Source: Azolla caroliniana
Taxonomy: Eukaryota > Plantae > Polypodiophyta
DNA length: 64,000 nucleotides
NCBI GenBank assembly: GCA_043228905.1
Contig: JBHGNT010000005.1
Location: 23,002,001-23,066,000, forward strand
Direction of reading: 5' to 3'
The position numbers were made by a program, and so were the translations under genes. The notes under the pieces are model-generated. The model ran no database searches. It saw only the letters and a program-made list of their open reading frames with translations, and was not told the origin of the DNA. Of this stretch, positions 1 through 64,000 are shown one piece after another. Within the stretch, counting starts at the first letter, position 1; every line of letters starts with the position of its first letter.

Positions 1-3000
1 GACGGCAGAGGCATATGGTACTTTCATCATGTCCTCCTTCTCAGCCTTTGTCTTGGGGCTTTGCTTGCTGGACAACTTGCAGTTTGCCGGGAGGGTTGAC
101 CCGACCGGTCTTGCTTCCGACATGTTGAACCGGTGAAGCACCTTTGTCACGTACTTCTCCTGTGACAGCCACAACTGCTTCTTCCTCCGGTCCCGGATGA
201 TGTGCATCCCTAGTATTTGCCTCGCCGGACCCAAGTCCTTCATTGAGAAGGTTCGGTGAAGAGCCTTCTTCAGCATCCGTATCTTGACCTGGTCCCGTCC
301 AACGATCAACATGTCGTCCACGTACAGGAGGAGTATAAGAAATTCTCCTCCTTCGAACTTCTTCACAAACAAGCAGTGATCGGACTGCGTTTTGTGGTAC
401 CCTTCGTCGGTCATGAAAGAGTCGAACTTCCGGTACCATTGCCGGGGAGCCTGCTTCAGACCGTAAAGGCTCTTCTTCAACCGGCATACCAGGTGCTCCT
501 TCCCTTTCTTCTCGAATCCTTCCGGTTGCTGCATGTAGATCTCTTCTTCGAGGTCACCGTGAAGAAATGCCGTTTTCACATCCATCTGTTCTACCTCGAG
601 GTCCATGCTTGCCGCTATGCTCAGCACCGTCCGGATGGAGGTCATCTTCACTACCGGGGCAAATATCTCGTCGAAGTCGACGCCCTTCTTCTGCTGAAAC
701 CCCTTCACCACGATCCTGGCTTTGTATCTCGGGGGGTTTCCGGCATCTCCCGGTTTCAGCTTGAACACCCACTTGTTACGGAGTGCCCGTTTTCCTTTCG
801 GCAACTCCACAAGTTCATATGTGTGGTTCTCATGTAGGGAATCCATCTCCTCCTGCATTGCACTTAGCCACCTGCGGTTATGGGTGTCATGCTTCGCTTC
901 TTCAAAGCTCTCCGGCTCCCCCTCGTCGGTTAGCAGCACGTGCTCTGGTTCCGGAAATCTCCGGGGGGCCCTTCTCTCTCTTAGAGGATATCTCCGTTCC
1001 GGAGCTTCGGTAACCGGCTCCTCCGTTTCCTCTTCATCCGAATCCATTTCGGGATCGGGGCCGGTTCCGGTATCATTTTCATCTTCTTCGGCCGGTTCTG
1101 TTTCTTCACCGTCTTCGCCGGATCTTCGAGTGTTAACCGGTCCCTTGCCGGTCGGGACTGCTCCTCGTAGAGTTGATTCTCACCGGTCGACTTTGAGCTC
1201 TTCATCTTCTTCTCCGACTCCCAGTCGGCGAGTGCCTTGTCCTCCATGAAGATGATATCACGACTCCTGAATATCTTCTTGTCGACCGGGTCCCATACTC
1301 GGTAGCCGAACTCGTCGTCGCCGTAACCGAGGACTATGCATGGCCGGGTCTTTGGATCTAACTTTCCTCTCCGGTCCTTTGCCACATGCACGTATGCGAG
1401 ACACCCGAACACCTTCAGATGCCGGTAGGATACTTCCCTACCGGTCCACACTTTCTGCGGAGTGTCTCCGTCCAAAGGTACTGAGGGTGATCTGTTAATC
1501 ACGTATGTCGCCGTCGACATTGCCTCAGCCCAAAACCCCTTGGGTAATTTCGCATGCGCCAGCATACTCCGGACCCTCTCCATTATGGTCCGGTTCATCC
1601 TCTCGGCCAGCCCGTTCAGTTCCGGCGTCTTCGGCACTGTAAACTCGAGCCGGATTCCCTTCGAGCGACAGTACTCCGCGAACTGCCCCCGGTATTCCCC
1701 TCCGTTATCCGCTCGTATCGCTTTCAGCTTCTTGCCGGATTCTCTTTCCACTCTCGCGTGGAGTTCTTTGAAGACGGACAATACTTGGTCCTTTGTCTTC
1801 AACGGTGCCGTCCACAGCTTCCGGCTGTGGTCATCTATGAATGTTATGAAGTACTGGGCTCCGCCATGTGACTTCGTTTCTATCTGACACACATCAGTGT
1901 GCACCAGCTCCAATGGTGCGCTACGTCTCGTCGGTGGCCTTGAGTGGAAGGAGGTTTGGTTCTGCTTACCGGCTAGGCAATCGGTGCACTTCTCCAGGTG
2001 CACATGCTTCACTGGAATGAGGTTGTCTTCTGCAAGCCTCTTCATCCCCTTCTCACTCATGTGGCACAGTCTCTTGTGCCACAGCTCACCGGCAGTGTCG
2101 GCTGCCACGTTCAGCTCTTCCGGACATAACCGGGCATTCATCAGGTACAACGTGTTGACTTTCCAGGCCCGAGCCACTATCAGGCTCCCTTTGCTGAACT
2201 TCATTACGCCGTTCCGGATGCTACCTGTGTAGCCTTCATCGTCTAGCCTCCCGGCCGAAATCAGGTTCAATCGAACCTCCGGAACGTGTCGAACATCCTT
2301 CAACAGCATCTTGCATCCGGTTGATGTCATCAGCCACACGTCTCCTATGCCGGCAATCCGGCACGTACCTTCATTTCCCATCCGAACACAGCCATGCTCA
2401 CCGGCTGTGTAGGATGAGAAGTATTTCTTCTCCGGGGTCAGGTGGAACGACGCTCCGGAATCGACCACCCAGGTCATCTCTTCACCGGCAAGGTTCAGCT
2501 CTGTCTCTTCGGTAATGAGCATTATCTCTTCTTCACTTGCCGCGAGTGCTGTCGTTCCTTTCCGGTCCTGCCCTCGCCGATCCGGACCTCTCCGGTCCGT
2601 GGCTCCCTGGTATGCACCGTTTCTCTCCGGTGACTTCTTCGAATCGGTGTCGTCGGCTCCGTTGTCCTTTCGGTAATGCCGACAATTCTTCCGGAAGTGC
2701 CCCGGCTTCCCACAGTGGAAGCATGTGGGTCTTCCTCTTGACTGCGACCGGGTCCCCGACTTCTCCCGTCTTTGCGGACTCCGGTTCCATTGTCTTCCCT
2801 GTTCCGATTCGGTAAGCAGCGCCTTCGAGTCGGAGGCCGGTTCTTTATCTCTCCGACGCGCTTCTTCGTTCAAAATGCTTGTCTTTACCGTTTGTAGAGA
2901 CAAGTTATCTTCGGTGCAGGAGGTACTAAGGGTCACCACCAAGTTCTCCCAGCTTTCCGGCAATGTACACATCAGGATGATGGCTTGCATTGCGTCCTCC

Positions 3001-3419
3001 AACGGGAACTTGATCGCCGCAAGCTGGTTCACGAATCCCATGAACGTGCTTACGTGTTCCACCATACTCTCGCCGTCCCGGTACTTGAGGTTCACTATCT
3101 TCCTCATCAGGGAGGTCCGGTTCAACGCATTCTTCCTCTCGTAGAGGCCCGACAGCTTCCGCCACATCTCATATGCGTTGATGTCGTTCGCCACATGTTG
3201 TAGAACGCTCACGTCGACGTATTGCCGAATGGTTGCAACGGCTTTCCGGTTCAGAAGCCTCCATTCCGACTCAAGTACCCCCTTCGGTATCTCCGACCTG
3301 TCAATCGGTTCGTACAGGTCCCGAACAATCAGAAGATCCTCCATCTTGATCTTCCAGTCGGCGTAATTCTGCGCATTCAGCACCATCATCCCCGGCTGCC
3401 CGCTGCCGCCGCCTTCCAT
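1..3419 (-). pseudogene. copia gag-pol polyprotein with a 1-bp frameshift at ~1117
   Basis: ATG 3419; CCHC knuckle CFHCGKPGHFRKNC, protease VVDSGAS, integrase WHKRLCH...HTDV...RADNGGEY...NGLAERMNR; GTCTTCGCCGG versus GTCTTCGGCCGG in element 2; RT continues to the window edge. Confidence 0.9.
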
Positions 3420-3448
3420 TTTCTGCAACAACTCGCTCTGATACCACT

Positions 3449-4128
3449 TGTTACGAATCGACGCTCCGATTCACCTTCACCTCTCGGCCACAACCAAGGA
3501 AACACACGAATCGTTGTTGCAGAAAAATGGGAAATACAGAGAAAGACACGTTAGCACAGGGATTAACGTGGAAAACCCTATACGGGAAAAACCACGGGAG
3601 TGCAAGACTCCAAACCAAAACTATGCACAGAGAAATATACAATGGCAAGCTGCAAGGCGACGACCCTGAGCTCGCTATCCTCGCCACAGGCGGCGGTATT
3701 ACACAGAGGCGTCGACCTCTTCCTCTTTCACGCTCTATCTCTCTCACGGCTGCTCTCTCTTCACTCCTCTTGAGTGAAAAATAGAAAAATAAGTAGCAAC
3801 AAAAACTGTTTGCCCTAAGTCATATTTATACACATATGACCTTCGGGCTATTTACAAATATGACCTCAAGGACCCTTGGCAAACATATTCACAAATATGT
3901 CCCCGCATCCGGATCTCTCTCCGGGTACATTCATCATCCGGCTCCGTAGCCGGGGTCTGCATCATCCGGCTCCGTAGCCGGGGTCTTCATCATCCGGCTC
4001 CGTAGCCGGGGTCTTCATCATCCGGCACCGTAGCCGGGGTACTCTTCATCCTCCGGTTCCGTAACCGCAACCGGGCTTGCCGTCATTCATTTCCGGACAT
4101 CCCATCCGGAGGGACCGAAATCCCGACA
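3449..4128 (-). repeat. 5' LTR of copia element 1, with ~26-bp tandem repeats in U3
   Basis: TG...CA ends, adjacent PBS, homology to LTRs at 14342 and 19145; CATCATCCGGCTCCGTAGCCGGGGT repeats at ~3932-4060. Confidence 0.92.
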
Positions 4129-4689
4129 TGTACATTATGCACACATTGTCCAATTTTCCATTTGAAGGCACATACCATTGATCCGTGCGAATAGAATCGG
4201 CTGAACAAAGTTGTGGCTCCAATAAGGTAGATAGAACCTCATGACGACATGATAGGAATCGGCAGATGCACCGGTTTCAGGACAATGATCAGCCAAGATA
4301 TGATGATCGTTATTAGTCGGATCGAAATCGGCAGGACGATTATCGAACGGATGATTGCTATAATGATTACCGGTGAGACGATGACCATCAAGATGATTAC
4401 AAGAGGGACACTCGTAAAAAATATGAGTGACTATTCACCGTGGCATGATTGAAATGATTGACGCCTTTACAAAGGTTACCATATCATGCTGATCAGAGAG
4501 CATATGACCAATTTAAGGAGAAACGACGATAATTAACAAACTAATCGTCGATTCGGTGACGATAGATGGGACGACAATAGGCTACCCAAGGCATCCCAAC
4601 AATTCCAATATAATTCTAAAGCTCAAGATGAGCCGGAACCACACGATGTTCAATAATCACGATATGAGAACGGGGAATCAAGTGGATCG

Positions 4690-5300
4690 ACAATTATGGA
4701 TAAGAGAATTCCTTCAATAAAGGTCATAATATAGGCTCAAGAGATTCCCCATAGCATCGTAGACGGCGGATCAAGTGTAAATTTCATAAACAAACACACC
4801 TGTGGATCAACTAGGAGTTACTAACTAGGAAGTGTGCTCGTTTTTGTTACGAATGGCGGATACAAGCTCAATAAAACCATTAGGTTGATTAGACAGTTAG
4901 AACTGTCAATTGGTGGTCATATGTTCCAAATATCGCAGTCGAGAAGGTACAGTGATCCACGTGAAATAAAGCAAGGTAGAGTGATCCACATGAAATGTAA
5001 ATTTCTAGCCAAGAAGTAATGTCGAAACTTATTCACACTATAAATCATGCCAAGAGCTTCTCATTTGGTTGTTGAATAATTCCGCTCGGCAGTTGACAAC
5101 TTCCGGCTTGCACAGTATACTAGTCTATACCAATTCGGTTTTGAAAGCTGCATTAATGCGCTTCTAATGGCTATATCCAAGGCATCGACAAAGACATGAA
5201 AGTCTTTTGTCCAATCCCATGGTTAGACAACCGGTACTTGTGTCAACATCTATTTCAATGAATCGTAAGCATCTTGGTCTGTAGCCGTCCAATGACCTAA
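4690..5300. pseudogene. Ty3/gypsy remnants: aspartic protease (+, ~4700-4940) and RNase H (-, ~4980-5300)
   Basis: + strand IVDGGSSVNFI; - strand YCASRKLSTAERNYSTT...GMIYSVNKFRHY; stops present. Confidence 0.65.
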
Positions 5301-5514
5301 GAGACAATAGGCGACCTAAGAGACTCTTTCAAGATAGTACAGTTGCCTATTCGGCAAGAACCTACAATTACACTATTTGTTCTATTTTCTAAATTACTCT
5401 AATTTCTATTTGGCATAATAAAAATACTGACTATTGTCTTTTCACACTTGTCCAACTCTGACTCCAACTCCCTTTGTCGACCTTTACACTTCGGGTAGCC
5501 GACCGACTAACAAT

Positions 5515-6220
5515 ATGTTAGTTGTTGGATAGAATGCTAAGAAAAGCTCTTAGAAAAGCCTTTGCCATGAAGGATTTAGGTTCGGCAAAACAAATTTTGG
5601 GAATACATATAGTCCAAGACAGGACTAAAAATATGCTATGGCTATCACAAGAGAAATATGTGACAAAAGTTTTGCAAAGATTTAACATATATAATGCAAA
5701 ACCTGTTGGATCTGTACTACCGATGAGCTGTAAGCTAAAGTCTAGTCAATGTCCAAAAACTGAGAAAGATAAGGCTGAGATGAGAAGGGGGTACTGTATG
5801 CCTCGATTGTTGGGAGCCTAATGTATGTTATGGTCTGCACTAGGCCGGATATTGCATTTGTTGTCGGAATAGGATATGTCAGGTGATGTAGATTCTAGTT
5901 GATCCACATCAGGGTATGTGATGACTTATGTAGGGGGAGTTGTGTCATGGAAATCAAGATTGCAAAAGGTTGTGGCTTTCTCGACTACGAAGGCCGAGTA
6001 TATGGATGCAGTGGAGGACGGAAAGGATTTGATTTGGATGAGGGATTTTCTAAGTGAAATGAAGCAAGAAAAATGCCTACTTCATTGCGATAATCAGATT
6101 GCCACCCACCTTGCCAAGAATGTTGCCTATAACTCTCGTCCAAAGCACATTCAGAGAAGGTATCAATGGTTACAAGAGAGAGTGGATAAAAATGAGTTTG
6201 CTTTAGCGAAGATCTATAAA
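5515..6220 (+). pseudogene. degenerate copia RT/RNase H fragment
   Basis: MKDLGSAKQILG, WLSQEKYV, SWKSRLQKVVAFSTTKAEY, CDNQ motifs; frameshifted. Confidence 0.8.
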
Positions 6221-6374
6221 AATGAGGGCCGACTGGTCGGATTGGGCAGAGAAGCGGAATGAGGGCCAGATCATCAGAATTTGCCGAGACGTAGAATGAG
6301 AGTTGCTTGGTCGATTTGTGTTTGTGTCTCAGCTTAATTTTTCTGTTTATCTCTGATTGTATACATATCATTTT

Positions 6375-8102
6375 TAGGATCAGATTCTACCAAATGGAAC
6401 AAGGCTATTAAGGAAGAGATGAAGGCTTTAATTAAAAATGGTACCTTCACTCTTGTTGAGCCTCCAAAAGATCGTCATATAATTGTTCTAAATGGGTTCT
6501 ATGCCTCAAGCGAGATGTTAATGACAATCCAATTCTCTTTAAGGCTCATGTTGTTGCTTGAGGTTTTTCTCAAGTTCCAAGTATTGTTTTTCAAGATACA
6601 TTTAGTCTAACACTAAAATTATGTGGTTTTCGAATGTTCGTTGCTCTTGCCGCTCAACATGATTTAGAGTTGCACCACTTTGATGTACAAACTGCTTTTC
6701 TTCATGGAAATTTACATGAAGAACTTTATTTACAACAACCGTAATTTTTTGAAGTTCCAAATCATTTGACACATGTTTGTTGACTTTGTAAATCTACTTA
6801 CGGCCTTAAGTGATCTCCACACATATAGTATCACAAACTTCACTCTTTTTTTAGGGTTTAGGGTTTAGATGTGGACGATTGCAAGTCAACATGTGGCTAT
6901 GTTTACACACTAGTTGGTGCTACGATTTCTTGGTGTTAGGAAATAGGTCCCTCCGGATGGGAAGTGAGAAGAACAGTACTGATGAGCAAACTCGGCCGAG
7001 GCCGAAACCGGATGACGAGTACCCGACTACGGAGAGACGGATGGTGCAGACCTGGTGAGAACCGGATGACGAGTACCCGGCTACGGAGAGACATATGGTG
7101 TAGACCTGGTGAGAACTGGATGACGAGTACTCGGCTACGGAGAGCTGGATGGTGCAGACCCGGTGAGAACCGGATGACGAGTACCCGGCTACGGAGAGCC
7201 GGATGGTGCAGATCCGGTGAGAACCGGATGAAGAGACATATTTGTAAATATGTTTCTAAGAGTCCATCGTGGCTATATTTGTAAATAGCCGAAAAGTCAT
7301 ATTAGTATAAATGTGACTTAGGGCAAACTTATGATTATAGTTGTGGTCATTCTTGTTGGCGGAAGATTAGAGCGCGCAACTGTGTACAGAGAGAGTGAGA
7401 GAGAGGAAGAGGTCGTTGCCTCTGATTGTAACCGCCGCCTGTGGCGAAGATAGCAAGCTCGAGGTCGTGGCCTCGGTGCTTTCTTATTGTACATTCTGAC
7501 ATAGTGATAGTTTGCGGTCTGTGGGCTGTCGTGGTTTTTCTCGAGTTTGGGTTTTCCACGTAAACATCCTGTGTACACTTCTCTCTATCGTGTTGTGTTT
7601 CATTCCCTATTTTCTGTGTTTTATTCTAGGCTCGGTTGTGGCCGAGCGTTGCTCAAAGCGAGCGTGTAGTTCTTGTCACTTGGAAGCCAAAAAAACAAAA
7701 TATCGTACCATTATCATCCACTGAAGCTGAATATGTAGCCATAACTTTAATGTCTAAAAAAGCATTTAGATTAAATCAATGCTTTGCGAACTTTTACCTA
7801 TTTACTATGCCAACTGTGACTTTGTTTTGCGGTAATCAATCTTGAATCAAGCTAGCCAACAATTTGAAAATGAGCAACAATATACATCATGTGGATTTAA
7901 GACATCAATTTCTTCATGATCTCATTGAAACGAAACAGATAGAACTAAAGTTTGCGCCCACTCATCATATGTGGGTAGATTTTTTAACGAAACCTCTCCA
8001 ACATTGTAAACACATTATTTGTTGCAAGCAAGTTGGATTAATTGATGTAATTGAAGACAAAGACGAAAATTTACACTTCTAGAAAATTTCGCTTACGGGG
8101 AG
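6375..8102 (+). mobile_element. old degenerate copia RT-RNase H, interrupted by a solo LTR
   Basis: FDVQTAFLHG, GYVYTLVGATISW, KKQNIVPLSSTEAEY, DFLTKPL; PPT-like GGGGAG ~8097-8102. Confidence 0.75.
6934..7678 (+). mobile_element. solo LTR of the element 1/2 copia family
   Basis: TG...CA; 5-bp TSD CTTGG (6929-6933, 7679-7683); four 57-bp tandem repeats at ~7006-7230; homologous to the reverse complement of LTR 3449-4128. Confidence 0.9.
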
Positions 8103-8248
8103 TAAAAAAAAAGAAAAAGAGAAGTATCAGTTATTACTTTCTTATCAGAAGGAAAGCGCTTCGGTGGTGGTCTTATAAAGCCATCATCATCATATGTAAC
8201 AACTAAAACGAAAATATAATACAATCTTTTGGTCAGTCACTTACACGT

Positions 8249-9165
8249 TGTCGCAATATTCCACGTGAATGTGTGGAAATGGGGTGAGACCACCGGGGTC
8301 TCGGACCAAGGAGCAGGTAAAGGAGAAAGGTGGCCCAGAACAAAGTCCAGATAGCTTCACTGGTTCAAATTACGGACGAGTATCCAATCCAGAGCAATTC
8401 CTGGATCCCGACCGCTAGCGCACGGGCCTGAAGAAGAGTATTGTTCCGATCAGAATGCTAGACAACAACAATGAGCTCATGGGCTCATGGGCTCTCGAAC
8501 TTGGATGCGAGCACAACAGGAACAAATTGGGAATAATAACATGATCTTGGGGTGTAGCAAACTGCATCAAGAAGGGGCCACGCCAGAGTGTACCCAAACA
8601 CAAGAAGAGACACAACAAAGCACTAACGATTAACAGAGAACGAAAGAATACAACTGGACTTGGCCGACAACGGTGCTTGAAACTACGACCACCGCAAACA
8701 CACATAGAACGATGAGTATCTGGTCGGGAGCTCACGGGCTTCTTGAGCGAGCAGAGGCTTCATCTTCTTCCCTGGATCAACACGGAACACAAAACAGAGA
8801 GAGAGAGAGAAAGCACGACACTCAACCGACAACACTTCGTCCTCCAGATCATGGATCTTGAAAACGGTCTCTAACTTCCCCTTTTATAGAACAAGGGGAG
8901 GCCGTTACATCATCAATAAAGGCATTCACTTTTTGTCCTACCTGATTCTCTCGTCGATCTCCTCCCCTCAATCACCGTTATTCCTTTAATTGTGTGACCA
9001 TAAAGTACCTATCATTCACTCCTACCTAGTAATCACCAACACTCAACTAACACTATACTATTCACATATGTTTGTACATATCACATAATTTGTGTGCATC
9101 CATACACACCCCTGTTCACGCACATCCAGCTCCGACTCTCTCTATAGCCGGAATCCTTCATGACA
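8249..9165 (-). repeat. 3' LTR of the Trp-primed Ty3
   Basis: TGTCG...TGACA; diverged homologue of 26334-27350. Confidence 0.85.
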
Positions 9166-11701
9166 TCCACCGCCACCAAACCGCACATCCTCCGGTATGT
9201 GCCAAGTTGTGAAATGGTGAGGATTCCGGCTATTCTCTATTCCTCCTCCGATCCGTCGCCGATCTGATCTTCTTCCAACCCCTCGCCCTTGACAACGCTT
9301 TCGTCTTTGATCTCCAGATCCGGTTCTGCAACATGCCATTTCTGGAAGGCCTTTATCTGTATCCCCGCAAACGGTACCGCCATCCTCGGCTTGTCGAGCT
9401 CCGCAAGGCGGTAGGCCAAACTCGTCACCACGTAAGGCCCGAACCATCGCCGCGCGAACTTCCGGGTGGACCGGTGCTGATTGTCGAGATTGTTGTCGTA
9501 GACCAACAACCATTTGCCTGAACCTCAATCTGCTTCGGCCGGAGCCGATATGTCCGGTCGAACTGGCCCTTGTACTTCTTCTGCGCCATCAGTAATTTTG
9601 CATTTGCTTGCTCCACATCCTTTGGCCTTCGCTCGAGCTGTCGGATTCACGCCACCAACAATTTCTCTCTGCTCATCTCCTCCACCTAGGCGATCGCCAT
9701 CCATGAATGACGAGATTGGTTTCTACCCAAACATAAGTTCCACTGGCATGTACCCTGTTATCGAACCGTGCGTAGTTCGGTCGGCCCATAGTGCGTAAGG
9801 TAGGAGTCTCCGCCAGTTTCCCACTCAACCATCGCATGTTCGTACTAGCGCTTTCACGATCGGCCCATACCCTCGCTCCACCTTCCTGTTCACCTCTAGA
9901 TTGTATGCCGTCGTGAGGGAAAGCTTAACCCCAAGCCGATGAAATAGCTCCTCAGCTTCTTGCGCATCCAATTCCCCTCGATCGACTACAATCTTTCCCA
10001 CGCACCCATATTGGCAAATCATGTCCTCGATCAAGAACCGACAAACTACAACAGTCTTCTTGTTCGTTAGGTCTCGGCCTTCCACCTGGTTTGTCAAATC
10101 TTCCTTGCAAGCACTAGGTACCACATCTGCCCTACCCCCATCGGCATCGTCACTAAGTCGACCATCCACTTGAAGTGAATACTTGGCGGGTAGGTTGGGT
10201 GCAACTCGTTATGGTGCTAGATCCCGGAATGCATCTCACAGCTTTCGCACATCATCACAAAGTGATGGGCGCCGCGATACATCCCCGACCACTAGTACTT
10301 CTCCTTCAACTTCTTGAATGTAGCCCACGTCCCCCTGTGTCCGAACTAGAGGCTTTCGTGAAATCCTTGGGCATATCCTTGTTGCCGATCACTAAACACC
10401 TTTGCACCGAACCGGATGGGGAACCGTGTGTCGTCCTTGTCCTCCTAATTAACCACCCCCCTGATTTTGGTCGAACTCGAATCCACCGTTACGTAAACCG
10501 GAGTGTCAACCTTGTATTCCACTTTCCGGAGAGTTGGTGCCTCTCCTTCAATCTCCGGACCGCCTTTATGTGCTCATTACCCCATTCGAATTTCCGGCCC
10601 TTCTTTAGCAAGCCATAGTGAGGCTCGACGATATGCGTGTAGTGCGGGATCCAAATGTAGTAGAAGGCGCACGCCCCCAAGAACCGTTGAACTTCAGTGA
10701 CCGACCGACACTCTTCCTTCATTGCTGAGATGGCCTCTACCTTCGCCGGAGACGGTTTCCGGTCGTATGGCCCACACAGGTCACCGACAACCAGGATCTC
10801 CGATTGTCCCAAAGATGACTTCTCCCCGGAGAAGGTAAAGCGAGCGTGCTCAAGCCTTTGCAATATCTTCTCGAAGTCGGAGATGTGGTCCGCGACAAAT
10901 CTCCAACATCCATCCGCTTTGACCGAATCGTCCTTGGCGTCCTCCGGATATCCCTTGATTGGGATGTCGTCCAAAAATGGCATGATGATATCCGGGATGC
11001 AGTCCTTCAGTACCTTATTCATTGCATTCACCATGTGTGCCACCGAATTGGTCCCTCCTTACGGTAGGGTACACATCCGAACTAGGCCGGGAGGGGTTCA
11101 CATCGTCGTGAAATCCCTACTCTCCATGACTAGCTAGAATTGCTCATACACCGAGTATAGGTCCCCGACCGAGTAGATCAACCTTCCAACGAAGGCCTCT
11201 ACGAACTCATCTATTGTTGGACTAATCCCTGCATTCCGGATGGTCACCTTGTTGACCAGCTGCAGGTCCTGAATGAAGTGTAGTGTGTCGTTCTTCTTCG
11301 GCACCGTGAACCACCGATTCAAGTATGGGGCGTTCAACGGTTTGAGGATACCCATATCGACCTTCTGCCTAAGCAACTCCATCAACTTCGGGATGTGAGC
11401 TCTCGGCACCGTAATTGGTTTGAGATTGCATGGTACGTGTGGTACCGTGAAGATCACCATTAGCTTTACAATCATCAAGTCGACGCACCCGATCTCCCCC
11501 GACGAGAATGCAAAGGCTTTTCCGTGCCTTTCGAGCATCCTCCGAAACCAATCCTCCTCCGCGGGCAGTTGGAAGCCACCCCCACCAATCTTGAGCTTCC
11601 GCAACGTCTCGTCCGTGAACCGCTATGCAGGTCAGATCTCGTAAACTTGGGTTGGCCATGACCCCTTTCATCTACTCCCAGTTGTCCTCCGAGAAGGGAA
11701 C

Positions 11702-11991
11702 TGTCATAACTAGACTCGAACCCATAACCTTTTGTTACACGGGTCGAGACTTTACCATTAGGTTATGAATTGTAATTTGAAGGATATTATTTTCATTTAG
11801 GTTTTATTGGGAAATTGATGTATATTCCAGATTTCTCTGGAACATTCTAGAAACTTCAGGAGTATTCCTGAAGACACTATAAAAGGAGGCGCAAGGCATT
11901 AGTTCGAACCAAATCGGTTCAACGCCAGTCTTAAGCCTTCTAACTACTGTTGTATATCTTCCTTCATATAATACATATATCTTTCGCATCA

Positions 11992-12037
<46 letters not shown>

Positions 12038-12170
12038 ACTCATTCCTTCTCTCAAAGTTTGACACCTCTCATAGTACTAATCCTTCTCTGTCTTAGTACT
12101 ATTCCCCAACAATAGTACTAATCCTTCTTTTAGTACTAATTCCTTCTCTGCCTTAATAGAGTTCCTGACA
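11702..12170 (+). repeat. 5' LTR of the chromovirus
   Basis: TG...CA; TATAAAA at 11878-11884; near-identical to 22510-22974. Confidence 0.95.
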
Positions 12171-12271
12171 GTTTGAACCGATTTTTGGGTGCCTGTCTGG
12201 TCTTTTCTCTCCCTCTTCCTTCTGTCTCCCTCCTTTCCTACTAGTCTCTTATTTCCCTTTTCCTTCATCCC

Positions 12272-13435
12272 ATGGCCACCGTTAGCGCTGAAGAGTATCA
12301 ATCCGTTTTCTCGGAATTTCAATGCTTGAAAGAGAAGTTTCATGCTTTGGAACAAGAAAATCAACGCTTGTTGGGGGATCTTCAGCAAATTTCCTTAGAA
12401 AAGCAGCAAACGCAACAACAGCATGGGGAACTTGCGTTACGCGTGCAACAACTCGAAGCAACCATCGTAGCAATGCAACAACAAGGGCACAGAGCACAAG
12501 GGATTCATAAAGAACCCAAGATTGGCCTTCCCACGAAGTTCGATGGAACGCGATCGCAGTTTAGAGGGTTTCTTAACCAGGTACGGTTAGTTATTCAAAT
12601 GCATCCGTCCCGATATCCCACCGATGCATCACGAGTGGGTTTAGTAGGCACGTTGTTAAATGGCTCAACATTAGCATGGTTCGCTCCGCTACTAGAAAAG
12701 GAATCTCCAGTACTAAATAATTTTGAAGAATTCATAAGTGAGTTTAAAGCATGTTTTGGAGATACTGACAGCATAAGGACTGCAATCAACAAAATCCGGC
12801 GATTACGCCAAGGTGACCGTCCAGCCTCCGCATATGCTGCAGATTTCCGTCTACTCGCCGCCGATATCCCCTGGGATGATCAAGCATTGATGGAGCAGTT
12901 CCGCTATGGTCTACGCAACGATGTCAAGGATTTACTCTTGACTTTCCCTGAAGAGCCAAAATCATTAACAGAAGCAATCAGTCGAGCGGTCAGATGTGAC
13001 AACCGCCTCTTCGAGCGACGTTCGGAACGACAATTTCAGATGCCGAGGGCAAGATCCGAGCCTACCTATGCCTCAGTGGTATCGAAACCTTTTCAAAGGG
13101 AGTCACATAATGCGCCTCCAGTAAGTACTCCAACTCCAATGGAAATTGACACTACACGTCGTCGTGGGCCGCTATCGGAGGAGGAAAAGCAACGACGCCG
13201 AACAAACCGATTATGCCTTTATTGCGGTGGACCAGGGCATATCGCGATAAACTGTCCCCATAGACCAAGAAGGCAGGTAAACCAAGTCGTTGTTAGTTCT
13301 GACTATACTAAACCCGAGTCTATTTCAGTAGGAATCTCTGATAGTCCTCATAGTCATAATAGTCCTAATAGTAGTCCGAATCTCGCAAACAAATTTGATG
13401 TCCTTAGCCAATTAGAAGAAGAGTTAAACGACTAA
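12272..13435 (+). CDS. gag: chromovirus Gag (387 aa)
   Basis: coiled coil, PTKFDG...FRGFL, LRQG...[27 protein letters not shown]. Confidence 0.9.
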
Positions 13436-14341
13436 GTCCAGCCAAAATAGGAGCCGTTTGGTTGGACAGCCCTAGATCTGTGCAGCCCATTAGTGGTTCC
13501 ATTCCCTCTAAGCAAGTTAGTGATGTGTTCGTAGCCCAAGTAGCAGTTAGTACTAAAAGTACCCCTCCAGTACATACCTTAGCCCTTCTAGATTCCGGAG
13601 CTAATTCTTGCTTCATGGATAGGAATTTTGCCCGAGCTCATCAGATATCTCTCAGAAAGCTTCCATGTCCAGCCTCAGTAATAGTCATTGATGGTCGTCC
13701 CATTGCTTCTGGTAATATCATAGAAGAGTCGGAACCCGTTAATATTGTCCTAGATAACTTAACATGTGTAGTATCATTTAATATTATTAGTATTCCAGAA
13801 CATCCCATAGTTTTAGGATTACCATGGTTCGAGTTACATAACCCAGACATAGATTGGAGGACAAGGGAAATCCGGTTGCGACAAACCCAAGGATCTACCC
13901 AGAAGGTTGCAACCATTTCGCTACGTCAGTTGCGTGAGGAAGGGCGCAAGGAGGAAATGTTTCTCTTCGCAATATCAGTACAACCCTCCAGCACCACCAA
14001 AGAGGAGTCCACCGTTCAACTTCCCGAGAAGTATCGTCAGTATGCTGATGTGTTCGATAAAGTACAAGCCAACACACTTCCTCATCATCGGCCGTACGAT
14101 TGCGCCATCGACTTACAACCGGGAAAAGAGCCGCCATGGGGGCCGATCTACAATTTGTCACCAACCGAGCTAGAAGTCCTTCGAGCCTATATAGAGGAGA
14201 ATTTGGAGAACGGTTTCATTCGGCATTCGAAATCTCCAGCCGGCACACCCATTTTCTTCGTCAAGAAAAAAGATGGCTCGCTTCGACTCGTTGTAGATTA
14301 CCGTGGCTTGAATAAGGTCACAATAAGAAATAGGTATGCTC

Positions 14342-17300
14342 TGTTGTGAATCAGCGTCTTCGATTCACCTTCTCCGTCCGGCCACAACCGAGTAATCGCG
14401 GATCAATGCAGCAGAAAATAGGAAATACAGAGAAAGACGCGATACACAAGGATTAACGTGGAAAACCCTATACGGGAAAAACCACGGGAGTGCGAGACTC
14501 CAAACCAAACTATGCACAGAGAAATATACAATGGCGAGCTGCAAGGTAACGACCTTGAACTCGCTGTCCTCGCCACAGGCGGCGGAAATACACAGAGGCG
14601 TCTACCTCTTCGTCTCTCTCTCGCTCTATCTCTCTCTCTCTCTCTCTCGGCTGCTTCCTCTTCACTCCTCTTAAGTGGAAAAACAGAAAATTGAGTAGCA
14701 ACATAAACTGTTTGCCCTAAGTCATATTTATACACATATGACTTTCGGGCTATTTACAAATATAGCCTCAAGGGCCCTTGGCAAACATATTCACAAATAT
14801 GTCCCCGCATCCGGATCTCTCTCCGGGTACATTCGTCATCCGGTTCCGTAACCGGGGTCTTCATCATCCGGATCCGTATCCGGGTACTCTTCATCATCCG
14901 GATCCGCATCCGGGTACACTTCATCCGGCTTCATGCCGGGTGCTCTTCATCATCCGGTTCCGTAACCGCAACCGGGCTTGCCGTCATTTATCTCCGGGGA
15001 CATCCCATCCGGAGGGACCGAAATCCCAACAAACTCCCCCTTCACTTCGGCATGGGATGTCTCTCCAATCCGATTCTCTTCCGGCATGCTTCCAGCTTGT
15101 CGGGTGTGAGCACCTTGGTCAGCATATCCGACCCGTTCTCGTCCGTGTGGATCTTTGTCAGCACGAACTCCTGGTCTTCTATCCTTTCCCGGATCCAGTG
15201 ATATCTTCGCTGGATGTGCTTCGTCCGGGAGTGATAGGCCGCGTTCTTCGCAAGGTGGATTGCACTTTGACTGTCGCAGTAGAGTCGGTACTCCTCCTGC
15301 CGGATACCGAGCTCTCTAATGAAGTCCTTCATCCATATTACTTCCTTGCCGGCTTCAACAGCTGCCATGTACTCCGCCTCCGTGGTTGACAACGCAACCG
15401 TCTTCTGCAGCCTCGACTGCCACGAAACGGCTCCCCCTGCATACGTCATCACATACCCTGACGTGGACCGGCTGGTATCTGCATCAGCCGACATATCCGA
15501 ATCGGTGAAACCGTCGAGTTCGGGTTTACCGGAGCCGAATCGGAGGCACACATTCGCTGTGCCCTTCAGGTATCGGAGTATCCACTTGATCGCGTTCCAA
15601 TGCTCTTTGCCGGGATTGCTCATGTACCGGCTCACCACTCCGACTGCATATCCGATGTCCGGTCTCGTACACACCATGGCGTACATCAAGCTCCCGACGG
15701 CTGAGGCATACGGCACTTTCATCATATCCTCCTTTTCAGCCTTTGTCTTGGGGCTTTGCTTGCTGGACAACTTGCAGTTTGCCGGGAGGGTCGATCCGAC
15801 CGGTCTTGCCTCCGACATGTTGAACCGGTGAAGCACCTTCGTCACGTACTTCTCCTGTGACAGCCACAACTGCTTCTTCTTCCGGTCCCGGATGATGTGC
15901 ATCCCTAATATTTGCCTCGCCTGACCCAGGTCCTTCATTGAGAAGGTTCGGTGAAGAGCCTTCTTCAGCATCCGTATCTTGACCTGGTCCCGTCCGACGA
16001 TCAACATGTCGTCCACGTACAGGAGGAGTATTAGAAAGTCTCCTCCTTCGAACTTCTTCACAAACACGCAGTGGTCGGACTGCGTTTTGAGGTACCCTTC
16101 GTCGGTCATGAAGGAGTCGAACTTCCGGTACCATTGCCGGGGAGCCTGTTTCAGTCCGTAAAGGCTCTTCTTCAACCGGCATACCAGGTGCTCCTTCCCT
16201 TTCTTCTCGAATCCTTCCGGTTGCTGCATGTATATCTCTTCTTCGAGGTCACCGTGAAGGAATGCCGTCTTCACGTCCATCTGTTCTACCTCGAGGTCCA
16301 TGCTTGCCGCTATGCTCAGCACCGTCCGAATGGAGGTCATCTTCACCACCGGGGCGAATATCTCGTCGAAGTCGACGCCCTTCTTCTGCTGAAACCCCTT
16401 CACCACGATCCTGGCTTTGTATCTCGAGGGGTTTCCGGCATCTCCCGGTTTCAGCTTGAACACCCACTTGTTTCGAAGTGCCCGCTTTCCTTTCGGCAAC
16501 TCCACAAGTTCATATGTGTGGTTCTCATGCAGGGAATCCATCTCGTCCTGCATGGCACTCAACCACCTGCGGCTCTTGGTGTCATGCTTTGCTTCTTCAA
16601 AGCTCTCCGGTTCCCCCTCGTCGGTTAGCAGCACGTGCTCTGGTTCCGGAAATCTCCGGGGGGCCCTTCTCTCTCTTAGAGGATATCTCCGTTCCGGAGC
16701 TTCGGTAACCGGTTCTTCCGATTCTTCTTCATCCGAATCCATTTCGGGATCGGGGCCGGTTCCGATATCATTTTCATCTTCTTCGGCCGGTTCTGTTTCT
16801 TCACCGTCTTCGGCCGGATCCTCGAGTGCTAACCGGTCCCTTGCCGGTCGGGACTGCTCCTCGTAGAGTTGATTCTCACCGGTCGACTTGGAGCTCTTCA
16901 TCTTCTTCTCCGACTCCCAGTCGGCAAGTGTCTTGTCCTCCATGAAGATGATATCACGACTCCTGAATATCTTCTTGTCGACCGGGTCCCATACTCGGTA
17001 GCCGAACTCGTCGTCGCCGTAACCGAGGAGTATGCATGGACGGGTCTTTGGATCTAGCTTTCCTCTCCGGTCCTTTGCCACATGCACATATGCGAGACAC
17101 CCGAACACCTTCAGATGCCGGTAGGATACTTCCCTACCGGTCCACACTCTCTGCGGCGTGTCTCCGTCCAAAGGTACTGAGGGTGATCTATTTATCACAT
17201 ATGTCGCCGTCGACATTGCCTCAACCCAAAATCCCTTGGGTAATTTCGCATGCGCCAGCATACTCCGGACCCTCTCCATTATGGTCCGGTTCATCCTCTC

Positions 17301-19834
17301 GGCCAGCCCGTTCAGTTCCGGCGTCTTCGGCACTGTAAACTCGAGTCGGATTCCCTTCGAGCGACAGTACTCCTGGAACTGCCCCCGGTATTCCCCTCCG
17401 TTATCCGCTCGTATCGCTTTCAGCTTCTTGCCGGATTCTCTTTCCACTCTTGCATGGAGTTCTTTGAAGACGGACAACACTTGGTCCTTTGTCTTCAACG
17501 GTGCCGTCCACAGTCTTCGGCTGTGATCATCTATGAAGGTTACGAAGTACTGGGCTCCGCCATGTGACTTCGTTTCTACCTGACACACATCAGTGTGCAC
17601 CAACTCCAATGGTGCGCCACGTCTCGTCGGTGGCCTTGAGTGGAAAGAGGTTCGGTTCTGCTTACCGGCCAGGCAATCGGTGCACTTCTCCAGGTGCACA
17701 TGCTTCACTGGAATAAGGTTGTCTTCTGCAAGCCTCTTCATCCCTTTCTCACTCATGTGGCACAGTCTCTTGTGCCACAGCTCACCGGCAGTGTCGGCTG
17801 CCACGTTCAGCTCCTCCGGACATAGCCGGGAATTCATCAGGTACAGTGTGTTGACCTTCCGGGCCCGAGCCACTATCAGGCTCCCCTTGCTGAACTTCAT
17901 GACACCGTTCCGGATGCTACCCGTGTAGCCTTCATCATCTAGCCTCCCAGCCGAGATCAGGTTCAATCGGACCTCCGGAACGTGTCGCACATCCTTCAGC
18001 AGCATCTTGCATCCGGTTGATGTCATCAGCCACACGTCTCCTATGCCGGCAATCCGGCATGTACCTTCATTTCCCATCCGGACACAGCCGTGCTCACCGG
18101 CTGTGTAGGATGAGAAGTATTTCTTCTCCGGGGTCAGATGGAACGATGCTCCGGAATCGACCACCCAGGTCATCTCCTCACCGGCAAGGTTCAGCTCCGT
18201 CTCTTCGGTAATGAGCATTATCTCTTCTTCACTTGCCGCGAGTGCTGTCGTTCCTTTCCGGTCCTGCCCTCGCCGATCCGGACCTCTCCGGTCCGTGGCT
18301 CCCCGGTATGCACCGTTTCTCTCCGGTGACTTCTTCGAATCGGTGTCGTCGGCTCCGTTGTCTTTTCGGTAATGCCGACAATTCTTCCGGAAGTGCCCCG
18401 GCTTCCCACAGTGGAAGCATGTGGGTCTTCCTCTTGATTGCGACCGGGTCCCCGACTTCTCCCGTCTTTGCGGACTCCGGTTCCATTGTCTTCCCCGTTC
18501 CGATTCGGTAAGCAGCGCCTTCGAGTCGGAGGCCGGTTCCTTATCTCTCCGACGCGCTTCTTCATTTAGAATACTTGTCTTTACCGTTTGTAGAGACAAG
18601 TTGTCTTCGGTGCAGGAGGTGCTGAGAGTCACCACCAAGTTCTCCCAGCTTTCCGGCAATGTACACATCAGGATGATGGCTTGCATTGCATCCTCCAACG
18701 GGAACTTGATCGCCGCAAGCTGATTCACGAATCCCATGAACGTGCTTACGTGTTCCACCATACTCTCGCCGTCCCGGTACTTGAGATTCACTATCTTCCT
18801 CATCAGGGAGGTCCGGTTCAACGCATTCTTCCTCTCGTAGAGGCCCGACAGCTTCTTCCACATCTCGTATGCGTTGGTGTCGTTCGCCACGTGTTGTAGT
18901 ACGCTTACATCGACATATTGTCGGATCGTCGCTACGGCTTTCCGGTTCAGGAGCTTCCACTCCGACTCAAGTACCCCTTTCGGTATTTCCGACCTGTCAA
19001 TCGGTTCGTACAGGTCCCGAACAATCAGAAGATCCTCCATCTTGATCTTCCAGTCGGCGTAATTCTGTGCATTCAGCACCATCATCATCGGCTGTGCGCT
19101 GCCGCCGCCTTCCATTTTCTGCAACAGTCGCTCTGATACCAGTTTGTTGTGAATCAGCGTCTTCGATTCACCTTCTCCGTCCGGCCACAACCGAGTAATC
19201 GCGGATCAATGCAGCAGAAAATAGGAAATACAGAGAAAGACGCGATACACAAGGATTAACGTGGAAAACCCTATACGGGAAAAACCACGGGAGTGCGAGA
19301 CTCCAAACCAAACTATGCACAGAGAAATATACAATGGCGAGCTGCAAGGTAACGACCTTGAACTCGCTGTCCTCGCCACAGGCGGCGGAAATACACAGAG
19401 GCGTCTACCTCTTCGTCTCTCTCTCGCTCTATCTCTCTCTCTCTCTCTCTCGGCTGCTTCTTCTTCACTCCTCTTAAGTGGAAAAACAGAAAATTGAGTA
19501 GCAACATAAACTGTTTGCCCTAAGTCATATTTATACACATATGACTTTCGGGCTATTTACAAATATAGCCTCAAGGGCCCTTGGCAAACATATTCACAAA
19601 TATGTCCCCGCATCCGGATCTCTCTCCGGGTACATTCGTCATCCGGTTCCGTAACCGGGGTCTTCATCATCCGGATCCGTATCCGGGTACTCTTCATCAT
19701 CCGGATCCGCATCCGGGTACACTTCATCCGGCTTCATGCCGGGTGCTCTTCATCATCCGGTTCCGTAACCGCAACCGGGCTTGCCGTCATTTATCTCCGG
19801 GGACATCCCATCCGGAGGGACCGAAATCCCAACA
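14342..19834 (-). mobile_element. complete, young Ty1/copia LTR retrotransposon (element 2)
   Basis: 690-bp LTRs 14342-15031 and 19145-19834 (one visible mismatch, 14658/19461); 5-bp TSD TGCTC; tRNA-Met PBS 19141-19130; PPT 15044-15032. Confidence 0.97.
15042..19115 (-). CDS. intact copia Gag-Pol polyprotein (~1357 aa from ATG 19115)
   Basis: uninterrupted ORF: CCHC, DSGAS, integrase DDE, RT MDVKTAFLHG...LYVDDM, RNase H DSD...EAEY...CDSQ. Confidence 0.95.
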   Translation of the reverse strand: MEGGGSAQPMMMVLNAQNYADWKIKMEDLLIVRDLYEPIDRSEIPKGVLESEWKLLNRKAVATIRQYVDVSVLQHVANDTNAYEMWKKLSGLYERKNALNRTSLMRKIVNLKYRDGESMVEHVSTFMGFVNQLAAIKFPLEDAMQAIILMCTLPESWENLVVTLSTSCTEDNLSLQTVKTSILNEEARRRDKEPASDSKALLTESERGRQWNRSPQRREKSGTRSQSRGRPTCFHCGKPGHFRKNCRHYRKDNGADDTDSKKSPERNGAYRGATDRRGPDRRGQDRKGTTALAASEEEIMLITEETELNLAGEEMTWVVDSGASFHLTPEKKYFSSYTAGEHGCVRMGNEGTCRIAGIGDVWLMTSTGCKMLLKDVRHVPEVRLNLISAGRLDDEGYTGSIRNGVMKFSKGSLIVARARKVNTLYLMNSRLCPEELNVAADTAGELWHKRLCHMSEKGMKRLAEDNLIPVKHVHLEKCTDCLAGKQNRTSFHSRPPTRRGAPLELVHTDVCQVETKSHGGAQYFVTFIDDHSRRLWTAPLKTKDQVLSVFKELHARVERESGKKLKAIRADNGGEYRGQFQEYCRSKGIRLEFTVPKTPELNGLAERMNRTIMERVRSMLAHAKLPKGFWVEAMSTATYVINRSPSVPLDGDTPQRVWTGREVSYRHLKVFGCLAYVHVAKDRRGKLDPKTRPCILLGYGDDEFGYRVWDPVDKKIFRSRDIIFMEDKTLADWESEKKMKSSKSTGENQLYEEQSRPARDRLALEDPAEDGEETEPAEEDENDIGTGPDPEMDSDEEESEEPVTEAPERRYPLRERRAPRRFPEPEHVLLTDEGEPESFEEAKHDTKSRRWLSAMQDEMDSLHENHTYELVELPKGKRALRNKWVFKLKPGDAGNPSRYKARIVVKGFQQKKGVDFDEIFAPVVKMTSIRTVLSIAASMDLEVEQMDVKTAFLHGDLEEEIYMQQPEGFEKKGKEHLVCRLKKSLYGLKQAPRQWYRKFDSFMTDEGYLKTQSDHCVFVKKFEGGDFLILLLYVDDMLIVGRDQVKIRMLKKALHRTFSMKDLGQARQILGMHIIRDRKKKQLWLSQEKYVTKVLHRFNMSEARPVGSTLPANCKLSSKQSPKTKAEKEDMMKVPYASAVGSLMYAMVCTRPDIGYAVGVVSRYMSNPGKEHWNAIKWILRYLKGTANVCLRFGSGKPELDGFTDSDMSADADTSRSTSGYVMTYAGGAVSWQSRLQKTVALSTTEAEYMAAVEAGKEVIWMKDFIRELGIRQEEYRLYCDSQSAIHLAKNAAYHSRTKHIQRRYHWIRERIEDQEFVLTKIHTDENGSDMLTKVLTPDKLEACRKRIGLERHPMPK

Positions 19835-22509
19835 TGCTCTTCCCCTTATCTCAAGTCTTTTAGAACGGATCAACGGTGCCAGGTTCTTCACGAAGATCGA
19901 CTTACGAGGAGCCTATAACCTCGTACGGATCCGACCAGGAGATGAATGGAAGACCGCGTTTCGCACCAGATATGGGCACTTCGAGTATACGGTCATGCCG
20001 TTCGGACTCACTAATGCGCCGGTAGTCTTCCAACACATGGCGAATGATATATTTCGAGATCTCTTGGATGATTTTTTGATCATCTATTTGGATGATCTAC
20101 TGGTTTATTCAAAGACCCAAGAAGAACATGATTCTCATGTACTATTAGTACTAAATCGACTTCGAGAACATGGTCTATATGCAAAGTTAGAGAAATGTAG
20201 TTTCGGGTGCAACCAAGTGGAATTTCTCGGGCTATGTCATCTCCTCAGAAGGCATATCCATGGACCCAGCCAAGGTCAAAACGGTGATAGAATGGCACAC
20301 TCCGCGTTCGGTGCGGGATGTGCAATGCTTCCTAGGCTTTGCAAATTTTTACCGGAAGTTCATACAAAATTACTCAAAAATTGTGCTGCCTCTCACACAG
20401 CTCACCAGGAAGAGACAATCATTCATTTGGTCTAAAGAGACGGACATGGCTTTCGAGAGTCTTAAGAAGGCGTTTACATCAGCTCCAATTTTAGGTCATG
20501 TGGATCCGGAAAAACCATTCATTATCGAAGCTGACGCATCGGATTTCGCATTGGGGAGCATTCTGTCACAACAGGGTAACGACGAGAAGCTACATCCTGT
20601 GGCTTTCCACTCCCGTAAGTTTGACGCCGCCGAAATCAACTACGAAATTCATGATAAAGAGCTATTAGCAATAGTTGATTCTTTTATGCAATGGAGGCAT
20701 TTCCTGGAGGGATCTCCTCATCAGGTCACTGTATTCAGTGACCACAAGAACCTTGCCTACTTTCAAGATGCTCGTGTACTGAATCGACGTCAAGCTCGGT
20801 GGGCCCACTTCCTCACACGCTTCGACTTCAAAATTACATATCGTCCGGGGAAGCACCAAGGGAAGGCAGATGCATTATCACGGCGTTCGTATCTAACACC
20901 ACGTCCCGGTGAGCCAGCCTTCGATAACCAGAAGCAAGTAATCTTGGGTCCAGCACGACTGCAAGCAGCACAGGTCTTTGACATGCCCGTGGATTCCGAC
21001 ATTACCAATACTATACGTGAGGACTTGAAGACTGACGCTTTCGCCCAAGCTATACTAGCACAAATTGACCCCTCTCGAGCGTCATGTTCACAATCACAAT
21101 CACCAGGTACGGATTATCGGCAATTCAAATACTGTGATGGATTACTCTTCTTTAAAGAACTTTTGTATGTTCCTAATGGTTCTTGCCGCCTTCGAGTAGT
21201 ACAAAACTGCCATGACACATATACAGCAGGACATTTTGGTAGTACTAAAACATTAGATTTAGTACAACGATCATTTTGGTGGCCCCGTATGCGACAATTT
21301 GTCGAAGATTTTGTTCGGACTTGCGATACATGCTGCAGAGCGAAAATGCCAAGACATCATCCATATGGTTTATTAGAACCATTACCAATTCCAAGCAAGC
21401 CATGGCAATCCATTGCTCTTGACTTCATTACAGATCTTCCAGTCTCTAAGGGATTCAGTGCGATTCTCACAGTGGTGGATCGATATACGAAGATGGCTCA
21501 TTTCTTACCATGTACTAAAGAAATATCTAGTGAAGACACCGCCGAAATTGTCATGCGGGAAGTATGTCGGCATCATGGACTCCCTGATAATATCATCAGC
21601 GATCGTGGACCCCAGTTTGTGTCAAAATTCTGGAAGCACCTTTTTAAAATGCTGAAGGTCACTTGTAACCTCTCCTCCGGCTACCACCCACAAACCGACG
21701 GTCAAGCCGAACGAACAAATCAAACACTGGAGCAGTATCTGCGGTGCTTTCTCAACTATCATCAGAATGACTGGGCAGATATTCTTCAGTTCGCCGAATT
21801 TGCCTATAATAACGCTATCCACGCATCGACTAAAGTCACGCCATTCTACGCTTATACGGGATATCATCCCCGGTGGTGTGTCCTTGAAACCCCAGAAATG
21901 TCCACAAATCCTTGCGCGGAGGATCGTTTGGAGCAGTTACGCAAGATACAAGCGGATTTATCTACTCAACTCCAGCAAGCTCAACAATCACACAAGGACT
22001 ACGCAGATCGTCATCGACTTCCATCCAGTTTTAACATTGGAGATCGGGTGTGGCTGCTACGACGACACATCAAGACTACTCGCCCATGTGAGAAGTTGGA
22101 TTATCGGCGATTAGGTCCTTTCCGTATTATCGGGAAGATTAATGATGTCGCTTTTCGTCTCGAGCTACCTCCGCAACTTCGGATACATCCGGTGTTTCAT
22201 AGTTCTCTCCTCGAACCCTATCACGAGAGCACTGTCCCAGGACGTACTATACAACCACCACCTCCTATTGAGCTCGAAGATGGACCTGAGTATGAGGTCG
22301 CTGCCATCCTCGATTCCAAGATTGTTCGCAACAAGCTCTACTATCTAGTCGATTGGCTAGGATATAGTCCCAGGAGCGTACTTGGGAACCGATCGAGAAT
22401 GTGACCAATGCTCGTGCTCTTCTAGAAGACTTCCATCGACGATACCCCGAGAAACCGGGTCCTCAATCCAAAACGACTCGTGGAACTCGTCGTTTTAAAG
22501 GGGGGATAG

Positions 22510-22805
22510 TGTCATAACTAGACTCGAACCCATAACCTTTTGTTACACGGGTCGAGACTTTACCATTAGGTTATGAATTGTAATTTGAAGGATATTATTT
22601 TCATTTAGGTTTTATTGGGAAATTGATGTATATTCCAGATTTCTTTGGAACATTCTAGAAACTTCAGGAGTATTCCTGAAGACACTATAAAAGGAGGCGC
22701 AAGGCATTAGTTCGAACCAAATCGGTTCAACGCCAGTCTTAAGCCTTCTAACTACTGTTGTATATCTTCCTTCATATAATACATATATCTTTCGCATCAT
22801 CATTC

Positions 22806-22837
<32 letters not shown>

Positions 22838-22974
22838 ACTCACTCATTCCTTCTCTCAAAGTTTGACACCTCTCATAGTACTAATCCTTCTCTGTCTTAG
22901 TACTATTCCCCAACAATAGTACTAATCCTTCTTTTAGTACTAATTCCTTCTCTGCCTTAATAGAGTTCCTGACA
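22510..22974 (+). repeat. 3' LTR of the chromovirus
   Basis: TG...CA, preceded by PPT, followed by TSD GGAAC. Confidence 0.95.
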
Positions 22975-23112
22975 GGAACGACGACTGGCCTCACCTTCCA
23001 GTCCACAGTCTTGTACTTGGTGTCTACTCGGGCAGTCCGATCCCGCCCGATCATCTTCCCGAAGTCCGTGATGACTTCGTACATCCTGACAGAATTTTCC
23101 GGAACGACCCGG

Positions 23113-23887
23113 TGTCGTGAAGATTTCCGGCTACGGTGAGAAAACCGGGAGGGACAAATAAGATAACAAAGTGTAAAGGGAAGGGTAATAATCTAAGGTG
23201 CTAAAGGTGCACCACGAAGTTCGTTGAGGCATAAAGGTGATGTGCACTTTATAGGCTAGAGAGAGGTACATGAAGAATGAGTGTAGGGAGTAATGGGCAT
23301 TGAGTATGACGGCGAGAGGAGAGGGAGTTAAGTCCCATCAATCTCACTCCCCCCCCACCCCCAAGATCGAGGTCAAATATTCTCCTTTCAAAGAAAGGGG
23401 ATTTGACCACTCCCGTTGTATTGTGTCTCACCCCTTACTACTATAAAAGGGAGTGAGGGGTCACTTGTGAAGGGGTTGCCTATTTTGAGTGAGAGAGGTA
23501 TACCACTTAGGTTGAGGGTTTCTATTTTCGTTTTAGGGTTTCGTCTAGGGTTTTACTATTCTTCTTCTTCTTCATAGCATTTCGGATTTAGTGTTTGCTT
23601 AGGGTTTCTTCTTCATCATCTTCTTTACTTTACTTATCCGGTTAGGGTTTTCTTGTAGTCATTTTGGTGCGGCCTATGCGGCCATGGTTGTAATCATTCG
23701 CAGGGTCTTAATATAACTTGTTGTGTATCTTGCCACCATATATCTTCTTGTTCCATCCATTCTATGTTTATGTTCTAATCTTTCTCCTCTCCTCTCGAGC
23801 TAAGCGTCCATTCCCCCTCTACTCCCTAGTCCAAGACCCCCGCGGTCCCGCCTAAGATCTTACACGTACTCGCGGAAAACCGCGACA
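23113..23887 (+). mobile_element. solo LTR, Trp-primed Ty3 family
   Basis: TGTCGTGAAG...CGCGACA; TSD CCGG/CCAG; TATAAAA ~23442; family U5 motif GTCCAAGACCCCCGCGGTCCCGC. Confidence 0.8.
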
Positions 23888-26333
23888 CCAGTCGTCGCTA
23901 AGATCCTCTTCGACTATCTTCGTGATCACCCCAAGGGTGTCATTGAATGAGACCGTCTCCATGGCGCTACTGATCTCGTCGTGGGAGCCTAAGGCGCCAC
24001 ATGCCTTCAAGTGTCCTTCGACTTGTTTCTTCTCCTGGCCACCGATGCCAGGTGTGTTACAATCTCCATTAATAGAGGGCCAAAAACTCCTAACTAGTGT
24101 ACAGGTGTGGGGTTTCTTCTGGTTGTCTGGACTACCGCGGCCGCACGCCTTGATAGTCCTCTTCAAAATCCTCTCTGCTATCGTTGCGAAGAGTGTCACG
24201 ATTCCTCTTGTGGTTGGGCCGAACCGTCAAAAATTGGACGGAATGCTGACCGTCCTGGCTCTTCACGCGAGCGTACGCCGAACCGTTGTCCAACACTTTG
24301 GTGTCCATACGAGCCACCCTAATGTAGGTTCGCCGAGAATCACAGATGGGAGGATGTATGTTGCACGAAGAAGTGTTGGTGGATATTGACATCCCTGACC
24401 TTTACTCGAACATTCGGGCACGCCTTGTGTAGCTCCTCTATGGCTTGGGTCGCCGCAAGTATCTTCCACACATGCTTGGTGTTGATCAGCCACTGGCCCT
24501 TCTTGTAGAAGTCCAACGACATCAAGTTGATTTCCAATCCGTGGTTGATCAGTGCCACCACCGGCTCCTTCACATCCCCGATCCGGACCAGGGTTTCTGT
24601 CGTCGCTTTGGCCCAATGTGGGTTCATGTAGTGGCTCTCCGGAAACTCCTCTTCCATCGTCACCTCTTCGATGTGGGCCACCTTTACTTTGATCGGCTTC
24701 TCCGGCTCTTTCGAGAGCCACTTCCCCCTTACCAGATCCATGATGGAATTGTGGAACTCCTTCTTAGCGATCCCTAGCACCTCCCTCAATGAGAGTTCCA
24801 CCTTGCTGTCAAGGATTTGTTCCTCCAAGACCTTCCGCAGGTCCCTCTCTCTCTCTATTTCCGAGCTCAACCTGAAGCTCGGTAATTTCATCTTGTCCTC
24901 TGAGCCGGTTGTGCCTCTGTCATTCCTTTTCGGCCCACTCTGGGTCTTGTACTGGTTCGAGGGTCCGGCCCCTCCGGCCCCTCTGGCCTTCCCAACCTGC
25001 TTATCTTCAACCAGAACCTCGTAGTTCTGGCACACAGCGTCCACGAAGCCGGTCTTCTCTTCTACCGGATTGTTCCATCCGGTGCCCTCTTGGACCCCTA
25101 ACTCCACGCAGTCCGCCTCTTTCTTTCGTAGCCTCACCCCCGAGAGCCCTTCCAGTACGAGCAGCCAGAATCCAGTATTGCTTTCGGATGCGGTGCCCTT
25201 CTCTCCAACTACCCGGATCCCTACCGACATCGAGTAGTGAATGGCCTTGGCGTTCCGGGTTGCGGCTTCCTCCATTATTCTCTTCATGCCGCCTCGTCCG
25301 GTGTTCACCTCAAGGGGCCTTTGTGTATCGTACGCATGTACCCGCCCGTTCTAGAGGTACACAACATTGTTCTTAAGCGCCTTGGAGAAATCAGCGTAGT
25401 CTCTCCGGACATGGCCACCAACATCGCACCACATACACCTCTAGTCGAACGACGTCCTCTGGTCGCGCGACTGGCCTCCCCCATCTGTCCGGGCTTGCGG
25501 GATTTGAAGATCGCGCACCATCTTGGTCAGGTCCTCCAAAGCTGCACCTCCGGCTGGTCCTCTGACCACGTTAGCTGGAACCACCCCCAACTCCAACCAT
25601 TGTCTCGTCCCTTTCGACAATGTCGGGATCGGTTCCTCTAGCTGCTTCCCAGTCGCCAAGTCTGTTGCCAACGGACCTGCGTCATTCCAATCACGCCATT
25701 TGTCGACACGAACTCAAACCCTTTTAACCGCGGCCTCAAACTCACCTTGGCCTAGTCGGTCGTGAGCCCTTCGTCCATCTCCAAGAGGAGATCCACCTTC
25801 TCGCGGTCGGGAAAGTCGACCGACTTCACAAAGAGGAGGACCTTGCTCGTATCGAGCACGGTCCGGTCCAGTGTTGAGAGTCGCACGAAGCGCTTTTCAA
25901 ACTCCTGAAGCAACGTCGACGTATTCCGTCCCTTGTTGGGGCTCTCGACCCAATCCATAAATTGCTTCTTCGACAACCGGAGCGAGTCGTCGAAGCCATA
26001 CCTTTCGAGGAGCAACCCCTCAAATTCTACCCAGTTACAACAGTCTGGTTGCATCTTGAGCACCTCGGCGTGGATGCTCGACTTAACGACTCGAGGGAAT
26101 CTGGGTAACCGTCTGTTCATCATTTCGGCCCGGTAGGCCTCCAGGTAGCTCGTCGCGTCTTTGCCATTCTGACCAATCGCATCGACTATCATCTCAATGG
26201 CTATATCGAGGGCGCTCGTGCCCTCACGAGCGTTCACCAAACGGTCGACGGCCAACGTCATTGCCTTTGCTAGTTCACTTCCCCTCATTTTCAAACTCCT
26301 TTACCACCCCTTTCACGCCGGGTTCACCAAAGA

Positions 26334-26865
26334 TGTCACACTATTCCATGTGGATGTGTAGAAATAGGGCGGGACCACCGGGGTCTCGAACCAAGGAGCA
26401 GAGAGGGGAGAAAGACGACCTGGAACGATGTTCGGATAGCTTCGCTAGTTCGGTTTTCGGACGAATATCCAATATGGAGATATTCCCGAATCGCGACCGC
26501 TAGTCCACAAGCCTGAAGAAGAGTATTGTTCTTGTTAGAATGTTGGACAACAACAATGAGCTCACAGGCTCAAGGACTCAGATGCGCGCACAACAGGAAC
26601 AGATCGGGAATAAGAACACAAGCTCGGGGCGCAACAAACCGCAGCAAGAAGGGACCATGCGGGAGTACCCAAACACAAGAAGAGACACAACAAAACACTA
26701 ACAATTAACAGAGAACAAAAGAATACCACCAGAATTGGCCGACAACGGTGCCTGAAACTATGACCACCGCAAGCACACATAGAACGATGAACCTCTGGTA
26801 GGGAGTTCATGGGCTTCCTGAGCGAGCAGAGGCTTCACCTTCTTCCCCGAATCAGCACGGAACAC

Positions 26866-26907
<42 letters not shown>

Positions 26908-27350
26908 TTAACGTCTTCTAAGGCCAAAATTGGCCCATGAGATAAATGGTTTACAAAAAATGGGATATTTACCCATTCATTGAAAGTAAAAGTAAAAATA
27001 AGAGAAAGAGAGAAAGCTCGGTACTCAACTGACAACACATCATCCTCCAAATCGTGGATCCCTAAAACGATCTCTAACCTCCCCTTTTATAGAACAATGG
27101 GAGGCCGTTACATCAACAATAAAGGCAGTCGCTTTTTGTCCTACCCAATTCTCTCGTCGATCTCCTCCCTCAATCACCATTATTCCTTTAATTGTGTGAG
27201 TCACTCCTACCTAGTAATCACCACCACTCAACTAACACTATACTATTCACATATGTTTGTATATATCACTTAATTTGTGTGCATCCGTGCACACCCCCAT
27301 TCATGCGCATCTGGCTCTGACTCTCTCTATGATCGAAATCCTTCACGACA
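26334..27350 (-). repeat. 5' LTR of the Trp-primed Ty3, with a ~100-bp insertion in its (GA)n tract
   Basis: adjacent PBS; homology to 8249-9165. Confidence 0.85.
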
Positions 27351-27882
27351 ACGTGACACACACTCCCTCTCTTTATTACTTTCTTATAAGAAGGAAACAT
27401 ATGTAATAGTTAAAGGAAAAAATATAATAGAATCTTTTGTTCCTTCACTCTTAGAGACACCCTCTCTCTTTCTTTATTACTTTCTTATGGGAAGGAAACC
27501 ACTTCGGAGGTGGTCTTATAAAGCCATCACCATTATATGTAATAGTTACGGGCGAAAATATAATACAATCTTTTTGTTCTTTCACTCACTCACTCTCTCT
27601 TTTCTCTTCTTCTATTTCTCTTTTTCTTTTCGTACATAGTATTGTGCTTATCTTAAGTAATATGTGCAACATTGAGACTCAGATGCTCAAGATACCATGT
27701 AAGAAAGATTGGGGCAAAGTAAAATGAAACCTAGAACTGAGAAGGAGGTTTGAACTTTATAAGTAAGAACTGAATGTAACAACTTAATGTAAAAATTATT
27801 AACACGGCCCCAACACACATAACTTAAGGAATAATCTTACATAGCATGTAGTTACCATATGGTGCATCTATGCTTCTTCAAC

Positions 27883-29949
27883 TCACTGACAATATGATGC
27901 ATCTATGCTTCTTGAGTAACTTGTATCTGAGAAAAAAGGGTGTGAAGAAAATTGAGATTGAGACATGGTGATCTCACTTTGGTGGGACCAATCTGGTGTC
28001 ATTGGGTATGCCGGCATAGTGGTCGGCAGATCCAACAATATCTTGTCTTTAAGTACTTGGATGACTTGCCTCATGGTCGGCCGGGCATCAGGATTCGGAT
28101 GGCAGCATGTGAGAGCAAGATGAAGCACACATATCCATTCATCGGTTAGGACAATGCTCGGATCGAGCGCATCGTCGAGCTTATCACTCTTGTGGAGTAG
28201 CCACACCCAGTCAATGATTCTACCCTCTTGTGGTGGTAGAGAAGGGTCAATGGGCCGACGGCCGCACGCAACCACTAGGGCAAGCACCCCGAAGCTATAC
28301 ACATCCGCCTTATCCGTGCCCCTGCCCGTGTATACGAGCTCCGGGGCCACGTACCCGGGGGTGCCCACGGCAGTTAGAGTCACCTCTTGGTTGTGAGAGA
28401 TGAGCCTAGCTAGGCCAAAATCGCACAATAGCGGCTCCAAATCGTCCGTCAACAGCACATTCTCGGCTTTCACATCCCTATGCAAGATGCAACTCCCCAA
28501 TCCTGTATGCAGATACTCTAATCCGGCCGCGATCCCCGCCAGTATCCTCAATCTTACATCGCTTTCGAGTACTACTAATCCTTCCTTCTTCCCATAAATG
28601 TATTGATCCAAGCTTCCCTTGCTCATGTACTTGTAGAGCAGCAATGCTTCTCCTTTCTCATAACACCATCCTTCCAATGACAGCAAATTGCGGTGGCGGA
28701 GCATGCTGATGATCTCGATCTCGGATATGAAATCTTGCTCTTTCTTCACTCCATCCTTGAGCTTCTTGAGGGCGAACAAGGATCCATCTGGAAGCTTCGC
28801 GAGGTAAACACTGCTGTATCCACCCTCACCGATCCTATTGGCCTCCGAGAATCCACCGGCAGCCCTCTTCAACTCTCGGTGGCTGTACCGTTGGGGTAAG
28901 GCTCTGCTGCCAGAGAGGAGTGACAATCTGGTTGTGGTAAACTGAAGCTGCCGTGACGAGAACTTCGACTTCCGTCTGTGGATCCAGTACGCGGCGAATC
29001 CAACAGTTAGAATTAGAAACAGAACTATAGCAGAGGGTAAACCAATGACAAGTGCCAAAGAGGGGTGAGCAGAATTAGGGTCTGTCATGCTGAAATTCCA
29101 AGCATACATGCCGCAACCCTCCAGATTGCCGAGGCCGAAGCGGTTCGTGGACGAGAATCCGGCATAAACAGATTGATTAAACAGGGTGGAGATGTCATAG
29201 GTGTATTGAAGGATGGGATGGAGGGGCCGGGCGGGCGGGGGATCATCAGAGGAGATGTTGGTCATCCATACCTGGATGAGGCGGGTGGCCGATTCGTACT
29301 TGATCCACGCCGTGAATGTGTAGTTGTTGTAGAGGTAGAGAGGGGAGGAGGTGTCATTGGTGTCGGTGACATTGGCAGAGAACATGGAGTTGATGTCGAT
29401 GCCGACATGGCTTTGGCTGGAATCATTGAACTGGTGACTGAAGGAGGTGTCGAATTCGACTGCGAAGAAAGGGGCATGGGGAGGGAAATAGGTCGCGTTC
29501 TGGTCATCGGCATATCCGATGAGGCCGAGGACACCGCCATCGCTGTTGTTTGGGGCAATGGAGGAGGTGGAGAGGAAGAAGGCCATGCCGCTGCCCGACG
29601 TCGAGGAATTCATGATTAGTTGGAAGGTAAAAGAAGTGGCGAAAGACGCGGTGGGCGAGAGGATGAAAGGGTTCCTGTAGACCATGCGGCCGAGGTTCCC
29701 GATGCTACCATTGACACGCGGGTCGGCGGTGGTGGGATTAGGGGTGAGCCAGATAGCTGAGCCAGTGAAGGAGACTTCTTGACCTTGGTACCATGCTGCC
29801 TCCTTGACAAGCACAATATCTGCTATGGTGCTGCTGTCAAAGACAGCATGCTCAAATGACAGCTCCTCTGCTTCTGCCCTAATCAGGAGGAGGTTGAGTA
29901 GGATGAGAAACAGCAGGACAATATGACTCTGCTTCATCTTCATCATCAT
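27883..29949 (-). CDS. L-type (legume) lectin receptor-like kinase, intronless, 688 aa
   Basis: signal peptide; lectin motifs FATSFTF, GMAF, FAVEFDT, HVGIDINS, YAGFSS; TM helix; kinase GEGGYSSVY, ALKK, HRDVKAENVLL, DFGLAR, GTPGYVAPE, DVYSFG. Confidence 0.95.
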   Translation of the reverse strand: MMMKMKQSHIVLLFLILLNLLLIRAEAEELSFEHAVFDSSTIADIVLVKEAAWYQGQEVSFTGSAIWLTPNPTTADPRVNGSIGNLGRMVYRNPFILSPTASFATSFTFQLIMNSSTSGSGMAFFLSTSSIAPNNSDGGVLGLIGYADDQNATYFPPHAPFFAVEFDTSFSHQFNDSSQSHVGIDINSMFSANVTDTNDTSSPLYLYNNYTFTAWIKYESATRLIQVWMTNISSDDPPPARPLHPILQYTYDISTLFNQSVYAGFSSTNRFGLGNLEGCGMYAWNFSMTDPNSAHPSLALVIGLPSAIVLFLILTVGFAAYWIHRRKSKFSSRQLQFTTTRLSLLSGSRALPQRYSHRELKRAAGGFSEANRIGEGGYSSVYLAKLPDGSLFALKKLKDGVKKEQDFISEIEIISMLRHRNLLSLEGWCYEKGEALLLYKYMSKGSLDQYIYGKKEGLVVLESDVRLRILAGIAAGLEYLHTGLGSCILHRDVKAENVLLTDDLEPLLCDFGLARLISHNQEVTLTAVGTPGYVAPELVYTGRGTDKADVYSFGVLALVVACGRRPIDPSLPPQEGRIIDWVWLLHKSDKLDDALDPSIVLTDEWICVLHLALTCCHPNPDARPTMRQVIQVLKDKILLDLPTTMPAYPMTPDWSHQSEITMSQSQFSSHPFFSDTSYSRSIDASYCQ

Positions 29950-30036
29950 TTTCTACTTCTCCTACTTCAATGTAATATCATGTGATCAGATCAAGATGGA
30001 TAATTGTGAGGTCTAATTCCTTCATGTATGTATATG

Positions 30037-30098
30037 CATATATAGGTATGTATGTATTGCATTCCACCATGGCATGCATGGCATGCCATGCCATGCAT
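30037..30098 (-). promoter_or_regulatory. putative LecRK core promoter: TATA-like box plus CATG(CA) RY-like cluster
   Basis: CTATATAT on - strand ~90 bp upstream of the ATG; palindrome GCATGGCATGCCATGC 30076-30091. Confidence 0.35.
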
Positions 30099-32259
30099 AT
30101 TCTATCTAGAAAGATTCATACTCCATTGACCCCTTCTTTTATGCAAACTCTTCGCTAACTAGATAATCTATCTCTACATTCTCTTTTCTTTTCTTTACAT
30201 TTACATTTTAAAAATTGGATGATTGACCCATTCTTTAGTGATGGATGATGGTAAGGTCTAACTACTTCTGGTTAAGTGCGCACTTTGATCTCAAAGGGCA
30301 AAAGTGAGCACTTAAACGGAGCTGCAGGCTTAGGGCATGTTACATGAAATTCCTTCTTTCCCAAAATGTTTTTCTCTGCACATTTTCAAATATTATTATT
30401 CATCACTCCACATCCACTCTAATCACTCCAAAGATTATTGATCAGACCTAGACTCTGTTGCCGATATGAAGGTTTTTACAGATGTACTCTGTATAAACTT
30501 GCATGTTTTCTGAAAATATGCATTATTATAGCAGAAATTTGTGAAGATTTGGAAAACATTGCCAAGGTTTCTTTTAAAGAACTGATTTGTAACAGAGTTT
30601 TTATGAATGTTTTTCGCAAAATTTTGTGGAGGTTTCTATTAAAATGTTAAGATATACATTTAAAAAATGGATCATATGCCTTTGCCGTGCTTCTTGGACA
30701 AACCAAGATTGGGTTTAGTTGGACAAAACATGCCCTTTCGACGAACCAAGATTGAACTGCTAGGTTTACTTGGATCGAATGTTCACCCATGGCACAAGTG
30801 CCTGACAATAAATCCCCGAGCTTTATTCATTGTTGATTGTTCAAAATTAAGTATCTTCCATGTTCGGGAGATAATATATTGTTTCAATGTAGTATCAGGG
30901 AATTCGTCTTTCGCCAAATTCACATATCTTTGCACTACATTCTTGGACATCCTAGCCGAAAAATCCAAAGTGATTCTTGATCGATCACAATTAACACACG
31001 ACAATAAGATTATCAAAATCATTTTTTCTCGGTGTTAAATTTTTCATATTACATCAAAAGGTTTTACAATATGTATTAAATAGATACACATGAAGATATT
31101 AAATTTCTCAACTCTGTTACATGGAATGGTTTATATGGCAAATAAATAAGATAGAAATATTGAAGGATTTAAAGGTTACTGGATCTTTAAGGGGAATTCA
31201 TCAAGTTTCGGGAATGTCCCAATAGACAATGGCCACATTACCTCTTGTTGTTGTTGGTCTTACTTGCCTCCTTGATCTACAACCCCAAGCTTGACCAAAT
31301 TTTTGGCAATGATTTTGCCTTATGCAAAAATCTCCTCTTGAAGATGAGATATTGTCATTTTTATTGGCGCTTGGAGCTCCTCTTGCAAATAAAAATATTA
31401 AACCCTTCTTCTAGCATGCACATCACTTTTCCCTTTTGCATGCATCTATATTTATCCTCCTAGGGCACCTAGTGTAAGTAAAATGTTGATCATTATGTCC
31501 ATCCATTTATATTGTCTACATTTGACCCACTAGAGTCTACGTATTGCCTCCCCAAGATTCAAACCCTTCACCTTTTCATTTTGAGAAGAAGTTCTTGTCA
31601 ATTAAGTTGTATCATTTTACTATATTCAGCCACATCCTAGCACATGTCCTTCTAGTTGCATCTTCTTCCTAACCTTCAACCTCAACCTCAAGGTTCACAT
31701 TCCCCTAAGGAAAAGTGTGTAGGATGGCAAGAGACCTAGGTTTACAAGGTTGCACCAATCTTACCCTCAAGGTCCAAAATTCCCATGTGGAAAGTGTGTT
31801 GGATGACCAAAGCCCTACGTTTACAAGGTTGCAACATAGATCATATCCTATCCAAAGACATAGAAGGCACAAAGGAACTGAAGTCATGGCACATAGACAC
31901 GTCAAGATTGAAAATACAGGAAACCCCTCCCTGGAGAAGGGCTATACCAAAAAGGGGGAGGGGGCATTATTAGCACCCCATTTTGTTGTAGTATGGGATT
32001 TAGAGGAACAAAAGTCTTCCATGGGAACTCAACGAGCTTAGTCTAGGTCCATCTGTGATTGGCTAGAAGCAATTTTCCCGAAAATGTCAACGTCGATCAC
32101 TCTCCAATCCCCATCAAGAAAGGAGAGGAAGCACAAGAGATAGTAATATCACCGATTGCGAAAATAAGAAGACAAGATCGGTCTCCCAGTCGACCGAGAA
32201 TAGGCCTCCAGCTACCGATTCGAGTCGGTGAGTTGATGATCGGCCGAATCGAACAGAAG

Positions 32260-34221
32260 TCGATCTGACCAAAGTCGGATACAAACTAGTCAATTGAGTA
32301 GGCAATCGGCGAGGTTGAGAGCCAACTGAAGAACAAGAGGAACCCGTCGGAAGAAGGAAGTCGGTTGAATGAGGATCCGAATCTGACTTAGACGAAGAGC
32401 CGACTGCATTGACTAGAGAATGAAGATATCCTCTCAGAGAGAAATGCCCCCTATAGATTTTTGGAGAAAGAATATGTGTTGTTAACCGATGAGGGGGAAC
32501 CGGAAAGCTTCGAGGAAGCTAAGAAACATACCCAAAGTTGAAAGTGGTTGAGTGCCATCCAAGACGAAATGGACTCCTTGCATGAGAACCACACGTATGA
32601 ATTGAGTGAGTTGCCGAAAGGAAAGAAGGTGCTCTGAAACAAGTGGGTATACAAATTGAAGCTGGGAGAAAGCGGGAATCCATCCTAATACAAAGCCTGA
32701 ATCATGGTGAAAGACTTTCAGCAGAAGAAGGGTGTAGATTTCGACGAAATATTTGCCTCAGTTGTAAAGATGACGTCGATTCGGACAATGCTCAGCATAG
32801 CAGCCAGCATGGATTTGGAGGTTGAGCAACTAGATGTCAAGACTGCTTTTTTCCATGGAGATTTGGAGGAAGAAATCTACATGCAGCAACTAGAGGAATT
32901 CGTAGAGAAAGGTAAAGAGAACCTAGTATGTAGACTAAAGAAAATCTTGTATGGACTAAAGCAAGCTCCCTGGCAATGGTACCAAAAATTCGAATCCTTC
33001 ATGGTATATCATGCATTCCACAAGGCGCAAGCCGACCACTGTGTCTTCATGAAGGGATATGACAGAGGAGACTCCCTTATCTTCATGTTGTATGTTGATG
33101 ACATGTTAATTGTTGGATAGGACCCAAAGAAAATTGGAAGTTTGAAGAAGGCCCTGTCAAGCAAACCATTTGCAATGAAGGATATGGGTCCGACACTGCT
33201 GACAAACTGTAAGCTGAGGGGAAGTCAATGTCCAAAGTCGAAAACGGAGAAGGCTAAGATGAGCAAGGTCCTGTATGCCTCGGCAGTCGAAAGTCGGATG
33301 TACGTTGTGGTTTGTACTAGGCCAGACATTGCATACGCTATCGAAGTCGTCAATATGTAAATGAGCAATCTCGAAAGACAACATTGGGTTGCGGTGAAAT
33401 GGATACTTTGGTACCTTAAAGGCACCTCGAGTATGTGCCTCCAATTCGGCTCAGGTAACCCCACATTGGAAGGTTATACTGATTCGGACATCTAATGCGG
33501 ATATCAGCCGATGCACATCTGAATACATAATGACTTATGCATGGGGAGTTGTCTCGTGGTAATCGAGGCCGTAGAAGGCCTTGGCGTTATCAACCATGGA
33601 AGCCTAGTACATTGTCTTCGTCGAAGCCGGCAAAGAAGTCATATGGATGAAGAAGTTTATTGGTGAGCTGGGAATTCGGCAAGAAGAATTCTAACTCTAC
33701 TGCGACAACCAGATTGCCATCCACTTTGCGAAGAATGTCGACTACCACTCGAGGACCAAGCACATCCAGAGGATCTATACCATTGGCTCCGAGAGTGAGT
33801 AGAAGAAAAGGAGTTTGCTCTAGTAAAGGTCCACATGAACAACAACGGATCGGATATGATGACGAACGTGTTGTCGGCCGAAAAGCTAAATGTGTGCCGA
33901 CAAAGGATCGGATTGAGGAAGTACCCCATGCCGGAGTGAAGGGGGAATTTGTTAGGAAACATGTCCCTCCGGATGGAAAGAGGAGCACGAGTCGAAGAAA
34001 GAGCCGAATTGGTATCGACCTTGGCCGAAAAATCAAACTGATTGTTCGATTCGGTTGTGGCCAAATTTCACAAATCCAAATTGATTCGGCTAATAGCCGA
34101 ATCGGTCGAAGCCGACTCGGGGCTATATTTGTATGTAGCCTAGATGTGCCCATTAAGGTTATATTTGTAAATATTCTGTTCTGTATATGTGTATATATAT
34201 ACTTAGGGCAAGTAGTTAGAA
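32260..34221 (+). mobile_element. degenerate copia (element 1/2 family) RT-RNase H plus truncated 3' LTR (33950-34221)
   Basis: KKGVDFDEIF...LDVKTAFFHG...LYVDDM with stops; PPT GAAGGGGGA; LTR start TGTTAGG...CCCTCCGGATGG. Confidence 0.85.
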
Positions 34222-37200
34222 TGTAAACGTGAGTGTTTGCGGAAGCGTAAAACAGAGAACAACACAGAGAGAGAGAGAGAGACAGAGAGAGCAAAACGTA
34301 ATTTCAAAATTATTTTCAGACTCTGTACACACACTGTGCTAAGTAGCACTATTTATACAAGTCCTCTTGGGACTAACAGAAGTACCATGTACTTCAATGC
34401 TCACACGAGCATCTGACACTTACTACGAGACTATAACTGCCTAGTAGTCTATCCTATACTAGGCTTCCGATTGGACTTCCGGTTACGGATTGCACCCGGC
34501 CTCCACTGCTTGCCGGTTCGGTTGCTCACCGTCATACCGATCCGTTTCGCCCGATCCGTCTCGCTTACCGGCTCCGGCTTATTCAGCCGATCCGGCTCCG
34601 GTTGAGCTTGCCGCTCAACACTCCCCCTCAAGCTCAACCTGAGGTGGGGTCGTAGTGTCGACCTCTGTGGCAGTCGGTTCTTCCAACCGACTTCTCCTGG
34701 CGTCACTCCGCCTTGCTCGCGCTCCTCGTCCGGTCCGGTCCCGTTTGCCGCGACCCCTTTGGTTCTGCGCGCCTCGACCCTCTCGGTCGGCATGTCTGCT
34801 CAATAGGCCCATCTCAGCACTCACGTTGCTGTGACTCCGGCGCTTGCCGATCCATCGGTTCTCCCACGATGGCATCGACTTCCGTTGTGTCCGTGTCCCC
34901 TTGGCCTTCAGTCGATCCGACTCATCCGAATCCATCTGTTGGTCTGAGTCAGCTGTCTCCGACTCGTTCCAGCTCTTGTCCGAATCGGTACACTTCGATT
35001 CGACTTCCGGCTTCAGGCCTCTCACCACATCGGACCACATCCGAGTCTTGGCCTTCTCTATGCTTCCCTCGGCTTCTTCCGCCGGTGAACCGAAATCGAA
35101 TTCTTCATTCGACTCCGCATCATGGTCAGTGCCTTCTTGATAACCTCGGCACAGCATGCACTTCACTTCCTGAGTGCACAACTCTTCTTCACAGCTGCTT
35201 GCTCCGACCTGTTCGGATGTGTCGACTTCCTTCGTCGACTCGGCTTCCTTCATCTTCTTGTCTCCTCTTCTTCCGACTCTCCTCTTACTGACGGGTTCAA
35301 CAATTTTTTGGCCTTTGCCCGTTTCGGTAGAGACTTTGCCCTTGCTTCTCCCCCTCAAGTGCGGCACGTCGAGATGCCGAATACCAAGCATGTCGGTAAA
35401 GTGCTGCAACTTGTCCGACCCGAGCGGCTTGGTGAAGATGTCGGCAACTTGCCGATCCGTATGAACATACCGTAGGTCAACTTCACCGCTCAGGACCCGC
35501 TCACGCACGAAGTGGTAGTGCACCTCGATGTGCTTTGTGCGAGCATGGAACACAGGGTTCCTGGCGAGTTGCAGGCTGCTCATGTTATCGCAGTAGATCG
35601 GGATCAGGGTCGATACCTCGATCCTCAAGTCTCGCAGTAGTCACCGAAGCCAGATGGCTTCACAAGTGGCAACGGTAGCGGCCCGGTACTCAGCCTCAGT
35701 GCTTGACAAAGCCACTGTGGGTTGCTTCTTGCTGCTCCACGCAACAGCCGCGCTACCTATGGAGAACATGTATCCGGAAGTGGAGCGGCGATCAGACGCA
35801 TCGTCGGCCCAGTCAGCATCTGTGTAATCGACAAGCTTTTCGGGTATACCTCGCCGGTATAGCAGTCCCCGGTCCTTAGTGCTGCTGACATACCGTAATA
35901 TTCGTTGCGCGCACTGAAGGTGCTCCACGGTCGGCTTCTGCATGAACTGACTTACCATGCCGACCGGATAGCTGATGTCGGGTCAGGTGATGGTTATGTA
36001 GATCAGGCTTCCGACAACTTGTCGGAACCGTTTCTCATTGCAGGCCGGTCTGGAGTTGGGACGGAGCTTCTGGTTCCGGTCCAGGGGTGTGGAGACAGGT
36101 CGGCAGTCCGTCATGCCGAACTTATACAACATATTCAACACGTAATGTCGTTGTGAGAGCAATATGCCGTCAGGGGTCCGGATCACTTCGATCCCAAGAA
36201 AATAATGAAGGTCCCCCAGGTCCTTCATTTCGAATGCGTCTGACAATTGGGACTTGACGCGGGTGATTTCGGGAAGACCCGGTCCGATGATGACTAAATC
36301 ATCCACATACAAGAGTATACATACCGGACCGTCAGAGCCTTGCCGGATGAACAACGAAGAGTCCGACTTAGAGACAGCAAACCCCAGCTTACGCAAGCGG
36401 TGCGTGATCTTCGCGTTCCAGGCTCGGGGGGCTTCCTTCAAGCCGTAAAGCGACTTCTTCAGTTGGCATACCGCCGACTTGTTCATCTCCGATTGAAATC
36501 CGGGGGGCTGAGTCATAAAGACTTCTTCTTCAAGCTCTCCTTGAAGGAAGGCGTTCTTCACATCCATCTGGTGAAGATGCCACCCCCTGGCCGCAGCAAC
36601 CGCCAGTACCACACGAACCGTCGTCATCTTCACCACAGGAGCGAAGGTCTCGTCGTAGTCGATTCTGTGGGTCTGCGTGTATCCCTTCGCCACTAACCGG
36701 GCTTTGTACCGGTTAACAGAACCGTCGGCGTTGTACTTGACCTTGTCACCCACTTGCATCCGATCGGTTTACAGTGACGGGGAGGATCAAGTAGGTCCCA
36801 AGTTTCGTTGGCATTGAGTGCCCTCATTTCTTCGTCCATAGCGGCATGCCAATTTGCGTCCTTTGCCGCTTCTGCGTAGCTCTCCGACTCACGCACTTCT
36901 GTCACCTTAGTCATGTACGCATAATGATGCGCCATGTATTCATTGTACCCATACCGCATGACGGGATCCTTCTGACGGGTTGATCGGCGCAACGCAGCGT
37001 CACCTGATTTGAGGCCCTTCTTGGCCAGTCCGGTCTTCGTTGCCAAAGATCCGCCTTTCTCCTTTCCGGAGTCGGATACGCACCGATCCGACTCATCGTT
37101 TCCGGTTTCGAATTCCGACATCTTCCTCTTCCCTTTCTCTTTGCGCGTGAACCGTTTCCTCAGTTCCTTGCGCGGGGAGAGCACGGTAGAGTCTCCACCA

Positions 37201-39962
37201 CTTGCCGTCTCTTCATCCGACTGGTCCAACCGACTCAGTCGCTCGTTCGGTCCACTCAACCGTAACGATTCCGGACTCTCATCTTGAGTCCCGGCTTCAT
37301 CATCCTCTGACAGGGCTGATTCAGGCTCACTGGCCTGATCTTCCGGCATTGGGTCGGGATCGGAAGTCGGAGTCGGTACGGAGTACCAGGATGCCGATTC
37401 ATCGAACTCGACATCCCGGCTAACTCGGACTTCCTTCGTCCGAGGGTTATAACACTTATACCCCTTTTGCTCTTGAGCATAGCCGACTAGGATGCATTTT
37501 TCCGATTTTGCATCCAGCTTTCTCCGCTTCTGATCCAGCACATGCAGATACGCTATACTGCAGAATATCCGAAGGTGTCTTAAGTTCGGCTTGCGCCCGA
37601 AATACAGCTCATGAGCTGACACCTTGTCACCAATGCGGTTTTGTATGTAGACGGTCGTCCGGACCGCCTCCGCCCAGTAGAAACGGGGCATGCTCTTTTC
37701 CTCCAGCATTGCCCTTGCTGCTTCGACGAGTGTCCGGTTCTTCCTTTCGGCCACACCGTTTTGCTCCGGTGTGTATCTGCAGCTGAACTCTCGCCGAATT
37801 CCCTTTTGCTGTAGATAACTAGTGAATTGGCCGGAAAAATATTCCTTTCCGCCATCCGACCGAAGGCACTTGATCTTCCTCTCCGATTCCCGTTCCACCA
37901 TCTTCTGGAGGCTCCGGAAACAGTCGAAGACTTCGCTCTTCCGCTCAATGAGGTAGATCCAAGTATGTCGAGTATAGTCGTCGATGAAGGAGACGAAGTA
38001 TCAGCTCCTGCCAAGGCTTACACTTTGTGCCGGTCCCCACACATCCGAATGGACGAGATCGAGCTTGTTACGGCTCCGGTTCTGTTCGGTGGGGAATGGA
38101 AGCCGGTGTTGCTTCCCAAGTTGGCAGGCTTCACAAATTTCGGCTCTCCAGCAGCTGAACTTCAGCAAACTGAAAACGACTTGTTTCGTTTGCAGGTCTT
38201 GAAGCCTCCGGTAGTTGACGTGGCCTATCCGCTTGTGCCACAGGTCGATGTCCGACTCGATCTTCTGTCATTTCGCGAACAGAGCGGTGCCAAAGTCATT
38301 GGTGTTGAGGTTAAACATCCTCCCGTCTCTGCGCCCTTGCGCAATGACTTCGCCCTCATCCTCAATGAAGCACCCGAGGTGCGTAAACCGCACCTGCATC
38401 CCCTGGTCGACAATCTGACCGACGGATACCAGGTTCTTCATGATTGTCGGAACGTGTAATACGTTCATCAGCTTCCCTTTCTGTCCGACGTGGCTTAGAG
38501 GGACTTCTCCGACGTGCACGATTGGGTGAGTGTTGTCTCCGGTTTCGACTACTCCTGGTTGATCCGGTTTCTCCAGAAAGGAGAACCACTCTTTGTGGCT
38601 CGTCATGTGGTTCGACGCGCCGGAATCAACATACCACACTTCCTCTGTTTTGGAAGTGGTCTTCTTCATTGAGTTTGCCTTGTGATTCATCACCAAGGCT
38701 GGCCCCTTACCGGCCTTTCCGGTTCCGGATCCTCCTGATCCGTTTGCGTAGTGCGAGTTTTGCTGGCCGTCCTTACTGGTCTTGCTGGATCCGGATTTGT
38801 CTGAATTGGCACGCTTTCTCCAACACTCGCTTTCCTTGTGGCCTTTTTTGCCACAGTACCAGCATTCCGTAGCGGATTTGTCTTGCCGGCCTCCAGCACC
38901 GCCTTGACTCCCCCTGCTTGTGGAAGTCCCAGAACTGTTGTCGGCACGCTCATAGTGCCTCCGTTCCTGCTCTTGCCGGCCGCCTCCATTGCGTGCCGAC
39001 CCACCTCTTCCACCACGCCCACGGAGCCGATCCGTTCCCGTGTACAGCATTTGGCTGTCCGGGGATGCACTGGTAGATGCACCGGTGTGGTTCTCCTCTA
39101 CAAGGAGCATCGACTGTAAGTCGAAGAATGAGGGGGTATTCTCCCTTGTACACACCGCAGTCCGGAACGCTCCGAACTTGGACGCCAGGGCTCCGAGACA
39201 TACATGCACCATCTCGTCTTCCTCTACGGTAACATTGATAGAGGCGAGCGAGTCGCAAATTTCCTTTATCCGGCCCGTGTAGTCTGCCACGGACATGTTC
39301 TTCTGTCAAACATTGCTCAACTCCTGTCTGAGTTGTAGCTTCCGGGCAGTGGTGCTTGCGGCGAAAATCTTTTTCAGGTTCCCCCAAGCATCCTTCGGTG
39401 TCTTGGCGTCACGGATGTGGCTGAGCAGCTGATCGCCGACACTGGACGCGAAGCAGTACATCACCCTGCTTGCCGCCTGTTCCCATACCGGTGTCGCGAA
39501 GATGCGCGTGCGAGCGTGCTTCGCTTGAGCGGGACCACCGGGGTCTTGGACCAAGGAGGATGTCCGTCAAGGTATTGAGAAGAGGACGATGTGAATGTAA
39601 GATTGGAGGAAGACCTATTACACTTGAGAAGATTGAAGATTGTACACTTTCAGAAGTAGATAAATAATTACAAGATAGATGCGAAGAAGAAGAAATAGAA
39701 GCTTATATTATTGATGGTGATGATGATGGTCATATCATATTGAGCCCCCCCTTACACAAGCCGTACTAGGGGTTTTATAGGTTTGTCCATGCACAAAACC
39801 ATGGGCTTGGAGCCATGGTTTCTGTGCACACAGTTTTGCTTTGTGACATGCAAGAAACCATGGGCTTAAAACCGTGGTTTTGTGTACACGGTTTTGTTCG
39901 TTTGTTTCCTACGGAATACTGAATATGAGAAAAAAATATACAACATCTAAAGCACTTAGTAG

Positions 39963-40018
39963 TAGCTTTAGTGGTAAGGTAATTGCCTCTCACCTTAGAG
40001 GTGCAAGGTTCAAATCCT
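39963..40018 (+). other. tRNA-like Pol III A-box/B-box module inside LTR (second copy 42966-43021)
   Basis: TAGCTTTAGTGG ... CCTCT/AGAGG stem ... GGTTCAAATCC; not a complete cloverleaf. Confidence 0.6.
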
Positions 40019-41141
40019 ACTTGCAACCCTCTACATGCACTCAATGCCATTGTGACCTAGGTTTATTTATTTTCATTTTTACAAGTATTCGTGAAATGTG
40101 TGTGGATCCTCAATTTTTGAGTTTTTCTCGCACTAGACATGCCACATCACGACATCCACCCCCACCAAACCGCACATCCTCCGGTATGTGCCAAGAAGAA
40201 AAGAGTGATGTGGAAGGGTCAAAGGTGGTTGGTGTTTGATTTCCTCCTTTCTTGTGCCTCGTCTGCACCGTCTTTTTGTCGTCTACTTTGAACTGCCATT
40301 GCCATCCGATCCACCATATCATTCGCTCACCTTTTTTATTGCCATGTCTAGTTGTCATGGCTCCCTGTGCTCCTCCCGAGCATAACGTTTCATGCCTCGT
40401 GCATGTGCCACCTTCATCTCGGCCATCTCCTTGGTCACTTAACTTTCCTTTATCATCCTTTCTCGTCTCATGCTTGCCTTTCCTTATGCTCAACAGCCTC
40501 GACTGGATGTCGCGGCTCGTTTGCTTCGACCTTTGTCTAGGCTGGCTCAACTTCTGTCGGGATCGGTCTCGACCAATCAACTTCTGGCTTGGTCGGCCTT
40601 CGTTCGGATTCGCATTCGGCCGAATCGGACTTAGATGATCGACTTTTGTCCGGGTTAGTTTCCGTCTGGTTTTCAGTTGGGTCGGGCCTGGTTGATCAAC
40701 TCTCGTTCGGGTCGGCTTCCGTTCGAGTCGGAATACCAACCGAGTCATCTTCCATTCGGATTGTATTCCGGTTCTTCCTTTCTTGTTGCTCTTTGGCTCT
40801 TCATCAAACTCTATTGTAGCTTTGTTTTTGGCCTCCTTGTTGGCAACCGTTCCTCTGTATGCGCCGGCTTCGACCCTCATCTCCTCACTGCCACCTTCCA
40901 TCTCTCCGGTTTGATGTTGGCTCTCGGGCACAACTGCCGAAGTCTTCGGAACCGGTGTGGAGGGATCCCTTCATCTGTGGTCATCGTCCTCATTGCCACT
41001 TTGGTCCTTCGATTTCTTGCCGTCACCTTCCGTCTCTCCGGTCTCACGTTGACACTCGGGCACAACTGCCAAAGTCTCAGGAAGAAATGTGGGGAGAACC
41101 TCGACACCATCGGTCACCGTCTTCTCATCCGTAGCCATCTT

Positions 41142-42458
41142 TCACTCAATGCTGTTATTCGCATTGTCTTCAATATTTTCTTCCCCACCACTTTCCGTCT
41201 CTTGGGTCTCATGTTGGCTCTCGGACGCAACTGCCCAAGTCTCTAGATCAAGTGTTGGGAAAGTCTCGACACGATCATCCGCCATGAACTCTTCCTTAGC
41301 CATCTGCGACTTGATGTCGTTTCTCGTGGCTACCGCCTCAATCACGTCGACCTCGGACTCTTTACATCCCTTGATCACGCAAGCTTCCCTCATGCTTGCA
41401 CCTTCATTACTCGATATTTCGGACACAGCATGTGTTCTGAAATGCTCGTCCACTCTTAAAGCAGCATTTCCCGCTCTCGAGTCTTCGGCCCTTCTCTCGA
41501 CCGTCGTTCCTCCATAAGTCGAGAAGGTGGCTTGTTTCACACCTTCTCCCATGGTACTGTCATACCAAACCTGGGCCTTCGTATTGGCTGTACCATTAGT
41601 CTGCATTTGTCGGGAGGTTTCCTCTTCGTCGATCACCATTTTCCTCGGTTTTGTTTTCAGCTTCTCTTCAACCTCGACTTGTGCCTTTAAGTTCATTATT
41701 GCCTCTCTCATCAAGGCTTCTATGTTGAGTTCTTTCGAAGCTTCCCTCTTCGAGCTTTCTTCCTTCAGTGGGTTTTTATTGCCACATCCCATTCTCCTTT
41801 GAACATCCCTTGTGGGTCGTGTTGTTGTCGATGAGAGTCTCATCTCCCTCTTATCGTGTTGTCGGCATACCCTTTCCACTTTGGCCCAATCCTCAGTGAG
41901 GACATTTTCACCATTGTCATCCTCGAGTTGGATTCCAATGGTCTTCCTTTCATTCCGATCGATTGACTTTAGAAACATCAGAACTTTATTCACCCCCACC
42001 AATCTTCGATCCCGGTCCAAGAGTTGAGCGAAGCGATACTCAAACTCAACGAATGCATGCATAGCACTCTGGTGGGTCTTTCTCGATGACACCCATTCGT
42101 GAAACTCATACAGACCTCGTCCCTTTTGCTCTTCGTAACCATATGACTCTCGTAAAGCTTCTTTGAAGGACACCCACGAATCGTGAGTTTTTTGAATCTC
42201 TTTAATCTCTTCGAAGATTGGTTCGGCCACCACTCGACAAAAGTACTCCAGCCTCATTGCTTCCTCCACTCCTCTTGAATCCATTTCGGCATTGTAGGCC
42301 TTTAGAAATTTTTGGACTTTGCCTCCATCGAAAAACCCGACTCGCTTGATCATGCTTTCGACGGCTTGTTGGGCCGCATGTCGTGTTTTCCCTTCTCTTG
42401 AAAACTCCATCATCATCTTTGACATTGCCTTCATTAGATATTCCTCGTCCAGCTTCAT
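41142..42458 (-). CDS. Gag-like protein (438 aa); the same frame continues through two TGA stops to ~40110
   Basis: aligns by eye with gag at 25752-26294 (FDG..V.KFL.AY.AEM; VLMFLKSID...L.EDW). Confidence 0.7.
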   Translation of the reverse strand: MKLDEEYLMKAMSKMMMEFSREGKTRHAAQQAVESMIKRVGFFDGGKVQKFLKAYNAEMDSRGVEEAMRLEYFCRVVAEPIFEEIKEIQKTHDSWVSFKEALRESYGYEEQKGRGLYEFHEWVSSRKTHQSAMHAFVEFEYRFAQLLDRDRRLVGVNKVLMFLKSIDRNERKTIGIQLEDDNGENVLTEDWAKVERVCRQHDKREMRLSSTTTRPTRDVQRRMGCGNKNPLKEESSKREASKELNIEALMREAIMNLKAQVEVEEKLKTKPRKMVIDEEETSRQMQTNGTANTKAQVWYDSTMGEGVKQATFSTYGGTTVERRAEDSRAGNAALRVDEHFRTHAVSEISSNEGASMREACVIKGCKESEVDVIEAVATRNDIKSQMAKEEFMADDRVETFPTLDLETWAVASESQHETQETESGGEENIEDNANNSIE

Positions 42459-43273
42459 CCTCCCCTACCGCTCTTCACGTCGGGTTTACCAAAATGTCGC
42501 GAAGATGCACGTGCAAGCGTGCTTCGCTTGAGCGGGACCACCGGGATCTTGGACCAAGGAGGATGTCCGTCAAGGTATTGAGAAGAGGACGATGTGAATG
42601 TAAGATTGGAGGAAGACCTATTACACTTGAGAAGATTGAAGATTGTACACTTTCAGAAGTAGATAAATAATTACAAGATAGATGCGAAGAAGAAGAAATA
42701 GAAGCTTATATTATTGATGGTGATGATGATGGTCATATCATATTGAGCCCCCCCTTACACAAGCCGTACTAGGGGTTTTATAGGTTTGTCCATGCACAAA
42801 ACCATGGGCTTGGAGCCATGGTTTCTGTGCACACAGTTTTGCTTTGTGACATGCAAGAAACCATGGGCTTAAAACCGTGGTTTTGTGTACACGGTTTTGT
42901 TCGTTTGTTTCCTACGGAATACTGAATATGAGAAAAAAATATAGAATATCTAAAGCACTTAGTAGTAGCTTTAGTGGTAAGGTAATTGCCTCTTACCTTA
43001 GAGGTGCAAGGTTCAAATCCTACTTGCAACCCTCTACATGCACTCAATGCCATTGTGGCCTAAGTTTATTTATTTTCATTTTTACAAGTATTCGTGAAAT
43101 GTGTGTGGATCCTCAATTTTTGAGTTTTTCTCGCACTAGACATGCCACATCACGACACCGGGAAGTCCTTGTGTGCCGAGTCGGGTGCCGCATCATTCGC
43201 TCCTTCGACATAACTCCAGTACCCGTGTCCAAGCAGGTACTGGTGCATCTTGTAAGACCGGCGCCGACCTAGG

Positions 43274-45101
43274 TGACTTGGTCATCACCGGCGCCGACCT
43301 AGGTGAAATCGACTGCGTGAAGCTCCAGCTTGCGGCATCGTTCGACATGAAGGATCTGGGGGACCTTCATTACTTCCTCGGGATCGAATTGATCCGTACC
43401 CCCAAAGGCATATTGATCAACCAACGTCATTACGTGCTAGGTATGCTCTTCAAACTCGGGATGGCCGACTGTAAGTCCGTCTCGACTCCTCTAGACAGAA
43501 CCATCAAGCTTCGTCCCGATACGGGAGAGGTATGCGACCCGACGAGGTTCCGAAAAATTGTCGGAAGCCTCATATACTTGACCATCACCCGACCCGACCT
43601 CAGTTATCTGGTCGGGGTGATCAGTTAGTTCATGGCGCGACCTACCGAGGAGCACCTTCAGTGTGCGCAACACGTACTGTGGTACGTAAGTGGCACTAAG
43701 GACCGTGGACTGCTATATCGGACCGGTGCAGCCGCACAGTTAGTCGGCTACACCGATGCTAATTGGGTTGGCAACGCCGCCGATCGCCGATCCACGTCCG
43801 GATACACGTTCTCCCTCGGGAGTGCCGCGATCGCGTGGAGCAGTAAGAAGCAGCCGACAGTTGCACTATCGAGCACCAAAGCTGAGTACCGAGGAGCGGC
43901 TGTCGCGACATGCGAAGCTATATGGTTGAAGCGGCTACTTAAGGACCTGCAAGTGGAGGTGTCAGATCCGACGACGATCTACTGCGACAACCTTAGCAGC
44001 ATCCAGCTCGCGAAGAACCCCGTTTTCCACGCACGGACCAAGCACATTGAGGTGCACTACCATTTCGTCCGTGAGCGTGTCCTTTCCGGTGAAGTCGAAC
44101 TTCAATACGTGCCGACGGATCGGCAGATTGCCGACATCTTCACCAAGCCTCTTGGTCTGGACAAGTTGCGGCAATTCTCAGGTGCGCTCAGCTTGCATCA
44201 CCTCGACGTGCCAAACTTGAGGGGGAGAACAGTCCCGAACGACCAAGCAAGGCAGCAGGAAAGGAGCGGAGACCGCGACACCGAGTCGGTTGTCGAGTTC
44301 GACTTCGGATCGGCTGAAGAAGCCGAGGGCGGACCCGCGGAAAAGTCCGGAAGCGGACAGAAAGGGAGCAGCCGAAGGAGAGAGCCGAAGCCAACCACCC
44401 ATGGGGGAGATGACGCCATCGAGGGCGAGAAGACCGAAGACGAGTTGGAGACAGCCAACTCGGACGAGAGCGAAAACCGATCGGAGGTAGCCGAGTCGGT
44501 TCAGATGTTTGATTCATACACGTTGAATCAACCGAGGCCCAAGCGGAAGAAAAGGCAACAGAAGAAGTGTTGACACCACTACAGCAGAAGAGCTAATAAG
44601 GGTCACATGAGCAGATAAGCCGACCGGAAGGGTCGAAGCGCGCAGAGTCGAACAGGTCGAGGAGCGCGAGCGAGGTGTGAAGCCAGGAGGAACCAGAGCT
44701 GTGAAGATCCCAAAGAGCCTCAAGTTGAGCTTGAGGGGGAGTGTTGAGAGACAAGCTCAACATGGGCCGGATCGGCTGAAGAAGCTGAGGACCGGATCGG
44801 TTGGGACCGATCGGTTAGACCGTTAGGAAAGATATTCCGTGAGGAATATATTTGGGAGTTAGTGTAGGAGCTCTTAATGAGCATTGAAGTACTGTCAGTA
44901 CTTCGGTCAGTCCTTCTAGGACTTGTACAAAGTGTTCATTGAACACATATATGTGTTTTTGTTTTTTGTCTTTCATAGTAATACATATTCTCTCTCTCGG
45001 TCTCTCCCGCGTATACTGTGTAAGCTCAAGCTCTCCATTAAACCTGAGTGTTCTTCCTTCTGTTCTGGCTTTATACTTGCTTCCGCACGCTACTTTTTAC
45101 A
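43274..45101 (+). mobile_element. copia element B (same family as A): RT end, RNase H, 3' extension and 3' LTR (44742-45101)
   Basis: MKDLGDLHYFLG, TRPDL, YTDANW, SSTKAEY, CDN, DIFTKPL; PPT GAGGGGGAG 44733-44741; LTR TG...CA. Confidence 0.9.
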
Positions 45102-45416
45102 AAATGTAAGACATCATCTATTCACACATTCTTACCCAAATTGAAATGAAATAAAATAAATCATTTTGTTATTGCAATGTCTACTTAAAAAATTTATTAC
45201 AATAAAGGTTGCCCTTATAAAGACCAACTATATAAAAAGAAAACCCTAAGAAGTTCATTTTAGGCTATAAATTTCATGTCGTTTCTATCTTCAATGTTGG
45301 ACCTGTATTATAACATGTAACAACAAAGGCAAGAAAACTTAATATACATGGAAGTAAATAATAGCTTAAAGAAATCAAAATATATATTTGGAATACTGTA
45401 GGTTTATATTTGGTTT

Positions 45417-48400
45417 TTACTCTTTTCTCCTTTTCCTGTTAAAATAAAAGGCATAAATATTAAGTTACTTTAATATATATTATATATGTACATGTATGCA
45501 AGTATATAATTCAAAACAGCTTATATATACATACCTGAATTTCATTTCCAAAAGAAAATCGTTGAAAACTTTACAATCGCTTTCGTCTAACAGATAATTA
45601 TCACATTTTGCATTATATGTGAGGTTCGCTAATCCAATAATTGACTCAAAGTCAACCATTTTTATATCTGTCAAATCATATGCAAATAATCAACTCCCTT
45701 TAATCTTCCTATACCAACCAAGTTGTAATTGAACATCTTCAAGTCTATCCATCAAGTCAATTCCTCTCTTGTACTCCACAAATTTATTTCCAATCTTTCT
45801 TCGCATCCTTTGTACTCGTCCTAAGTACCAAACAACATTTTCATTTGATATTCCTTTTCTTTTGGGTCTTGTTGAATTAACATCTTCTTCAATAAAGAAT
45901 ACAACACAATTTGAACCAATCCCAATTAGGTTCCCATTTCCATTTAGGAAATTATTTGCATTCTCACATGAGTAGAAGACCCCTTCTCTTACACATGTGA
46001 GTCTATCCTTTGACAATGTTGGATTACCATTTAGATGACTCACAAGTGTTGATTTAAATATAATCTTATCATCCACTTGAACAAATGAAGAGACTTTAGA
46101 GTTCACATTGTTGTCATCCAATATAGCATCCAATTCATGGCGAATTTCACTTATTGCAATCTCATCGTCATTTTCCACACATTCATGCATTGTTAAGTTT
46201 TTATTGTGTTCAACACATTCTTCATCATCTTTCTCTCCATATATATAACTCAAGGATTGTTTTGCCTCAATCCCGGGATAATTCCACCATTGCCCATTGT
46301 GTTTAGGCTTCATATTTAACGACTCACATAAAATTTGGGCTTCTTTTAAACCTTCTTTAAGTGCAAAAACAAGTTGATCATCATTTGAGATATCAATGTA
46401 GTCTTGTAAGTTTGCAAGAGGCTTGCCATGCATGAAATTGAGTTTGGACCATATTGATTCTTGCTTCTTATGAGCTCTTGGAAAAACCAATCCACTATCC
46501 TTGCACTCAAATTTGGCAAGCTTGTTTACATTTCCACTACAATGCAAAACATCTGGTATATCAAATGCATGCTCCATACCAATCATTCCCCCTATTTTAC
46601 TAAAAAATATCTCAGCTCCATCAAACCCTGTGAGATGCAATGGACATTCTAATTGTGGATAAAAGTCACGAAACGTTTTTATAAGTAAAACTACAAAGTG
46701 ACAAGATATTTGTACATCCAAAAATGTTTCCCGACTAATGAAATTACTTTTTTAATTATAAATTGAATTATTTAGAATCCATAATCTCCATATTTGAAAG
46801 AAGAATGCAACTTTAGGTGCAAGTACCACACGCTTGAATAAGCTCTCATGAGGGGATAGAAAAATATCAATATAGTCACCTAATATATGCAAGTATACAT
46901 GTTGTGTTCCCAAAGCACCTCTTTCTCTTACTTTGACACCTTCTCCACCTTGGTATAACATCTTTAAACAATTAGTAACATTTCTACTTGCAATTCTTTG
47001 GGCTCCAACCCAATTTTGTCTATCGTCTCTCTTAATATCACATTACCTTAAGCCATGTGCATCAATAGAGAAGTTATTATATACCAATGACACATGATTC
47101 AATGTGATTCATACATCTCCGATTACTAATGATCTTGAGGGATTATCTAGTGCATTCACAAGTTTCTTTCCATTATGGATGAAATCTTGATCATGAAGAC
47201 AACTTACCATATCATTATGCATTTGACATGTGAAGATCCAACCATCCCAAGGCAATTTATATCTTAAGCATATGCTTGGGGTTAAGTAATCTTGAAGCAT
47301 AATCTTTCTTCTCCTACTATCTCCATCTAATGCATGTCCAACAATAGGCCCAATACTTGTGGAGAGGTGTTTTTCCCATAGAGTTTCCACTTCATTCCAT
47401 TGGCATTTTACAAAATCTGCATCAAAGCAATTACATGTACATTGTACAACCAATACTAATGGTGGAAGTTTAGGGTGAAGAGGATTCGCAATTAACACCC
47501 TAGCATAGTGCCCAACCACATAGTCTTTAAAGGAGCTAACAATGGTTTCATAACCAACATTAGAGTCACCCAACTTTATCATACATGATGAGACACATTG
47601 ATGATTGGATGACTTCAGCCCACAAAAACCCCAAAAGTAAATCATTTGAGCTATCCCACTTAACATTCCGCTTAATCATAGTCTCATCCTTAGCAATAAT
47701 GAATGGAACCTTTGTTATAATGCCATGCACTCTTTTTTCATTTTCATAAATCTTAGCCACATCCTGGAATATATATTCATAGATCCCTGGAAGGAATTTA
47801 GTTGTCTTCCTCTCAACTCTCTTTGTAGTGCTTAATGATGGTTCATCTAAATTTTTAGAAACAAAGTCGTGTAATCTTGGTCCACCCCACATTTTTATCA
47901 TGACGAAAATTGCCTTAGACGTGTCTTTAAATCGTTGTCCATGTGGCTTTCGAGTAAGGTTTTGTGCAACATCTGTCAAGAAATCCCATAATGCATTCTT
48001 TCCACCAAATTTTCCAGCTCGATGAGCCTCAATAATGTTATTACAAAATCTTCGAACATCCTTCTGTTCCACACTCTCAAGGGATGCTTCCTTGAGAGTC
48101 ATTACCTTTACCAAAAGCATTGCAACTTTGCAAGCTAGCCACCATATTTGTCTATGAGCACGACGGATAGTTTGCTTAGAACTTGAAATTTCCTTTCTTG
48201 TCTCTTCTTGAGTAAGATAATCTAGTCGCCTACCCTCCCCAGTTCCTCGATTACCTCTTTTAACTTTAGCCCTACGCTCCCTATACACCCTCATACGGAA
48301 ATCATTACATTTTGGAATTTCATTACATTTTTCACATGTAAGATTATGAAAGGGTTCTTCAAGCTTCAATACTCTTTTACAATCAAAATGGCGGAAACAT

Positions 48401-49751
48401 CCATCAATAACACACTCTTGCATCTCATACATCACAACAGCTTTTGTGTAAGGCTCAGAGAACCATAAGGCTCCATGATTTTGATCGATGAGAAATGATT
48501 TTACATGTATTTCTTCATTATTTATCACTATGTTGTTATTCCAATATCCCCAACACAATAGTGGCAAACCAAAATAATGTGGAGTAGAGAACTCACATTC
48601 TTGACTAGACGAAGGTCGCAAGGTTGAAACAAGAAATTTGCTCAAGGTTTGTTGATTTGAAGGTAAAGCTTCTTGTTTTCGTGGACAACCTGGAAATCCA
48701 CTCATTATTGGTGTACCAGCATGTCGAACCATCTCCATTGCCTTTAGATGGGTCTTGGATTGTATGTGTTGAGACAAAATTGTTAACAAATCACTCCATG
48801 GAGGGCATAATGGCAACCAAGATCCATCAATCTTGCATTTTACCTTCACCATTGCCTTATCTTTATATCCATGAAATGTTGCCTCTATTAAATTAAATTC
48901 TGCATCTATAAAAAACATTTTTCACGTATATTAGCATATTATTCATAACTACAACATTAAGGTTTAAAGTACATTTTTGGGAAAAAAAAATGAAGGTTTA
49001 AAGTACAAATATGCTTACAACTTGTAGTGTCATTAAAAGTCTTCAGAACTTCCAACGAAGACTTGATATAGGCCTCGTCATCTATTTTAGATAAGTTTAT
49101 TGATTCATCTTGTTGGTTTAACCCCATTGGAGCATAATATAGTTTTTCATGACTTTGGTTCTTAATATGACTTCTAAAAATATTATTAAGACACACATTT
49201 GCTACTTTTGCTTCCATAGAACCAGCACCATAGGGTTCTCCACACTCATTACACCATAATCTTATGACTATTTTTCCAAAAAAATCCTCAACCTTCAACT
49301 CAAATTTATCATCTTGAGGAATTGTAGCATTGCTTAATTTTACACGTATCCTATTACATTCTATCATCCATTTACCTAAAACATCTCTAGGAATCTTATC
49401 CTTGATTGTTTCAATTGGAGATGTATCTTTAAAATTGTCCTCGGCTTGACTCAACAATGAACCCTCAACATTAGTGCATGATTCTTTTGAAGAGACTCTT
49501 TGTTGTTTATCAATACTAGGCTTGATATAGACTTTATTTTCTTTTAAATGTCATTTCTCTTCTTGTTTCCCATTCAAAATATTATTTTTTGTGTACACAA
49601 AGGAAAATGGTTCATCAAATATACCGTCCTCAATTATTTCCACTCGAATCTTTGCATATGTAAGAGTTCCTCTCAGACTTACAATGCCCAAAGGTTTATC
49701 TTCAACATCCCTCTCATGTTCAAACACTTCAATGATAGATTCTTCATCCAT
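45417..49751 (-). pseudogene. spliced P-element-superfamily-like DDE transposase (~1370 codons; exons 49751-49019, 48905-45535, 45435-45417)
   Basis: motif order DETMIK..KWD...D.LLGF, LDGDSRRR, QDFIHNGKKLVN, DRQNW, DGAEIFFSKIGG; GT-AG introns restore the frame; 5 stops and 1 frameshift (~47625). Confidence 0.7.
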
Positions 49752-49779
49752 TATCTACACATAGAATGGCCCACCTATC

Positions 49780-49886
49780 CGTTTTCATATAACCATACAT
49801 CATATATATGTGTGTATGTGTGCATTGTCAATGTGGTATGCATGTGTGTATGTATGTACATATTGTATTGTATTTTATTTAATTGT

Positions 49887-49920
<34 letters not shown>

Positions 49921-50917
49921 CATATCGTGTTATGTGTGTATATGTGTATGTATGTATGTATGTATGTATGTATGCATTATATGTGTATATAGGTATTGTA
50001 TGGATTGCATTGCATGTGTATATAGGTATGTGTGTAGTAGTGTATTATGTACATATTGTATTGTATTTTATTTAATTGCATTTATTGTATGTATAGCATG
50101 TATGTTGTGTGTTATGTTTGTGTGTGTGTATGTATGTTCCATACAACATATATATGTGTCCATATGTATATATGTATATTCTACACATGTGTGTGTGTGT
50201 GTTGTATTGTATTCCATTTGTATGCAATATGTATGTATGTGTGTAGATATTGTATTGTATGTATGTGTAAATGTGTATGTAAGTGTATATATGTGTATAT
50301 AGATATGTGTGTATGTATGTACATATTGTATTGTAATGTATTAATTTCGTTTATTGTATGTATTGTATGTATGGCCTATGTGTATGATTGTATATGTTGT
50401 GTGTGTGTGTGTGTGTGTGTAAGTGTATATATGTGTATATAGGTATGAATGTATGTATGTACATATTGTATGGTAATGTATGTATGGCCTGTGTGTATGA
50501 TTGTATATGTTATGTGTGTGTGTGTGTCTAAGAATTTATGTGTTGGTTTATGTATGTATGATGTTTGTACTTATGTGTACCTGTAAAATATTTGTAGAGT
50601 AGTTGTGGCAGCCCTGACAGAGAATAATGGTGAGCAAAGCGGCACAAGGCGAGTGGCGGCGGTGGCGGCGGCAATACGAGAACAGAGGCAACAGCCAAAC
50701 AAGAATGGAGGCGACAAAACGAGATCAAAGGCAACAAAAGGAGGACAAAAACAACAAGGGGAGAAGAGGTGACGACGGCAATGAGGAGAGAAGAGGAGGG
50801 AGCTAAGGAGGAGGCGGCAAAACTCTAAATGAAAAAAAGATGAATGTTTGAATGTTATGTTTAGTATGAATGTATGTTATGTATGTATGTGCACATAATG
50901 TATGCATGTATGAATGA

Positions 50918-50955
<38 letters not shown>

Positions 50956-51095
50956 GTATGTAATGTATGCATAAAATATGTATGCTTGCATGAATAAACA
51001 TGAATGAATGTACATATGTAATATGTAATGTATGTATATTTGTATGTGTGTGTGGATATTTGTTTGTAATATGTATGTATAATATATACATATAC

Positions 51096-51127
<32 letters not shown>

Positions 51128-51395
51128 GTGTGTATATATCTAATATATGTATGTATGTAAGTATGTGTATGTACATGTAGCAATGTATAAAAGACTATAT
51201 ATGTATGTCCATGTACATATGTGTATGCATATATGCATATGCAAATGTACATGATTCAATGTGTATGGAGATGTGATTGTAATATGTGCATAATATATAT
51301 GTATATATATGTGTATGTATATGTAGCAATGTATAAATGAATATATGTATATCCATGTACGAATGTACATATGTGTATGTATAAAAGACTATATG

Positions 51396-51427
<32 letters not shown>

Positions 51428-51532
51428 CTACATATAGTCTTATATATATATATATACGTATGTGTGTATATATCTAATATATGTATGTATGTACGTATGT
51501 GTATGTACATGTAGCAATGTATAATAGACTAT
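49780..51532. repeat. (TA)/(TG)/(TATG) compound microsatellite tract
   Basis: directly visible low-complexity sequence. Confidence 0.95.
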
Positions 51533-54500
51533 CCCTGCAACATTTGGAAGAGAGAAGACCACATTCGAGTTATATAAGTGCTCGAGTGGTTCAAGTAGGG
51601 AATCAAATATTGGACTTACAAAAGATTTCTGTTGATTTTAACTATCACAATACATCATCCACATGGGCAGAATCGGGAGATAATGTCAACAAGTTGTTCT
51701 TTGCAGTGCATAATCATCATAAGTCATCAGCTAGGATATCTAGATTAAGATGTCCTGATGGCTCTTATACCACGGATCCTAGCCAGATGCGACAAATAGC
51801 CTCTGATTATTATGAAGCTTTGTTAAAAGCTAGACCATTTTCTGAGGCTGATATGGTTAAGAGGGACATTATATGGTCTAGGGTTCAGAATAGGGTTTCT
51901 GGAAATCTTTTACGTTGTCTTTTACAACCATTAAGTACTCAAGAGGTTTTTAAAGCAGTAAAAGCCCAAGAATGGAAGGAGGGTTTAATCTATATGATTC
52001 CTAAAACAAGTGGACAGTTAGAAGAGCTTAGCCAGTGGAGACCAATTACTTTGTTGAATGTTATTTATAAGATATTAGCAAAAACGATAGCTAGACGGTT
52101 ACAACCTTATCTTTCGGAGTTGATTCATGATACCCAGACAGGTTTTTTGCAAGAGCGAAGTATTTTTGATAATATTATTCTCTTTTGGGAAATGGTGACC
52201 ATCGCTGAAGTGCAGAAGCAAGATCTGGCGGTGTTATTTCTTGATTTTGAAAAAGCTTACGACAGAGTGGACTGGGATTTTATGGAGGGAACACTCGTTA
52301 GGATGGGTTTTCCAAGTAATTGGATACGAGGAGTTTCAGCATTATATCGTAATGCAAGTAGTTCTCTATTATTTGCAGGGGACATTGGTAGGAATTTTTT
52401 TATTTCAAGATTTGTACGCCAGGGATGTCCACTTGCTCCTTTCCTGTTTTTGTTAGTATCCGAAGCATTCTCTGTACATTTAAATTCTCCATATGTAAAT
52501 ATTAAAGGTTTAGCACTACCAGTAGCAAACGCAAATGTGGATTGTGAATTCGCTGATGATACAGCTTTATATGTTCAGGCCTCACATGGTAATTTGTTTC
52601 ATGTGCAAAAGGCCGTGGATGATTTCTCAGATGCATCGGGTGCATTGATAAATTGGGATAAGTCATCAGGTTTTTGGGTCGCTTCGGGAGATCCGCCAGT
52701 TAATGTACCCTCTTTAGGATTCACATGGATACCTCAAGGTCAGTCCATTAGGTATTTAGGTTGTCGAGTGGGTGTGGGATTAAAGTCAGAAGATATGATT
52801 GCACCCTTATTGTTAAGATTAAGAAATAAATTAGTATATTGGAATAAAGAAAAATTATCTTTAGCAGGACGTGTAGTTGTAGCTAATGCGGTGTTGTTGT
52901 CCTCGATTTGGTATATAGCATCTACATGGCTGTTTTCTAGGTCAATAATGTTGAAAGTTCAACGTTTAGTACGGAATTTTATTTGGGGGAACAATAGGTC
53001 AGTCAATCCTGTAGCAAAGGTAGCTTGGTCTATCCTGATACAACCTAAACAAAAAGGTGGTTTAGGTTTGATTGATCCATTTATGCAAAGCAAAGCTTTA
53101 CTTACTAAACATGTTGTTAGGAGTTTATTGCCAGGACAGGAGTTATGGAAAAAGCTATGGATGCAACATCTATATAAGGTCAAGCCTTCGGTAGGTGGTC
53201 AATGGAAGGAGAGTCTTAGATGGTTCTTTAATGCAGATTTCCAGCTACCTAAGTCCAATGATGGATCATTGCGTTTCTTCAATGGAATTTTTCGGGCATG
53301 GGAAACTCTTCGGCATGCGCTTGTTTTCTTGCCACCGAAAAGCTATCATCAATTTATGCGTCAACCATTGATATGGAATCCTTTATTTACTGATGAAGCT
53401 GCATGTGTTTTGGGTTTACGCCCTAGGTTATCATGGGCTGCAATGGATAGTGGACCAGCTCGTACGGTTGCGGATTGGATAAGGTTTATGCAGTCCTCTA
53501 CGTTGGAGCAAAGTAATAGGTTATCGAACTTAAGAGGGGCTAAGATCATGTTATCACAATTGTCCAGGGTGTATCAGGTCACAGTGCCTACATTGCAATT
53601 CGATCATTTTCAGAGTTGGTACGGTATGTTCTCGACACTCAATATACTTATAGCAGCTCGGTTATATGATCAAAATGGTAGCATTTATTTTTATGAAGTG
53701 TTGGACAATGGTAGGTTGATACTAGTGGATGAGGAGTCTCAAATCATGTTGGCTGCAAAGCAATTGCCAGTGCGAGTAATTGCTAGATTATATAAAAATA
53801 TATATATCGATCCTAGTCCACTAATAGTTAATTTTTCATCTCATATTTCGGTGTTAGACTCTAAACCTATTGATGACCTGCAGTGGGATCCAACGGATTA
53901 TGGTTGGAAATTATCCATATCTGACTCTTCGACTAAGATCCTTCCTTTTTTCAAATATTCAGTAGCGTTTGGTAGGAATTTTATGTTGAGGCAGACCGAG
54001 CCAATACCTGCTGGAAAAAAGTATTGGGAGGAAGGTAATGTTTCATCTACTAATATGGTTATGTTTTGGAAACAGTTTTGGTCTATTAAATGCATGAATA
54101 AGATATTGCATTTTCGATGGTTGATGATTCATTATGCATTGCCAATAGGTCATTTATTGAGGGGATCGGTGAGTAATCGGTCATGTATTATGTGTGGGTT
54201 TGCGGATGAGACATTGCATCATGCATTTTGGGAATGTGTATCCGCAAAAAGTTTTTGGTGTCGAATTCTTAGGCTTCTAGGCCGTAAGTATAAGTCTGCT
54301 ATTTTTACGTGGGGTGCAGTCTTTTGGGGAATGTTGGATCAACAAAGGGCTTTTTATCATTATAATCATTCTTCATTGTCTTTATATGTAAGAAGTTTTC
54401 AGGTATATTCTACTTCAGGATCCTTGCAGGGAGTCGAGTTCTTCTCGCGGAGCTATGTTTGGCAGATTGTCTCCTCGTTGTCTCTAAGGGTTCTTTGGAA

Positions 54501-54696
54501 AGCTCGGTGCTCCAAGTTATACAATGATGAAGACATTCACGTTGTGGATCAGGTAAAGTCTTTTTGGAATTTATTAGTACATTCGGTTAAAGGTGAGTAT
54601 GACAGGTATAAAGGCTATGGAAACACAGCCATTCGAAAAAGAAAGAGATTACGACGAGTTTGGTCAGCTATTCCTATAATGTTAGATGCGAGATAA
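51533..54696 (+). CDS. LINE ORF2 remnant (RT + zf-RVT, endonuclease missing)
   Basis: WRPITLLN, LDFEKAYDRV, RQGCPLAP, FADD, IRYLG, GGLG, CIMC...ETLHHAFWEC; the upstream ATG at 51481 comes from flanking microsatellite. Confidence 0.85.
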
Positions 54697-54859
54697 CAGG
54701 GAGGAGACGGTGGCAGCATGTATGAAGCCTATTTTAATGTAGGTAAGATATACATATGCTAGAAGAAGATATGAGGAAATGGGATGATGTTCTGGATGCT
54801 GAATCAGGCTAGTAAAAGAAGATTTTAGTGGTATGAGGCAGATTTCGTGTGATAATCAG

Positions 54860-55940
54860 AGACATCGACATGGTGGATGTGGACAGGTTGAAATAGGTTT
54901 AAGTTGTTTTGTGATTAGGATGACTGATGGTGGTGGGGGTTGTCGAAGATTACTAGGAGAAGGTGAGGATTTCTGTTTGTTTTCTACTCATTTGTTGGTT
55001 GTTAGTGTAACAGGATTGTCGAATCGGAGATAGTGAGATGGTAGATGGGGATAGGACAAAGCCGTTTTTCTGTTTTTTGTGGTTAGGATGAGTGATGTTG
55101 GAGTGGGGGCTGAAGCAAATTATTATGAGAAGGCGAGGAATGATTTTCGCTCATTTTTTGTTGTGATTACAGGGCCGCGTTAATCGGTGAGATGGAATAG
55201 GGGAAGCAAGATACCCTAGATATGGGTTGACTTAAGACAGATATTATGGTTCTCATAGGTTGCGGGATGATGGCAGTGGGATTTGAAGCAACTTTGTCAT
55301 GGTGTGAGGATGAGTGGTGTTGGTGCGAGGGCTGAAGCAGATCAGGAGGGGAGAGGAATCATTGTTCACTTATTTTGTTGTTAATTACACAGGATATTGG
55401 CAGTACTCGGCGAGATGGTGGATGTGGATTGATTGAAGCAATTTGTTTGTTTTTAGGAGTGATGATGGTGGGGGGGACAGAAGCAAATCATGAGGGGATG
55501 AGGAACCATTATTCACTTGTTTTTGTTGTTTTTGTATAGGTCAGAGGTGGTATTCGGCGAGATGGTGGATGTGGTTTGACTGAAGCAATTTCTTTGTTTT
55601 TAGGAGTGACGATGGTGTGGGGGAACGAAGCAAATCATGAGGGAATGAGGAACAATTTCTCATTTTTGTTGATTCATTGCACAGGACATTGGTGCTATTC
55701 GGCGAGATGGTGGATGTGGACTAAAGGAAGCAATGTGTCTGTTTTAGGAGTGATGATGGTGGGGGGGATCGAAGCAGCTCATGAGGGGATGAGGAATTTT
55801 TTATTTATTTTGTTGTTAATTCCACAGGACATTGGTGGCATTCGGCGAGATGGTGGAGGTGGATTGAATGAAGCAATTTGGTTGTTTTTAGGAGTGATGA
55901 TGGTGAGGGGGCCTAAGCACATCATGAAGGGAGAGTGAAT
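54860..55940 (+). repeat. ~145-bp tandem repeat in the LINE 3' UTR
   Basis: CGGCGAGATGGTGGA at 55408, 55555, 55700, 55843; more diverged copies upstream. Confidence 0.85.
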
Positions 55941-56350
55941 AAGTTGTCGGGATCGAAGCAAATGGGGTGAGAGGTGGAATTAGTATAGTACATTTCATTT
56001 TCATGGTCTGTTTTTTTCTCCCCAACAGTTTTTACAAATGTTGGAATCACTTCAGATCTGTTTGCAACTGTTTCTGTTGGGATGGTGAATCTTCTTACAA
56101 AGACGGAAATCTTCTTACACCTGACACATATGATTGGAAAGACGGAGGACATGGAATCTGCAGCAGATCACTGGAATCAATGTTGTGTTTTATGGCTGTT
56201 TTTTTTCCCAACAGTTTTTACAAATACTAGAATCATTTCAGATATACTGGTGGAGATGAAACAATATTATGTACTATTTGTATACTGCCTCCGGGCTTTT
56301 TATTAATACCAATGGAGCATATGTTTTATGGTAAATGTATAATAGACTAT

Positions 56351-58500
56351 ATGTATGTCCATGTACGAATGCACATATGTGTATGCATATATGCATATGT
56401 CATGTATGTATGTATGTGTATGCATATATGCATATGCAAATGTACATGATTCAATGTGTATTGATGTGTGATTGTAATATGTGCATAATATCTATGTATA
56501 TATCCGATGTATATATATGCATGTATGTGTATCAATGTATAAATGAATATATGTATGTCCATGTACGAATGTACATATGTGTATGCATATATCCATGTGT
56601 AATGTATGTATGTATGTATGTGTATACATATATCCATATGACATTGTACATGATTCTAATGTATGTATATGTAGCAATATATAAATGAATATAGGTATGT
56701 CCATGTACGAATGCACATATGTGTATGCATATGTAATGTATGTATGTGTATGCATATATATGACAATGTACATGATTCAATGTATATGAATGTGTGATGC
56801 TAATATATGCATATGCATATGCAATGTATGTATGTTTGTATGTGTAACAGTGTATGCATATATGCATACATGAGTGTGTGGATGTTTGTTCATAATATTT
56901 ATGTATGTGTATGTATATATGTATGTATTGTAGTTTGTGATGATATGTATGTACATATGTAATGTATGTATGTGTATGTAACATATTTATGTGTATGCAT
57001 GTATGTAATGTATGTATATATGTGTGTGGAGGTATGTTTGTAAAACTTATAACATTGTAGGTATATGTATGTATATATATGGTGATATGTGGAATATGTA
57101 TGTATGTATGTGTATGCATATATGTATATGTCAATATACATGATTCAATGAGTATGAATGTGTTTGTACTATGTGCATAATATGTATGTACATATCCAAT
57201 GTATGTGTGTGTGTGTGTTTGTTTGTGTGTGTGTATGGTCATATGTATGTAAATGTATGAATGTATGTACGTGTATATATGTAATGTATTTATGTATGTA
57301 TATTTTTGGGATATTTTCATGTTTAGTACATGTGTATATGTCTTGTATATGGATGTATGTTTGTAATATACATGTATATATCCAATGTATGTGTAAGTAT
57401 ACATATATCTAATGTATGTGTGTGTGCGTGCGTATATATGTAAGTATTGTGGTTTGTATGGTTCAGTATAATCTATATATATGGTGATATGTGGAATATG
57501 TATGCACATATGTAATATATCTATGTATGTATCCACATATATATGTATATATGTATATGTAAATTTGTATATTGTGTAATAGGTATGGATTATATGCTAT
57601 GTAATATCTAATTTATTTATGTGTGTGTGCATGTGTATATATATGTAACTTGTTTGTAAGTATGAAGATTTGTATATATATAGTATGTAATCTTAGGTAT
57701 TAATATGTATGTGCATGTGTATATATATATATAATATAGGGAAAAGTACTAGGATACCCCTGGAAGTTCGTCTATTTACCAGAATGCCCCTGGAAGTTCC
57801 AAATTTACCAAACTACCCCTATGTCCAAAAAATTACACTTTATAAAGTAATTATACACTCAAATCTTTGATACATAGGGCTATTTTGGGTCCATTTCTTC
57901 CATCTTTGGTAAATAGGGCTTGTAGATTTGAGTGTATAATTACTTTATAAAGTGTAATTTTTTGGACATAGGGGTAGTTTGGTAAATTTGGAACTTCCAA
58001 GGGCATTTTGGTAAATAGACGAACTTCCAAGGGTATCCTAGTACTTTTCCCTATAATATTAAGGTCATTTATTTTTGTGTGTTTTGTATGTATATATGCA
58101 TTTGTGTATGTATTTATGTAATACATAATTTTATTGTATGTATTATGTATATATGTATGTCAATATATATGGTTGATTCTAATATGTATGCAATGTGTAA
58201 TGCATCCATATATGTGTATGTACATATTTACATATGGTAATATATATTTGTACATATATTTATGTTTAGTCAATATGCAAGTATAAATGGGTGTAATGTA
58301 TGTATATACATATTCATGGATATAGGTATATATGCATATGTGATGTGTGATATATGAATGTAGGTATATATGCATGTGTGATGTGTGTTATGTTTGTGTG
58401 TGTATACGTATGTACATATTGTATTGTATTGTATGTATGCAATGTGTGTATATGTGTATGTATGTGTGTACATTGTATATATAATATGTAATTTATTTTT
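56351..58500. repeat. (TA)/(TG)/(TATG) compound microsatellite tract
   Basis: directly visible; shares higher-order units with 51130-51530. Confidence 0.95.
57739..58051. mobile_element. Mutator-like MITE (313 bp)
   Basis: 128-bp TIRs (57739-57866, 57924-58051) starting GGGAAAA; 9-bp TSD TATAATATA/TATAATATT. Confidence 0.85.
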
Positions 58501-59251
58501 TTGTAGACCGGTTCCTCACCGGCCGGAATCTCTCACACTTCTTCGAACTTGGCATGTACCGGTGGACGTGCGGTTTGGTGGGGGCAAATGTTGTGAAGAT
58601 TTCGGGCCATCGTGCAAAACCGGGGAAAATCGGGAGAATCGGTAGAGTGAATCATGTGTACTCATACTTGTATAAACGTGTGAATAATAGGGGTGCCTTA
58701 TGGCGCCGAGTGGGAGTCAAGTCGGGACAAAGAATACCATGTAAATCGGGATTTATCCCACATTGTAACGCATCCCTCTCCTTGTTCTATAAAAGGAAGG
58801 GGCGGTCCCTTGTAGAAGGGTTGCCCATTTTGTCTTAGAGGGTATACTGTTAGTTTAGGGTTAGGCAGTTTCTCCTTCACTCTATTTCGTTCTAGGGTTT
58901 CCTTTGTTCTTCTTGTTCTTCTCCCCCTTCGTGTCTGTTTAGGGTTTTAGCCCGGTGAAGAGCTTGTATGTTCTGTGGGGGTTTACTTTTGCTCGGCCTC
59001 CTGTGCAAGACCCCGTTCGGTGCGACGAGCCCGAGAGTTCCCCGATGGCGGCTTGGGGGCAGACTGTTGTTGTGACCTAGCTTACCTCAGTCCACTCGGA
59101 GCCGGAGTTGTAACTCACTCTTGTAATTATATATATAAAGGGTTGTGCATATTTGTGTCTCTGTTGGTGTCGGGTGCATTTCCTTCCCTGTGTTTCTTGT
59201 ATATAAGAGGCGTGTGTTGTGTTGGTGTTGTGCGCATGCTCTCTCTCTCTA

Positions 59252-59295
<44 letters not shown>

Positions 59296-62164
59296 GCGTT
59301 TGGTAGCCACCGGTACGCATCCGGAATCGCTCCGGTTTGCGCCACAACCAGTGTAGCCGGGACTGGAGAGAAGTCGGCTTCTGACACCCCATCACTTCCT
59401 CGTCCGAGACCCCTGTGGTCCCGCCCCTTTTCTACACGTACCCGCGGAATATCGCAACATATTTGGTGAACCCGACGTGAACAGGTGGTAGAGGAATAGA
59501 AAGATGAGGGGAACGGAGCTTGCAGAAGCCATGGCTTCAGCTATAGATCGATTAGTGAGTGCACGTGAAGGCACAGGCAGCCTCCATAGGGCTATTGAAG
59601 CAATCGTCGGCACTATACGCCGGTTCGGTGGAAAGGACACCACGAGCTACTTGGAGGCCTACCGAGCCGAAATGGTGATGAGGGACATTCCGGAAGACAG
59701 GTGACTGGCCGGATTCCCTCGGGTGGCGATGTCAAGCATCTACACGGAGGTGCTCGAGGTACAGGCTGAGAGCCGGACCTAGGAAGAGTTTGAAGGTCGG
59801 CTTCTTGAGAAATACGGGCTTGATGACGCGCTTTGGCTATTGAAGCGGGACTTCATGGAATGGGTGGAGACCCCCGAAAAGGGGAGAAACGCGTCGGTGC
59901 TGCTCCAGGAGTTTGAAGAACACTTCGCGCGTCTTTCGGCGCTAGAATGGACCGTACTGGACACAAGTTGTGTCCTATTATTTGTTAAATCGGTGGACGT
60001 GAGGGACCGGGAGCAAGTGGGCCTCTTGCTGGAGACCGATGACGGGCTAACGGCCGACTGGGCCGTGGTGAAGAGAGTTTGCGGCAAGGAAGCTCGAGGT
60101 ACCCCCACTGGCGCGAAGGGAGGAGACCCAAGACTGGCTCGAGGCCGGGTCGACTTTGACCGGCGTGGTCAAAGGCCCGTCCGGAGGAGCGGCTCTGGAG
60201 GAGCTGACTCAGATGGTGAGGGACCTCCAGATTGAACAGACACGGAGGGACGACGGCGAACTAGCCCATGATCGAAGGCCTCCGGCTGGGCATCGGTGCT
60301 TGTGGTGCGACGCAGTCGGCCATGCCCGAAAGGACTGCGGGGACTTCGCCGAAGCGATAAGGGCCAACGTAGTGTACCTGTGGAACGGGCGGGTACACAC
60401 TAGCGAAACTCGGAGGGCCCTGGATCTAGATGTCGGACGAGGGGGGATGAAACGGTTGATGGAGGAAGCAACGGCTCGCCACGCAAAGACCATCCACTAC
60501 TCGGCGTCGGCGGGAATCCGGGTCGGGAGTGATGAAGTCCGGAAAACGAAGGACTCTGGGTTGTGGCCATTGATGCTGGAAGGCCTAGTCGGCGTACGGC
60601 TAAGGAAAGAGGAAGCGGACCACGTGGAAAGACGGGTCCGGGAGGTAACCGGGTGGAGTGACCCGGTCGAAGAGAAGACGGGCTTCGTGGAAGCCGCGTG
60701 CCAGAACTACCAGGTTTTGGTGGAAGACAAGCGCGCAGGAAAGACCGGGGGGGCTGGACCCTCACAACGGTATGAGACCCGGTTCGGGCCGAAGCAGAAT
60801 GATGTCGGTGCATCCGGCGCACCGGACAAGGCCAAGAAGGTAGTTACCGGTTGAGCACAGAGATTGAGAGGACCACGGACCTACGAAAGGTCCTGTAGGA
60901 ACGGATCCTCGACAACAAAGTGGAGTTGTCACTGAGGGAAGTGCTCGGTATCGCCAAGAAGGAGTTCCATGACTCCATTGTAGACTTGGTGAAGCAGAAA
61001 AGGCTTTCGACGGAGCCGGAGCCGGAGCCGGAGCCGGAGAAGCAGGTGGAAGTGTAAACGACGCACCTAGAAGACATGGCCCTGGAGGATGAGTTGGCGG
61101 AAAGCCACTACTCGAGGCTACATTGGGCTAGGGCCACTACGGAAATCCCTATTCGGATCGGGGACGTCCAAGAGCCAGTGGTTGTGTTGGTAGACCACGG
61201 TTCGGAGATAAACTTGATGTCCATGGACTTCTACAATAAGGGAAAGTGGCCGATCAACACCAAGCATGAGTGGAAGATACGGGCAACAACGTGCACCACG
61301 AAGGAGCTACACGGAGCCTGCCCCCCGAATGTACGAGTGAAAATCGGCGATGTCGAGATCGATCAACACTTCTTCGTGCAGGAGACGTCCTCACATCCGG
61401 TGATACTTAGAGAACCGTACATTACGGCGGCGCGCATGGAGACGAAGGTGATGGACAACGGTTTGGTGTATGCCCAAGTCAAAAGCCAGGATGGGCATCA
61501 CTCCATTCAGTTTCTGATGGTATGACCGAACCACGAGCGTAACCACGAGACCCTTGGCAGTGAAAGCCAAGGGGATTTTTAGAGAGGGCTATCAAGGCGT
61601 GAGGACGCGATACTCCAGACACTCCGGAAAAACCCCACATGTATAGTAGGCAGAAGAACTTGTAACATAGGTAGGAAGTTTTGGTTCTCCGATAGCGGAG
61701 GTTGTACAATAGCCGGCGTCGTTGACCAGGAGAAGAAGCGGGCAGAAGAGCGACTCAGGGCATGCCGAGTCCTCGCCCCTGAAGAGGAGCTTGGCAGTGT
61801 CGTGGAGGCGGTCTCCTTCGATGACACCTTGGGGGAATTACGCGAGGTTGTCGAAGGAGGCCTTAGTGAAGACCAAACGATTCCGGTATGTTCGGAAAAG
61901 ATGTACGAAGTCATCGCCGACTTCAGTAAAGGACTCGAGTCGGATCGGACGGCTCGAGTGGATATGAAGTACAAGACTGTGGACCGGAAGGTGAGGCCAG
62001 TCGCGGCACCCTTGCCGGAGGGCAGCGAGTTACGAATGAAAGGGGTCGCGCCAAACCTAAGTTTACGAGATCCAGTTGGCATAGGACACCGATTCACTGA
62101 CATAACGTTACGAGAGCTCAAGGTCGGTGGGGGTGGCTTTCTACAACCAGCGGAGGAGTACCGG

Positions 62165-63273
62165 TGTCGTGAAGATTTTCGGCAATAGTGTAAAAATCCC
62201 ATAAAACGTACGAAATCGAGTATGAATCACATAATAAAATAATTGTGAAGATAACATTTTAAATAAATTTAATATCTAAGTACAAAATGATGGAGGTTTC
62301 GAATGCACTTTATTACACGAGAAACAGACAACTAAATGTCAAGATATGAGGGTATAAAGTTTGTGAAAGGAAAAGAGAAAATTGTGAGATATCCCACATA
62401 GGCACGACAAATATGGCTCTCATCATATATAACGTAGAGCAAAAGATATTATCTTTGTGTCTATATGTGGAGCATAGAGAGTTCAAGGTAACTTGAACTA
62501 AGAGTGGAGGTGGGCTAGCTACTCGTAAAGGGTTTTGGCCAACCAAAACCGGACCGGCGATGGAGCTGGTGATCCGGCGGCGGCACCGGTATCCGGTGCC
62601 GGTCCGGATACCGGTGAGACGATGGCATCCGGCGAGGCACTGGTAACCGATGACATCCGGCGGCAACCGACGACGGCATCCGGCGAACCGGCGTCCGGCG
62701 ACTAGATAAATAAATATATAAATATATATACATATACAAGGAAGGCAATTAAGGATTTGAACCTTGCACCTCCAAGTTAGGAGTCAATTGGCTTACCATT
62801 AAGCCATGCTATTTAGTTGAATTTATATTTCTATCATTGTACTTTTACATGTAAATTCTCATACATGAGAGCTAAAATGAGTGACATGGTTATCATGCAC
62901 CACATGTAATACATAAGCGCCAAATGGCAAACATGCAATTTATGCATGTCTTGTACCCTCACATGCATCATATGCATGAGAGCAGCTATAAAAGAAGGAA
63001 GGGGGAGGAGAAAAACACGTTTTTTTTTTATGAAAATTAAGAGGAAGAAATTCGTTATCAAATTGATCGTGTAACTTGTTTCTTAAATCTAAAGTTAAAA
63101 GTTCAATCAATCTCTCTCAATCGTGTGATCTCAACTTCTCTCTTTCCCAATCTATCTTAAGTACTTTCTCGCTAAAGCTTGCGCCAAAGCTTGTACCGAC
63201 TTTGAATCCTTCCGGTCCAGAACCCCGGCGGTTCCGCCTCATGATCCGCGCGTAGTGACGGATCTTCACGACA
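62165..63273 (+). mobile_element. solo LTR of the Trp-primed Ty3 family
   Basis: 12-bp terminal inverted repeat TGTCGTGAAGAT/ATCTTCACGACA; TSD CCGG; TATAAAA ~62987; family U5 motif ~63215-63237. Confidence 0.85.
62752..62809 (-). other. tRNA-like Pol III A-box/B-box module inside the solo LTR
   Basis: - strand TGGCTTAATGGTAAG...GAGGTGCAAGGTTCAAATCCT, homologous to 39963-40018. Confidence 0.6.
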
Positions 63274-64000
63274 CCGGTTTCGGAGAATGCTCGGGAGGCA
63301 CGAAAAGGCCTTCGCATTCTCATCAGTTGAGATCAGGTGCGTAGACCCGACGACTATGGAACCAATGGTGATCTTCACAGTACCGCATGTACCGTGGAAT
63401 CTCAAACCGATTCCAGTACCCAGAGCTCACATCCCGAAGCTGATGGAGCTACTGAAACAGAAGGTGGATATGGGCATCCTCAAACCGTCGAATGCCCCGT
63501 ATTCTAATCGGTGATTTACATGGTGAACGCAATGAACAAAGTGTTAAGGGATTGTATCTCGGACATCACCATGCCATTCTTAGACGATATCCCAATCAAA
63601 GGATGCCCGATGGAGGATAAGGACGAGACAATCGGACCAGACGGATGCCGGAAGTTCGTGGCGGACCACGTCGATGACTGTGAGAAGGTGCTGCAAAGAC
63701 TAGAGGGCATGAGGCTCACCTTCTCTGGGGAAAAATCGGCTTTCGGGCAATCGGAGATCATGGTTGTCGGACACCTATCATTTGGTCGGAAACCGTCATC
63801 GGCCAAGGTAGAGGCCATCTCCGCGATGAAGTGCGACTGCAATTTAGTCATACAAGTCCGGAGATTCTTGGGAGCATGCGCGTTCTACCAGATCTGGATC
63901 CCACATTACACCCACGTCCCGGAGCTGCTCTATGGATTGCTGAAGAAAGGGGATGAATTTGAGTGGAGAGAGGAGCATACATAGTCGGTCCGGAAAATGA

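Follow-up and report, generated by a model that had tools for sequence, protein, structure and literature searches.

The 64,000-nucleotide window analyzed here (Azolla caroliniana contig JBHGNT010000005.1, positions 23,002,001 to 23,066,000) carries, on the minus strand between positions 45,102 and 50,159, what is very probably a dead copy, truncated at its ends, of an autonomous cut-and-paste DNA transposon from a deep branch of the P element/THAP9 type that had not been modelled before. The retained body of the transposon consists of a 5′ minisatellite, a transposase pseudogene with two exons and a portion of the 3′ untranslated region; both termini are absent. A preliminary description of the sequence had proposed a divergent P-superfamily transposase gene with an intron. 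This proposal is supported by a fold that matches the P element far better than hAT, RAG1 or Transib transposases and by 8-bp target site duplications (TSDs) in complete relatives. When hAT, Kolobok-type features and a non-transposase fold were checked as alternatives, none matched better.

The window exon pieces were searched one by one, and fold models were made from intact natural relatives. Minus-strand open reading frame pieces (49751–49551, 49457–48957, 48918–47566, 47666–47109, 46961–46752, 46721–45690 and 45674–45480) form a single gene of ~1370 codons with five stops and one extra base. The separate frames had been described as one such frame, and relatives are indeed matched by all of the pieces in the same order. 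The matches are collinear, with E values of 1e-137 to 1e-180, which excludes chance. The five stops reported earlier are all real (TGA at 49551, TGA at 47109, TAA at 47043, TAA at 46752 and TGA at 45690). The +1 frameshift, previously placed near 47625, is seen as a single additional base within a G/T homopolymer run (TTTTGGGGTTTTTGTGGG, ~47626–47634) right after ..DLLLGF. Neither L015, an intact sister copy, nor the majority genomic contig of DNA run X1 has this base; the X1 contig leaves out one base at 47629. X1 also reads W at 47109 and R at 45690, where the window copy has stops. With five stops and a frameshift, the window copy cannot encode a working enzyme.

Exon 1 (49019–49751, ~244 codons) encodes the N-terminal region and the first C2H2-like zinc finger. 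It is homologous to exon A of two relatives (L001 and L003), and its stop (49553–49551) is a W to TGA change. Intron 1 (48906–49018, 113 nt), which had been described as in phase, begins with GTAAG and ends with AG; its predicted removal would keep phase, the T and AT at the junction forming a Tyr codon. In sister copies L018 and L019 the frame is open for 271 codons before the intron and 1151 codons after it, and the intron itself contains stops. Comparison between copies thus gives good support for this putative intron. An indel of 34 nt relative to L015 also lies inside it. Two polyA RNA runs (X21 and X22, which carry another species label) contained no reads for the gene or its introns. 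Exon 2 (45480–48905, ~1123–1140 codons) has the remaining four stops and the frameshift. It encodes, in order, the second finger, a Cys-rich region, a helix-turn-helix (HTH), the RNase H core with its insertion domain and a C-terminal domain. Across 48561–45552 it is 46–47% identical to an intact relative of 1051 amino acids (P0049). Its nucleotide identity to L015, in which the exon is open (P0236, 1122 amino acids), is 96.7%. A second GT-AG intron (45436–45534) is a possible candidate at the extreme C-terminus, where it would alter only the last few residues. The C-termini of relatives lie 6–9 residues past F(N/S)DF, and sister copies read through the candidate intron to the same stop.

The element stops at a breakpoint between 45101 and 45102 (45094–45109), where it is abutted by Copia-like sequence ending ...TTTTTACA. 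Homology between the window and each of the six sister copies ends exactly at this point, yet it continues among the copies themselves. The window copy stops ~690 bp before the 3′ terminus of the family, whereas L015, L016, L018 and L019 all run past 45102 for about that length, as far as the terminus. Position 45102 was considered as a true 3′ end and rejected, since L015 and L008 run on together for ~690 bp. The missing 3′ part was sought elsewhere in the window and is absent, and the family terminus motif, with three or fewer mismatches allowed, was found neither near the element nor in the window. The apparent 3′ end had no match when reverse-complemented, a search of the window for terminal inverted repeats (TIRs) returned only microsatellite noise, and a combined TSD and TIR scan, together with the pattern CNNGGGGGG, gave nothing near the element. 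The earlier statement that TIRs are lacking therefore holds for the window copy, and truncation ahead of the family terminus explains it. Mobilization by another copy is probably precluded as well, because the 3′ end is missing and the terminus motif is absent from the window. The sequence around the copy is nested retrotransposon sequence; no LTR partner was found for 44400–45101. On the other side, upstream of the ATG, the 5′ region of the element is occupied by a degenerate (GTAT)n minisatellite (49836–50523) with 76- and 140-nt higher-order units, as detected by TRF. The minisatellite is common to L016, L018 and L019 and is shared out to ~50159.

Sister copies L015, L016, L018 and L019 occupy different loci and are 93–96% identical in nucleotide sequence to the window, from 45102 to 49657, 49990 or 50159. 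Both exons are open in L018 and L019. Five copies of the family end ...GTGGAGTCCCC(GGG or AAG) and then diverge into different flanks. The 3′ end reads ...GGAGTCCCCGGG, and the terminal sequence is also given as ...TATAGTGGAGTCCCCGGG. The 5′ terminus and TSD of the window's own family are absent from all contigs fetched. Assemblies break within the minisatellite, and the 600 nt that lie upstream of it in L019 have no match in the window or in the 3′ end. Three relatives are complete: L004 (7,543 bp, TSD TCCTTATT), L010 (6,827 bp, TSD GCCACACG) and L023 (6,096 bp, a perfect 16-nt TIR, TSD GTTTTCAT and a single 1,498-codon open reading frame). All three have perfect 8-bp TSDs and TIRs of 13–16 nt with CNCGGGG-type inverted ends, and so fall within the 7–8-bp TSDs and TIRs of P elements. 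Clustered at 50% identity, the proteins of the wider family form more than 2,400 clusters, which come from ferns, a coral and a brittle star; the family probably occurs in fungi too.

The preliminary description had offered a decayed domesticated gene as one option, that is, a P-like transposase taken over as a host gene and no longer mobile. An intron and a long conserved open reading frame are present, and domestications of the THAP9 type are known in animals (PMC8230255). Even so, this reading is extremely unlikely. The family is multi-copy in DNA run X1 and has internal-deletion derivatives, seen in L008 and as deletion joints in that run. The flanks of its six sister copies differ, and L017, L018 and L019 are nevertheless 99.4–99.9% identical to one another. 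Relatives carry TIRs and TSDs, and the window copy itself is located in nested retrotransposon sequence. Horizontal acquisition had also been suggested. We found no sign of a recent arrival; the introns are specific to the family, and another fern, Adiantum nelumboides, has proteins that are 45–53% identical, which argues for long residence.

The order of catalytic motifs proposed from the sequence stands. The residues that had been picked out (DET, DGD, D..H...K and the E of ..AEIFFSK) do not vary among 30 relatives (alignment A1, on which the statements about invariant residues are based). The first catalytic Asp lies in DETMIK (47671–47688), whose D and E are invariant, on β-1 (model strand E102–110). 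The second lies in DGDSRRR (47307–47327) at the end of β-4 (model strand E220–225), where D226 and G227 are invariant. DFIHNGKK (47163–47186), the D(2)H..K motif, stands at the start of the insertion domain, with D272, H275 and K279 invariant; the D(2)H motif belongs to the P-superfamily signature (PMC8230255). DRQNW (47010–47024), in the α-helical insertion domain, is conserved in A1 and does not vary in A3. It is one of two peptide patterns with which 58 related loci were retrieved (the closer 15-sequence set). The catalytic Glu (E458, invariant) is in DGAEIFFSK (46596–46622), on the helix after the insertion domain (model helix H455–464). The D, D, E and D..H...K of the 30 relatives all sit on the expected secondary-structure elements of the model.

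Outside the core, the enzyme has a first CxxC...H..H zinc-finger-like motif (WCNECG ... SHIKNQSH, 49149–49256), which forms conserved columns in alignment A2 and is confidently modelled as a small domain. A second such motif (KCKIDG..LCP ... QHIQSKTH, 48748–48840) is seen in A2, in the model and in weak fold matches. Fold searches with these N-terminal fingers gave weak matches (Z about 4–5) to C2H2 fingers of the U1/matrin type. They are followed by a Cys-rich β domain (LCWGYW ... CFRH..C ... C..C, 48277–48558) that ends in a basic FRMRVYRE..KRG stretch. This is the most conserved block of A2 and is modelled with pLDDT above 90; a fold search with it returned no match. A C-terminal domain (LSKDRLT ... 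GRVQRMRRK, 45795–46016) is conserved in 40 relatives of that piece and has no Pfam match and no Atlas lead. No THAP domain was found by Pfam in the window pieces or the relatives, nor among the N-terminal fold matches. Its position is taken by the two CxxC..H..H fingers and the Cys-rich β domain.

Sequence profiles do not recognize the family at their usual settings. At curated thresholds no P model of Pfam (PF12017, PF21787, PF21788, PF21789 or PF12596) matched the window pieces, and 23 full-length or near-full-length relatives had no match. Pfam and NCBIfam together returned nothing relevant for the window pieces. PDB sequence searches with the window pieces, P0049 and a core profile did not find the P element chain 6P5A, and an Atlas language-model search gave only weak leads (0.76–0.81). 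Below threshold, PF12017 matched two of 30 members (best E = 4.4e-5), and PF21787 matched over the DET strand (E = 0.14).

The fold was examined using the core of P0049 (residues 200–800), an intact relative with 46–47% identity to the window copy, which was modelled with a pLDDT of 89.9 and a pTM of 0.90. The best Foldseek match was the Drosophila P element transposase (6p5a_A, E = 2.3e-10, TM 0.74 by target), followed by Hermes (1.2e-3) and RAG1 (~1e-2). In VIA-align, the core superposed on 6p5a_A with Z 24.6 and an rmsd of 3.1 over 400/442 residues (chain residues 137–566), a range that takes in the insertion domain (339–528). Other transposase folds scored far lower (Transib 11.2, RAG1 10.0 and Hermes 7.9). 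An RNase H-like DDE core of the kind that defines the P superfamily is thus present, as judged on P0049 and not on the broken window protein. The D(2)H motif is likewise accompanied by an all-helical insertion, predicted at model residues ~300–441. In the Atlas, a rotifer "THAP9-like" cluster matched with TM 0.84 over 561 residues, and bona fide P/THAP9 clusters with TM 0.65–0.67. Members of the rotifer cluster in part have P Pfam domains. Membership of P in the strict sense is incomplete, as the THAP domain is absent and all Pfam P models are below threshold.

Two other superfamilies with D(2)H-type motifs, Kolobok and hAT, were considered as the source of the element. Elements of the hAT superfamily have a [C/D](2)H motif and make 8-bp target duplications. 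An 8-bp TSD is common to hAT and the relatives studied here and is not discriminating. Hermes aligned with Z 7.9 against 24.6 for P, and neither the PF05699 dimerization domain nor any other hAT Pfam match was found. Like the core of the present family, Kolobok cores have no Pfam match; they are common in fungi (PMC5751038). The Kolobok superfamily (e.g., Xenopus XKol/T2 MITEs) has a DDE enzyme with a motif of the D/C(2)H type and is widespread, at low copy number, in fungi and animals. Kolobok is defined, however, by TTAA targets, AG/AGG termini, THAP and H2CH motifs and enzymes of 700–800 residues (PMC6004289). The relatives have 8-bp TSDs other than TTAA and CNCGGGG ends, and THAP and H2CH motifs were not seen. 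A Kolobok or hAT origin is therefore largely refuted, and we regard it as very unlikely.

The fold alone cannot place the family inside P, because superfamilies for which no structure has been solved (Kolobok and Novosib) could share it. The family might instead belong to a separate, already named superfamily that lacks a Pfam model, makes 8-bp TSDs and has only the general P-type fold in common with P. Novosib, which makes 8-bp TSDs, is the obvious candidate, the comparison being by description only. The studied family likewise has an 8-bp TSD and no Pfam match at curated thresholds. Pfam similarity is undetectable in the cores of Novosib, Kolobok, Sola, Zator, Academ and Dada (PMC5751038). 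Novosib (Repbase; Chlamydomonas) resembles the fern family, again by description, in its green-lineage occurrence and absent Pfam model. The reference list of PMC5751038 places its first description in a green alga, and both P and Novosib MITEs have been reported from "lower plants" by P-MITE (PMC3964958). However, the faint sequence matches are specific to P models (PF12017 and PF21787), and the close structural match to an Atlas cluster that partly carries P Pfam domains suggests continuity with P over a separate origin. We consider a separate superfamily unlikely.

The preferred reading, a deep P element/THAP9-type branch, agrees with the detailed comparison to Drosophila P (PDB 6P5A/6PE2) and human THAP9. 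The HTH, RNase H and helical insertion regions superpose, and the positions of the DDE triad and of the D(2)H motif coincide. For reference, the Drosophila transposase (DmTNP) has catalytic residues D230, D303 and E531 and a GTP-binding insertion domain at 339–528. The spacing from D(2)H to E is 186 residues here, compared with 192 in DmTNP and 199 in THAP9 (values compared with PMC8230255). Like P, the relatives have an 8-bp target duplication and short TIRs, and the window's family has internal-deletion derivatives. There are also clear differences. Identity to P is only 13%, in the structural alignment. Two C2H2-like fingers and a Cys-rich domain stand in place of THAP, and the enzyme is almost double the length (1300–1500 amino acids), with an extra conserved C-terminal domain. 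The spacing between the first and second Asp is 119 residues, compared with 70–73 in P/THAP9, the loop being 45 residues larger. The ends are CNCGGGG... rather than the CATGATG... of P.

From this layout, a working model of the intact enzyme can be proposed. The two C2H2-like fingers and the Cys-rich domain would be the presumed readers of sites near the element ends. An HTH region would follow, and then an RNase H-like DDE core, split after D(2)H by an all-helical insertion laid out like the GTP-binding domain of the P element. The conserved C-terminal domain would complete the protein. Cutting would take place at the short inverted ends (C-N-C-GGGG...), which have a CACGTG motif ~35 nt inside, and integration would proceed by an 8-bp staggered cut. 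The chemistry and any dependence on GTP are suggested by the fold.

The preliminary description had remarked that the P group is usually not listed among land-plant transposable elements, and the literature agrees (PMC9033089; PMC12973397). In a review of land-plant elements, TIR transposons fall into six superfamilies and the P element appears solely as an example from Drosophila (PMC9033089). When 1007 plant genomes were surveyed in 2025, with Pfam domains used to screen for P, recent activity was reported in seven superfamilies only, P not included (PMC12973397). For "lower plants," there are hints of P only at the level of MITEs (PMC3964958). Our literature search found no paper on P-type transposases in ferns or bryophytes. 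P-type elements may be missing from plant surveys because domain searches are blind to this family. We give roughly even chances to the broader proposal that the family is a deep, eukaryote-wide and unrecognized P branch, with more than 2,400 clusters, that replaced THAP by C2H2-type fingers, gained a C-terminal domain, includes intact and very recently amplified fern elements and was missed by Pfam-based plant surveys.

The window copy by itself is an ordinary dead relic, a broken and end-truncated member of a family that is large and widespread. The significance lies in that family: a P-type enzyme that is abundant in a fern, where near-identical copies occupy different loci and open reading frames persist, and that is invisible to curated domain models. 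Its recognition fills a gap in transposable element annotation for large fern genomes. It also provides a natural comparison for how P-type transposases function when THAP is absent, and possibly when GTP is present or lacking, and compact intact elements (e.g., 6.1 kb with one open reading frame) are candidates for transposition assays. If the deep-branch reading is true, land plants would have active P-type transposons that current reviews do not list.

The transposase gene of the window copy is recovered as seven ORF pieces on the minus strand, running from 49751 to 45480, with a combined length of about 1370 codons; this total agrees with the preliminary description. The five stops reported there are all present (TGA at 49551, TGA at 47109, TAA at 47043, TAA at 46752, and TGA at 45690, all on the minus strand), and the frameshift it placed near 47625 falls within the run TTTTGGGGTTTTTGTGGG, at about 47626–47634. 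The pieces were searched singly, and natural intact relatives supplied any continuous protein. The 450-aa piece matched relatives at E 1e-137, the 343-aa piece matched 40 relatives at E down to 1e-180, and pieces 2 to 6 are collinear in independent contigs (tblastn). The uninterrupted relative P0049 (1051 aa) aligns to 48561–45552 at 46–47% identity, straight across the stops, and the sole frame switch in this alignment is at about 47626–47630. On this sequence evidence, the ORF pieces are one real gene. The proposed GT-AG intron at 49018–48906 (minus strand; 5' GTAAG, 3' AG) joins its exons in phase. In two contigs carrying sister copies (L018 and L019), a 271-codon exon-1 frame and a 1151-codon exon-2 frame are both open and the intervening intron has stops, which gives the strongest support at hand for intron 1 as a real intron.

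Copies of the window's family were found on six contigs (L008, L015, L016, L017, L018, and L019) at 93–96% identity to the window. Exon 2 is open in L015 (P0236, 1122 aa). Relative to L015, identity of the window copy is 96.7% and transitions are in excess (G>A 34, C>T 32); one coding indel breaks the frame, one is a 3-nt in-frame change, and three other indels lie in the intron and 3' UTR. DNA run X1 gave many short contigs over 45250–49900, with every bin covered. Its majority sequence is without the window's extra base at 47629 and has W in place of the stop at 47109 and R in place of that at 45690. Internal-deletion joints in the same run (45418/46978, 46805/49628, and 45411/46306) are those expected of a DNA transposon. 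No reads over 45250–49900 came from two polyA RNA runs filed under another species label. L017, L018, and L019 are mutually 99.4–99.9% identical at differing 3' flanks, which suggests that amplification of the family was very recent, in this species or a near relative of it (ENA contigs). Homology of L017:1–1909 breaks off at intron 1 (window 48923), reflecting either 5' truncation or an insertion there. Judged from these copies, the element belongs to a multi-copy family and the window copy is an ordinary dead relic.

Homology of all sister copies to the window stops exactly at 45102. The sister copies run on together for ~690 bp past this point to ...CACGTGATA..TATAGTGGAGTCCCCGGG (AAG in L015) before entering individual flanks. 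The window copy is therefore cut short on its 3' side, and it adjoins Copia-like sequence ending ...TTTTTACA. This Copia-type fragment (43560–45101, plus strand) ends exactly at the P-like breakpoint and contains an ORF (43632–44573) resembling RNase H and the C-terminal part of pol; no LTR matching it was found upstream. Searches near the window copy turned up no family terminus motif and no CNNGGGGGG, and a scan for TSD and TIR around it returned nothing. The ATG is preceded by a degenerate (GTAT)n minisatellite, common to L016, L018, and L019 out to 49990–50159 and therefore part of the element. Degenerate (GTAT)n/(ATGT)n arrays, with 76- and 140-nt higher-order units, occupy 49836–50523 and 50840–51346, separated by a G+C-rich 300-nt piece (50528–50840); the first array is the shared one. 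Assemblies of other copies break within the minisatellite, and the 5' terminus of the family is in none of the contigs. Just past the minisatellite, a 1071-codon ORF (51481–54696, plus strand) resembles, on visual inspection, a LINE-type reverse transcriptase (..FLDFEKAYDRVDW..) and could either delimit the element on its 5' side or break into it there. A 1382-codon ORF at 15042–19190 (minus strand) is flanked by repeats (14423–14488 and 19226–19291) similar to the sequence that precedes the L008 copy; this is probably an LTR retrotransposon whose family has received P-like insertions elsewhere.

Perfect 8-bp TSDs, within the 7–8 bp predicted in the preliminary description, were found in three complete relatives. 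L004 (7,543 bp) has ends CTAGGGGGGTATAC... and ...GTATACCCCCCGGG and the TSD TCCTTATT. L010 (6,827 bp) has ends CCCGGGGGGGGCACT and CTCGGGGGGGGCACT with subterminal CACGTG, the TSD GCCACACG, and an open 1307-codon ORF, beyond which a separate ORF encodes the C-terminal domain. On a JGI metagenome contig, L023:192–6287 (6,096 bp) carries a perfect 16-nt TIR, CTCGGGGGGGTCACTC, the TSD GTTTTCAT, and a single intronless 1,498-codon ORF, and is apparently an intact, complete family member. Scanning every locus in an unbiased way for matching ends and 8-bp TSDs gave exactly the same three, together with one weaker candidate (L055/L060, GTCGGGA...) and AT-rich chance pairs.

Pfam at curated thresholds gave no core match in the window's pieces or in 23 full-length or near-full-length relatives, and precomputed Pfam domains are absent from every relative found. 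The only matches in relatives were to accessory SAP, Tudor, and C1 domains, each in single members. P0105, P0114, and P0124 have extra domains toward the C terminus (PTM/DIR17-like Tudor, SAP, and C1), additions that may serve to target chromatin or DNA. In an exhaustive HMMER search, P0049 hit 2,483 clusters at the E <= 1e-3 cutoff and 1,165 at E <= 1e-10, the longest members reaching 2,200 aa. The motif residues singled out earlier (DET, DGD, D..H...K, and Glu) proved invariant in a 30-sequence core alignment, as D306 and E307 (D-E-T), D425 and G426 (D-G-D), D471, H474, K478, and E657 in P0049 numbering. The AlphaFold2 core model built from this alignment (pLDDT 89.9, pTM 0.90) places one of the two Asp on beta-1 and the other at the end of beta-4; D..H opens an all-helical insertion, and the Glu is on the helix following it.

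Foldseek against the PDB and VIA-align both ranked the Drosophila P element transposase (DmTNP; 6p5a_A) first, which supports the P-like reading. The Foldseek match (E 2.3e-10, probability 1.0, TM 0.74 by target) was followed by Hermes (1.2e-3) and RAG1 (about 1e-2); VIA-align gave Z 24.6 (rmsd 3.1, 400/442 residues), followed by Transib (11.2), RAG1 (10.0), and Hermes (7.9). The aligned chain, 137–566, takes in the DmTNP insertion domain, residues 339–528 (PMC8230255). By shape, the best ESM Atlas match was a basidiomycete cluster (TM 0.89), then a rotifer "THAP9-like" cluster with PF21787/PF12017/PF21788 in some members (TM 0.84 over 561 residues); bona fide P/THAP9 clusters scored TM 0.65–0.67. 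A lax-threshold scan of the 30 core sequences gave PF12017 in 2/30 (best 4.4e-5) and PF21787 across the DET strand (0.14), both below threshold and both specifically P models. hAT was ruled out by the fold ranking (Hermes 7.9 versus 24.6 for 6p5a_A) and the absent dimerisation domain.

The N-terminal region contains two CxxC...H..H motifs, together with a Cys-rich block of strong conservation, LCWGYW...CFRH..C...C..C...FRMRVYRE (alignment A2). It was confidently predicted as small domains; fold searches gave no clear match, the best being U1/matrin-type C2H2 fingers (Z about 5). We infer that the fingers bind DNA. No THAP domain was among the matches, so the hallmark of P and Kolobok is absent. 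Kolobok was ruled out on its own criteria, namely a TTAA target, AG(G) ends, and THAP and H2CH motifs (PMC6004289). The family shares with the P superfamily the core fold, over an aligned range covering the insertion domain, but differs in lacking THAP; in the strict sense of P it fits only in part, being also without a Pfam match at threshold. The main remaining uncertainty is whether the family is Novosib, with which it was compared by description. Novosib makes an 8-bp TSD, as do the complete relatives. It too has no Pfam model, and the superfamily was originally reported from a green alga (PMC5751038). Judged by its modeled fold, the enzyme clearly works like a P-type transposase, and it is probably a deep branch of the P superfamily.

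Relatives occur in the fern Adiantum nelumboides (45–53% identity), the coral Porites evermanni, and the brittle star Amphiura filiformis (39% over the core); the remainder are metagenome or read-assembly contigs, and Atlas neighbours are mostly fungal. In the window's family an intron precedes the second finger. L001 and L003 have this intron and another of ~110 nt (L001:2157–2267 and L003:2380–2496) directly after the first catalytic motif (DETAIKKRIR/WNPKDD). The latter is absent from the window's family, L010, and L023; L010 and L023 have neither. Such lineage-specific positions fit long residence rather than recent transfer, and do not favour the horizontal acquisition offered as an option in the preliminary description.

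One review assigns land-plant TIR elements to six superfamilies; in it the P element figures solely as an example from Drosophila (PMC9033089). A survey that screened 1007 plant genomes for P and other superfamilies by Pfam domains reported recent activity for just seven superfamilies, and these did not include P (PMC12973397). P-MITE lists P-type MITEs in "lower plants", identified purely by their end features (PMC3964958). Our literature search found no paper on this enzyme family. The original observation is confirmed and its P-like interpretation supported; the window copy is ordinary, and the L023 element would make a good reference for assays.
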